Assembly: GCF_004010195.1 (NCBI RefSeq)
Contig: NC_057749.1
Location: 16,943,750 to 17,007,749, forward strand
DNA from: Chiloscyllium plagiosum
Lineage: Eukaryota
Reading direction: 5' to 3'
Length of the DNA: 64,000 nucleotides
The position numbers were made by a program, and so were the translations under genes. Below, piece by piece: positions 1 to 64,000 of this stretch. The notes beneath the pieces were generated by a model. The model had not been told where the DNA came from. It did not search any database and saw only the letters and a program-made list of their open reading frames with translations. The number at the start of each line of letters is the position of its first letter. Positions within the stretch are counted from its first letter, which is position 1.

Positions 1-894
1 AGCAATTGCACCTCATCTGTACAAATTGCCAGAATGGGATGTACTCCACGCTCTTGTCCAGGTCTAGGCTGATAATCTTGCTGCTGGAACTCCAATTGTG
101 AGGTTTCTGTATTGGCAATAACCCCAACATCATTCCTCCAAATTGTAGTGAGACTAACTGGTCAGAAAAACACAGAATAGGGAGGCTCCAGTGTTTGAAT
201 CTCAGTCTTACAGAGTTATCTGACTTCACTGGAGCACCATTACAGAAACTAAGACTGACCTGTTTGCTTCTGAGAGGAGGAGTACAGCCTAAGCCTGTTG
301 TTAAGTAGCAAATCAGGTGATACTCAAAGTTCAAAAACTTATATAGGATTTCAAAAGAGTTTCCTTAGAAATTTAATTAATTCTTGTGGTATTATGTGCA
401 ATAAGGCTGGTGGTTTATGCCCATTCTTGAGGAGGCAGTGCCAAGTGCTTTCCATGGTGCAAGGAGCACCTGAAGTGATTTGATGCGCAGTAGTGTCTTG
501 TCAGCACATTTCAAGGGGAAGTTAAGAGTCAACGACCTTGCAGTGGGGGTGCTGGTAGAAGGCCAAGAAAGGACAACAGGTTTCCTTCCCTATAGGATTG
601 TTGTGAATAGGTTATGCTTTAATCACAATCAAATTTTACTGGTGTGGCTTTTTGCTTCCAGATTTAATAAACGCAATCTTGTGACACAAACTATGCTGGT
701 TGGAACTTACTAAATGGCTGACAAAGCAAACAATGAAATACAGTAAAAGATGGAAGGCCCACATTTGTATCACACTGTGCACAACATCAGGACATCCCAA
801 AGTACATCTCAGCTGTAAAGTACTTTTAAAGTGTAGTCACTGTTAACAATGTAGGAAAAGGTGACAGCACACTCTCACAATCAACCAGTGACCA

Positions 895-1195
895 GATTAG
901 ATTATATTAGACTCCCTACAGCATGGAAACAGGCCCTTTGGCCCAACCAGTCCACACCGACCCTCCGAAGAGTAACCCAACCAGACCCATTTCCCTCTGA
1001 CTAATGCACCACGGGAATTTAGCATGGCCAATTCACCTAACCTGCACATCTGTGGATCGTGGGAGTAAAACCTGAGCACCCGGAGGAAACCCACGCAGAC
1101 ACTGGGAGAATGTGCAAACTCCACACAGACAGTCACCAGAGGCTGGAATTGAACCTGGGACCCTGGTTGCTAACCACTGAGCCACTGTGCCACCC
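895..1195 (-). mobile_element. HE1-type V-SINE (tRNA-derived head, CR1-like tail), inserted into an older Deu-domain SINE
   Basis: GGCACAGTGGCTCAGTGGTTAGC head, TGTGTGGAGTTTGCACATTCTCCC core, GGCCTGTTTCCA tail. Confidence 0.85.
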
Positions 1196-4146
1196 TGATA
1201 ATCTGGTTTTTTGTAATGTTGGTTGAATGACAATTTGACTAAAATACTTGGGAGACCTCCCCTGCTCCTTTGTGAAAACTCCCTGTGGAAGCCTTAATGC
1301 TTACCAGCCTCTCAGACTGAAGTTTAAAGTCTCATCTGAAAAATGGCCAACCTGTCTTGCTCAGTACTGGTTTTGTAGTGTCAGCACGGATTAAGTGATC
1401 AAGTCTCTGGAAAGTGCATAAACAATGTTCACAAGAAAACAAAAAAAAGGATTTGTTTTTTACAAGGAGAGATTAAATGTTACTCTGGGAGACCATTCTG
1501 AATTGCAATTTTTGCATATAATAGGCACTGACACCATTGTTTATTTGTACATTAACAGGGGTCACAACAGACAGGGGTGCACTGGACCGAAACAGGCATG
1601 TTTCACAGTGGATCAGCAGCAGCGTAATTTATTTGGTGCAGCAGTAAATCAGCTCAATGTCAGCTTCTTGCACAATTTCAAATATTTTATTGTGCAAGCT
1701 GACAAGGAAGGACATGTGGGAGCTATCACAGGGAACTGCAAAACTGTCTCCAAGGTAAACCTGTAGTGATGAGACTTCAGGATAAACTGTGACGCCTGAA
1801 CAGAGTAATTCCACTGTCAGCTTGGGTTCAATGGGTAACATCTCGGCTTCCAAATCAAGGATTCTGAGTTCCAGCTCCACCCGAGAGCATTAATTCAAGC
1901 TGCCCCTGTACTGGAGTGTGGTAGTGTCAAAGCTGTTGGCTTTCCAATGAGGTATTAAAGGCCTGTCTGCCCTCTCAACCAGACAAACAGCAAGGCACTT
2001 CTTGTTGACGTCCTAACCAACATTCACCTGTCACCAACGACACTACATTGTCGCAAACAAAGCCCTGCGATGCTGGAGATCTGAAACAAACTAAAACAAA
2101 GTGCTGGAAAAACTCAGCAGGTCTGACAGTATGTGTGGAGACAAATATACAGAGTTAAAATTTCAGAGTTTATGCTCTGGCTAAGGGTTACTCGACTCAA
2201 AATGTTAACTCGCCTTCTCTCTCCACTGATGCTGCCAGATGTGTTGAGTTTCTCCAGCACTTTGTTTCTGTTTGTATGACATTATCTGATTTATTTTAGT
2301 CATCACCATGCTATCTGTGGCAGGTCACCGAGTAAAAATTGGTTACTGAGATTGTGAAAGGCAGTATATAAGTAAGAGTCTTTTGTTCTTTTCACATTTA
2401 CCAGGTGCACAAATTTTGGATATTATACATCATCTCAGTGTCGCACTAAGGAATCTACACTTTTCCATTTTCTTTTGACAACTCAGTTCCCTCAGTGCTT
2501 GAGACAGAAGTCCCTGCTCTCCCCTGCACCGATCTCCCTGCTCACCTTTACAGATCCACCTGCTTATTTGCTGCCTGTGCTGAGGTGGGGAAAGTGTGCA
2601 ACTGGGCTGGCAATTGGTGCAGCCCCAAACTCCCGACTCCATCCTGTCGTTAAGCAAGGCAAACATTTCCACAGCAGGACAGTCATTGGCACACTGAGTT
2701 GCTGGAACCTGAAGTTACAGTCTCACATTGTACTCCATAATGCATGAGGGAATATCCACAATCAGAGATATGGCACTCAGGTAGTACAGAATATAGAATA
2801 TCCTCTTACTGCTACATGCTGCCAGTGAGGTTACAATAGCTTGAAAAATTAATCAAAAGTTACACTTAAACAGCAACTTAATACATCTCTCAGAAATCAT
2901 TATCTTCACAAAGCTAAAAGCTATGTGCAGCAGCCACATCCCTCCCCCTCAGTGAGAAGGAGAAGCAGTTTTCCATGTTTAATATCCTGTTTGAAGAGGG
3001 ATGAACCTTGGTCAGGACACAGCATGCATTCCTTGGGCCATGTTTGATATTGCTAGTGGATGTTGAACACTTATCTGAGCAGGACAAGGCTTTGGTAAAT
3101 CTTCTGTGAACAGGGAGCGCCTTTATTTAATGTCTCAACGGGGTAGCTCTGACAATGCAGCGCCTCCTGTACTAGAACTGGGTCCTCAGAGTGTGCTGAG
3201 GTCACTGGAATGCAGCATGAACCCAATGACTTTGGAATTCAGAAGAGAAACCACTCCCAACTGAGTCAAGCTGACAAAAATCAAAGGATAAATTCAGAAC
3301 ATCAATGTAGTTAAAATGGTTTTGCAACAACAAACTCACAGGCATCCTGTGCCTTTAAGAACAGTGGTGTTTTGTAATCCCAGTGGTGCTCTACTCAAAG
3401 ATATTTTGATAATTAACTCCATACCCAGAAAGAGAGAGACAAGGGGGAAGGGCAGCAGCAGAACATAAACAGAGAAACCTTGAACAGGACAAATGAGAGC
3501 AGGCAGGAGGGGACAGTAAACAGAGATAGAGATGACACAGCTCAAACCCAGTGACCTTCTCAAGGACACCAGTTTCTGCCACATAATTGCGGACTGCAAT
3601 GCATTTAGTGATTACATTCACCAACATAGCTATTGCGCACAATCCTGGTACACAACTCTTGTCAGCTAATGGCTACCAGGAATCTCAAGGTCTTCACTTC
3701 TTTTAATCAGCGTCGTCTCTCATCAAGGAACATTGTACTGTCAAAGATGTTGTCTTTCTGATGGTTTGGAGACACTGGTGTTGGACTATAACCTGGTGCT
3801 GTGCGATTTTTAACTCTTTCCAATGAGGCATTAAAGCCCTTTCTGCCCTCTCAACCAGTCAAAGAGCAAGACAGTTCTCGTTAAAGTCCCTGTGGGATAT
3901 ACAGTAGACCCACATGGTGCCACTTCATGGACTGTGTCATGGAAGGCAGGACAGAAAAATCAAATAAAAGCAAAATATTGCAGATGCTGGAGATCTGAAA
4001 TAAAAACAGTGAGCACTGGAGAAACGCAGCAGGACTGGCAGCATCTGTGGAGAGAGTTCAAAGACTCCAAAAAGGAGTCCTGCTCAGTTTCACCTGCATG
4101 GTTTTTTTTACTGCAGTAAGGTGCAGTTTCAGTCTCCAGGGTATGC

Positions 4147-4380
4147 ATTTTCTTTTAGGGGAAAGTGTGCACTACAGGTGCTGGAGATCAGAGTCAAGAG
4201 CGCGGTGCTGGAAAAGCACAGCAGGTCAGGCAGCATCCATGGAGCAGGAGAATCAATGTTTCAGGCATAAGCCCTTCCTGATGAAGGGCATATACCCAAA
4301 ACGTCAATTCTCCTGTTCCTTGGATGCTGTCTGATCTGCTGTGCTTTTCTAGCACCACACTCTTGATTTTCTGGTAGGGG
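4147..4380. mobile_element. Penelope-derived palindrome with mutated hammerhead core
   Basis: CTGATGAAGGGCATATACCCAAAACGTC; imperfect flanking direct repeat. Confidence 0.8.
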
Positions 4381-4799
4381 GTGAGTTAAATAACTGCACC
4401 TCCTAGCTGGGACTGAGGCTAATTGTGATGCCTTCCACTGTTCACCTGGCTCAAGATCTACCCCACAGAACTCTGAAATGGTATAGTGTTAACTGACATG
4501 GAATCCACAGACAAAACCAGATTTACTGGTTCTTTAATCACTCGACAATGTGACAAGCGTGTATTGGAATTGCTCACTTGGAGTCAGGCAAACAGCTTCT
4601 AAGGGTGGGAATGTTCAGCTAACAGAAATAACCCCACCTCACCTCTCTCCTAGGCATACACTCCTTCAGTCAAAACACTATCTAGGTCCGTCCTGAATTC
4701 ACTGACTAATTTCTTCCCAACCCCAGCAGGAGACAATGCCACCTTGTGAATCTGTTTGTCTTTCTCTCTGCAGAACTAGAATCTTTACAGCTTGTGTTT

Positions 4800-5020
4800 T
4801 TTCCATGGTTTGGAGGTGCTGGTGTTGGACTGAGTATAATTGCTGTTTGTTCAATCTAGGTTTGTTGAATATATCCCATCAGTTGCATGGCACTTTTCGC
4901 TATAAATTCTGTGTGCTATGATCCTGCTTCACCAGCTACCTGATGAAGGAGCAGTGCTCTGAAAGCTTGTACTTCCAAGTAAACCTGTTGGACTATGACC
5001 TGGTGTTGTGTGATTTTAAA
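4800..5020 (+). mobile_element. Terminal repeat of a second Penelope family with hammerhead motif at ~4940-4968
   Basis: CTGATGA-A-GGAGC/AGT/GCTCT-GAAAGCTT; related deleted copy at ~3760-3820. Confidence 0.7.
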
Positions 5021-5308
5021 CAATTTATTTCAGCTCAACTTCTCTACGTCTGTCAGAATTTGGTTCACCGCAGTTTAATTGACAGCATAACCAAATCACA
5101 AATACATATGATCCTGTCATCCATCAGATTCTGAATCACAAAGATTTACAACTCCTGTAAAATATCTTTATAATTTTCACACAATATCTTTACCCAGTGC
5201 AACGATAATGAGGTGTTTTGACAGAAAGGGAAACTGCAATTAAAAATAAATACTGTACAGGAAAGGCATTTCAATAAACACCATGGTTACTGTGAAGTTG
5301 AAAATTTG

Positions 5309-5526
5309 TGAACTGAAAAGGGTTGAAAAATGTGGTGCTGGAAAAACACAGCAGGCCAGGCAGCATCTGAGGAGCAGGAGAATCGACGTTTCGGGCATAT
5401 GCCCGAAACGTCGATTCTCCTGCTCCTCGGATGCTGCCTGGCCTGCTGTGTTTTTCCAGCACCACATTTTTCATCTCTGCTACTCCAGCATCTGCAGTCT
5501 TCACTTTCTCCTGAACTGAAAAGGGT
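5309..5526. mobile_element. Penelope-derived palindrome (5324-5473) lacking the CUGA core, 15 bp TSD
   Basis: TSD TGAACTGAAAAGGGT at 5309 and 5512; centre GGGCATATGCCC. Confidence 0.88.
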
Positions 5527-6218
5527 GACAGGTGAAGGTGCAGGAGGTGACAGAGGATGTGGCTCTTCCATTTCAGATGGAGAGGCCTCAGCACAGTTTA
5601 CAACAGCAGGCAGAGGCATGATGGGCCTAAAGGCCTTTATTTGTTCTGTATGGTTCTAAAATCACTATAAAATAGGGAGATGGAGTTAAAGCAGCACCAC
5701 ATTAGGTTAAAGGTCATGAGGCCAACAAGGAAGGCCAGTTTTCACTGAGTAGCCAGATATCACCCCACCCACCTCCTAACCACATCCCCTAACCACAATA
5801 TATACCACATCCCTCAACCTCACCACTTCATGCCTCAATCCCTTCTTTTTCTAGAAACAAAACCAACTACCATGGTCCCAATTAAAGTCTTTCTTGGGAA
5901 TTTATTCCATTATATAAAGTTAATAATGGTGTCACCAGCTTCCCTTTTAACTAACTTTCTTAATCTTTCAATTTGTCAATTTCCTTTATAATCCTTAAAA
6001 TGTCCATGCTATTTCCAAACATAGCATGCAGCCTATCCTGTTTACTGCAGTCATTCTGACCCCCAGTCAGTTCAATTCTGGATTACTCAATCACAATCAT
6101 TTAAAAACTGGAATCTAAATGAAGCAAATTGATGCAGTAAAACGCATTGATGCTATTGGAAGCAACTATGTCATATACTGCCCTCCCTATCCTTTCAACT
6201 ATCTACTCCCATTTAATT

Positions 6219-6524
6219 GGCAGCACATTGGCTCAGTGGTTAGCCAGGGACCCGGGTTCAATTCCACTTCAGGCGACTGTCTGTGTGGAGTCTGCACATG
6301 CTGCCCGTGTCTGCATGGGTTTCCTCCGGGTGCTCCGGTTTCCTCCCACAGTGAATAGATGTGCAGGTTAGGTGGATTGCCATGGGAAATTGCACATGGT
6401 GTCCATGGATGTCCATGGGGAATGCAGGGTTAGAGGGATAAGGTAGGGACTGTAGGTCTTGGTGGGATACTCTTCGGAATCGATAGGCTGAATGGCCTGC
6501 TTCCACACTGTAGGGATTCTATGA
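6219..6524 (+). mobile_element. HE1-type V-SINE
   Basis: Same head, core and tail motifs. Confidence 0.85.
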
Positions 6525-7939
6525 TCAATAAAGGTGGTAGTCACACAGCAGGACACCAACAATACCTGCTGGGATCTCAATCTGGTGGCCATGCTTCAGG
6601 TGTGAACTGTGATAGCAAAGGTCAGTGGCTATTCTACTATAGGAAGCATCACAATCAAATCTGGTAATGGTTTCATCGAACATACAGACTTGCCATTGGA
6701 TGCAACTCATGGATTAGCACAAAGATTTGCTTGATCCGTCCCAAATTCAAATACAGTCCACTGGCAGTGAGCTGGCTGGGGGTCAAGGATGGGGCTCTTC
6801 CCGATTTGTGTGACTGAATTACATGTTGTCCCTACGCAGGGAGACACCATAAATCTGATCACCTCCAGAAAAATTTGCTACTGGCATCACTTCATAGAAC
6901 ACATTAGTGACTCAAAGTATACGAATTATTTGGCACAACATTCAGTCATCGGAAAGATTAACTCAATTTAATCACAGATTGGTCTAACGTCATGTCTCAA
7001 TTGGAAAAACACCACTAATTAAAAACAGTAGCCCCCCATTCCAAATTGACACCACCCACTAACGTAGATCACTCCCTTGCAGTTCTATAACATTGGTGAT
7101 GAAATTATTTAAGATTGACAGTGGGCAATGTCCCTGCTAAATGCTCCCATCTCCAGAATCATGTTCCCAATGTTCTCCCCATCTCTCTCCCTTTCGTCTA
7201 ACATCCTGCTCAAAATGCAACCCATCCTCATCCAGAATTGTTTGTTCGCTCTGTAGGAATTACGCCAAGTGTGTTTGTTATCTCAATTAACCACTTTACT
7301 CTCATGTGACCATTTCTGTCCTGAACCTGCTGCAATGCTCCAAGGAATATTAATTGGAACATGTTTCAATTTTGCATTAGGATGGAAGCATCCAAGAGTG
7401 CAATGCTCAGTGAAAAATGATACATTTGATTGTATTTTCTGCAATAGCTGACTTGAACTGCTTTGCAATGGACTCAGATAATTTATGAATTAAATATATA
7501 TTTTGGAAATAAATAAAAACAAGCCATTACATCTCACTGAGGCTTCAAGGAATGAATGTAGGTCGATAAAACCTGAATGCTGCCATGTTTTTCACATATA
7601 CATCAAACAAGTACAGATGGTTTTGATTTATTAACCAGTCTTCCTTGAAACACCAACTGATTATAGGGTACAGATATGCACTGCTGCTGGATTCACTAAT
7701 ATGTGGGAATGATTACCACACAGTAATCTAATCAGGGAGGTGATGTCAATCCACTAGAGGCAAGTTCAATTAGTTCATACCTGTCAACTGATCCACAAGA
7801 TGAGATCGCAATCTCAAAATGACTCAGTTATTAATATAAACAGGATCATTAAAACATTTATTCAGCAGTTCTGCAGTGTTTATGTTGTGAATTATGTCTA
7901 CATCAAGGCAAGTGTTGTTAAAGCCAAGAAATGAAACAC

Positions 7940-10030
7940 CACATTAAACACTCCCTGGACAGGTATATAGTAGCTACATACATAGTAAAGTACCCTCTAC
8001 AATTTTAGGCTAAAAGGAAAGCTTCCTCTACTGTCTCTGACAAACAGTTCCAAGATAGGTACAGGCTGGGGTCAGATATAGAGTCAAGCTCCTTCTACAC
8101 TGCGACCATCAAATACTCCCAGGACAGGTACGGATTTAGATATAGAAAAGTAAAGCTCTCTTGACACTGCCTCCATCAAACACTCCGAGAACGACAAATG
8201 AAGTCTAGAAAATGCAGAGAAATAAACTCTGATGCTTTAAAACCAGTTCACATTACAGAAGAGGTTGTTTGAGAGGTTTTGGGAATATAATGGTGGGATA
8301 AAATCTCCAGATCTGACCTAATGTGTCCCAGACCATTACGGGAATTAAGAGAGGAATTTACGAGACCCCTGGTTGAAATATCTGCATCAGCTACAAGTAG
8401 GGGTGAGGTACCTGATGGTTGCTAATGTTGTACCTTTGTTAAGAAGAGTTGTAAGGAGGAACCAGGGAATGAAAGACCTTTGAGTCTGACTTCGGATGTG
8501 GGTAAATTGTTGGAGGTGATTATAAAAGATAGGATTTATGGACATTTAGAGAGGCAAACATCAATTAAGGATAGTCAGCATGGTTTTGTGCCAGGAAAAT
8601 CATGTCTCACAAACTTGATTGAGTTTTTTGAGGAAGTTAATTGATGATGGCAGAGTAGTAGACGTTGTCTATTTGGATTTTAGTAAAGCCTTTGACAAGA
8701 TTCCATATGGTAAACTAATTAATAAAGTTAGGTCACATGGGATTCAGGGTGAGCTTGCCAATTGGATAAATAATAGACTTAATGGCAGGAGAGAGAGAGT
8801 AACAGGGTGAAGGGTTGCTTTTCAGACTGGAGGCCTGTGACTAGCGGTATTCCACAGAGATCCGTTCTGGGTTCTCTTTTATTTGTCATTTATATAAACA
8901 ATTTGGATGGGAATATGGAAGGGATGGTTAGTAAGTTTGTGGACGACACCAAAATTGGTGGCACAGTAGACAGTGAAGAAGGTTTTCTAAGAATAGAGAG
9001 GGATTTTGATCAAATGGGTCAATGGGCTGAAAAATGGCAGATTGAGTTCAATTTGGATAAATGAGAGGTATTGCATTTTGATAAAACAATCAAGGGTCGT
9101 GCTTATACAATTAAAGGTAGGGCCTCGGGCAGTGTTAGAGAACAGAGGGACCGAGGGGTGCAGGTACATATTTCTTTCAGGTTTGCATCACTTATAGACA
9201 GGATGGTTAAAAAGGTGTTTGGTACACTTGCCTTCATTGCGCAGTCCATTGAGCATAGGAATTGGGAAGTCATATTGTTGTACAGACACTGCTGAGGTAT
9301 CTTCTGGAATACTGTGTCCAGTTCTGGTTGCCCAGTTATAGGCAAGATATTATTAAGCTGGAGAGGTTTACCAGGATGTTGCCAGGTATAGAAGGATTGA
9401 GTTTTAGAGAAAGGCTGGACAGGCTGGGACTTTTTTCACTGGAGCATAGGAGGTTGACAGGTGATCTATTGGAAGTTTATAAAATAATGAGAAGTATGGA
9501 TAGAGTTAATAGTAGTTGTCTTTCTCCTAGGATGGGGGATTTCAAGGTCGGGGGGTACATTTTTAAAGTGAGAGGAGAGAGATTTAAAAATGACACAAGA
9601 GACGAAATTTTTACAGAGGGTGGTTTGCGTGTGGAATGAGCTTCCTGAGAAAGTGGTGAATGCAGGAGACATTTGGATAGATACATGAACAGGAAAGGTT
9701 TGGAGGGATATGGGCCAGGAGCTGGCAGGAGGGATGAGTTTAGTTTGGGATTAGGGTCAGCATGGACTGGTTGGACCGAAAGGTCTGTTTCCGTGCTGTA
9801 TGACTATGACTCTATGACAGGGACAGCATGGGGTTAGATACAGAGTAAAGCTCCCTTTGCACTGTCGCTATCAAACACTCCCAGGACTGGAACAGCACGG
9901 GGTTAGATACACAGTAAAGCTCACTTGACGCTTTTAAAGTAAAATAAATGGAAAGTAAATCACTCTTTATACTGAACCCATCAAATACTCCCAGGACAGA
10001 TACAGCATTTTAGAAACAGACTTAAGTTTC
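7940..10030 (+). repeat. ~68 bp minisatellite (CATCAAACACTCCCAGGACAGG...GGGTTAGATACAGAGTAAAGCTC) at 7940-8190 and 9817-10030, split by a CR1
   Basis: About seven degenerate units; reverse-orientation array at ~40680-40730 and 41220-41450. Confidence 0.75.
8270..9815 (+). mobile_element. 5'-truncated, decayed CR1 LINE (RT domain to 3' tail)
   Basis: Fragments VDVVYLDFSKAFDK, SGIPQRSVLG, KFVDDTKIGG, LEYCVQFW; tail TATGACTCTATGAC. Confidence 0.92.
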
Positions 10031-10454
10031 CTCTTTTCCAATAATATGCCTCAGATCTAACATCATTTAATTTCCTTTTTGCACTTGCTTCATAATTTTG
10101 CATTTCCCACATTAGCTATATTCCGGTTTTTGAAGATTTGTGATAACAAAGGGATGCACCCAGATTCAGGACAACAGTAGGAAAATAAACTGTAGGCAAG
10201 ATGCTGGCCTTCTGATGAAACCACATTTTCAGAAGAAACCAAATGAAAATTAAAAGGAATATATGGAAACAAAATTCCCATTAATTACAATCACCAGATA
10301 CTTCGTAGGAAAGATTTTCAGCAAGAAAATCCTTTCTCCAACGTACAACAGCACAGCTCCCACGTGAAAGGTATACAATCACTGTTAGATGGAAAATGAA
10401 AAAGTTTCTCAGGAGAAACACTGAGTCAGACAGAGGGGTGGGGATGGGGGAGAG

Positions 10455-10790
10455 CAAGAGAGAGAGAGCGAGAGAGCGAGCGAGAGAGAGAGCGAGAGAG
10501 CGAGCGAGAGAGAGAGCAAGAGAGAGAGAGCGCGAGAGAGAGAGAGAGCGAGAGAGAGAGCGAGAGAGAGAGAGCGCGAGAGAGAGAGCGCGAGAGAGAG
10601 AGCGCGAGAGAGAGAGAGCGAGANNNNNNNNNNAGCGAGAGCGAGAGCGAAAGCGGAGAGGAAGAGGACGAGAAGAGAGAGGAGACAAGAGACAAGAGAC
10701 AAAAAGAGAGAGAGGGATGGGGCAGAAAGGTGGTGGGAAAGAGGGTGACAAAGAGAAGTGGAGACAGAGCAAGAGAGACAGAAAGAAAAA
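10455..10790. repeat. (GA)n/(GAGC)n microsatellite and purine-rich tract with a 10-N gap
   Basis: Direct inspection. Confidence 0.95.
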
Positions 10791-10908
10791 CAGCCTTTCT
10801 TGCTTATGGTTAAGTGAGAGAGGGAGAAAGGATACTAGTGACAGTCAGAGCTGGTGACAGAAAGTTTGGGGTGGATGCAGTTCAACGGTTGGACCCGAGT
10901 GATGTTAC

Positions 10909-11019
10909 CTCCAAGTCGTTTGTGTTGTTCCCAATCTGGTTGACATTGGGCAATGATCCTCCATAATACTGTGCCCGGGTCTGTGCTAAACGTAAGTGGT
11001 GTAGTTTGTGAAACTGTAC
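10909..11019 (-). CDS. CRTC3: CRTC coding exon 2 VQFHKLHHLRLAQTRAQYYGGSLPNVNQIGNNTNDLE; gene continues beyond the left edge
   Basis: ctcctag/gtaaca sites, 111 nt, phase 0/0, conserved GGSLPNV motif; not in the ORF track. Confidence 0.9.
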
Positions 11020-11469
11020 CTAGGAGTAATTAGAAAATGGAATCAGTTTACAGTCGCTTAAGCATGTCAATCATAATTAAGTTGGGGGCAGATATTTGGC
11101 AAATATAATTCTACAGAAGATATAGCACAGCAACAGTCCATTCAGCCTAACATGTTTATGTTATGGTTAATGCTCTATTTGCATTTCTTCCCATCTTTTT
11201 CATCTACCAGTACAACTCTCTGTATCTTCCTTCATCTTATGCATCTGGCTTAATTTTAAATGCATCTATAATGCAGAGACAGAATTTTCTAGCCTTTCAC
11301 AAGTCTGAAACTAGTCAAATCAACCAACACAAGTTATGTGTAAAAAGAACCAGATTGTCTGCACTTCAAGCTCCAGGGAACACGTGTGTCCTAGTTTGGA
11401 TGTGCTAGAGGAAATATTAAAAAGAAAGATGGATTGCCATAACACAGCAATTCCCATGACCACCACAAA

Positions 11470-11760
11470 TACTTTACAATCAATTAAATACTTTCTGAAG
11501 TGTAGTCACAGCTGTAATGCTGAAAAAATGGAAGCTGATTTGTACACAACAAACCCCCACAAACAGCAACATGATGATGTCCAGACCATTCGTTTTTGTT
11601 TGATATTGATTGAGAGATAAATACCGGCCAAGTTTCTGGGGATAACTCCATTGCCATACTTCAGAATAGTGGAACTTTTACATCAGCTTGAGCAGGCAGA
11701 TAGGCCTCAGTTCAACATCTTAACTGAAAGATGGCACCCTGACAGTGCAGCACTCCCTTA
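11470..11760 (-). mobile_element. Old Deu-domain (SacSINE1/AmnSINE-like) SINE; other decayed copies at ~760-1410, 1810-2390, 2975-3275, 19185-20230, 28200-28535, 34380-34540, 35440-35800
   Basis: CTGACAGTGCAGCACTCCCT and GAAAGATGGCACC motifs resembling the Deu domain as recalled. Confidence 0.6.
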
Positions 11761-11889
11761 ACAGCTTTGTCCCTTCTTCACCTGCAAAAAACAAACCTGC
11801 ACGTTGGACAGCTCACAAATCTCCACGCAGCCAGGAAGGACATTTTGGAACGCTCAGAAAGACCGTTGTTGCATTTCCACAAAATCAAT

Positions 11890-13122
11890 TGGCCAATGTA
11901 GCCTAAAATAAGTCATAGGGAAGTTGCTAGAATCTATTATTGAGGAGGTTATAGCAGGCCTGTTAGAAAATCAAACTATCAGAAAGAGTCAACATGGCTC
12001 TCTAAAAGGAAAATCCTGCTTGACTAATTTATTAGAGGATCTTTGAGGAGGTATCAAGCAAGGTGAATAAAGAGAATCTTGTGGATATGGAGTACACATG
12101 CTAACGAAACACAAGGATTACTGCACAAGACTAGAGCACAAGGTGTAGGAGTAACATATTAGAAGGGACAAAGGATTGGTTAGTTAACAGGAATTAAAGA
12201 GTCAAGATAACACAGTTTTTTGGGTTGGCAATTTATAATAAGTATAGTATAATGTATATCAAAGAGTTTGATTAATGTATGCTTGCTAAATTTGTCCATG
12301 ATAGAGAGATAGAAAAGCAAGTTATGTAAAATAGATCCAGGCAGGTTAGGTCAGTGGGTTGAAAAAAACTGGTAGTTAGGAGTATAATTTGGGAAATATG
12401 AACTTGTTCATTTTGAAAGGAAGAATAGAGATACATTATTTCATTAAGATGACAAGACTCATTGGTAAGGTGGGACCTGGGTGACCCGACACATAAATCA
12501 TAAAAGGTTACTATCCAGATACAGCAAGCAATTAGAAAAGCAGATGGAATGTTGGCTTTTATTGGAAGGGAAATGGAATATAAAAGTCAGGAAGTTTTAC
12601 TGTAGCTGCACAGTGCCATGGGGATTCCACACCTGGGGCGGTGTATAAAAGTTTCGTCTCCTTATTTGAAAATGACATCATTGCATGATAAACAGGCCAG
12701 AGAACTGAAATCATTCCTGGGATGAAGGACTTTACTTTCGCAGAAAAGCTGAACAGGTTGGGCCTATTCCCTTTAGAGTTTAGAAAATTGACGTGATCGT
12801 ATTTAAACATACAAGATCCTTCAGGGCTTAAGGTGGGTTTTGGCAGGATGCTTCCTCGTGTGGGGAGACAAGAACCAAGGAACACAATTTATGAAGAAGA
12901 GGTTCCCCTCTTAAGACGGAGGGAAGAACCTTATTTTCTTTCAGATGCTCGTTAGTTGGTGAATTCCCTTCCCTGTGAAGCAATGGAGGCTGAGTCAGAT
13001 AGTTTTTGACAGACCAGAGAGGAAAGTGAAGTTGACACTACACCCAGAGCAACAAGGAGTTTATTGAAAGGCAGAGCAGACTCAAAGGGCCGAATGGCCT
13101 ACTCCTGCTCCTAATTTCTATG
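11890..13122 (+). mobile_element. Old, heavily decayed CR1 LINE
   Basis: Remnants of SQHGF/KSCLTNL and tail GGGCCGAATGGCCTACTCCTGCTCC. Confidence 0.75.
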
Positions 13123-13787
13123 CTCCCACATTAACAGGCCCCATTCACTGAACTGTTGTTCTGAGAATCTTGCTCTCCACAAAATGGCTGGCATGGTTTC
13201 GGTAAAGTGCTTTGGTCTGTTCCGTTTAGCAGAGAGGTTCAAAGGTGCTGGCCTGAATGCTGGTCTCAAGGGAAAGTGTAATGAAACCAGTCATGTTGCA
13301 GTAAGTGGCAGACTGCCCAAATAACCAGCAACCCAGATTTATTATTGCTCAAGACTGTCTGTTCTCCATCAACTGCATGAGTCAAAAAGAGGGAGGAGGA
13401 ATATTTTGCAATGGTTATCTGCATGGATTCAGTAAATATTGACACAGAACCGGTCAGTTTTTTAAAAATGAACTAATTAACCACTTGCCTTGCTTTATTT
13501 TCCAAATGCTAATGTTATATGTATGGCAACCAAACCTCACACAGTCACTGTGAATTATTACAAAACTGATCAAACTGAGTCGAGAAACACTGGTCTTCCT
13601 TTACCTGAGAAAATCTTACCTTTGGCTCATTAATGCATGGACTCAAACTGGATTGTAATTCCACAGCTTCAGTCACCTTCTTTAAATGGGCATTCTGAGA
13701 CCACAAAGCTGGAATTAAACAAGCTACTCAAGTGCAGAAAGTATTAAAACCAAACCTGACCCTGTCTTTACCCAACATCCACACACA

Positions 13788-14034
13788 TGTGCTTCTTAGA
13801 GTTGAAACTTTATTGCTGGAACAGCACAGCAGGTCAGGCAGCATCCAGGGAACAGGAGATTCGACGTTTCGGGCACAGGCCCTTCTTCAGGATTCCTGAA
13901 GAAGGGCCTGTGCCCGAAACGTCGAATCTCCTGTTCCCTGGATGCTGCCTGACCTGCTGTGCTGTTCCAGCAATAAAGTTTCAACTTTGATCTCCAGCAT
14001 CTGCAGACCTCACTTTCTCCTGTGCTTCTTAGAG
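13788..14034. mobile_element. Penelope-derived palindromic element, perfect inverted repeat 13800-13986, 14 bp TSD
   Basis: TSD TGTGCTTCTTAGAG at 13788 and 14021; the same peptide appears on both strands in the ORF track. Confidence 0.9.
13890..13929 (+). ncRNA. Minimal type I hammerhead ribozyme motif (mirror copy on the minus strand ~13857-13896)
   Basis: GGAUUC-CUGAAGA-A-GGGC/CUGU/GCCC-GAAA-C-GUC-GAAUCU; helix I GGAUUC:GAAUCU. Confidence 0.75.
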
Positions 14035-14739
14035 GGCAAGGTGAGGGAAATCACTGGAATTCAATCGGGAGCGGGACACTGGCTGAATGTTCTTAATCCT
14101 GTCATAATTTGAAACACAACTATGAGATTTTGTACAAACATTTTCTGCTGGAAGAATAACAACAGTTTCTTCAATCTCTCCAGATCAACAAAATTCCTCA
14201 TTTCTGGTACCATCCAGGCAAACCTCCACTGTATTCCCCCCAAGCCCCGAAATCTTTCTGCTCGATATATGCTCCTGAAAAGCACCATGGGATTCTTTAT
14301 TCCAGTGAAATTACTACAATAAGTAATTCTTGCAGCTGCTGCTCAGAATTGATCAAAATACTTCAACCAAGAGCTGACCAGTCATTTCAAAGCATCACCT
14401 GCTTGGATTTCTCAGCTCAATGACTTGTATTATAAAGTAAGGATCCTTGAGTTTATCAGAAACTACAGCCATGTGACTGGACACCTTCAAAGTTTGTGCA
14501 TGTGAATCCCCGGGTGTATCTGTCCCTGCAGTCCCTTTGAAGTGATACCATTTAGTTTGCTAGGAAGGAAGTGGCATAGTGACCATGTTGTTGGATTAGC
14601 AATGCAGGGGCAGAGGCTAACGTTCTCAGGATGCAAGTTGAAATCCTACTGCAGTGGCTGGTGGAATTTAAATGTACTAAACAGAGATGGAATACAAAGC
14701 TTGTCGGCAATGATGATCATAACACAAATCATGGATTAT

Positions 14740-15805
14740 TGGGGTGCATTGAGCTGGATAGAAAACTGTCTGGTAGACAGGAATTAAATAGTCAGAATAG
14801 ACAAGTTTATTTCTGAACGGCAGGCAGTTACTAGTGGGGAACCGCAGGGATTAGTGCTTGGATTCCGAGCCAGTCACAATATATGTTAATGATTTAGATG
14901 AGGGAATTAAATATAATAATCGCCAAATTTGCAGATGACACAAAGCTGGCTGGGAGGGTGAGTTGTGAGGAGGATGCAGACATGCATCAGTGTGATTTGG
15001 ACGACTTGTTTGAATCAGCAAATGTTAACAGATCTGGATAAATGTGAGGTTATCCACGTTGGTAGCAAAAACAGGAAGGCAGGTTATCCTGGCTGTAAAT
15101 TGAGAGTGGAATGCACAATGAGACCTGGGTGTTCTTGTACACCAACTGCTAAATGTAAGCTTGTAGGTGGAACAGGCAGTCGAGCAGGCAAACTGCATGT
15201 TGGTCTTCATAGTGAGATGATTCAAGTAGGGGAAAAACAATGCCTTCCTGCAATGCCTCCTTGGAGAGACCACACCTGGAATATTGTGTGCAGTTTGGTC
15301 TCTTTATTGAAGGAAGAATGTTCTTGTTACAGAGGGAATGCAGCAACGATTTACCTGACTGAATCCTGGGATGGTGGGACTGATATCGGAGGAGAAATTA
15401 AATCAGTTAGGCTGACGTTTACTGGAGTTCAGTGGAATGAGGGTGGAATCTCACAGAAACCAATAAAATTCTAACAGGACCAGACAGTATAGATACAGGA
15501 AGGATGTTTCTGATGGATAAGCAGAAAATAAGCAGGGACCAGATGTCTAAGGATACAAGGTAGAACATGTAGGACTGAGATGAAGACATGTTTCTTCACC
15601 CAAAAAGTGGTGAGCCTGTGGATTTCACTGCTGAAGAAAGCAGTCAAGGCCAAAATACTGTATGATTTCAAGGAGTTAGATATAGCAAAAGGGATCAAAA
15701 AGCATGGGTAAAGCAGGAACAGGTTATTGAGATGGATGATTTGTTGTGATCATAATGAGTGGTGAAACAAGCTCCAATAGACTGCTCCTATTTTCCATGT
15801 TTCTA
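14740..15805 (+). mobile_element. Decayed CR1 LINE 3' part
   Basis: KFADDTKL, DKCEVIH and RPHLEYCVQ remnants. Confidence 0.85.
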
Positions 15806-16999
15806 CTGCCTCTTCACATCTTTCCTTCAAAATGCACTACTTTCAGCTTTCCACATACAATTTAATCCACCAGCTCACTTTCCATTCACTCACCAATCAG
15901 CATCCTCCTAAGTCTGTATAACTCATCCTCAGTTTTCTACCTTTACTGGTTTAATATAATCTCTAAACTGTGGCAATTTTCCCCCTACAGATAAACCAAG
16001 AACTTTTTTTTAAATCAAAAAACACTGATATGCTATGTAATCTAGATATTTGCAATCACAGTCCAGAAAAAATTTCAATCTCACAATGGACACACAGGAG
16101 GCAAACTTGCTAACATAAAGATGCTGTTTTGTGTTCACGTATTTGTTTGTATGTGTCTGACAATTCTTTACAGGTGCAGGTAAAAGCAAAAACCAAACCT
16201 GATCTCGTGAAAAGATTGAACAAATTAAAATGGAGACAGGTGTTTTTGTTTTGATGTGGGGTATGACCTTTTGCACACTGGTAACCTGCTAAAGACATTT
16301 TGCCTTTGAGCTCATCACGTTGGGGGAGCCCTCCCTTTTCTCAGTTACTCACTGCCATTCGGACATGTCGCCTAACATTCTGAAAACAATAAATTACTTC
16401 AATGGATCAGAACGTAAAGGAAAGATTACTTGAGGTTTGATGCAGCCCTGTGTTCATGTCTCACCAGTCAATATAGTGTAAGTGAAGTCACCCCCGCAGG
16501 GCTGCTGCACTGTCAGAGATGTTTCCCTGGGCCTGTTAGCCCACCTCCCACCCCACCACAGGTCTGTCACTGCTGCCATCTAAAGTACGTTCCATCAAGC
16601 CCTTGTTTCGCCAGCTTCCTAAACAATAGGGCTGTCACTGATTCAGAGTCTTAGACTGCCTCACTTGCATGTTTCTGGGTCTTCAGACATAATTAGGAAT
16701 TGCATGGCATGATTTTTTATTCATTAGATTACAAAGGTCTAACTCGGCATTCCTGGATGTGGCTCAGTCGGGGAACTCTTGCATCACAGCCAATGGGTGG
16801 TGGGTTCCACACCCTACGTCACGGCTGGAGCAGAAAATCAACTTCAAACCCATGCTTTTGCAAAGAAGCTCAGTAGAGAGACATTGTGGTTTTTGGTGAG
16901 GTTCATTTTGAGCTCAGTGAAGCAGGACTCTGCTCTGTAGTTGTCCCAAGAGTGCACACTGAGACAAATATCAACTGCACCTGAAGGATCATCAACTTT

Positions 17000-18651
17000 T
17001 CTTGGTTAAGAAAAAGAAGGAAGCATATATCAGGTATAGACAAAATAGATCAAATGAATCCAGAGAAGAATATAAAGGCAGTAGGAGTATACTTAAGAGG
17101 GAAATCAGGAGGGCAAAACGGGGACATGAGATAGCTTTGGCAAATAGGGTTAAGGACACTAGGGAGAGGATAGGGCCCCTCAAAGGTCAGCAAGGCAGCC
17201 TTTGTGTGGAGCCACAGGAGATGGAGGAAATACTAAACGAATATTTTGCATCAGTATTTACTGTGGAAAAGGACATGGGAGGTATAGAAGGTAGGGAAAT
17301 AGATTGTGACATCTTGAAAAATGTCCATATTAGAGAGAAAGAAGTGCTAGATGTCTTGAAACACATAAAAATGGCTAAATCCCCAGGACCTGATCAGGTG
17401 TACTGGAGAACTCTGTGGGAAGCTACGGAAGTGATTGCTGGGCCTCTTGCTGAGATATTTGTATCATCGATAGTCACAGGTGAGGTGCCGGAAAACTGGA
17501 GGTTGGCAAACATGGTGCCACTGATTAAGAAGGGTGGTAAGGACAAACCAGGGAACTATAGACCAGTGAGCCTGACCTCGGTGGTGGGCAAGTTGTTGGA
17601 GGAAATGCTGAGAGACAGGATTTATATGTATTTGGAAAGGCAAGGACTGATTAGGGATAGTCAACATGGATTTGTGCATGGGAAATCATGTCTCACAAAC
17701 TTGATTGAGTTTTTTGAAGAAGTAGCAAAGAGGATTGATGAGGGCAGAGCAATAGATGTGATCTATATGGACTTCAGTAAGGTGTTCGACAAGGTTCACC
17801 ATGGGAGACAGGTGAGCAAGATTAGATCTCATGGAATACAGGGGGAACTAGCCATTTGGATACATAACTGGCTCAAAGGTAGAAGACAGAGGGTGTGGTN
17901 NNNNNNNNNNNNNNNNNNNNNNNNNNNNNNNNNNNNNNNNNNNNNNNNNNNNNNNNNNNNNNNNNNNNNNNNNNNNNNNNNNNNNNNNNNNNNNNNNNNN
18001 NNNNNNNNNNNNNNNNNNNNNNNNNNNNNNNNNNNNNNNNNNNNNNNNNNNNNNNNNNNNNNNNNNNTGGGAGGTCATGTTGCGGCTGTACAGGACATTG
18101 GTTAGGCCACTATTGGAATATTGCGTGCAATTCTGGTCTCCTTCCTATCGGAAAGGTGCTGTGAAACTTGAAAGGGTTCAGAAAAGATTTACAAGGATGT
18201 TGCCAGGGTTGGAGGATCTGAGCTATAGGGAGAGGCTGAACAGGCTGGGGCTGTTTTCCCTGGAGTGTCAGAAGCTAAGGGTTGATCTTATAGAGGTTTA
18301 TAAAATCATAAGGGGAATGGATAGGGTAAATAGATAAAGTCTTTTCTCTGGGGTGTGGGAGTCCAGAACCAGAGGGCATAGGGTGAGAGGGTAAAGATAT
18401 AAAAGAGACCCAAGGGGCAACGTTTTCACGCAGAGGGTGGTACGTTTATGGAATGAGCTGCCAGAGGTAGTGGTGGAGGCTGGTACAATTGCAACATTTA
18501 AAAGGCATCTGGATAGATACATAAATAGGAAGGGTTTGGAGGGACATGGGCCAGGTGCTGGCAGGTGGGACTAGATTGGGTTGGGATATCTGGTCGACAT
18601 GGACGGGTTGGACTGAAGGGTCTGTTTCCATGATGTACATCTCTACGACTC
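17000..18651 (+). mobile_element. Relatively young CR1 LINE with long open RT frame; assembly gap at 17900-18067
   Basis: ORF 17002-17899 with PGNYRPVSLTS, SQHGF, DVIYMDFSK; intact 3' tail. Confidence 0.95.
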
Positions 18652-19270
18652 TAAAACTTGGTGAATGGCCCCCTTTGATCTGCCTGAAGCTCACTACTTT
18701 TGCAGAGCAAAGAGTTGTCCTCAGAATAGGACATTCCAAAGTTCCAGGACTAAAATCCTGAGGATTGAGACAGCTGCTGAAGAGGCATAATGAGCAAAAG
18801 TTACTCAGATCCCATCAGACATGGTATACCAAGGAGCTCGAAAACAGAGTACCTGTCGACAATGAACCCATTCTAAAGAACATGCATTGTGAAAATCAAG
18901 AGTATTGAAAATGTACTGAGGTATCTCAGAGTGAAATGAGGTATAACAGAGAAATGTTTATTCAGTTCTGGGAATTCTGATTTGAAATCTTTTGCCCTTG
19001 GGTTGTACACTGGAAGTGGGATATGCATTGCAAATGTAATGGATACTGAATGAGTGGATCATGACGTAGATTGTATCCAGCATGAGTTAAATTCTACTGC
19101 AAATTTTTAAGTTGAAAAATTTTACAATATAACTTTATTTTACAAATTTTTTGAATAAAAAAAAAGTGTATTTTGGAAACAAAAACTCTGACATTCCAAT
19201 GACGTACTGAGGGAATGGAGCACCAACAGGAGTGCCTACTTTTTGATCACACATTAAATCCGAGCTGACT

Positions 19271-20010
19271 TCTGGCACCTTTCCCTACCACCACAAGTGC
19301 AAACCCTGTGCCCACACCTCCCCCCTCGCCTCTGTCCAAGGCCCCAAAGAATCTTTCCACATCCTACAGAAATTTACCTGTACGTTTATGCTATCTACTG
19401 TATCGTTGCACTCAATGTGGTTTCTTGTACACCGGGGAGACAGGATGCCTCCTTGAGGATCCTTTCAGAGAACATCTCTGAGACACCTGCACCCAACCCC
19501 ACCGCACCGTGGCTGAACACTTCAACTCTCCCTCCCACTCCACCAAAGGACATGCAGGTCCTGGGCCTCCTCCATCGCCAAATCCTTACCACCTGACGCC
19601 TAGAAGAAGAACGCCTCATCTTCTGCTGTGGGACCCTGCAACCACACAGGATTGATGTGGATTTCACCAGTTCCCTCATTTCCCCTCCCCCCAACTTATC
19701 TCAGTCCCAAACCTCCAACTCAGCACCGCCCCCTTGACCTTCTTCCTTCTTCCATCGTCCTTCTTTCCCACCCGTCCGCTCCACCCTCCACTCCGGAATA
19801 TGACTTCCACCCACACCTTCACCTACCTATCACATTCCCAGCTACGTTCCCCCCCAGCCCCCCGCTCCGCTCCCATTTATCTCTCAGCCTCCTTGGCCCA
19901 CAAGCCTCATTCCTGACGAAGGGCTTATGCCCAAAACATCGATTCTCCTGCTCCTCGGATGCTGCCTGACCTGCTGTGCTTTTCCAGCACCACATTCTCA
20001 ACTCTGACTC
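19271..20010 (+). mobile_element. Penelope-like element 3' fragment (GIY-YIG C-terminus and pLTR with mutated hammerhead), inserted into a Deu-domain SINE
   Basis: IYCI...CTQCGFLYTGET and RLEEERLIF..GTLQP remnants; CTGACGAAGGGCTTATGCCCAAAAC at ~19913. Confidence 0.85.
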
Positions 20011-21639
20011 CTCTCTCGGCCAATACGTATCCAATGATCAACATTCGTAAAACAGATTACATAGTCATGATCTCATTGTTACTCGTCTTCTTGTGTACAA
20101 ATTGTGGATGCTGCATTTGCTGCATAAAATAATGACTTCATTTTTGAAAGAGCGCTACAGGCCACATAGCACTTTCGAATAAGACAAAGTTGTGAAAAGT
20201 GGTGTATAAAGAATTTTCTGTTGCTTTCTAAATGAAACGCATGGTAATCGACAATAGAACACAATAAATTGCAGCAATTTTTGCTTAATGAAAACAAAAG
20301 TTGAATATACTAGAGGTCTTTTAGGAAAAAGTTAAGTATATATTCAAAGGTCTGGAACGAGCCAGTTCTAATAAAGAACCCATGCCAGATATTTAAATTG
20401 GTCTTTGCTCTCTCTGGTGTTCAGATTTCCAGCTTGTTGTAACTTTTCTGTCTATTTAACCAGATTTAATAAAAAAAGAGAAAGGTATTTTTGACTCTAC
20501 CAAAGTAAAGTTGAGAGCGATTTTGGAAAAGTTTTGGAAGCAAACAACCGTTAACATAAAACTGCATGGCCAGCTATGAATCCCCCCTTGCTCTTTGCTG
20601 AACAGGAGAAAGTCACCTCGTTTAAGACGAACAGCATCAGCCTGTTTAAAGGCGGTGTGGATACTGGGCTGCACAGAAAGAAAAGGAAAGAACCTGTTGT
20701 CTGTGTCGATATCAACCGCTGCTGCAGGTGAGAGTGTCAGGGCAGGACCAGGAGAGGTAAAATAATTCAAGGTCCTGATGCCTGTCTAGTGAATTCTGCC
20801 TTGTCTGAGTGTGCCCGCTAATGTTAGGATCAGAACTGCAATGTTCCCACAGTCAAACAATCTTCAAACACAGGTATATTGCAAAAGGAAAGTCAACTGA
20901 GATACTATACCAGACATTACTACCCATGCGTGGTTCTATAATTCAGTAAGCCTTTAGCTGAGGTGAGAAACTTTATTTGTGATCCTCCCCAGCTTCAAGT
21001 TTTTGTTTTAAGGAATTAACCTATATTATTACAAACTAAATGTTGAAACAATGCTTCCATTTCTGATCATGAACTCCAAGTTAATTTACTATTTTATAAC
21101 AAGCATAGAATTATAGTTACAAGGCTGGTGCAATACCACTCGAAGTGCTGGCGTTTAAAATAAGGCTCATAGTGTGATCCGTTATTTAACTCATCACACT
21201 CATCACATTAAACATTTGTTGAGTCAGGTTAATTTAAAGTCAGACTTCCCCTTCACTCCACAAGCATGAGTTTTCCATTAACATAACAAGGTGTAAAATA
21301 ATGTCTTGCTGTTGCCGTACGTGCCACACACATGCAAGGTCACTTTCAGCAAACACCACTGGCTTTCACGATTGACATCAGCATCCCCGTCCAACCCAGA
21401 CAGGTGGACTGAAAGGCTCCTTTGTCCAATGACTGTAAGGGGCCCAAACAAAATGAATTTGGGTGGTAGCATGTTGCACCTCCTGATCAACAAGCAAATG
21501 TCTCAGAGGTCAGAGTGTGACCTTTGTGGTTCACGGAATAATATCACAACATGGATAGGAACAGCTGCTGAGCTTGTAGAACAGACACTTATCTTGAGAC
21601 AGTAGTTGCAGCGATGAGGGATTAGTGGCATGGAAAAGC

Positions 21640-22865
21640 TGGGGTGGTTCTCTTGAGTACAGTGGAAGCCAAGAAGAGGTTTGATCGAGGTATTCATAAT
21701 GGTAGAAGTTTAAACAGAGTAAATGAAGAGTACTTACTTCCAGTATGACGTGTCAGAAACTACAGGATGCAGGTTTGAGATGAGTCGTAAAAGAACCAAA
21801 AGTAACACAAGGGAATATTTTTGGTATTACAATAATCAAGAATGCACTACTTGATAGGGTACTGGAAACCAATCCAATAATAGCCTTCAGAAAGGAACCT
21901 GATGGATACTAACATGTTGTCGGGATGTGGGGAAAGAGTGGAGGTGAGTGGGGCTGCCTGGATTACAAAGGAGCCAGTACAGATTCAAGGATCTGGTGTA
22001 ATACTGTATATACAGATTGTTGGGATGAAAATATAGGTGCCTGGGTAGTAAGTTTGTAGATGACACGAACACTGGTAGAGTTATGGATAATGAGGAAGGT
22101 TATCAAGGATACAGCAGGACATACATCAATTGGAAGGCTGGGCAGAGAAATGGCAGATAGATATTAATCCAGACAAGTGTGAACTGATACATTTTGGGAG
22201 ATCAAAATGCAAGAGGAAAGTATATAGAAAATGGCATGACCCTTAGGAGCATTATTACAAGTCCATTCATCCCTGACAGTGGCAATGTAAGTGGAAAAGG
22301 TGGTAAAGAAGGTGTATGGCATTCTTTCCTTCATCAGCTGGGGCAATGAGTCGGCAAGCTGCATAGAACTTTACTTCGTAAAGTTGGAGTATTGTGTGTA
22401 ATTCTGCTTGCCCCATTCCAGGAAGGAAATGGAGGCTTTGGAGAGGGTGCAGAAGAGGGTTACCAGGATGCTGCTGGGATTGGAGTGTATTCGCTATAAG
22501 GAGATGTTGGACAAACTTGGATTGTCCAACTAGAGCATTGGAGGCTGAGGGGATGACGTGCTAGAAATATCTAAGGTTATGAGAGACCTGGATGGGTGGA
22601 TAATTGGATCCTTTTTCCCAGGGTGCAAATGGAAAATACAGTAATTTTTTTTGTATACAGAGCCTGGATCACACTGCTAGGGGAGATGATAGAAGCAAAT
22701 ACGACAGCAACTTTAAGAGTATTTAGACTGACACATGAACAGGCAGGAAATAGAGGGATCTGGACCATTTGCAGGTAGATCAATATTAGTTTAGAATGGC
22801 ATCATGGTCTGCATATACATTGCAGGCCGAAGGGCCTGTTCCTGTGCCGCAATGTTGTATGTTTT
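21640..22865 (+). mobile_element. Two adjacent decayed CR1 3' fragments
   Basis: KFVDDT and LEYCV remnants, GGCCGAAGGGCCTGTTCC tail. Confidence 0.75.
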
Positions 22866-22900
22866 AATGACTGAATGACCGCTGCCTGTTTTGAATTCTT

Positions 22901-23088
22901 CTATGATTACCTATCACATTTCCGATGCCTCTCCCCCAAGTCCCTCCTCCCTACCTTTTATCTTAGCCTGCTGGACAAACTTTCCTCATTCCTGAAGAAG
23001 GGCTTATGCCCGAAACGTCGATTCTCCTGTTCCCTGGATGCTGCCTGACCTGCTGCGCTTTTCCAGCAACACATTTTCAGCTATGATT
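22901..23088 (+). mobile_element. Solo Penelope terminal repeat with intact hammerhead core (22992-23019)
   Basis: CTGAAGA-A-GGGC/TTAT/GCCC-GAAACGTC; direct repeat CTATGATT at 22901 and 23081. Confidence 0.85.
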
Positions 23089-23218
23089 CTAACAACCCAG
23101 ATAATACGTAGTATTGTTGCAAACTGCCTTTCTTGAATTATTTTCATACATCTCAACAGACAGAACTCTCCATCGCCAGAAATGAATGCAAGGGTCAATC
23201 TAAATACAGTGGAACAGC

Positions 23219-23477
23219 AAGAAAATTAAAGGAAAAGAGAAAATGCTGGAAAATCTCAGCAGATCTGGCAGCATCTGTAAGGAGAGAAAAGAGCTGACGC
23301 TTCGAGTCTAACTGACCCTTTGTCAAAGCTTTGACAAAGGGTCAGTTAGACTCGAAACGTCAGCTGTTTTCTCTTCCTACAGATGCTGCCATACCTGCTG
23401 AGATTTTCCAGCATTTTCTCTTTTGGTTTCAGATTCGAGCATCCGCAGTAATTTGCTTTTATTAAGAAAATGAAAGG
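23219..23477. mobile_element. Penelope-derived palindrome (third family), degenerate core TTGACAA-AGGGTC...GACTC-GAAACGTC; older relatives at ~2062-2275, 23565-23740, 28603-28830, 33662-33945, 34653-34842, 46305-46470
   Basis: Near-perfect inverted repeat centred on AAAGCTTT (23328/9); 13/14 TSD AAGAAAATKAAAGG. Confidence 0.85.
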
Positions 23478-24069
23478 CCTCAAAACAATTCTTCATTGAA
23501 TTGCCAACACTGATATTCTCTATGCTAACAACAGGTTTTACTGCTTTGAGACGAGAACTATGAGAAGCTGAAACACAAACAGCAATTGCTCGAGCAGCTC
23601 AGCAAATCTGGCAGTATCTGTGGAGAGAAAGCAGAGTTGATGTTTCTGAAGAAGAGTCACCAGACTTGAAATATTAACTCTGCTTTCTCTCCAAAGATGC
23701 TGCCAAGCCTGCTGAGTTTCACCAGTGGCTGCTAATTCCTGTCAAAAACACAGCTGGAAGTTTCATGCCATGGGGCCACTCTACCAACATGCCATGTCAA
23801 TGTGGCTCAGTTGTTGCCACTATGACCACAGAGTCTCCAGATTGTGAGGTCAAGCTACACTCCAAGATCTGAGCATGTAATGCTGGTTGGCACTGCCTCA
23901 GACAGTGTGGGTCAGATGTTCCCACAGCACCCAAGTGTTCTGGCAAATGTATCTCACAGCCCCACCATGACCAAAAACAGAAAATCTAACCTGTCACCTC
24001 AATGCTGCACACAGGTAAGGAATAAACCAAAGAAGGACCAAACAAAAATTGCAGTGTAACTGTATTTAC

Positions 24070-24309
24070 CACAATCTGCTATGGGGGGAAAGTGAGGTCT
24101 GCAGATGCTGGAGATCAGAGCTGAAAATGTGTTGCTGGAAAAGCGCAGCAGGTCAGGCAGCATCCAGGGAACAGGAGAATCGACGTTTCGGGCATAAGCC
24201 CTTCCTGAAGAAGGGCTTATGCCCGAAACGTCGATTCTCCTGCTCCTTGGATGCTGCCTGACCTGCTGCGCTTTTCCAGCAACACATTTTCAGCTCACAA
24301 TCTGCTGTG
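24070..24309. mobile_element. Penelope-derived palindrome, intact hammerhead core on + (24205-24232)
   Basis: 13/14 TSD CACAATCTGCTRTG. Confidence 0.88.
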
Positions 24310-27300
24310 TCAGTGAACACAAAGAGGCCTTAAGAATTTAAGAGTCTTGCAACTATTGAAACAGTACAGAGAGAGGCAACGCTTCACATGACTACAGGTT
24401 TATTACATAATGATACAGTCGAAACATGACAACACAAAGCTACCTACATGTTGGGCCTGTGCTGGTTCATCTCATTACAAAACCTTGTGAAATAGTACAC
24501 AGCAGAAATTTGCTCACGTTTCTGTGGTTGGTTGGGAAGAATTGCATGAAACCCTAAGTGTTCTGAGAAAAGCACTGAATTCATAACTCTTGACAGGGGG
24601 TGTAACTGGAGAATTCACCAATCTGAACAAAGCAGGTGTCTGACACAAACATGCATGTCCAGTGAGCCAGTTCCACTCCATTATATGGGAATGCTGAATT
24701 TCGAATAAATTAATTTGGTACATTATTCAATGTTCAGAACAACAGAATCCCTGTAACCAAGAAAACCAAAGTGATTTTTTCCGATTCTTTTCTGTGACTC
24801 AACAACAACTGGCATTTATTTTGCATCTTCAATCAAGTAAAACATCTCATGGTGCTTCGTAGGATTGATTATTAGACAAAAATATTGAAAATGACTAATG
24901 GTCGACACATCAGAACAGGTAACGGGTAACCAGCAACTTGGTGAAAGAACATGCTGAAATGAGAAGAGTTGAAGAGGTTTCAGGAAGGTTCCAGAAGTAG
25001 GAAGGACCATGTTCAGTAAAGGGACAACAAAAACTGGTAAGCAGAAGAGGTCAAGACTGAAAGAATGCAGAGAGTTGGAGGACTTGAGGTTATGGTGATG
25101 GGGAGGGTTAAGGCCCACAGAAGGTTCTGAAAACAAGGATGAGAATTTTAAAAAGAAGCTTTAAATGAACCATATGTCTGAATACAGAGAAAGAGAGAGA
25201 TGGGTGAAGGATCAACTGACATGTGCAAGTTAGGATAGAGGCAGGAAAGGTTCAGATAAGCCCAGGTTTACAGGGGGAGGCTAGCCAGTAGAGTGTTGGC
25301 ACAGCCACGCTCAAAAGGTGTCATCAGTGAGGTCTTGCCAAGATGCCATATTCACCATCGGTACGGCCCTTTAAAACAAGTTCAAGTGTGTAACTTGTTT
25401 TGAAAGACCTGGGTAAGCACTGTATAAACACACAACGTTCCAGCAAAATCCAAACAGTAAGTGCCTAAGTTCAGAACTACGCATCTGGAAGCAGTGAGAC
25501 TAATAAGCAAAGGGTGTTCAAGGCGAAGCTAACCGGAATTGACAAAAAGGCTTGGTCATCGACATGGAACACAAACGCAGAATAAAACTTTCCTATGACT
25601 CATGTTAGAAGGTTCAGAGATTGATACTGTTTCAAACAATAAAATGCAGCACAAATAATCGTCTTCGGAATCCAGACCAAACGCAGCGAGAGTGAAAAGC
25701 AGAGGCAATTGCCCTATAGAGACTTCCCCAACCGTCCAGTCTGGAAATTCACTGCTCCTATGGTTTTAAAATCAATCATTGTCTTTGGGAATATCCTCAG
25801 CCCTATGCAGCAAGTTACAGCTCCGAATTGTTAAGCTGCCACTTCTACAGCACTGTGCTGTCGGCAAATGACAGATGCAATGCCCCCTGCAGCCAAATGA
25901 CACAAAGTCAACGTGGCACAAATGGTGCAGAACTGCCTGAAGAAACTGGGGTGTGAAGATCCCAGAGAGAAGACAATTCTTAAATGTTTAAATTCTTCAG
26001 CACTTCCTGTTTTTGTTTTAGATTTCCAGCATTCACAGTATTCTGCTTTTAGTTTTTAAGGTTACTTGATGTCCTACCCTTACAACATAAGCAAGCCAGA
26101 GGTGCAGACCTTCCTTCACATTGTGGCCCATTGGCAAATCAGCTCCAAAGCCATCAATTCAAATATTTCAGCTTTTTGGGCCATTAGCTACAGAAAAGTA
26201 AGCTCATGTTTCACAGAGGCTAAAGCAGAATGGAATGGACCCAGGCCAAGCACTCAGAACCATCTCAACTGTGGGATACACATGTGGACAAATTCATTCA
26301 ACAAGGCAGTGTCTCAAAGCTGGTAATTATCTTCAACTGTTATCCAGATTTGACTAAAAGGATTACATTATAGATAAGTAGATTTCTTCGTGTAACATAC
26401 AATAAATTGAATTGGCAGGGCTTGAAGTACAAGTTTCTCAGGTGTAGACAGTTGAACCAGATGGTACTGCTGAAATGGTAAAGGTTCACTCAAGCACAAG
26501 GGAAAACAAGGTGTAGCCACATTTACAAAGGGACTTAATGCCCTATGAAGGCCGAAAAAAATCTGAGCCTGTCACAAACCGCTGAGATAAAATATATCAG
26601 TAAATTCAGTAATATGACTGCTGACTATTTCTGAGAATCTATTCATTGTAGAAAATGTCACACTTGACACCCGTTTTCTGCCCATCGTACTTCCTGACTG
26701 ACACTCTGAAAGGAAAGTACAAAGAAACTCAAAATTACTTTGCTGACCTTTTTTAAAAAGCAAACTCTGCTTATTTAACAGTAATTAAACTTTTTGGCAT
26801 AAGGAAGCAATTTAAATGTGAGGTTTGCTCTAATAAGAATCCTAGTTATATGCAACCAACTCAAAAAATATCAGCAAGTAATTTAGTGCTGGATGTATCC
26901 AACCTGGAGACTGAAACCTCCTCAATCTACGGAGTTCTCTGACTAAATAGTGATTAAACTCTGGTGTTTGTTTACTTAATTATTCAACTTTATGACCTTA
27001 CAAGGGACAACGTTGCACCATAACAGGATGCATATGCATGCATTACATTACATTACATAATATTCTTCCATAAGTTTTCTATCAGCATAAGCATCTGATT
27101 TACTAGAAGCAAATGCGGTCATTTCATGCCCAGTGTCAATGAAAAAGAGGCTTTCATCTGTCTTTCAATACTAATTAGATAGCTTTTGCAAGAGTTAGTC
27201 CAGAGTGAAAGGGTCAAATTGCCTCGGTGTGTGCTGTACTGACCTGAGATTCTATGAAAATACAGGAACTAGAAAGAAATGGTAAATTTCCTTGATTTGG

Positions 27301-29794
27301 GTTCTACTATCCTGAAAATCACCCATCACCCTGATGATGGGAGTTATTGATGAGACAAAGTAACAAATCTCGATAATGATTCTACAATAGAGCCAGAAGT
27401 AGCAAGGGAAATCTCCCAGCCTGGAGAGCTTTGGAATCACAGGGACACAATCACCTGTTCCTCAAGTAAATGTGGAGTCGCCATAGTCCTTCTGGATCAC
27501 AGGGTTGCTCTCCCATTAGATAGAGATGACTGATGATGGTTTAACTGGATGGTCACCATGCCTCAGGTGAGGTTAAAAAGGTTAGACCGTCATGGTGATT
27601 TCAGCAAATATATGAACTGAACCCATGTTGTTGGAATCACTTTACATTGCAAACTCACTGTCCAACCAACTAAGCTACACTGTACTCATCACATACTGGG
27701 CAGCAAGTTACTCATTGTGGATCCCATTACCTAATTTTCTGTTAGAAGTTATCCTATTTGCATTTTAATTAGCAATTCCGTTAGTTGCATCACTGGCCCA
27801 AGGAAACTGTTACAATGATTGACCACTGACTGAAATATTGCCTTCACAGTATCGTTCTGAATCTACCACTCTTCAAGCACAGGCCAATCAGCTTATCTCC
27901 AATACATTTCAATATTGGGCACAAGAAGTAAAAGCCCATCAAACTCTACTTTTATTTTCCAGTGGGTTACTGAATACTGGAAAAATGAAGAGATGGAATG
28001 ATTATTACAAAATGACACCCTGAGGTGTCAGGGCATCAGGTGCACAAGAAACACCACAGGAATCAATAAGTAAACTCCACAGTCCCATCTTGGCAGCAGG
28101 AGGGTTTTGGTCTCCATACCAAAGGAAGGATTTCCTTGCCATGGGTTATGGAAGGTTCACTCAAAAAGTAAGACGTGAGTTGATACAGCAATATCCACAA
28201 ACACTAAACATTTCTAAGCACCTTACAGCAAAGCACTTTTTAAAAATGTAGTCACTGTAGCATCCAATTTTGTGCACAGCCAACTCCCAAAAGCAACAAT
28301 GTGATAACGACTGGATAACCTGTTTTTATGATGTTGATTGAAGAATAAATATTGACGAGGGAAACAGGGAGAATGTCTCTTTAAAAAGAATACCATGAGA
28401 GTTTTACATCCATCTGAGCATGGAGATGTGGCCTCTGTTTAACAGCCCATCCAAAATCTGAAACCGCTGATCATGCTCAAAACCTGGAATCTTGTGACTC
28501 AGATGGTGAGAGTAGTACCATTGAGCCACACATGACACTACATTAATAGAAGCATAGGAGCCTTGCCCTATAAGAGACTGAGTAAATGGAGCTATACTAT
28601 TTGGAATTAAAACTGAAAGTACTGGAGAAACTCAGCAGGTCTGGCAGCATTTATGGAAAGAACAACAGAATTCACATTGAATCCCATAACACTTCTTCAT
28701 AACACTGAGGATTCTGAAGAAAAGTCATGGGACTCGAAACATTAGCTCTCTATGTCTCTCTCCACAGGTAGACGGACCTGCTGAGTTTCTTTAGCATCTT
28801 CTGTTTTTATTGCAGATCTCTAGAATTTTACTTCCACATGCTCTACAGTTTAGAATACTGAAAACTGATTTCATTGTAACATATAAAATTTGTCAGAGGT
28901 CTTGACAAGACAGCTGTCAAGATGCTATTTCCCTGGCAGCATGGTCAAGAACACAGGGACCAAATATCAATTATAAGGTGGTCAGCTGTTTCGGACTGAG
29001 AAGAGGAGAAATGTCTTCTCTCAATGAGCTGCAAATCTTCAGAACTGTTTTCCCCAGACAGCTCATGAGGGAAGGGGATGACAGAGATTGATGAGTGTGC
29101 ATTACAGTCAGGTCTTGGATTACTATGCCATGCAGCTGATTTAACAGAAGACTTGTTTTTAAAAGCAATTCTGGATAAGTATAATCAAAAAAGACTTGCA
29201 TTTATATAGCTCTTTTCACAACCACCAGATGTCTCAAAATGTTTTAGACCCCAGTTAATTCCTTTTTGAAGTGCAATAATGCAAATAAATGCAAAATAAA
29301 TTCATCCTGCTATAAATGCACTTCACCATTATAAAAACCATTGGAAAAATTCAACTTTAAACACAAACTGTGACTTTAAACTGCACCAAATAAAATTTTT
29401 CCAAATAATAAATGTTCAAAGTTTTAAATATATTGAAAGGACAACCAAATGTATATTTAAAATACATCTCAAAGTACATCATTTAAGTTAAAAATAATAT
29501 TTAAACGCAATTTAAGAAACCTAAGTACATTTAGTTGTACTTTTAATTCAGGCAAAAGTAATTTATTACGCAAAACAATTTAAAATGATATATTTTTAGG
29601 GTTTTTAAAGTATATTTAAAACACATTCTTAAACATCAATTAGAAGCAATATTAAAATTACGAATATTTAATTATTCATACATATTAAACAGATAGTTTT
29701 AACATGTAAAAGTATTTTTCGAGTATAAAATTCAATGTTTATTTACATTACACACATTCAATTACTTTGCAGTGTCTGATGTGGGCTCAGCCTT

Positions 29795-30115
29795 ACTAGG
29801 CCCCGAAGCCTGGCGCACGCGTGATTGCGGCTCCCGGCTGAGGGAGCGAGTGCTTCGGACACTTACCCGGGACACGTTTAGATCCTTCATCACCTCCTCG
29901 AAGGCGGCCGTCTCCTCCGCTTGCTTCTGGTTGTGGAGGGCGATCTTCTCGCTGAACTTGCGGGGGTTGGAGGCGGTCGAGCCGCCGCTGCCGGAGGAGC
30001 CAGGCCCGGGGACGGGGACGGGGCCCGGAGCCCCTTCACCCGCGGCGCCCCCAGCGCCGGCTCCCGGGCTGCAGCCAGGGCCGGAGCTGCTGCCGGCCAT
30101 CTCCAGGGGAACTGC
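29795..30115. promoter_or_regulatory. Small CpG island covering CRTC exon 1
   Basis: High GC and many CpGs, in contrast to AT-rich flanks. Confidence 0.7.
29867..30100 (-). CDS. CRTC3: CRTC (CREB-regulated transcription coactivator) coding exon 1: Gly/Pro/Ser-rich leader plus CREB-binding domain [34 protein letters not shown]
   Basis: ATG in strong Kozak context (gagATGG), 78 codons, CGG|gtaagt donor; family certain, paralog assigned from IQGAP1 adjacency and exon 2. Confidence 0.88.
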
Positions 30116-30200
30116 CAGCAAAGTACACTGAGGTAGGTCAGTCTCTACAAACCCCAACTCTCCCCCAGAAACATAAAATATATTGAAAAATATAAAACAA

Positions 30201-30420
30201 AATTCACCTCAAATCAACTCTCCCCCAGCTCAAAGTCAAAAATAAACTCACCTCCCCTCAAAACTAAACTTAATTCACCTCAGAAAAACAAATCAAATAC
30301 ACCTCAGCTCAAAACTAGAACCTAATTCACCTCAACTCAACATTAAAAATTTCACCTCAGCCAGAAAAAGGAATGAAATTCACCTCAGCTCAAAGTCAAA
30401 AGTAAATTCACCTCAGCTCA
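30201..30420. repeat. Degenerate minisatellite, ~8 units of ~25-28 bp, core AATTCACCTCAG
   Basis: Core recurs at ~30201, 30245, 30272, 30297, 30324, 30349, 30377, 30405. Confidence 0.8.
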
Positions 30421-32044
30421 GAAAATCTTCTACTTAAACCCCCTCCAGTCACACAGTCACCATCACTAACATCCTGCAGCAAAATGAAAGCTCAGATTTT
30501 CTCCCTTCCAACAAAAAAAAGTTCAAATCCTTTTTATTCATTCGTCCAGTGCAGAATACACAGTAATCCTTCTTCTTGTTGTTGTCTTCCTCCAGAAGTT
30601 GGGACACTGGCATCAGACATTTAAAGCATCTTGGTTATTGAAAAGGGAAAAAAAATTGTCTCAGTTAAAAATCTCTTCGGGGCTCCAAAAAGATTCAGCC
30701 TGGGTTTTCTGTCATCGCTCACAACTCACACAGACAGGAAAAAAACAAAATGAGAGATGGAGAAATGTTCCTTCTAAACTCCACCACTAGAGGAGACAAA
30801 AGACAACTTGAAGAATAAATGGAGCTGGAGATATTCTAATACCTCAACAGTTTGTTCGGGGGCTGTCTTCAAGTGGAGTTTGTGCTAAAATGTCAAGGTT
30901 GAGTAAGTGTCCAAATTTTAAAAATTCTGTTTTGAACTTGATGCATCTTTTTGTCAATTCACAAGCTTCGACATTCGATAAAGATTTCTTTTGTACACAA
31001 GGCTATTAGTATGTATTTAGATCAGGTTGCCAAATGATAAGTTGACACCTCTGAAACACTTGTATATTAGATACTGATGGTCCACCTGATGTTCCTACAT
31101 TTACATTACTAAAACTAGCTCACTTATTCCTCTCCACTGCAGTCAAGCCATTCCTTTTCATCTATAACGCTGTTCAAGTAGGAGAGTGGGGCTCGTTGAT
31201 GTATGAAAATCAGGGCAGCATTCATTGTTTACACTCCTGTGGAGAAAATCATTACAGTACAAAAGGAGTGTAAAAGGGGACTGGATTATATCTTTTGAGA
31301 AGTGGAATTCAAGGTTTAACAATAGCACCGCTTGTTTTTTTTCAACAGAGATGGATAAAGGAACTTTTCATTAAAATCGAACATCAGTGGGTGGTATGGG
31401 AGGAAAAGTCTGTGATAGAGTAATTATACATTCAATGGATGCACTAAGCAGCCTTTTATAACTCACTGTTCTTTTATATTTCGATGAAAAATAGAAACTT
31501 CTCATTTGCTCATGAGAATAATGCTGTAAAATCACTTTTAAATATATTTACCTGTGATATCAACATGATAATAAATGGCTGCTGGATCTAACCAACTAAA
31601 CAACATTTTCCAAAACCGCTTAAACCATGGAGGTAACAGCTCTTTCTGTCATTGTCTTGAGATAGTTTTGTTTCACTTCTGATTCCTGATGAATAGGGCT
31701 ATAATTCATTCCATTCCAGACCAAGCCAGATCTCTGATTTGACTGCTCCATAAAAATAAATGTCATATGAACAGAAGAAAGGAGTGACATACATGACCCT
31801 TGGGTTAGGAAGTGAAGAATACACAGTGATGGAAACATGGGAACAAGGAAAGGCCAATTCAGCCCCCAAACGTATATTAAATCATGGCCAAATTTGATCT
31901 CAATCATTTTCCTGCTTTAGATACATATTCCTTCTTATCTAAAAAAGATCAATCCCATCATCTACTGACCTCGGGGAAGCAATTTCCAGATTTGTCTCAG
32001 AGTTGCCTGAATTCACTCCTCATAATTGTACCTAGATCTAATTT

Positions 32045-32810
32045 TTAAAAATGTATTCATTTGTGGGATGTGGACATTGCTTATTGCCCGTCTCTAGTTG
32101 CTCTTGAGAAGGTGGTGGTGAGCTGCCTTCTTGAATCGCTGCAGTTCACCTGCTGTGGGTTAACCCACAATGTCATTAGGGAGGAAATTCCAGGAGTTTG
32201 ATTCAGCAACAGGAAAGGAATTGTGATATATTTCTATGTCAGGATGGTGAGTGGCTCGGAGGGGAACTTGAAGGTGGTGGTTTTCCTATATATCTCCTGC
32301 CCTTGCCTTTCTAGATGGAAGTGGCTGTGGATTTGGAAGGTGCTGTCTAAGGATCTTTGGTGAATTTCTACAGTGTATCTTGTAGATAGTACATACTGCT
32401 GCTGCTCAGTATCGGTGGTGGAGGGAGTGATTACTTGTTGATGTAATGCCAATCAAGCGGGCTGCTTTGTCCTGGATGGTGTCAAGCTTCTTGAGTGTTG
32501 TTGGAGCTGCACTCCTCTAAGCAGGTGAGGCGTATTCGATCACACTCCTGACTTGTGCCTTGGAGATGGTTGACAGGCTTTGGGGAGTCAAGAGGTGAGT
32601 TACTCACCCAAATTCCTAGCCTCTGACCTGCTCTTGTAGCCATTGTGGTTACGCAGTGAGTCAAGTTGAGTTTCTGGTCAATGATAACCCCCAGAATGTT
32701 GATAGTGGGGAATTCAATGATGTAACACCATTGAATGTCAAGGGGCGGTGGTTAGATTGTCTCTTATTGGTGATGGTCATAGCCTGGCATTTGTGTGATG
32801 TGAATGTTAC
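32045..32810 (-). mobile_element. Non-LTR retrotransposon 3' fragment (CR1/L2 group, family distinct from the main CR1); related copies at ~33955-34320(+), 49210-49415(-), 61620-61930(-)
   Basis: Remnants of AGQRLG...YKAQVRS...LKKLDTIQDKAARLIG. Confidence 0.75.
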
Positions 32811-35800
32811 TAATTTCCCCTCATTGTCTGAGTTTCTGTCAAAAAAAGAAAATAAATCATTTGTATATATGCCACGAAATCCCTTTATCATTTTAGATAA
32901 ATTAATTAGTTCAGCTCTTAAATCTTCTAAATTCAAGCCATGTTTATTAAATAGTCCGTTGAAGGGTCACTGGACTGAAAATGTTAGCTCTGCTTTCTCT
33001 CTACAGATGCTGCCAGACCTGCTGAGTTTCTCAGGGAATTTCTCTTTCAGTTTCTGTTCAGTATCCACACTTTGACATTTTATATATTATTATTTGTTTG
33101 ATTTATTAAACTTGACATAATTTGGCCTTTTTTTAAGGGTCATTCTGATTAATCTGTTTTGTTTATCCAAGACCATTACATCTGTTCTGAAGTATGGTGC
33201 TAAACTGAATGCAGTTCCTCCTGATTGGATCGGACCAAGACTCTGCAAAACTGAAGCATCACTTCCTTTCTTTGGAATTCCAAACTCTCTTGTGGTAATG
33301 TTCTACTAGCCTTGATGATTACTATTTGTGCTGGTAAGTAGATTTCCTTCAGAGATCCTGGCCTCTCCTTAAGGAGAAAATATTGCTTTATTTGTTCTTC
33401 TCAGATCGAAAGTTAATAGTTTTACATGGCCTCACATTAAATACTGTATATTCTGACTACTATTTAAATATTTCAATGTTGTGAAGACGTTGTTAATAAT
33501 GCTGAGTCCCTTACTACCAGCATTCTGGGGGTTACCACTAACTAGAAATAGAACTGGAAGTGCCATATAAATATTGCAGATTCAAGAAAATGTGAAAGGC
33601 TGGAAGTTTTGTGGCAAGTAACTCATCTCCTTACTCCCCGGTGCCTACAATAATACAGCTAACTGTGGATGCTGGAAATCTGAAACAAAAACATAAAATG
33701 CTGGAGAAATTCAACAGGTCTGGCAGCATCTGTGGACAGAAAACCAGAAGTAAAGTTTTAAGTTCAGTGACCCTTCATCAGAATGAAAGCCGGTGGAAAA
33801 GGGTGGCATTCATCAACATAAATCGCTGGGAAAGGGTGGTATTTTCGATTCTGTTGTAGGATTTCTAAATTCGAAACAGTAACACTGTTTTTCTCTCAAC
33901 AGATGCTGGAGTCTGGCTGAATCTCTCCAGCACTTTCTGCTTTTGTCCCCACAGCCTGTCATTTAAAGGCACAAGCCAGGAGTGTGATGGAATACTTTCA
34001 ACGTGCCTGGATAGGTGCAGCTCCAACAGCACTCAAGAAGCTTGACACCATCCAGGTCAAAGCCGCTCTCTTGATTGGCATCACAGCCATGCCTTCCACA
34101 TTTTCCTTCAAGACCAACACATAGTCGCAACAATGTGTACCATCTATGAGATGCACTGTGGAAATTGACCACAGCTCATTTGATAGCATCTTCCAAAACC
34201 ATGACCACTACCATTTGGAAGGACAAGAGCAGCAGACACATGGGAACACCATCCCCTGCAAGTTCACCTGCAAACCACTCCCCATCTGACTTGGAAATAT
34301 ATCACCATTCCTTTACTGCCACATGGCGCACACCAAGCCTCCAAACAGCAGTAAGAAAATTGTTGTGATAATCTGTTTCAGTGTTGTTGATTGGGGCAGA
34401 ACTATTGACCAGGAGATTGGGATCCGATGTCCTGTTCATCTATTACAACCACTGAGAGCCTTGATGGGACCTTGGTTTAACCTCATCAAAAGGATGGTTC
34501 CTCTGACAGTGCAGCAATCCCTCAGTATTGGACTGAAGTGAAAGGAAAGTATGTTGCACAGACAGGAAAGAAGAAAAAGACTTGATAGAGAGCAGAATAA
34601 ATTAATTCCTTGTCATACAGTGCGTGGGTGTTGTAAGAGTCTGTGATAAAATGAAATAAAAACAGAAAGTGCTGGAGAGATTCAGCAGGTCTGGCAGAGA
34701 GAGAAACAGCATTCGCTACAACTCTCCTTCAGAAGTTTTCTTCTGTTTCTCCCGTCACAGACGCTGCCGGATCTGCTGAGTTTCTCCAGCATTCTCTGTT
34801 GTTATTTCAGATTTCCAGCATACAAAATAATTTACGTTTATTTGTGTGATAACATGATATCGGGAAATACAGTGTAGAGATTCTTATAGGCTCCACAGTT
34901 AATCACGACAAAGGGGTATAGGCACCGCAATTAATCATGACAAACAATGACCAGGACTGAAACAGGAGAGTTACCATCAGCCTATGGTCAGGATATGGCA
35001 TCAAGCTGAGGTGCACTTGTGACAAATAAGGACAATGGGTAAATGGAGAGAACATTCTGGTTTAGATTAACATTGACATCTGAAGGAGGATCCTGGATGT
35101 CACGGTCCATCACACAAGGATAAGGACCCAGCACCAGGTAACGATTACAATTGACATTGAATATAAACGCCAAACCATTCTGATGTAAGATTAGAAATTT
35201 GAAAAGTTATTGTTCCAAATAATTCCAGCACTTTTCATAACTTTGCGACTTTTCATTTGGATAATTGATCTGTTTGTGTGGCGGTTCTTTTGAGATTCAA
35301 ATTTAATTCCATAGCACAGGACAGAGAATTGAAAAACATTGAGTTTGATTTCATTGTCCGGTTCCCATTTTTGTAAGATTGTGGCACCCAATGATGACAC
35401 AGTGCAGATGGTTCAGTAAAGTAAGAGAGTAAAGGGATGAGCTGGTCGGTCAGGTTTCAGGAACTTCATCATGAAAATTGTGCCGAGGCAGTGCTGCCCA
35501 ATCAGAGTAGCTGTCATTTGAACACAGTGTTAAACCAAAGTAATTTGCCTTGCGGCAGCTGTAAAAGACACCAAGGTCACTATTTTGAAGAGCAGGAAGG
35601 GATTTCTCCATCAGAACCTGGCTGATATTTATCCCTCAACCCACACCAGAACAAATGCACTGGTTATTAATTTTATGACTATTTGTGAAAGCTTGTTTGG
35701 CCATCACGTTTCTCAACACCGCAGTAGAAACTGATATTCATAGCTATTACAATGACTGTAAAATATTCCAGGAGCTACATAAATGTAAGTTTGTCTCTCC

Positions 35801-38318
35801 CAGAATGTACTGGTTGATTATTGGACAGATGTAGATCTGTAACCCTCCTAAGGTGCACAGTCATGGTTTAGCTATCTCACCCAACAATGACATAATGCAG
35901 TTGGCTCTGTAGATAATGGAGGAAATGATGAGCTGTCAATCTACAAACAAGAAGCTGACTGTATTATCTGTATTCTTCTGTTGTCATGGCAACTTCCAAC
36001 ATCTTCTCAAGGTACAATCACTGCTTGAATACAAAATGATCGAGCTACCTTGTACCTGCCCCAGGTGAGGACTTGGATAGTGAGTGTCCGAGCATTATCA
36101 GTTGTGGAGGGATCACAGTTAAGCCTGATTTTGCTTCCATCAGACAGCGCTTCCTCTGCATTGACCTCAGGACCCAGGAGATGGTAGATAGTTAGCAGCA
36201 AGGACTCTGACTTATGATCCCCACCCCCCTCTTTACTCCTGGTAACTCCTCCACTTTTTCTTGGGATGATTTCAGCTGGGACCAGCTTCCCTTTCACTAA
36301 GTAAGTAGAGAACAGAACAAGGCCATTCAGCTCATTGTATCCATCCTGGTTCTTAGGAAGAGCTATCTTATTAGTCCCACTCCTCCGCTTTTTTCCTATG
36401 ATTGAAGCTAAGTCCCCAACCAGATCACAACAGCTGACCGTGTCGAGAAAAACTAACCCCTCCCAAGCCCAGTCCCTTTGTCATCTGCTTCATTTCTCCT
36501 TGATTGCTTTTGTTGTCTACAATAAGATCAGTTGTTTTGGATGTTCTTGTTTCTTCACTGCTTTCTCAACCCAATATCTCCAAAAATCTTTCTACCAGCC
36601 TTAATATATTGTGACCAAGAGACCCAAGTCCACAGCTAGAGGTTATTCACGGAAGATACTCATTCTTATGATACCTACTAATTCCATGACATTCCTCCCC
36701 ACATTACCACAAGAACTCCCACACTAAAAGCAAGGCAAGTTATTCTTTCACCAAACATCAGAAACTTGAGAGTTAAAGTCACATATTTGTTGAAAGGATC
36801 TGAGGTTTGTTGATTTCTGATTAGGAGTTACATTCCATACATTGGACTGGACAAATTTTATATTCGTTAAGTATCTTTATTTTTCCTGACTGGTTTCCTG
36901 GAGAGAGTGACTCATTCTTGGGTACAAGTCAAGCAGGAAGACATGCACCTGTGTCCCACAGCAAAGAACACCTGGCACCTGCTGACTGGTAGGATCAGGG
37001 CAAAGTAGAATGAGGTGGTGGTTCACTGATACCCTTTGCAGGGCAGTTAGGGATGGACAACAAATGCTGAGAACATCCCACATTCTGTGAAGGAGCAAAT
37101 GATTCAACTTCACACCTATTCATCATTTGTTGCCCATTTAAACAGAAATTTAATAACAATGGCTTACATTTATAAAACACTTTTAATACTGTAAAAATAA
37201 CTGAGGTGTTTTACAGGAGCATTACCAAAGAAAATTGGACAGGAAAATTAGCAACAGAAAGGCAGAGTAGAAATTTTCCTACAAAAATCAAGTGGTGCAC
37301 AGAATATTTCACTATAAGTGATCCTTCAAAACAACATATATGATTTAAAAGGGAATTTGATAAGTATTTGAAAACAAAAAATGTCGTAAAAAATTAGATA
37401 GGAGAGAAGTGAAGGAACTAGAATTTCAATGTTGAAGTTCTAACATTACAGAACACAGTGGCCTGAATGGTCTCCTTTGATGTTATAGTTTCTAGATATC
37501 TATGAAGTTTGTGTTTTGAATTTCATGTTCCCATCTACTCCTGATAACCCTTGATTCCTCCACCCAGCAAAGAATCTGTCTACTGCTGCCTTACAAATAT
37601 TCAGTGACACCACCTCCCCAAATTGCCATCTGATACACACAGTCCCAAATTCTCACAAACCTCTGAGAGAAAAATACTCTCCTCAGCTCTGCCCTAAAAG
37701 GATGATTCCTAACTTTAAAGCAGTGGCCCACAGTCCTGAACTTGCCCACAAGATGAAGAAGCATCCTTCTCACATAAAGCTTGTCAATACCATTAAGTAT
37801 CTGACAGGCAACTTTCAGTGAAGACACTCCTCACCCTTCTAAACCACAATGGAAACAAACCCAGTCTGAACAACTTTTCCCAATAATACAGCCGACTCAT
37901 TCCAGGTCTCCTCTGAACTGCCTCCAGTGCACTTACAGCCTGATATGTAGCATCCATACTTTAATGTTCAATTTCTGACACAATTTAGCATTCCATTAGT
38001 TTTCTTAATGACTTGCTGTACATACTTACTATTTTTTGTGGCAAGATCACCAAGATCCTTTTTTGTGGCATTCCACAGTTCTTCTCCATTTAGCTAATGT
38101 GGTGTTTTATCTGGGAGTGGGGTGGTGGGGGGGAGGGTGGTTTGTTAGCTCAGTTGGCTGGACAGTTGGTTACAATACAGAATTATGTCAAAAGCATAAG
38201 GTTACCATGAAGGACTCTTCTCGTCAAACACCTCCCCTTCCTGCTCCTCCCCTCCTGAGGCACGGTGACCCTGAAGTTCAACCACCACCAGTTATCTATC
38301 TCTAAGGAGAAAGCAGTG

Positions 38319-39517
38319 GGGTGGCACAGTGGTTAGCACTGCTGCCTCACAGCGCCAGAGACCCAGGTTCAATTCCCGCCTCAGGCAACTGTCTGTGTGG
38401 AGTTTGCATATTCTCCCTGTGTCTGCATGGATTTCCTCCCACAGTCCAAAAACGTGCAGGTTAGGTGAATTGGCTGATGATACTAAGCTGGGTGGCAGGG
38501 TGAAATGTGAGGAGGATGTTAGGAGATTACAGGGTGACCTGGACAGGTTAGGTGAGTGGTCAGATGCATGGCAGATGCAGTTTAATGTGGATAAATGTAT
38601 GGTTGTCCACTTTGGTGGCAAGAACAGGAAGGCAGATTACTACCTAAATGGAATCAATTTAGTTAAAGTGGCAGTACAAAGAGATCTGGGTGTTCTTGTA
38701 CACCAATCAATGAAGGTAAGCATACAGGTACAGCAGGTAGTGAAGAAGGCTAATAGCATGCTGGCCTTCATAACAAGCGGGATTGAGTATAGAAGCAAAG
38801 AGGTTCTTCTGCAGCTGTATGGGGCCTGGTGAGACCACACCTGGAGTATTGTGTGCAGTTCTGGTCTCCAAATTTGAGGAAAGACATTTTGGCTATTGAG
38901 GGAATGCAGCATAGGTTCACGAGGTCAATTCCTGGAATGGCAGGACTACCTTACGCTGAAAGACTGGAGTGACTGGTCTTGTATACCCTTGAGTTTAGAA
39001 GACTGAGAGGGGATCTGATTGAGACATATAATATTATTAAAGGATTGGACAGGAAACATGTTTTCGCTGATGGGTGAGTGCCGAACCAGAGGACACAGTT
39101 TAACAATATGGGGTAGACCATTTAGGACAAAGTTCAGGAGAAACTTCTTCACCCAGAGAGTGGTGGCTGTGTGGAATGCTCTGCCCCAGAGGGCAGTGGA
39201 GGCCCAGTCTCTGGATTCATTTCAGAAAGAGTTAGATAGAGCTGTTAAGGACAGTGGAATCAAGGGTTATGGAGATAAGGCAGGAACAGGATACTGATTA
39301 AGGATGATCAGCCATGATCATATTGAATGGTGGTGCAGGCTCGAAGGGCAGAATGGCCTACTCCTGCACCTATTGTCTATTGTTAAATTGCCCATTGTGT
39401 TAGGTGAAGGGGTAAATGTAGGGGAATAGGTCTGGGTGGGTTGCTGTTCGGAGGGTCGGTGTGGACTTGTTGGGCCGAAGGTCCTGTTTCCACGCTGTAA
39501 GTAATCTAATCTAATCT
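38319..39517 (+). mobile_element. HE1-type V-SINE split by a CR1 insertion (38319-38472 and 39384-39517)
   Basis: SINE sequence stops at GTGAATTGG and resumes at TTAAATTGCCCA. Confidence 0.85.
38473..39383 (+). mobile_element. 5'-truncated CR1 LINE nested in an HE1 SINE
   Basis: ADDTKLGG...LQGDLDRLGEWSDAWQMQFNVDKC...FFTQRVVAVWNALP; tail CCTATTGTCTATTG. Confidence 0.93.
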
Positions 39518-40744
39518 AAAAAAAAGGTCCCATGGTCTGGAAACACAGCAGTGACTTTACTTTTATTCTTTCTGTCCAAATGAATAATTTCTTGTTTTCC
39601 CACGTGATACTTCTCTGTATCTATCTGCATATCCCCAACATCCTCTTCACTGTATACTTTCCAAGCTTTTTGTGTCATTCACAAATTTAACCAGCATACC
39701 TTCACTCCTTTTATTTTAGTGATTGCTTGTACATTGTAAAAAGTTGAAGGCCCAGCACAGACTACTGCAGGAATCCACTGGTTACAGAAATCAGAAAAAC
39801 CCAGTTACTTTTCTTTCTTTATTTATTGCACGATGAGGGCATCTCTAGCCAGGCCAGCACTTATTGTCCACTCCTAATTGCCGAGAGGGCAGTTAAGAGT
39901 GAACCATGTTGCTGTGAGTCTGGAGTCACATGTCAGCCAGACCAGGTAAGGATCGTAGTTTCCTTCTCTGAAAGACATCAGTGAACCAGATGGGTTTTTC
40001 CAACACTTGACATCGGTTTTGTGGTCATAAGTAAATTCTTAATTACAGATATTTATTGAATTCAAATTCCACCATCTGCCATGGGGGGGGGTTTCGAACC
40101 TGGAATCCCAGAATATTACCTGGGTCTCTGGATTAACAGTTATGCATTATGTTTCCTGCCACCAGCCATTCTTTTACCAATGCTAATACATCACCTCCAA
40201 TACCATATGCTTCAGCTTTGCACAATAACCTTTTATGTGGCACAATGTCATGGCAACATAAGCCTTGTATTTAGATGATATCCGATCTATATTGCTTGTT
40301 TGTAGGTGACTGTATGAATTACAGCAAATGTTATCTCTGTTCTGATGAATGGTCACTGGACTCTAAAATATTAGCTGTTTTTCTCTCCACACATGCCATC
40401 AGACCTGCTGAGTTTGTCCAGCACTTAGAACTGAAACAAAAACAATGTATTTATCGTCTCCTTGCTATACATTCCAAAGTGCATTGCAAAGGTCTGGAAT
40501 TGTGTAGCAAAGGTAAACTAGATTCATTCCTGGAATAAATACATTGGAAAACAAGAGGATATCAAATCTTGAGAATACACTGACTTACCTTGCTCTATTC
40601 CTCCTTTTTTTCTTTTATCAACAGGTGAAAATGAAATTATTGTCTGCATCTCTTGTTTATGTAGAGAAGAAGCTTCTAACCCTGAATGTTTGATGGGGAC
40701 AATGCAGAAGTAGTTTTACTTTCAGTTTAAGTGTTTTAATTCTG

Positions 40745-41213
40745 GTGGCTCTGCTGTAGGAAAGATGTTGTGAAACTTGAAAGGGTTCAGAAAAGATTTA
40801 TAAGAATGTTGCCAGGGTTGGAGGGTTTGAGCTATAGGAAGAGGCTGAATAGGCTGGGGCTGTTTTCCCAGAGCGTCAGAGGCTGAGGGGTGACCTTACA
40901 GAGGTTTATAAAATCATGAGGGACAGAGACAGAGTGAGTAGACAAGGTCTTTTCCCCAGGGTAGGGGAGTCCAGAACTAAAGGGCATAGATTTATGATGA
41001 GAGGGGAAGATTTAAATGGGGCCTGAGGGATGAGCTGCCAAGGGACGTGGTAGAGGTTGGTACAATTACACCATTTAAAAGGCATGTAGATGGGAATAGG
41101 AAGGGTTTGGAAGGATAAGGGCTAAATAGAACTAAACTAATTTTGGAATCTGGTCAGCATGGACGAATTGGACCAAAGGGTCTGTTTCTGTGCTGCTCAT
41201 CTCTATGACTCTA
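40745..41213 (+). mobile_element. CR1 3' fragment
   Basis: LERVQKRF remnant and tail CTCTATGACTCTA. Confidence 0.88.
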
Positions 41214-41732
41214 AGAAAGTAGAGGGAACTTTACTTTGTATCTAGCCTCATGCTATCCCTGTCCTGGGAGTGTTCGATGGAGATAATGTCAAAGGAGCTT
41301 TACCTTCAGTTTAAGAGAGTAAACAGATCTTTCCTCTGTATCTAACCCAGTGTTGTCCCTGTCCTGGGAGTGCTTGATTGGGGCAGTATAATGGGAGTTT
41401 CAATTTCAGTTTGAAGTATAGGGAGAACTTTACTCTGTATCTAATGTCATGCTTGTGAAGAAGGGAGATGAGCTGAGAACATGCCAGGGTTTGATTGTGA
41501 CCAGCAGCATACTAAGACCCTGAGCAGTTGCACGATTGAGATTCCAGGGGAAGAGTGATTAAAGTGGGAATATGGACAGGGTTTTGTGAGGGTAGACCCT
41601 AGTGAGAGTAGTTTGAGAGATTGGAAGTTGAACTGCAGCAGAAGGATATCAGTGCCAATGAAACAAAATATGAAGAAAACAGAAGACACTTGGATCTTAG
41701 AAACCACACAATGAAGAATTATAAACTCAATC

Positions 41733-41738
41733 TTTATT
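41733..41738 (-). terminator. Probable IQGAP1 polyadenylation signal AATAAA (3'UTR ~41715-43624)
   Basis: AATAAA on the minus strand followed by a GU/U-rich stretch (tgtgtggtttc...tgttttcttcatattttgtttc). Confidence 0.55.
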
Positions 41739-41871
41739 TTAGTTTTGGAACAACTGGTGATCCTACAAATACAATTTTGTTTTAAAAGCATCAGTGGGGT
41801 CAATAATTTAGCCAACAACAGCAGTATGTGACAGCTTTCTCTGGATAGTCCTGTGGTGAATGGATGCCAGG

Positions 41872-42117
41872 CTGATTGCCTGTGTTCAGAGTGTGGTGCT
41901 GGAAAAGCACAGCAGGTCAGACAGCATCTGAGGAGCAGGAGAGTCAATGTTTTGGCATAAACCCTTCATCAGGAATTCCTGATGAAGGGTTTATGGCCGA
42001 AACGTCGATTCTCCTGTTCCTCGGATGTTGCCTGACCTGCTGTGCTTTTCCAGCACCACACTCTCGACTCTGATCTCCAGCATCTGCAGTTCTTACTTTC
42101 TCCTCCTGATTGCCTGT
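41872..42117. mobile_element. Penelope-derived palindrome within the probable IQGAP1 3'UTR
   Basis: 12 bp TSD CTGATTGCCTGT; centre TCATCAGGAATTCCTGATGA. Confidence 0.88.
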
Positions 42118-43624
42118 CCACTGTACTCTCCACTCTCAGACACTCAGTTTCCCTCTCTCAGTATCATCTCATCACCCAGCGCAGGGGGAGCTAATCCATT
42201 CAGGATCCAGGAGTTGCAGCCCAGAGACTTGAAATGTTTCCTTTTAACAGTTTGTGGCACTTCAGAAAGTCTATAAGCGACAATTTTAACTTAAATTCAC
42301 GCCAGTCAGGAAACGAGAGAATCTGGAGCAATGCAAGATCAGTCTCACTGGATTTACTTCTGTTTAAAGTGAACAAAGCCCTTATATTAAGTGAAATGTT
42401 AAGCCAATGATGCTGTCCGATTCCCCGGGCCCCCCACTGCGGTTAGCATGTGCTCCTGAAGGACACAGATGTTGGGCTTGGAAACATGACAGGTGGAACC
42501 CAACTCAGATACCAACCAGGATTCTGGGAACACTTAGATATAAAAATGAATTGGAAAGTAATCTCAAGACAGGTGCAAGTGACGGCAAAGGGAGGAACAG
42601 AAACTTGGAAGAAGGAACTGTTCTTCATCATTTGCAGACCACTGTGGGCATGTTGACCATGGAATGCTGCATATTTGGAGACACGCTGACACAACAACAA
42701 TACAAGGAAGTGAAACATTTGGGAAAAGTCTAGTGTTAGATAGCCAATAGCAACTGAAATTGGGAGTCTAAACTCCAACCCTGCAATTAGAAGAGATTGT
42801 GATTATATTCACACATTCAATTTAATAACAACCATCCCAGATATTTTGTTTGAGAGTGAGTATCCTCTGGAAGGATTTTCACTGAACAGTGTGTTCTGAG
42901 CAGCGGTCAATGCACTCCCTCCCCAACAATCTTGATTTTGGTGGAAAGCTTATTCACAAGGGCCTAGACTGATAGAGTTGTACGCCAAGGGGTTTGAAAT
43001 GAAAAGGAACCTAAATTAACTTTAATTTAGCCAGTGAATAATGTTTATCTCCGTGCAGAGATATTCAGAAAGCCAGCGTCCCACTACTCAGTCATTGAGA
43101 ATTAGTATTGCATTGTGGCAGCTTGAGATCTACCTAACTGGGAGAATCAGCAAACAGTGTGGTGGAGACATCATTGGAAGCAAGGATTACAAAGCAGGGA
43201 AACATCAACTTCTGACTGCACGATATAAGACAATTCTGGAATGTGGAGAAAGAAAGGAAAATGTTGTACAGAAACAAGAGACATAGCAAAGGAACAAAAG
43301 TAATTGATAATAAAATGAAAAGGTTGATTTTTAATGTTTATGCCCCTCAAGCAGTACACAGACAGCTACTGATGCATATACCAAGTCTATAAACGTTCCA
43401 GCAGTTTAATACTACATATAGAATTGCACGCCCGCTCCAATGACCCGACTCTGCTCCAGATGGTGCTGATACACTCCTCAAAGGTGTTCAGTTCTGATTG
43501 GCGCAGAATTTAAACAAAAAGGGAAAAGTACAAGCATGGCAGCCCCTCATCAGAGCCTCGTTCAATAACGTGACGCTGGCATCGAGCTCTTGACCCCAGT
43601 GGCGAGGGGCGGTTGACGTTCCCG

Positions 43625-43738
43625 CTATTTCCCGTAGAACTTCTTGTTCAGGAGGAAGATCAGCAGGTTGACGTTAACCTTCGCTTTGTCGAACAGCTTC
43701 ATGACGGCAACACCTTCATATTGGAGCTGGAGAAGGTC
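43625..43738 (-). CDS. IQGAP1: IQGAP1 last coding exon DLLQLQYEGVAVMKLFDKAKVNVNLLIFLLNKKFYGK*
   Basis: cccag acceptor, TAG stop at 43625-43627, canonical IQGAP C-terminus. Confidence 0.97.
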   Translation of the reverse strand, partial: DLLQLQYEGVAVMKLFDKAKVNVNLLIFLLNKKFYGK

Positions 43739-44356
43739 CTGGGCAGGAACATAGGTTACAGGGTAAGCAGAAAGTCAAGACAACCCAACAGAGAGAGCAG
43801 CCGTAAGCCAGTTACAATCTGAGTTGGGTTCTCACTTTCACTCTCACTGTAGTGTCTCCAATTCCCAACAACAGGTAGTTTCCAGAGAACTGAATTTCTC
43901 TTGGGAACTGTCCCTCAGTGAGAGTTAGCACTTACAGGAACTATATTCCAGTGAGAGTCAGCCCCTTCAGGAACTGTGTCCCAGAGAGAGTCAGCCCATT
44001 AGGATAACAGAATCAGAGTGTCCATTTATATAGTATCACTAACATAGTAAAATCCATTGTATATCATGAGAGTGAGACACTATTTGGCACCAATTGGTTT
44101 AACAAAGGAATTCCCAAAGCTGATGGGGCCCAGGCAGCCAAAAACAAGCCCGCTAGTTACACAATTCAAATGGATGATGTATGAAATGCCTGAATTAGTG
44201 GATCAGAGGGCTGTGGCGCTGTTAGAGATTACTGAGTTGGAAAAGGAAACTAGGGATTTTGCAAACAGGGTAATATTTTGAAATGTTGCAGTACTAGGTG
44301 CCAACGGGGGATGAAAAGGTAAAGCAGAGGTGACCATGTCCGGCCTTGACAGTTAC

Positions 44357-44465
44357 CTGATAGTGTAGCATGAATGTCTCCATTTGGACTCCCATGAACT
44401 TTGCCTTCACTTCAAAGTCACCCACCTCTTCTGTTGGGCAGATGTCAAAGATAACGTTTTTAAAC
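44357..44465 (-). CDS. IQGAP1: IQGAP1 penultimate exon FKNVIFDICPTEEVGDFEVKAKFMGVQMETFMLHYQ
   Basis: ttttcag/gtaact sites, 109 nt; near-identical to human IQGAP1 as recalled, favouring IQGAP1 over IQGAP2/3. Confidence 0.96.
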
Positions 44466-44643
44466 CTGAAAACAGAAGAGAACTGTTTAATTAAACAAAT
44501 GAACCGATGGAAAGAATAAAGTGTGAGCAGGGAGTGATACCTCCATCAGCCCTGGTTAACACTCTGAGCCCTGGCCTATGAATCATACTGAAAGAGCCAG
44601 TCTGGAATTTACATGGACTCCTGACTGCAGTGCCTAGACAGTG

Positions 44644-44883
44644 CTGTGCCGAGAGAGGAGAAAGTGAGGTCTGCAGATGCTGGAGATCAGAGCTGGAAAT
44701 GTGTTGCTGGAAAAGCGCAGCAGGTCAGGCAGCATCCAGGGAACAGGAGAATCGACGTTTTGGGCATAAGCCAACCCATTTCCTGAAGAAGGGCTTATGC
44801 CCGAAACGTCGATTCTCCTGTTCCCTGGATGCTGCCTGACCTGCTGCGCTTTTCCAGCAACACATTTCCTGTGCCGATAGAGG
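44644..44883. mobile_element. Penelope-derived palindrome, intact core on + (44783-44810)
   Basis: 14/15 TSD CTGTGCCGAKAGAGG. Confidence 0.88.
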
Positions 44884-45080
44884 TCAGATTTTTGGGAGGT
44901 TAATCCAAGGCCCAATCTGCACATGCTGGTGGTGGGCTACCTTTTGATAAACAAGAATAAGGTGTACTCCCTCAAACAACAGCACCCCCTAAGAACTCTG
45001 TCTTTTATCTCAGCTTTACGCTGCAAATGGACAGCTATCGGGGTAGAAGCAACCTCCAACGCTCCCTGTGAAAGACAGGG

Positions 45081-45326
45081 TGTTAACTGAAGTTTTTGAG
45101 GAGAAAGTGAGAAAGTGAGGACTGCAGATGCTGGACATCAGAGCTGAAAATGTGTTGCTGGAAAAGCGCAGCAGGTCAGGCAGCATCCAGGGAACAGGAG
45201 AATCGACGTTTTGGGCATAAGCCCAAAGAAGGGCTTATGTCCGAAACGTCGATTCTCCTGTTCCCTGGATGCTGAATGACCTGCTGCGCTTTTCCAGCAA
45301 CACATTTTCAGCTGTTAACTGAAGTT
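45081..45326. mobile_element. Penelope-derived palindrome with truncated core; solo arm nearby at ~45480-45610
   Basis: 14 bp TSD TGTTAACTGAAGTT. Confidence 0.88.
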
Positions 45327-45918
45327 CTCAAGACTGAAATTCAAAATCATTTTTGTTATTTAAGGCTGTGTATCGATTAACCACCACCTCCAGGTGCTAC
45401 CCTGATAAAGAAATGGAGAACCAGATGTTCCCCAGCTCCCTGGATTGGTCATTTCCTGATATTGGGCATCAAAGTCCAGGCCTGATGAAGGGTTATGCCT
45501 GAAATGTCGACTCTCTTGCTCCTCGGATGCTGCCTGACGTGCTGTGCTTTTTCAGCGCCACACTTTATCAACTCTGACTTCTCTGACATCAGCAGTCCTC
45601 ACCATCTCCTACTTTCTCAGTGTAACCCTGCCTAGTCTCCAGCCAGATGCAGGTATTTTTAAATCAACTTGTAAAGACACACCTGTGGAGCAGGTGGGAT
45701 TTGAATCCGGGCCTTCTGGCTCCAAGGCAGGGACACTACCACTGCAAACTCTTTCTATCCCAAATTTTTTGCCATTTAGCCCTTGGTCTACCCCACAGGA
45801 ATCAAACCACTCAGTGCCACTTTGATATCCTTCATCGACCTCAACAGAGGAAACTGCAAACCTCCCGCTTTTCAAAGGAACCACAAGCTGGATTTCCTGG
45901 TGGATTCCTGTCACTCAC

Positions 45919-46041
45919 TGGTTGCTATTGAGGTCCTCGATTTCTAGCAGGACACCTTTCTCATGGAGCCTTGCTGCTGTGTATCGCTGCGAGACCTGTT
46001 TGCTTTTCTTTCCTTTAACATCTCCTGGCTTCTTCGAAACT
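45919..46041 (-). CDS. IQGAP1: IQGAP1 coding exon VSKKPGDVKGKKSKQVSQRYTAARLHEKGVLLEIEDLNSN(Q)
   Basis: atacag/gtgagt sites, 123 nt. Confidence 0.94.
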
Positions 46042-46830
46042 CTGTATAGAACATCAAAGCACAGGGGTGAGAAACAACATGCCACGTGCCAAACAAAGCA
46101 ACAATTTCCAGCAACATCACTCAATACCTTCTTTCAGCTTCAGATGGAGGGGTTTGAGTGAGGTACATCAGGTTATAAAAACCAGGAGAGGAGACTTACT
46201 ACTGGCTACTTTCAGATACTTCCCTCCAAATCAGTTTGGGGTTTGTAGTTTAATTTTTCATCTTTCTCAGGAGTTGGTTTTGGGTGGGCTGAATATAAAA
46301 AATATAACATGCTGTAGAAACGGAGCAGGTCTGGCAGCCTCTATGGAAACAGAAACAGATTTCCAGCTGGAGTCTGGTTTGACAAATTTAGTTTCTTTCT
46401 CCATAGAGGCTGCCAGACCCGCTGAGTTTCTCCTTTCTGGTTTTATTTCAGACCTCCGACACCGCCGTACTTGGCCCTTGCTGGAGTTTTGATATGTTGA
46501 TTCACAGGTGTGTAACAATGGCCGGGGGGTGGGGTGTGTGTTCGTGTGTGTGGATAAACAGGGGGTGGATAAACAGAAGGTCCTCTTGGATTCTACTGTC
46601 CTTTGAAAGGTCACTGAGCGAGGGGGAAACGGGGTGGAACCTTGCTGACTCATTTCGGAGAGTATTGAGACTGGAGTCATATATGGCTCTGGACTGGATA
46701 AGGGTGGCTGGAAGAGAGTTTACAATTCTTTTCAATGCCAGCTCCAAGGCTATAGAGATGGGGTTTGAGCTATTGATCTCTGGATTAGGAGCCTGATTAG
46801 CTGCAATCACCAGACCGATGGTCCACTCTG

Positions 46831-47146
46831 GGGTGGCTCAGTGGTTAGCACTGCTGCCTCACAGTGACTGGGACCCGGGTTCGATTCCAGCCTCGGGCGA
46901 CTGTCTGTGTTGAGTTTGCACATTCTCCCCATGTTTACTCTGGTTTCCTTCCACAGTCCAAAGATGTGCAGGCTCAGTGAATTGGCCAAGCTGAATTATC
47001 CATAGTATTCAGGGATGTGAAGGATAGGTGCATTAGTCAGGGGAAGTATAGAGTAATAGGTCTGGGTGGAATACTCTGTGGAGGGTTGGTGTGGACTTGT
47101 TGTGCCAAATGGCCTGTTTCCATACTGTAGGAATTCTAATTCTAAC
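46831..47146 (+). mobile_element. HE1-type V-SINE
   Basis: Same motifs. Confidence 0.85.
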
Positions 47147-47718
47147 TCACTATCATTCAGCAAGTGAGACTCTCAGTCTCCAGTGATGAGAGACAAACCA
47201 TGGTGAGACCTTAGGGAAAGATTAGATTAGATTCCCTACAGTATGGAAACAGGCCCTTTGGCCCAACAAGTCCACACCGACTGAGTTTCTCAGGTTGAAG
47301 ACAATTGGACAGTGAGAGTCTTTGGGGTCGTGTGGGTGTGGGTGCAGAGGGAGAGGGTTAAGGATAAGAAAGATTTGTAGCTTAAAAAGACCCGAAAAGC
47401 TCTAGTGATCAGTGATCACAGAAACATAAGGAGGCAGGAAAGGTGGAGTTTCTCTTCTCTCTTGGTCTTTAAGCTCTTCACAACCTTCAGGTCAATGCCA
47501 TGGTCATTTTCCCCATTCCCTCCTGCAGTGATTTTGAATAAACTGCCCAAATAACACAAATTTCGGAGTAACTTTCAAAAGGGAACCAGAATAATTCTCA
47601 AAAGGAAGAAAGGTTTGCAGGGCTAGTGGGAAAGAATAGGAGGGAGTGGGACTCATTGTAGTGCTCTGCCAATGGGCCATCAGCAGAATAATGGACTAAA
47701 TGATCTGTTCCCTGCACT

Positions 47719-47966
47719 TTAATGTTTATCTTTAGGGTGTAGGTTTGCTCGCTGAGCTGTAGGTTTGATATCCAGAGGTTTCATTACCTGGCTAGGTACC
47801 ATCATCAGTGGCGACCTCCAAGTGAAGCCCTAGGCCACTGATGATGTTACCTAGCCAGGAAATGAAACATCTGGATATCAAACCTATAGCTCAGCGAGCA
47901 AACCTACACCCTAAACCTCAACCTGAGCTATAAACCTTCATAAACCTTGCATTAATGTTTATCTTT
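47719..47966. mobile_element. Palindromic element of a further Penelope family, hammerhead motifs on both strands
   Basis: 15 bp TSD TTAATGTTTATCTTT; CTGATGA-T-GTTACC/TAGCCA/GGAAAT-GAAACATC at 47838-47871. Confidence 0.85.
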
Positions 47967-48050
47967 TCATCTTTTCCAAGCTAAGGGTCAGCGTGCATTG
48001 GGAACATCAGGAACAAGTCAGTATCAGAACAAGGAAGTGGGGCTACTCAC

Positions 48051-48217
48051 TTTCCTTTGCTGGCCAGGTTATCCATGCAGGTCTTGATGTACTGGTTGTA
48101 GTAGTCAATCTGCTCTTCGAAGAAGGCAGTTTTGGAGATCAGGCCGCTGTATGTCTGCTGCAGTCGCACCAGCTCTGCCTTCCGCCTCTGCCGGTATCGA
48201 CGCTGGTTTCTAATGTC
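48051..48217 (-). CDS. IQGAP1: IQGAP1 coding exon DIRNQRRYRQRRKAELVRLQQTY...KTCMDNLASKG(K)
   Basis: ctgcag/gtgagt sites, 167 nt. Confidence 0.95.
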
Positions 48218-48384
48218 CTGCAGCCAGGAACAGGCAGGGATTAAATTTGCCCCTGGCATGTGAGCTATGACAAATATACCACCTGTGTGGTACTGAACCA
48301 GACTGAGTAGGAAGATCCCAGTTTGGTTTCATGTGTGGTGATAAATGTGCAGAGATATGTGTTAATCCTGTGCTCATGGGCAGA

Positions 48385-48730
48385 TGTACATGTATGTAGT
48401 TGTGTGTGTTTGCATGTGTGGGGTGTTACACGTGTGTATAGGTATGTGTGTGCATGTATGGGGTGTGTACGTGTGTGTAGTTATATGTGTGTGCATGTGT
48501 GGGGTGTGTACATGTGTGTGTGTAGGTATGTGTGGGGTGTGTACACGTGTGTGTAGGTATGTGTGTGTGCACGTATGGGGTGTGTACACGTGTGTGTATG
48601 TGTGTAGGTATGTGTGTGTACACGTGTGTGTAGGTATATGTGCATGCTCAGGTGCAGGTGTCTGCACATGTTCAGCATGACACTGCATGTGTGTGTACAT
48701 GCAGAATTGATTTCACGGGTGTGTGTGCGT
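48385..48730. repeat. GT-rich degenerate minisatellite (GTAGGTATGTGTGTG...GGGGTGTGTACAC units)
   Basis: Direct inspection. Confidence 0.9.
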
Positions 48731-49736
48731 GTGCTCAGGAACGTGCATGGTGGTGTTGGTGTGTGTTCTCGGGTGTGCTTGCACAGCACGGGCTGAGTGT
48801 GCAGACAGCAATATCACAAATGGCCAGCATCATCCTCAGCCTCAGCTGCGATGTCTCCCACATTGACCAGGCCAATACTTCTCTGTCCAGCCACACTGGA
48901 ACAACGGGTTGAGGGAAGCAGCAGATGCTGGCAACACTTATACCAAACACCCACTTACATTCATATAGCACCTTCAATAAAGATAAACATTCCAAGATGT
49001 TCAAGTGCATGAGGAAAGACGGAGCAGAAAACTGTGGGAAAAAAAATCGCCCAATCTCAGCACCATCGTTCTCACATGGCACAAAATAAGAACAGGAAAA
49101 GCTGGAATTAATCAGCAAGTCTAGCAACTTCCATGGAGAGAAACAGGGTTGGAATTCCAGGTTGATGATGTTTTTCCATTTGTCAACCTCTCTCATCTTT
49201 TTTCTTATTTTCACATGTGAGCTTGGCTGACTGGGCCAGCATTTAATGTCCATCCCCAACAGCCCTGGAGTAGGCGGTGGACAGCTGCCCTCTTGAACTG
49301 CTGCAGACTTGGGTATAGACAGAACCTCAACACTACTGGGGAGGTCACTCCCAGATTCTAATCCAGCGACAGTGAAAGAATATAAATATATTTCCAAATC
49401 AGGATGGTGAGTGGTTCTCTGAGAATTCTATGCTCTGATTTCAGACTTCACTAGAAGCAGGCAATCCTGCTGAGTGATCAGAAGCAATCTTGAGGCAGAT
49501 CAGATTTCATTTATTTAAAAATAACCAGGCTGTGAATTATATTCAAATGAGGTGTGTTTGGGTGGGGTGGAGAGGAAGATGTTTCTCTGACCGGTTATAC
49601 AAGCTGTGCGGGTCCCTGAGGAGGTGAGAGTGTGGCACACAGCCCTGCAACTGAACTCTGACAGTTACAGCTAAAGTGGAAAACAACAGCTAATGTTATT
49701 GTGTAAGTGCGTGTGTGTATGAGAGAGAGAGAGGAT

Positions 49737-50108
49737 GTTATAGAGGTTTATAAAATCATGAGGGGCATGGATAGGATAAATAGAAAAAGTCTCTTCCCTG
49801 GGGTGGGGGAGTCTAGAACTAGAGAGCATAGGTTTAGGGTGAGAGGGGAAAGATATAAAAGGGACCTAAGGGGCAACATTTTCACTCAGAGGGTGGTATG
49901 TGTATGGACTGTGCTGCCAGAGGAAGTGGCAGAGGCTGGTACAATTACAACATTTAAAAGGCATCTGGATGGGTATATGAATAGGAAGGGTTTGGAGGGA
50001 TATGGGCCGGGTGCTGGCAGGTGGGACTAGACTGGGTTGGGATACCTGGTTGGCATCGATGGATTGGACGAAAGGGTTTGTTTCCGTACTGGACATCTCT
50101 ATGACTCT
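49737..50108 (+). mobile_element. CR1 3' fragment
   Basis: IEVYKIMRGMDR...FTQRVV...FKRHLDGYM. Confidence 0.9.
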
Positions 50109-50730
50109 GTATGTGTGTGACACTATGCCTGGGAGAATGTGTGTGTGCAGGTGTATGTGAGAGAATGTGAGAGTGTGCATGCTTGTGTGTGAGAAAGAGT
50201 GTGTGAGTACGACAGAGAGAATGGATGTGAGCTTGTGTGAGAGTGAGAAAGAGAATATCTGTGAGCGAGAGAAAGTGGGAGAACATGTGTGTGTGAGAAC
50301 GTGTGTGAATGAGAGAATATGAGTGAGAGACAATGTGTGTGTGAGAGAGAAAGAATTTGTATGTATGAGTGAGAGAAAATTTGTATGTATATTAGTGTGT
50401 GTGTGTGAGTGAGAGAGACAGAATGTGTGTGGATGTGTGAGTGAGAGAATGTGTGTGAGAGAGTGAGTGAATGTGTGTGTGAAAGAGTGAGTGAGAGAAG
50501 TGTGTGAGTGTGAGACTGACAAGAGAATGTGCGTGTGAGAGTGAGTGAGTGAGGGAATGTGTGTATGTGAGAGAAAGAATATGTGAATGAGTGAGAAAGA
50601 ATGTGTGAGTGAGAGAGAATATGTCTCAGTGTGCGCTTGTGTGTCGAAGAGAGGGTATGGGTACATATGAGACACTGGGTGTGTGCATGAGGACAGAGAG
50701 AATCTATGTGTGAGAAGGGGTATGAATATG
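50108..50730. repeat. GT/GA low-complexity tract; related tracts at 51991-52186 and 53530-53690
   Basis: Direct inspection. Confidence 0.9.
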
Positions 50731-50832
50731 AGACAAACACAGATTGCTGGAGAAACTGAGCAGGTCTGACAAACATCTGTGGAAAGAAAACACAGTTAAT
50801 GTTTTGAAGCTGGAATAACTGGTTCTTCAGAG

Positions 50833-51147
50833 GATTAGATTAGATTACTTACAGTGTGGAAACAGGCCCTTCGGCCTAACAAGTCCACACTGACCCGCCG
50901 AAGCGCAACCCACCCATACCCCTACATTTACCCCTTACCTAACACTACGGACAATTTAGCATGGCCAATTCACCTGACCCTGCACATCTTTGGATGGTGG
51001 GAGGAAACCGGAGCACCCGGAGGAAACCCACGCAGACACGGGGAGAACGTGCAAACTCCACACAGTCAGTCGCCTGAGGTGGGAATTGAACCCGGGTCTC
51101 CAGCGCTGTGAGGCAGCAGTGCTAACCACTGTGCCACCGTGCCGCCT
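50833..51147 (-). mobile_element. HE1-type V-SINE, inserted in the centre of an old Penelope-derived palindrome (~50730-51280)
   Basis: Same motifs, (TCTAA)n tail. Confidence 0.85.
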
Positions 51148-51794
51148 ACTCTGGAGAGTAGTAATACTGGGCTTGAAATGTTAACTCTGCTTCTCTCTCC
51201 ACAGATGCTGTCAGACCTGCTGAGTTTCTCTAGCACACCCTTTGTTTCAGATTTCCAGTACCTGCAGTGTTTTGCTTTTATACGAATAGGAGTGAGAGAG
51301 TGTATGAACAAATTTGAACATTTGTGTGTTTGGGAAAGGGAGTGCGAAAGACTGTGTGGAGTCACAGTGAGGCTTTCACTCATGAACTTGAGTGTATCCA
51401 CCCCACGTTTAAAAAAAAAGGCCTCTGGTTGCCTGTGAGTTGAAATGTTTTTAAATGAATTCTTGGGATTATTGCCCATCGCAGAGGGCACTTTGTCAAT
51501 CACTCCGGGGTAACACTGGAGTTATAGAAATTGGGAATACTGTTGGATTTCTGGCCTGGAGGACATGATGACCTGGAAAACAAAGGAACCATTTATAATC
51601 CTGCTTTTTAGGATCTCTGGATGTCTCACGGCATTTTACCGCCAGTGAAGTCCTGCAGTCACTGTGTGCTGTGGGAAATGCAGTGGCCAATGTGTGCACA
51701 GCAGGATCCCAAACAGCCATGTGCTAAATGACCAGATAAGCCCTGGTTTCTTTTTCACAATGCTGATTGGGGGCTAAACGTTCACCAGACATCA

Positions 51795-52335
51795 CTCAGA
51801 GTCACAGAGATGTGCAGCACGGAAACAGACCCTTCATACCGACTTGATATCCGAAACTGATCTCGTCCCAATTGCCAGCATTTGGCCCATATCCCTCTAA
51901 ACCCATCCTATTCATATACCCATCTAGATGCCTTTTAAGTGCTGTAATTGTACCAGCCTCCAGCACTTCCTCTGACAGCTCATTCCATACAGACAGAATG
52001 TGTGTGGATGTGTGAGTGAGTGAATGTGTGTGTGAGAGAGTGAGTGAATGTGTGTGTGAAAGAGTGAGTGAGAGAAATGTGTGCGTGTGAGAGTGACAGA
52101 GAATGTGCGTTTGAGAGTGAGTGTGAGTGAGTGAGAGAATGTGTGTGTGTGAGAGAAAGAATATGTGAATGAGTGAGAAAGAATGTGAAAATGCTACCCC
52201 TTAGGTCCCTTTTAATTCTTTCTCCTCTCACCTCAAACCTATGCTTTCTAGTTTTGGACTCCCTGACCCTGGGAAAAAGTCCTTGGTTATTCACCCTATC
52301 CATGCCCCTCATGATTTTATAAACCTCTATAAGAG
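51795..52335 (-). mobile_element. CR1 3' fragment interrupted by a ~195 bp GT/GA-rich insert
   Basis: Reverse complement of the same CR1 3' end. Confidence 0.85.
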
Positions 52336-52407
52336 CATTTCCCTCTGACGCTCGAGGACAAAAATAAATCAAGGGAGAAGGCAGGAGAACAGGGTTGAGA
52401 AACATAT

Positions 52408-52718
52408 CACGGCATGGTAACTTAGTGATTAGCACTGCTGCCTCACAGCTCCGGGGTCCCAGGTTCGATTCCAGCCTCAGGTGATTGCCTGTGTGGAGTT
52501 TGCACATTCTCCCTGTGTCTGCGTGGGTTTCCTCTGGGTGCTCCGGTTTCCTCCCACAGTCCAAAAATGTGCAGGTCAGGTGAATTGGTCATGTTAAATT
52601 GCCCATAGTGTTAGGTGCATTAGTCAGAGGGAAATAGATCTGGGTGGGTTACTCTTCAGAGGGTCGGTGTGGACTGTTTGGGCTGAAGGGCCTGTTTCCA
52701 CACTGTAGGTAATCTAAT
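52408..52718 (+). mobile_element. HE1-type V-SINE
   Basis: Same motifs. Confidence 0.85.
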
Positions 52719-52719
52719 A

Positions 52720-53043
52720 AAGGAAAGCATACCAAACGCCTTCTTCACTATCCTATCTACCTGCGACTCCACTTTCAAGGAGCTAGGAGCCTGCACTCCA
52801 AGGTCTCTTTGTTCAGCAACACTCCCTCGGACCTTACCATTAAGTGTATAAATTCTGCTAAGATTTGCTTTCCTCAGCCCATTGGCTCATCTGATCAAGA
52901 TCCTGTTGTAATCTGAGGAAACCTCCTTCGCTGTCCACTACAACTCCAATTTTGGTGTCATCTGCAAACTTACTAATTGTACCCCTTATGCTCACATCCA
53001 AATCATTTATGTAAATGATGAAAAGTAGTGGACCCAGCACCGA
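52720..53043 (-). mobile_element. CR1 RT fragment
   Basis: VLGPLLFIIYINDLD...KFADDTKIG. Confidence 0.88.
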
Positions 53044-54185
53044 TCTGTGGGAAGAAAGTAGAAAGGAAGAGATGAGCAGTTGGGTGGAGATGGAGCCGGA
53101 GCCCAGAGAGAGAGAGAGGAAATTAGTCTGGGTGGGTTACTCTTCGGAGTGAATGTGACACATTTAAAGGGAACCTGGATAACAGACAGGAGGGAGAAAT
53201 GGACAGAAGCATACTAAGTTTGGGTGAGATAAAGGGGAGGGTGGAGGGTGAAGGAGGTTTGTGTTTCGCCTATAAATACAGATGGGTCAATGGTCTGTTC
53301 CTATGATCAAGACTGATTCATTGGATCCTCACATTCACACAGCATTTTACCACCATCTAGTGGTGTAACTGAGGACTGCTGTGTCATGAACTCCAGCACA
53401 CAGTGAAATGGTGCAGTCTGAGGCTGGTTCAACAGCTTGTTTCTTCTGATTGAAAAAACAAACTGGATGCCCCGGGAAGACTGGAAGTTCCTTCCTGATA
53501 GATGAACGAAGGTGAGTCAATTTAAGACTGAGTGAGTGAGTGAGTAAGTGAGAGTGTGTGTGTGTGAGAGACTGAGTGAGAGTGTGTGTGACTGAGTGAG
53601 AATGTGTGTTGTGAGAGAAAGAGAATATGTGAGAGTGAGTGAGAGAGAATGAGTATATATGAGACACTGGGGGTGTGCGTGAGGACAGATGTAAGAGGTT
53701 AAACTGAAGTCCTTCCTCTCAGCTGGAAATGAGGTGGTGTATTGAAGAGGAGCAGGGGAGTTTGTCCTCTACAGGGATTTATGCCCCAGTGATTGTCACA
53801 GTGAGACAAGACAGACAGCAGTGTTATGGTCACTAGACTATAAGCCATAGCCCATGCTGGGGGGAATTTATATTCAATAAATCAAAACGTGGAACTGAAA
53901 GTTATGGTGAGCATTGATTGTTCTAAAACTCCATCTAGTTCACCAGTGCCCTTTAGGGAAGGCAATGGACTGTCTGTAACTAACCTACAATGTTCCCTGC
54001 CTCTGGCCTTCATGTGACTCCAGAGCCACAGCAATGTGGTTGACTCTTACCTGCCTCTGAAAGGGCCCAAGCGAGTCACTCAGTTCAGGGCAGTTAGGGA
54101 CAGGCAAGGGGCTTCTCCCCTGTTGCAGGATAAAGAGTAACTGGTCATGATCACATTGCAGTTGGTAGGATCTTCCTGTGCCTGT

Positions 54186-54422
54186 ATGTTTCATACAGTC
54201 CCCATAGTGCAGAAACAGGCCATTTGGCACTGAACCTCCCACCCAGACCAACCCCATCCCCATAACCAATCCATCCTCGCCTGTACATCTTTGGACTGTG
54301 GGAGGAAACCGGAGCAGCCGCCCGAAATCTACACGGATCTGGGGACAATGTGTAAACTTCACACAGACGATCCCTGGTGCTGTAAGGCAGTGGTGCTACC
54401 TACTGAGCCACTGTGCTACCCC
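54186..54422 (-). mobile_element. Degenerate HE1-type V-SINE
   Basis: GGAGGAAACCGGAGCA and CTGAGCCACTGTGC motifs. Confidence 0.75.
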
Positions 54423-54684
54423 TTTCCTGCATTAATACCAGCGACTGCATTTCAAAATGTTGCCTCATCGGCTGTGATGGGCTTTCCAGGCAGCCTGAGG
54501 TTATGCAAGGTGCTATACAAATGTAAGTGCTGGGGTAGTGTTTACTGGGTTCAGACTGAGCTGTGTGTGAGGCCAACCTGAGTTGAGTATCTCATGAACC
54601 CAGCCCATCCTCTCTCGCAGTGAATTCAGAGAGAGAGTGCTGAGTGCCAGGTGAATGGCCACCTCCTTGTGCTAAGGGTGTTAC

Positions 54685-54897
54685 CTTGGCGATGTCATTG
54701 ATCAGGTCCTGGTATTTGTTCACTGGGTTGACTTTTCCCAGAGTTGCCAACTTTTTCAAGTTCTGTTCAATCTTCTCTTTCTTCTCCTTTAGAGACATCT
54801 GGCTTTCCTCTGACTGGACTTGGTTCTGTTTCATCTTCTCGGGAGTCTTGGCATCTCGGATAGCTCTCCTCTGCATGGCTCGCTGGTGATCAGCATC
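54685..54897 (-). CDS. IQGAP1: IQGAP1 coding exon DADHQRAMQRRAIRDAKTPEKMK...KYQDLINDIAK (start of the RGCT region)
   Basis: ccccacag/gtaaca sites, 213 nt = 71 codons. Confidence 0.95.
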
Positions 54898-55112
54898 CTG
54901 TGGGGAGACAGAGGGAGGGGGGAGAGAGAGAGAGACAGAGACAACGTCAGCAGGGGCCTCTCAAACACTGAGGTTTGGTATCTGCAGTTCAAACTATTTC
55001 TTAAAGCAAAGCCATTCTATTCTCTGTTAGCACACAATGTTCCTCAGTTAACTTAACAGTCACAGGAACAGAGGGTGGCTATTGAGCTGCTCAAGCCTGT
55101 TACATAGATTAT

Positions 55113-55410
55113 AGCTGGCACGGTGGCTCAATGGTTAGCATTGCTGCTTCACAGCACCAGGGACCCAAGTTCGATCCCATCCTCGGGCGACTGCTTGTGT
55201 GGAGTTTGCACATTCTCCCTGTGTCTGCGTGAGCACCCTCCGGGTGCTTCAGTTTACTCCCAGAGTCCAAAGATGTGCAGGTTAGGGTGGATTGGCCATG
55301 CTGGATACAGGGATAAAATAGGGGATGGGTCTGAGTGAGGTGCTCTTTGGAGGGTGGGTGTGGACTCGATGGGCCAAATGGCCTGCTTCCCTCTGTAGGG
55401 ATTCTATGAT
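55113..55410 (+). mobile_element. HE1-type V-SINE
   Basis: Same motifs. Confidence 0.85.
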
Positions 55411-55692
55411 CCCAACAGGAGGAGGCCATTCAGCACCTGAAACCGATTGCACAGGAGGAGGAGAAGGCAGTGGTATAGAAACAGAAGGCCACTCAGTCCC
55501 TTGATCCTGTAGCACAGGAACAGGAGGACTTCAGCCCCTTGCACAGATAGGATAGGACAGGAGACCACTCAGCTCCATGAATGGATAGCATGGGACAGAA
55601 GGCTCTTAAGCCCTGTTAGGAACTGGAGCTCAGTCAGTCAGTGATCAACCCTCTGATGAGACATCACAAGAATGGAAAGATGCAGCACTCAC

Positions 55693-55780
55693 TTGCTCCG
55701 CAAAGGCCGGGGTCTCCAGGATCTCGGTCAACGTTTCACCGGGTTGGAAGCGAATCACATCGACAATCAAACGCTTGGTG
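55693..55780 (-). CDS. IQGAP1: IQGAP1 coding exon TKRLIVDVIRFQPGETLTEILETPAFAEQ
   Basis: ttccag/gtgagt sites, 88 nt. Confidence 0.94.
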
Positions 55781-56402
55781 CTGGAACAGAGCAAGACCGC
55801 GGTCAGGGTCACATTGCAGACTGGTTTGGGATATTCCTGAAGGAGAAGAGGGAGAGGGAGGAAAGAGAGAGATAGGAACAGAGGAATTGAGAGAGAGCGA
55901 CGCAGAGTTCAAAGAAGAGGAGGAGACAGGGAGGAAGGGAGAAACATAGACACAGGAATTGAGAGAGACAGAGAGAGAGAGACTGGTTGAGCAGAATAGG
56001 AAGGAAGTCCAGAGTTTGGGATGCAGGCAGTGGAAGGCACAGCCATTGATGGTTGAAACTGGGGACATGCAAGAGCCAGAATTGGAGGAAGGTGCAGAAG
56101 TGAAGGACTGCTGCAGTCTCACAAACACACTATCTTTCAGGTAATATTGTTCACCTGTTCTCTCAGTCCCACATAAACAATCCCCCGGCCACACTGTCTC
56201 AAAGGTAAGTGGTGTTCTGTGTCTAAGCCAATATCTATCCCTAACATCACTGACTGACAAATTAGCTGGTCATCACTTCAAAAACACCTCATTGGCTGTA
56301 AATTGGGAAGTTGTGAAAGGTGTTACAGAAATTAAGTTTTTTTTGAGAAGCTCCTAACCTGTAGCCCCTCCCCAGTCACCCTTCCCGAGGCAAACAGCTT
56401 AC

Positions 56403-56532
56403 TTCAGCAACAGAGTACGTGCGTTCATCTCCTCGTTCTCACTCCCAGACACATCAAATTTATTGGTGAGCGTCAGGGAAAGCTCTGTCTTGGAAAGCTG
56501 CTCTTTATTCGCTTCATGAAAACCCCCTTCAC
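56403..56532 (-). CDS. IQGAP1: IQGAP1 coding exon (G)EGGFHEANKEQLSKTELSLTLTNKFDVSGSENEEMNARTLLL(N)
   Basis: cccacag/gtaagc sites, 130 nt, phases 1/2. Confidence 0.93.
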
Positions 56533-56777
56533 CTGTGGGAGAGAGACCCCAATGAATTAATTCAACAAATAACTTTGATAAAGCAAAACATTCCCCAGCA
56601 TCTTCACAGGCACAGACACTGAACAGGGTGCAACACTGGGTGACAGCTTGAGACACTGTGATGGAGACAAAACGTTTGGCGAGTTGACAGTGAGTTCAAG
56701 GAGGAAGGTGAGGTCGCAAGGCAGAGAGGGAATTCCAGAGCCTGGGCCCAGGCAGCTGAAGGCACAGCTAACAATGG

Positions 56778-56890
56778 CAGAGATAGGGAGGGGGTGTAGG
56801 GGCTGGAGGGGGTTACAGAGATAGGGAGGGGATGTAGGGGCTGGAGGAGGGGACAGAGATAGGGAGGGGGTGTAGGGGCTGGAGGGAGTT
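56778..56890. repeat. G-rich tandem repeat, three units of ~38 bp (CAGAGATAGGGAGGGGGTGTAGGGGCTGGAGGG)
   Basis: Direct inspection. Confidence 0.9.
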
Positions 56891-56899
56891 AGGAAAATT

Positions 56900-59020
56900 G
56901 CTATGGATGCTGGAATCTGAAAAAAAAGGAGATCACAGCAGGTCAAGCAGCATCCATGGAGAGAAAGCAAGCTAACCTTTTGAGTCTAGATGACTCTTCA
57001 CCAGAATTGGTGAAGTGTGGAGGGAACAACATTTATGCACTTGTGGGGGTTGGGTGGGGGTAGCTGGAGTGCTGAGGGAAAAAGGATGTTGATAGTTCAG
57101 ATAAAGTTATCAGAATGTGAGAATTGCAGAGCAATGGTGTGTCTCACTGCCAGACTGGAAAGAACAGACAGTCCCACTTGGCGGAGAGGGATGGGGGGGT
57201 GGAGGGAGGGGAGAGAGGGTGACAGAGACTGTAACAAGCAAAGCTAAAAGAAAGGGAAGGAATGAGTTCACAATTTGAAGGTGCTGAATTCAATATTAAG
57301 TCCAAAATGTTGTAAACTACCTAGTTTGAAGATGAGATGTTGTTCCTGCAGTTTGTGCTGTGATTCATTAGAGCATTGCAGGGTGCTGAGGACAGAAAAG
57401 TGGGCATATGAACAAGACATTGAGTTAAAATAACCAACTACAGGAAGGTCTGCGTCATGCTTGCACACGGACCGGAGGTGCTCCGGGAAGTGGTCTGTGT
57501 TTGGTTTCAGCAATACAGAGTAGGCCACGTTGGGTGCAATGAATACAATAGACAAGATTGGAGGAGGTACAGGTGAAATGCTGTTTGGTGGTGGTGTTTT
57601 GCTGGTGTTGTCTGAAGTGGCAGAGAGATGTTTTGAATGCAGAGGCTGGTGAGTTAAAAAGTGATGAAACGGGGGACCAAATCACGCTGATAAAAGAAGG
57701 AAGCCATGTCAACAGCGTTGTTTTGGAAGGTGGCATCATTCGAACAAATATGACAAAGGTGAAGGAACTGGGAGAATGGGATGGAGTCCTTGCAGGACGT
57801 GAGGTGTGAAGAGCTGGAGTGAAAGTAGCTACGGGAGTCAGTGGCTTTGTGATGGATGGCGGTAAACAGTTTATTCCCTGAAATGGATTTGGAGACGTCA
57901 AGGAAAGAAAGGGAATTGTCAGAAATGGTTGATGTAAAAGTTATAGAGGGATGAAAATTGGAGGCAAAATGAACAAATTTGTCAAGGCCCAGGCGGGAGC
58001 ATAAAATGACACTGAAACAGATGCTGATATACCGAGAAAAGAGCGGGGACCAGTGTCAGACTGGAACAAGGACTATTCCACATCCCCATAAAGAGGCAGG
58101 GCATAACTGGGATCCATGTGGATGCCCATAGCCACTCCTTTGAAGTGAGATGAATTAAAGAAGAAATTGTTCAGTGAGAGAACAAGCTCAGCCAGGCAAA
58201 GGAGAGTGGTGGTGGATGTGAATTGTTCTAGCCTCTGGTCAAGGGAGAAACCAAGAATTCTTAGACCATCTTGGTAGGGAATGGAGGTATAGAGGGATTG
58301 TACATCTGTGGTAAATAGGAGGCAGTTAGGGCCAGGGAACTGGAAATTGTCAGTATGGTGGAGAGCATCAGTGGAATCGTGGATGTAGGTCATCTGGACA
58401 AATGGATAGAGGATAGAGTCAAAGTAGGAGGAAATGAGCTGAGTCAGGCAGGAACAGGCTGATATGATGGGCCTACTGGGGTAGTCTGGTTTGTGGATTT
58501 TGGGAAGGAGATAGAAGCGAGCTTCCGGTATCAGGAGACTATAACGTTGGAGGCAGTGGGAGGAAGATCTCCAGAGGCATTGAGGTGAGTGACAGTCCTG
58601 GCAACAATAGCTCAATGTTCAAAAGTGGGTCATGGTCTAGGGGACGTAGGAAGTAATGTCTGAGGGTTGGCATTGAGCCTCTGCAAGGTTAAGATCAATA
58701 TGCCAGACTACACTGGCATCACCTTTGTCACTCTCTCTCCCCTCTGCCACCCCAGTGAGACGGTCTGTTCCTTCCAGTCAGGCAGTTAAACACGCCATTG
58801 CTCTGCCATTCTCATATTCTGATCACTTAATCTGAATTATTAACATCCTTTCTCCCCCACCACTCCAATCTCCTTCCCACTATTGAATAAATGCTGCCCC
58901 CTTCCCACTTCACTTCAGCTCTGATGAAGAATCTTCTGGACTCAAAACATTGGTTTGCTTTCTCTCCAGGAATGCTACTTGATTCTGTTGTGATCTCCAG
59001 CATTTTTTCTTTTCAGTTCA
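56900..59020 (-). mobile_element. Decayed Penelope-like retroelement (RT + GIY-YIG endonuclease) with ~280 bp inverted terminal repeats
   Basis: RT remnants FYLLPKIHK..RPIIS, DVQSLYTSIP, GVAMG; GIY-YIG remnants FTCTSSNLVYCIHC..ET, EQHLIFKLGSLQ..GLN; ~56930-57190 is the reverse complement of ~58735-59015. Confidence 0.9.
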
Positions 59021-59365
59021 TTCCTTTTCCTGGCAGTTTAATGGCTTTTCGGGTCATTTCAGAAGGCACTTAATGTAAGCCACATTGATGTGAGTCTGGG
59101 ATCACCATGTAGTCCTGATTAAATAAGGATTACAAATTTCCTTTCCTAAAAGACACCCAAGGCATTTGTTGCTTCATATTTAGGATTGGAGAGTCAATAA
59201 TGGGAAACAAGAAAATGGCAGAGGATTTAAATAAATATTTTGTATCAGTCTTAAGAAGACACAAGTAACATGTAGGAATGCCAGAAAATCTTGGAGCAAA
59301 AGAAGGGCAGGAACATGTTAGACTAACTTGGAAATAATGAAAAATGAGAAAGGAATGGATAAAGA

Positions 59366-59773
59366 TTGTTGTGGTTCTGTTCGCCGAGCTGGGAATTTGT
59401 GTTGCAGACGTTTCATCCCCTGTCTAGGTGACATCCTCAGTGCTTGGGAGCCTCCTATGAAGCGCTTCTGTGATCTTTCCTCCGTCATTTGTAGTAGTTT
59501 GTCTCTGCCGCTTCCGGTTGTCAGTTCCAGCTGTCCACTGCAGTGTCCGGTATATTGGGTCCAAACACATCGACCTGGACACAATATACCGACCACTGCA
59601 ACGGACAGCTGGAACTGACAACCGGAAGTGGCAGAGACAAACCACTATAAATGCTGGAGGAAAGATCACAGAAGCGCTTCACAGGAGGCTCCCAAGCACT
59701 GAGGATGTCACCGAGACAGGGGACGAAACATCTGCAACACAAATTCCCAGCTCGGTGAACAGAACCACAACAA
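59366..59773. mobile_element. 408 bp fold-back Penelope-type element with hammerhead motifs on both strands
   Basis: ~197 bp arms, ~12 nt loop; CTGAGGA-T-GTCACC...GGGGAY-GAAAC(G/A)TC. Confidence 0.85.
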
Positions 59774-60231
59774 CAGGTGGGAAGGTGTTAATTTGATGAT
59801 GTACACAATATGGGGTTGGAAGCTCAGTTCAGGAACCTGTTGGATATCGAGAAGCTGGAGTCAATGGTTAGCGAGTGGGGTCTGTATCAGGGATCTGAAG
59901 GGTTTGGTATCTCGCTGCCTATTGTGTATGTGGTTAGCTCACAGGACAGTGTGACAAAGTCCAATTGCTAGAGGGAGAACAGATACATTCCACCTTAAAA
60001 CAGCTGGATTGCCATCATAAATCCTGGAGGAACATGACTGGATCAGATAGGGTCACACATGAGTGAATCTGCTCAGAACGCCGTAGTGAGGGGAGGGGAG
60101 GGAGCTGCTAGGAATGGCCAGGTCAGGCGTCTGATCCCCAAGTTAGAGAGGAACATACCCTGACTCCTCCGTGCTGTCTGGGTGAAGCTGGCAAGGGGGT
60201 AAAGGAGCAGAGTAAAACAGCAGGCACTTGC

Positions 60232-60334
60232 CGACTAGAGACTCAATGGTGGGCACTTCACCAAGATCTTCCAGTAGCTCATGAATAGGATCATTGTGTT
60301 CAGGAGCAATAGCGTCTTGGTGATCCAGGAAAAG
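60232..60334 (-). CDS. IQGAP1: IQGAP1 coding exon LFLDHQDAIAPEHNDPIHELLEDLGEVPTIESLV(G); followed by a GC donor
   Basis: ttttgtag acceptor, G|GCAAGT donor, 103 nt; not in the ORF track, translated by hand. Confidence 0.92.
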
Positions 60335-60584
60335 CTACAAAATGAGAGAAAACAATCAATCAGGTAGATGGACTGTGGACCCAAAAACAAGTAAGCACCA
60401 ATCAAAGAGATGAATTCAGGATATAACTATCCTCTTGCTGACTGGGGGTTCACACATGCTGACTGGCCAAGTGGGCAGCAATCCCACTCTCTGATTACAC
60501 TTAACATCTAATCAAGTGCATGGAAATACCTTGAGAGTTGTGAAAGGTGTTATACAAATAAAACTCATACTCTATGTTAAAGGA

Positions 60585-60840
60585 ATGTCACCATAGTCCC
60601 AGGGGATGCTCTCTCATTCGAGAGAGATGGCTGGTGGTGGTTTAACCGGAGGGTCACCACGCCTCAGGTGAGGGGAGAGGTTGTGTTGGAGAGTCCTTCA
60701 TCGAGTCATACAGCACGGAAACAGGCTTTTTGGCCCAACTCATCCACACTGATTGTGGTAACTTCGGAATTAAACTCATGTTATTGGCATTCCTCTGCAT
60801 CGCAAACAGACCTCCAGCCAACTGAGCTAACCAACCCCAC
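60585..60840 (-). mobile_element. Unassigned tRNA-headed SINE-like repeat; copies at ~27470-27680(-) and 38130-38318 + 39524-39565(+)
   Basis: Shared GGTCACCAYGCCTCAGG core and GTTAGCTCAGTTGG head. Confidence 0.55.
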
Positions 60841-61149
60841 AGATGGTTACTGAAGTGTAATTACTGTTTAAAAAAATAAGCTACAGGAAAGAAATGGCAT
60901 CAGAGGTTGGGCAATGTATTTCCAAGATCAGCCACATGTAATCGTTGCTCTGTACACGCACCATCCCTTTTGGGAATAGCGTAACGTAGGATTGGTTCTG
61001 GCTGTTCACTCACAGTCTGAGTGGATAAGAAGCTCACCCAGACTGTGCGATCCAGCAGTGAGCTGTGTCTCCACAGACTGAACCTTGGGAAATGCTGAAT
61101 CCCTGTACCCAGAGGGAGGCTGCTCCTGGTACTGCCCCAGTAAACTCAC

Positions 61150-61282
61150 CGTGTGAGTGTTGATGATCTCTCCAATAGAAATATAAATCACCGGCTTGGT
61201 CACAGTCACACGGTCTGAGTATTCATCAACGTTAAAACGGTCCTCAAGCTCTGGAACCTCACAAGCAGCCTGGAAGAATCGT
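61150..61282 (-). CDS. IQGAP1: IQGAP1 coding exon RFFQAACEVPELEDRFNVDEYSDRVTVTKPVIYISIGEIINTHT
   Basis: ccag/gtgagt sites, 133 nt, in frame. Confidence 0.95.
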
Positions 61283-62096
61283 CTGGATAGAGGGGCAACA
61301 GTGAGAATACGGGAGAGAGTGAGAGAGAGAGGAAGAGTCATCGATATAAAGATTGAGAGAAAGAGAGAGAGAAAATCCATAATGTACCATCATACATCAC
61401 TGGACACTGTGCCTTCTGCTGCCTGGACCATAATCTCCAGATTCCCTTCCTGCTCCTCCCTCACCCTCCTCCTTCAGACCCACACCTCTGGCCATGCCGG
61501 AGTATTCCCATGTTTATTTAAGGTACTACACCTGACTACATTGCTGTGTCATGTCCTGGGAGGATAGATTAATGGTAATACATAATTGCAAGCCTTTTTA
61601 GCTTTTGTTTGTTATTATTTGTTCACAGGATGTGGCCCATCCCTCGTTGCCCCTTGAGAAGATGATGGTGAGCTGCCTTCTGGTACAGCTGCAGGCTCCC
61701 TGCTGTGGGTTGACCCCAGTGCCATTAGCAAAGCAATTTCAGGATTTTGACCCAGCGACAGTGAAGGAATAACGATATATTTCCAAGTCAGGTTGGGGAG
61801 GGGAACTTACAAGGAGTTCTATTCCCATGTATCTTGTCCTTCTGAATGGTAGTGACTGTGGGATTAGAGAATCTTTGGTGAGTTGCTGCAGTGCATCTTG
61901 TAGATGGTACACACTGCAGTCACCACTGTGTTTGCATGTTTAGTTACTGATGTGAAAGTGCTGAATTTCAACAGACTCAATATCTAAATGAAAAGACCTA
62001 GGGAAGGAGGGGGTTTGGGGATGGGGTCTGTGTTGTGTCTGTATCGGGAGATGGGGACATTGTATAAAGAACAGCAAGAGATCAAGATCGATTTAC

Positions 62097-62332
62097 CTGA
62101 ACTTCATGTGTGCCTGAGAGAGGTAATCGTTTACTGAGCCCAGGTGGCAGTTTTCCTTGTCGAACATTTTACTGGAGGCAGCATGTTGTAAGACCTTAGC
62201 AATGGAGCCCAGATTCCTTCTCTGATCGGTGGTCAGACCCCCACCCCCAGCCGAGATGTCGATGATATCAAATGCGTCAGGGGCCACGATGGCTGGGTTC
62301 ATGTAGCGGTAATACAGCAGATTACCGACAAT
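62097..62332 (-). CDS. IQGAP1: IQGAP1 coding exon IVGNLLYYRYMNPAIVAPDAFDIIDISAGGGGLTTDQRRNLGSIAKVLQHAASSKMF...KF(R), RasGAP-related domain
   Basis: tttcag/gtaaat sites, 236 nt; IQGAP YYRY motif in place of the RasGAP FLR motif. Confidence 0.96.
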
Positions 62333-63028
62333 CTGAAATCAGCCAGAATGTAACTCACAACAACAATAATAACAGCTCCCAGCTGCCACCCCGAAACACT
62401 TGGCAAGTTTGTATAGAACGTGGAATAATCTGGACACTGGCAAAAGTCAGTAAGAGCTATCAGTGACAAGACAGGGATGGGAGACACAGGAAAAGAGGGG
62501 ACACAGAGAGGAGCAGCAAAGGAAAGAGTAGGCACACAACTAACTTCAGTTCAGTTGCCACTCACAGAGAGGTTCACCGCAGGAGGAATTAAAGACCAGA
62601 CTTCCAAAGGCAGGAAACGAAGGATTGTCAATCTCCTGCTACCTGGGAAAATTCCCCAAGCTCAGTTCAAAGAGTGTGGAAAGGAGAGAAATCGAAAGCC
62701 TTAAAACAGAAGAGAGAAGAGAAGCAAGGTTGAAACAAAATTATCAAAGGCTGGAAATATATTCGATTTACTTTGCAATGTGGGATTAGACTTTAAACCT
62801 CAGTAGCTCAGCTAGGAAGGAAGCTCAGACCCAGTAAAGTAACTCCCTCCAGGGTTCCCCCGGCTGGTGAAATTCAGTCTGACATGGAGCTGGAGGGGGA
62901 ATGGTGTAAAACAATTCTATTCAAACCTGTCTGAAACTGACAAGCAGACAGGTCTGTTTGTCCACACAGAGATATTACGCCTCAGTGCCATTTCTCATCC
63001 AACAGACACAGTGTGATCACACACCTAC

Positions 63029-63113
63029 CTTAATGAGCTCGTCATCTGTGGCATCAGGAAACTTCTCATGCAAGGAATCCTTCAGGACTTTAGCAATCAG
63101 CCTCATTCCGTAC
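63029..63113 (-). CDS. IQGAP1: IQGAP1 coding exon YGMRLIAKVLKDSLHEKFPDATDDELIK
   Basis: cag/gtaggt splice sites, 85 nt, phase compatible with neighbours. Confidence 0.94.
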
Positions 63114-63383
63114 CTGCATCGGTGGGAGAGAGGTATTGGTGAACAAAGACAGGGAGATGGTGGAGCTGGTGGATCATAGAGTGACCACAGCTCGAACTGT
63201 GGTGCAGCCAGTCTCCAACGCAATCCTCACTGGGAGTCCAGACAAGAGACTGAGAGAGCGAAATGGTCACATTCTGTCCACTGTAACCTTAGAAAAGGTG
63301 GGGCTGCGGGAGGGGAGTATGTGGGTGGGTAGAGTCAGTAACAGTGGAGAGTGTATAAAGGGCTGTGGGAAATGAGTACTTAC

Positions 63384-63524
63384 GGGATTTTGTCCACCGA
63401 TGTAACAATAGCTGACAGGAATTTGTCGGTGATTGTTCTCATGTTCTTGATGGATGTGTCTAGTCTCTGTTTGACCTCATCATGACTGAGCGCCTGGTCT
63501 GGTGTGACATCGTACGGGAGTTTA
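63384..63524 (-). CDS. IQGAP1: IQGAP1 coding exon (GRD region), (S)KLPYDVTPDQALSHDEVKQRLDTSIKNMRTITDKFLSAIVTSVDKI(P); gene continues beyond the right edge
   Basis: tttttcag acceptor, gtaagt donor, 141 nt, phases 2/2; closely resembles human IQGAP1 KLPYDVTPEQAL...DKIP as recalled. Confidence 0.93.
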
Positions 63525-64000
63525 CTGAAAAACAGAATTGTGGATACGTTGACTATCGGTTGGATGCAAAGGGCTGCTTAGTATCCACTCTGTCACGTCA
63601 GTCCACAGGGGCAAAGTGAACCCTTCAAAATCCCAACCATTTCCCTGCTGATGAAATGGACATCATACCAACAGCAGGCTCTCCCATCTCCTCATTTCTT
63701 CCCCCATCCCAGTTGTTACCACTTTCGACACTGGACCCTACAGCAGGAACTGAACCAGCTGACAGCATTCAGCAGTGAAAGGAGCAGAACACCTTGATCA
63801 AACACGATACAAGGCCATGCCTGTCTGTCTGTCTGTTTAGTAAAGGACTTGCATCTGCATTATATTTTTTAATATAAAGTGCTCCACAGCCAATTAAGTA
63901 TTTGTGAAGTGTGGTCACTGTTGTGATGGAAAAAATACCAGCACCAATTTGTGGAGAGGAAGCTCCATCAGCAGCAATGTGACAATGACCAACTAAATCT

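Follow-up and report, generated by a model that had tools for sequence, protein, structure and literature searches.

A palindromic Penelope-like insertion with a hammerhead motif on each strand in Chiloscyllium plagiosum, and its probable origin by double-primed reverse transcription

The DNA analysed here, a stretch of 64,000 nucleotides of Chiloscyllium plagiosum (the window), contains at 13788..14034 an insertion in which a perfect palindrome carries a hammerhead ribozyme motif on each strand. The question raised by this locus is how such a palindrome is made, and whether it represents a pair of working ribozymes in a repeat that spreads as a unit. The anatomy proved to be as described in the first-pass annotation of this DNA, which had claimed a 187 nt palindrome centred at 13893, a one-sided tail and an exact 14 bp target-site duplication (TSD). 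The palindrome is composed of 93+1+93 nt (13800-13892 and 13894-13986, with T13893 at the centre), the tail is 34 nt long, and the TSD 14-mer is identical at 13788-13801 and 14021-14034 and absent elsewhere in the window on either strand. The reading as a single insertion event bounded by the TSD was likewise borne out. Positions within the element are numbered from the hammerhead C3, which is +1 and corresponds to window position 13896. The features are as follows.

13788..13801, no strand: left TSD, 14 bp, its final 2 bp (13800-13801) overlapping the short arm and the outer palindrome
13800..13892, minus strand: inverted short arm, end of a Penelope-like element (PLE) pseudo-LTR, -1 to +91, stopping at the proximal end site
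13863..13890, minus strand: minimal type I hammerhead core, helix I pairs 5/6
13892..13894, no strand: head-to-head junction, arms joined at -1 and -3, with 1 nt shared or a 1 nt unpaired centre
13892..13986, plus strand: sense arm, -3 to +91, where -3 is the modal 5' end of the family
13896..13923, plus strand: minimal type I hammerhead core, helix I pairs 6/6, predicted cut 3' of 13923
13987..14020, plus strand: PLE 'tail', 34 nt, lying between the two end sites (+91 and about +126); the tail concept is that of PMC11167929
14021..14034, no strand: right TSD, 14 bp

With the tail included the right arm covers -3 to +125, against -1 to +91 for the left arm, and as the arms differ by just 2 nt at the junction, the polarity of this junction is ambiguous.

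Each strand carries the claimed hammerhead core, CUGAAGA-A-GGGC(CUGU)GCCC-GAAA-C-GUC, at 13896-13923 on the plus strand and at 13890-13863 on the minus strand; that it occurs on both strands follows trivially from the element being a palindrome. The 6 bp helix I that had been assigned to the plus copy does pair at this locus, but the native helix I is 4 bp (13892-13895 with 13924-13927). The two additional pairs come from a GG donated by the inverted arm, since unbroken copies have CTCATTC preceding CUGA, and we therefore rejected the 6 bp helix as a designed feature and regard these pairs as a by-product of the junction. The CUGANGA / GAAA / UH core, helix II, a short helix I and a palindromic helix III (ACGU) are all present. 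This agrees with the claim of a minimal dimer-type hammerhead with an extra base after A9, and with the minimal hammerheads (min-HHR) of metazoan PLEs as characterised by Cervera and De la Pena (2014, PMC4209133). By that characterisation the shared traits are the intact core, the extra base between positions 9 and 10.1, the G10.1-C11.1 pair, the palindromic 15.2-16.2 and the 4 bp helix I. The same paper's account of Schistosoma has dual hammerhead motifs on opposite strands, 100-700 bp apart. The motifs studied here differ from those it describes in having a helix II of 4 bp instead of 7-8, and in abutting each other at the palindrome centre, where a perfect hairpin locks them in.

In a predicted monomer fold helix I and helix II form as expected. 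An Rfam scan of 13000-15000 with E up to 10 returned no hammerhead model; the matches in this interval were hairpin (miRNA) models only, each under its gathering score. For the whole-element transcript, the 93 bp hairpin was calculated at -208.5 kcal/mol, against -148.7 kcal/mol when helix I and helix II were forced. A functional ribozyme pair inside the palindrome was rejected on account of this preference of about 60 kcal/mol, and since the hairpin outcompetes the helix I/II fold in the model, neither ribozyme copy should be active in a whole-element transcript. When two monomers were cofolded the helix III dimer was not the minimum, although four intermolecular pairs are too weak for such a test. 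In subfamily B of the repeat, a T for A at +31 reduces helix I to 2 pairs, a U-U mismatch and 1 pair. Palindromes of subfamily B outnumber those of subfamily A despite this mismatch.

Other copies of the same subfamily are organised head to tail, as arrays whose 194-224 bp units each contain a hammerhead (loci L091:400-1037, L116:140-1250 and L117:100-670). One 224 bp unit junction is common to L091, L116 and L117, and a 224 bp spacing occurs at 8 of the listed loci. These arrays would be better candidates for ribozyme activity than the palindromes; they fit the definition of non-LTR retrozymes and might possibly give rise to circular RNA. The insertion at 13788..14034 has features in common with the non-LTR retrozymes of Li, Clavereau and Pollet (2026, 10.64898/2026.07.22.740005), which by that report's description are likewise derived from PLE pseudo-LTRs, non-coding, and equipped with a type I hammerhead. 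It differs in being head to head instead of head to tail, so that no cis dimer is formed. We therefore rejected this class for the locus; other loci of the subfamily, L116 and L117, do have the head-to-tail arrangement.

The proposed Penelope-like origin was supported by longer copies, in which a GIY-YIG domain lies upstream, the endonuclease end is contiguous with the arm and an ORF starts past the tail. At L091 the domain matched PF01541 (GIY-YIG, E 3.9e-6, 27.5 bits against a cut-off of 22.6) with the sequence IIYCIRCSRSGLLYIG; there is a CxxC inside the GIY-YIG core, and a CX4CxxC linker, CNRRRCNTC, stands directly upstream. The C terminus of the endonuclease continues into the hammerhead arm at L038 and at window 19274-20011. 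In copies that extend past the tail, an ATG at +163 starts a reading frame containing H..FL..C...LIPHGL, of which L118 reaches the N terminus; judged by eye, this frame resembles a PLE N terminus. From this context the arm is identified as the pseudo-LTR end of an EN+ PLE. The linker motif would assign the element to Neptune or Nematis, either of the two, as a CX2-5CxxC linker between reverse transcriptase (RT) and endonuclease is the mark that PMC8557442, in its treatment of these clades, gives for both. RT-type motifs, judged by eye, were confined to neighbouring fragments (L084, L037 and window 57911-58138), and none of the retrieved copies of this subfamily contained a full-length RT ORF. 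The window copy at 19274-20011 is an older, longer, 5'-truncated copy of a sister subfamily with a decayed GIY-YIG upstream of its hammerhead arm. On the minus strand of window 57500-58140 a weak GIY-YIG match comes after degenerate RT-type motifs (GVAMG, LSFLD).

An inverted 5'-truncated pseudo-LTR, an optional 30-40 bp tail and a TSD make up the EN+ PLE layout as set out in PMC3846280 and PMC8557442. Pseudo-LTRs in direct or inverted copies, a tail and a variable TSD were all found in the present family. The likeness includes the head-to-head pseudo-LTRs, a one-sided tail of 34 nt, the TSD, and a GIY-YIG domain with CCHH-type cysteines upstream. Compared with the layout in those descriptions, both arms are here 95-130 nt stumps that enclose no body, and there are thousands of copies per subfamily. 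The insertion at 13788..14034 is accordingly a known kind of PLE insertion, whose inverted copy, tail and hammerhead have already been published.

The very high abundance that had been proposed for these repeats was evident from exact-match pattern searches over the 3.56 Gb genome, in which the 31 nt hammerhead pattern gave 42,185 matches and a 44 nt stretch of subfamily A gave 17,693. Against these 17,693 arms, the sequence immediately past the tail had only 375 matches. We counted 2,894 palindromes with two subfamily A arms, about 5,400 with two subfamily B arms and 9 A/B hybrids, where the ratios are rough because the search patterns differ in length. The junction at 13892..13894 was found identically at 220 loci, which is about 7.6% of the 2,894 short subfamily A palindromes. 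Among the first 50 of these palindromes there were 26 distinct junctions by hand tally, with the 13892..13894 junction appearing 5 times. MITE (class II) status was rejected on this junction diversity together with the one-sided tail, the long and variable TSD (10-18 bp) and the retroelement ORF in long copies. In repeat annotation these palindromes should be classed neither as MITEs nor as miRNA hairpins.

According to the first-pass annotation, identical junctions at many loci would imply that the palindrome itself is mobilised. The recurrence was found, but the implication was not supported, since common junctions of subfamily A, the one at 13892..13894 among them, recur in subfamily B, whose arms differ. 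Moreover, one arm variant, carried by both arms, was paired with three different junctions. Among the first 30 of the 220 loci, 29 combine one long and one short arm and the 30th is a nested copy; at the 29 loci the tail is on the left in 16 and on the right in 13. All of the 33 same-junction insertions examined have a direct repeat of 10-18 bp at the arm ends, of 14 bp in 16 of the 33 (one being the nested copy). The short palindromes, including the one studied here, look newly made at each landing. Two insertions 573 bp apart at L095 (G000:C8:84961900-84963200) have the same junction, opposite tail arms and different TSDs.

The ends of the arms were mapped for 64 arms with an anchor at +45..+88, taken from 100 listed subfamily A matches at the start of contig C1 with L091 excluded; these samples are small and consist of the first listed loci of that contig instead of random draws. 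The 3' ends are bimodal, with 28 arms ending at +88..+107 and 36 at +122..+134 (modes +91 and +127). Each of the 16 inverted pairs in the sample, 15 of them independent, joins a long to a short arm, and long-long or short-short pairs never occurred. Both kinds of end overlap the TSD by 1.5-1.8 nt on average, against about 0.33 nt by chance, as if both ends had been primed. The 5' ends lie within -5..+3 in 39 of the 64 arms, with a mode at -3 (8 arms), and contig joints in sequencing runs X15 and X1 return to -3/-4. Ten of the 64 arms extend upstream beyond -10, and with about a fifth of arms reaching further upstream, other templates exist. Hammerhead cleavage was rejected as the origin of the 5' ends, since none of the 64 arms begins at the cut site +29. 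In unbroken copies -3 is the A of TCATTCC, which fits the initiator consensus, although this is a short motif that occurs 5 times within 410 nt. Counted from the -3 site, ACGTC at +28..+32 might be read as DPE-like, but this is not claimed, as it fits the Drosophila element motif RGACGTGY only loosely.

Based on these data we consider that the insertion is probably a dead-end product of double-primed reverse transcription by an endonuclease-bearing PLE. The element RNA would begin just upstream of the hammerhead, at the initiator-like -3, with its ORF from +163. The GIY-YIG enzyme would make a staggered cut of both target strands, about 12-15 bp, and each 3' end would serve as primer for reverse transcription from an internal site of the RNA, about +126 for one and about +91 for the other, both cDNAs usually being templated by the same RNA or source. 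The cDNAs would run off the 5' end of the RNA after 95-130 nt, be slightly trimmed and have their 3' ends joined to each other at short microhomologies. The expected product is a head-to-head palindrome with a TSD, in which the 34-35 nt stretch between the two sites forms the one-sided tail; with few microhomologies near the 5' end, the same junction could arise repeatedly and independently. A more specific form of this proposal, which we favour slightly, is that an RT-endonuclease dimer uses both target strands as primers on a single capped RNA, at sites separated by 35 nt, and joins the two strong-stop cDNAs head to head, the thousands of stubs being the genomic record. The 9 A/B hybrids imply that both arms come nearly always, but not always, from one source. 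The rarity of hybrids could also result from subfamilies being active at different times or from homogenisation of the arms after insertion.

Twin priming of LINE-1 is a related process, in which both target strands prime on one RNA and the products are joined at microhomology; L1 inverts without duplicating. Here, in contrast, both primers would copy the same 5' stretch, which yields a palindrome. The nearest biochemical parallel is the Anolis carolinensis Poseidon element (Frangieh et al., 2024, PMC11167929): in the experiments presented there, both strands are cut in vitro by the anole protein, a predicted dimer, and their extension begins at the same two internal sites. Poseidon as portrayed in that work is also alike in that its tail is delimited by two end sites with a spacing of 35 nt, and in the lack of ends at the hammerhead cut site; the absence of 5' ends at +29 is consistent with uncut RNA being the main template, as was found for the anole element. 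It is unlike the present element in that the linker here is of the Neptune/Nematis type, and the end sites precede the predicted ATG instead of falling inside the ORF; in the account of the anole paper considered here, the inverted copy is not derived from double priming.

Three other explanations were weighed against double priming. The fold-back named in the first-pass annotation may be understood as a single cDNA (or antisense template) snapping back and copying itself, with the endonuclease resolving the second end at +91 and deletions at the centre blurring the loop. Self-priming is the published reading, as presented by Arkhipova et al. (2013, PMC3846280), and would account for arms that hardly differ (17 mismatches over 2,465 nt, with 17 of 29 pairs perfect over 85 nt), share variants and almost never belong to two subfamilies; some junctions, such as those of the copies at window 24060 and 4130, allow a 5 nt loop. 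Later deletions at palindrome centres could blur the polarity of a junction or hide a snap-back origin. Nevertheless, a loop of at least 3 nt is expected from self-priming, and centres of 0-2 nt are common among the A palindromes. The tail is also expected on the arm that reaches further 5', whereas the tail-less arm is the one that extends further, by up to 73 nt, in 7 of the 13 asymmetric pairs that were informative (the 13892..13894 junction and a tie at L094 were excluded, and L043/L092 counted once), a result that speaks against the snap-back of one cDNA. At L094:226-590 both arms stop exactly at -3 and enclose about 135 nt of unrelated filler inside one TSD, which argues in the same direction, as do the nine mixed-subfamily palindromes. 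We consider self-priming unlikely, and the data here favour double priming over this 2013 proposal. The idea that the repeats insert as units and form a non-autonomous family of their own, copied from palindromic masters, appears very improbable and is largely refuted for the short class, even though 220 loci have the exact junction. Copying from a master would fix the side of the tail, and the far end would be ragged or carry flank, whereas the tail side is divided 16:13 and at the 30 same-junction loci the TSD lies directly at both arm ends. The same junctions in a second subfamily, and the fixed start sites without any carried flank, likewise speak against unit copying, as does the fact that the short copies are without sequence past the tail, while the anole element, in the assays of PMC11167929, needs RNA downstream of the start sites. 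The claim holds for a longer palindrome. L043 and L092 have a longer junction (-148/-75) and the adjoining upstream flank in common (G000:C1, L043/L042/L092 at about 1.861-1.864 Mb and 5.367 Mb), and the join of flank and arm is present at 300 loci, so that RT can pass a fold-back template. This is one longer palindrome lineage that is inherited, copied with its flank from a read-through master. L042 and L043 together make up a single insertion of 3.0 kb, which has a 13 bp TSD and has acquired a new short arm on the outside; inherited copies thus bear the flank of the master and gain a new outer arm, which the short palindromes do not.

The third explanation retains double priming but places at the foot of the hammerhead an RT stop or a processing site (helix I, a protein-bound ribozyme or a splice site) in place of a transcription start. 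The 5' pile-up does fall on the helix I 5' strand (-3..0), and in Drosophila virilis the Penelope intron ends at helix I, as stated in PMC4209133, and the start site lies further upstream, by the mapping given in PMC2377424; with a start upstream of the intron, -3 need not be the start site. A capped end was also not seen in RNA run X19. Yet solo copies do not share an upstream exon joined at -3, a helix of 4 bp is a weak obstacle for an RT that is already past the core, and the base most often found at the 5' end is the A of TCATTCC. We regard a stop or processing site as quite unlikely. In RNA run X19 there were 1,060 reads on a single unit, from both strands, of which 98% continue into other sequence, and no pile of read ends or transcript start on the unit was found among them; the reads look like passengers in host transcripts. 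RNA run X20 had no reads on the unit.

The origin of the inverted pseudo-LTRs and tails of PLEs is still called undefined where PMC8557442 addresses it. Our search of openly accessible papers listed no title on these repeats or on double priming by PLEs. The contribution of the present analysis consists of the genome-wide counts, the rule of one long and one short arm with a free tail side, the count of hybrids and the inherited 300-copy lineage. The long/short rule, the independence of tail side from junction polarity and the scarcity of mixed arms provide predictions that can be put to the test in vitro, using the system of Frangieh et al. If dual priming on one RNA is true, it would explain the inverted pseudo-LTR and the one-sided tail of PLEs in one step; the promoter start would lie at the foot of the hammerhead, and uncut RNA would be the template in vivo. 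The at least 8,000 young and near-perfect palindromes would also constitute a large source of dsRNA and may form cruciforms in the genome.

About ten further arm copies are present in the window. Six more copies are palindromic and belong to subfamily B or are older (4158-4359, 5288-5511, 24085-24295, 41849-42103, 44657-44860 and 45109-45313); these six have flanking direct repeats of 7-15 bp, and two of them share one junction. A palindrome with 108 bp arms at 23221-23436 belongs to a different PLE-like family. Its core, read by eye as UUGACAA...GAAACGUC, resembles the U3-A8 variant as that variant is described in PMC4209133. An inverted repeat with 198 bp arms at 59366-59773 represents a third family, with a hammerhead-like core that has a longer helix II, on the minus strand at 59440.
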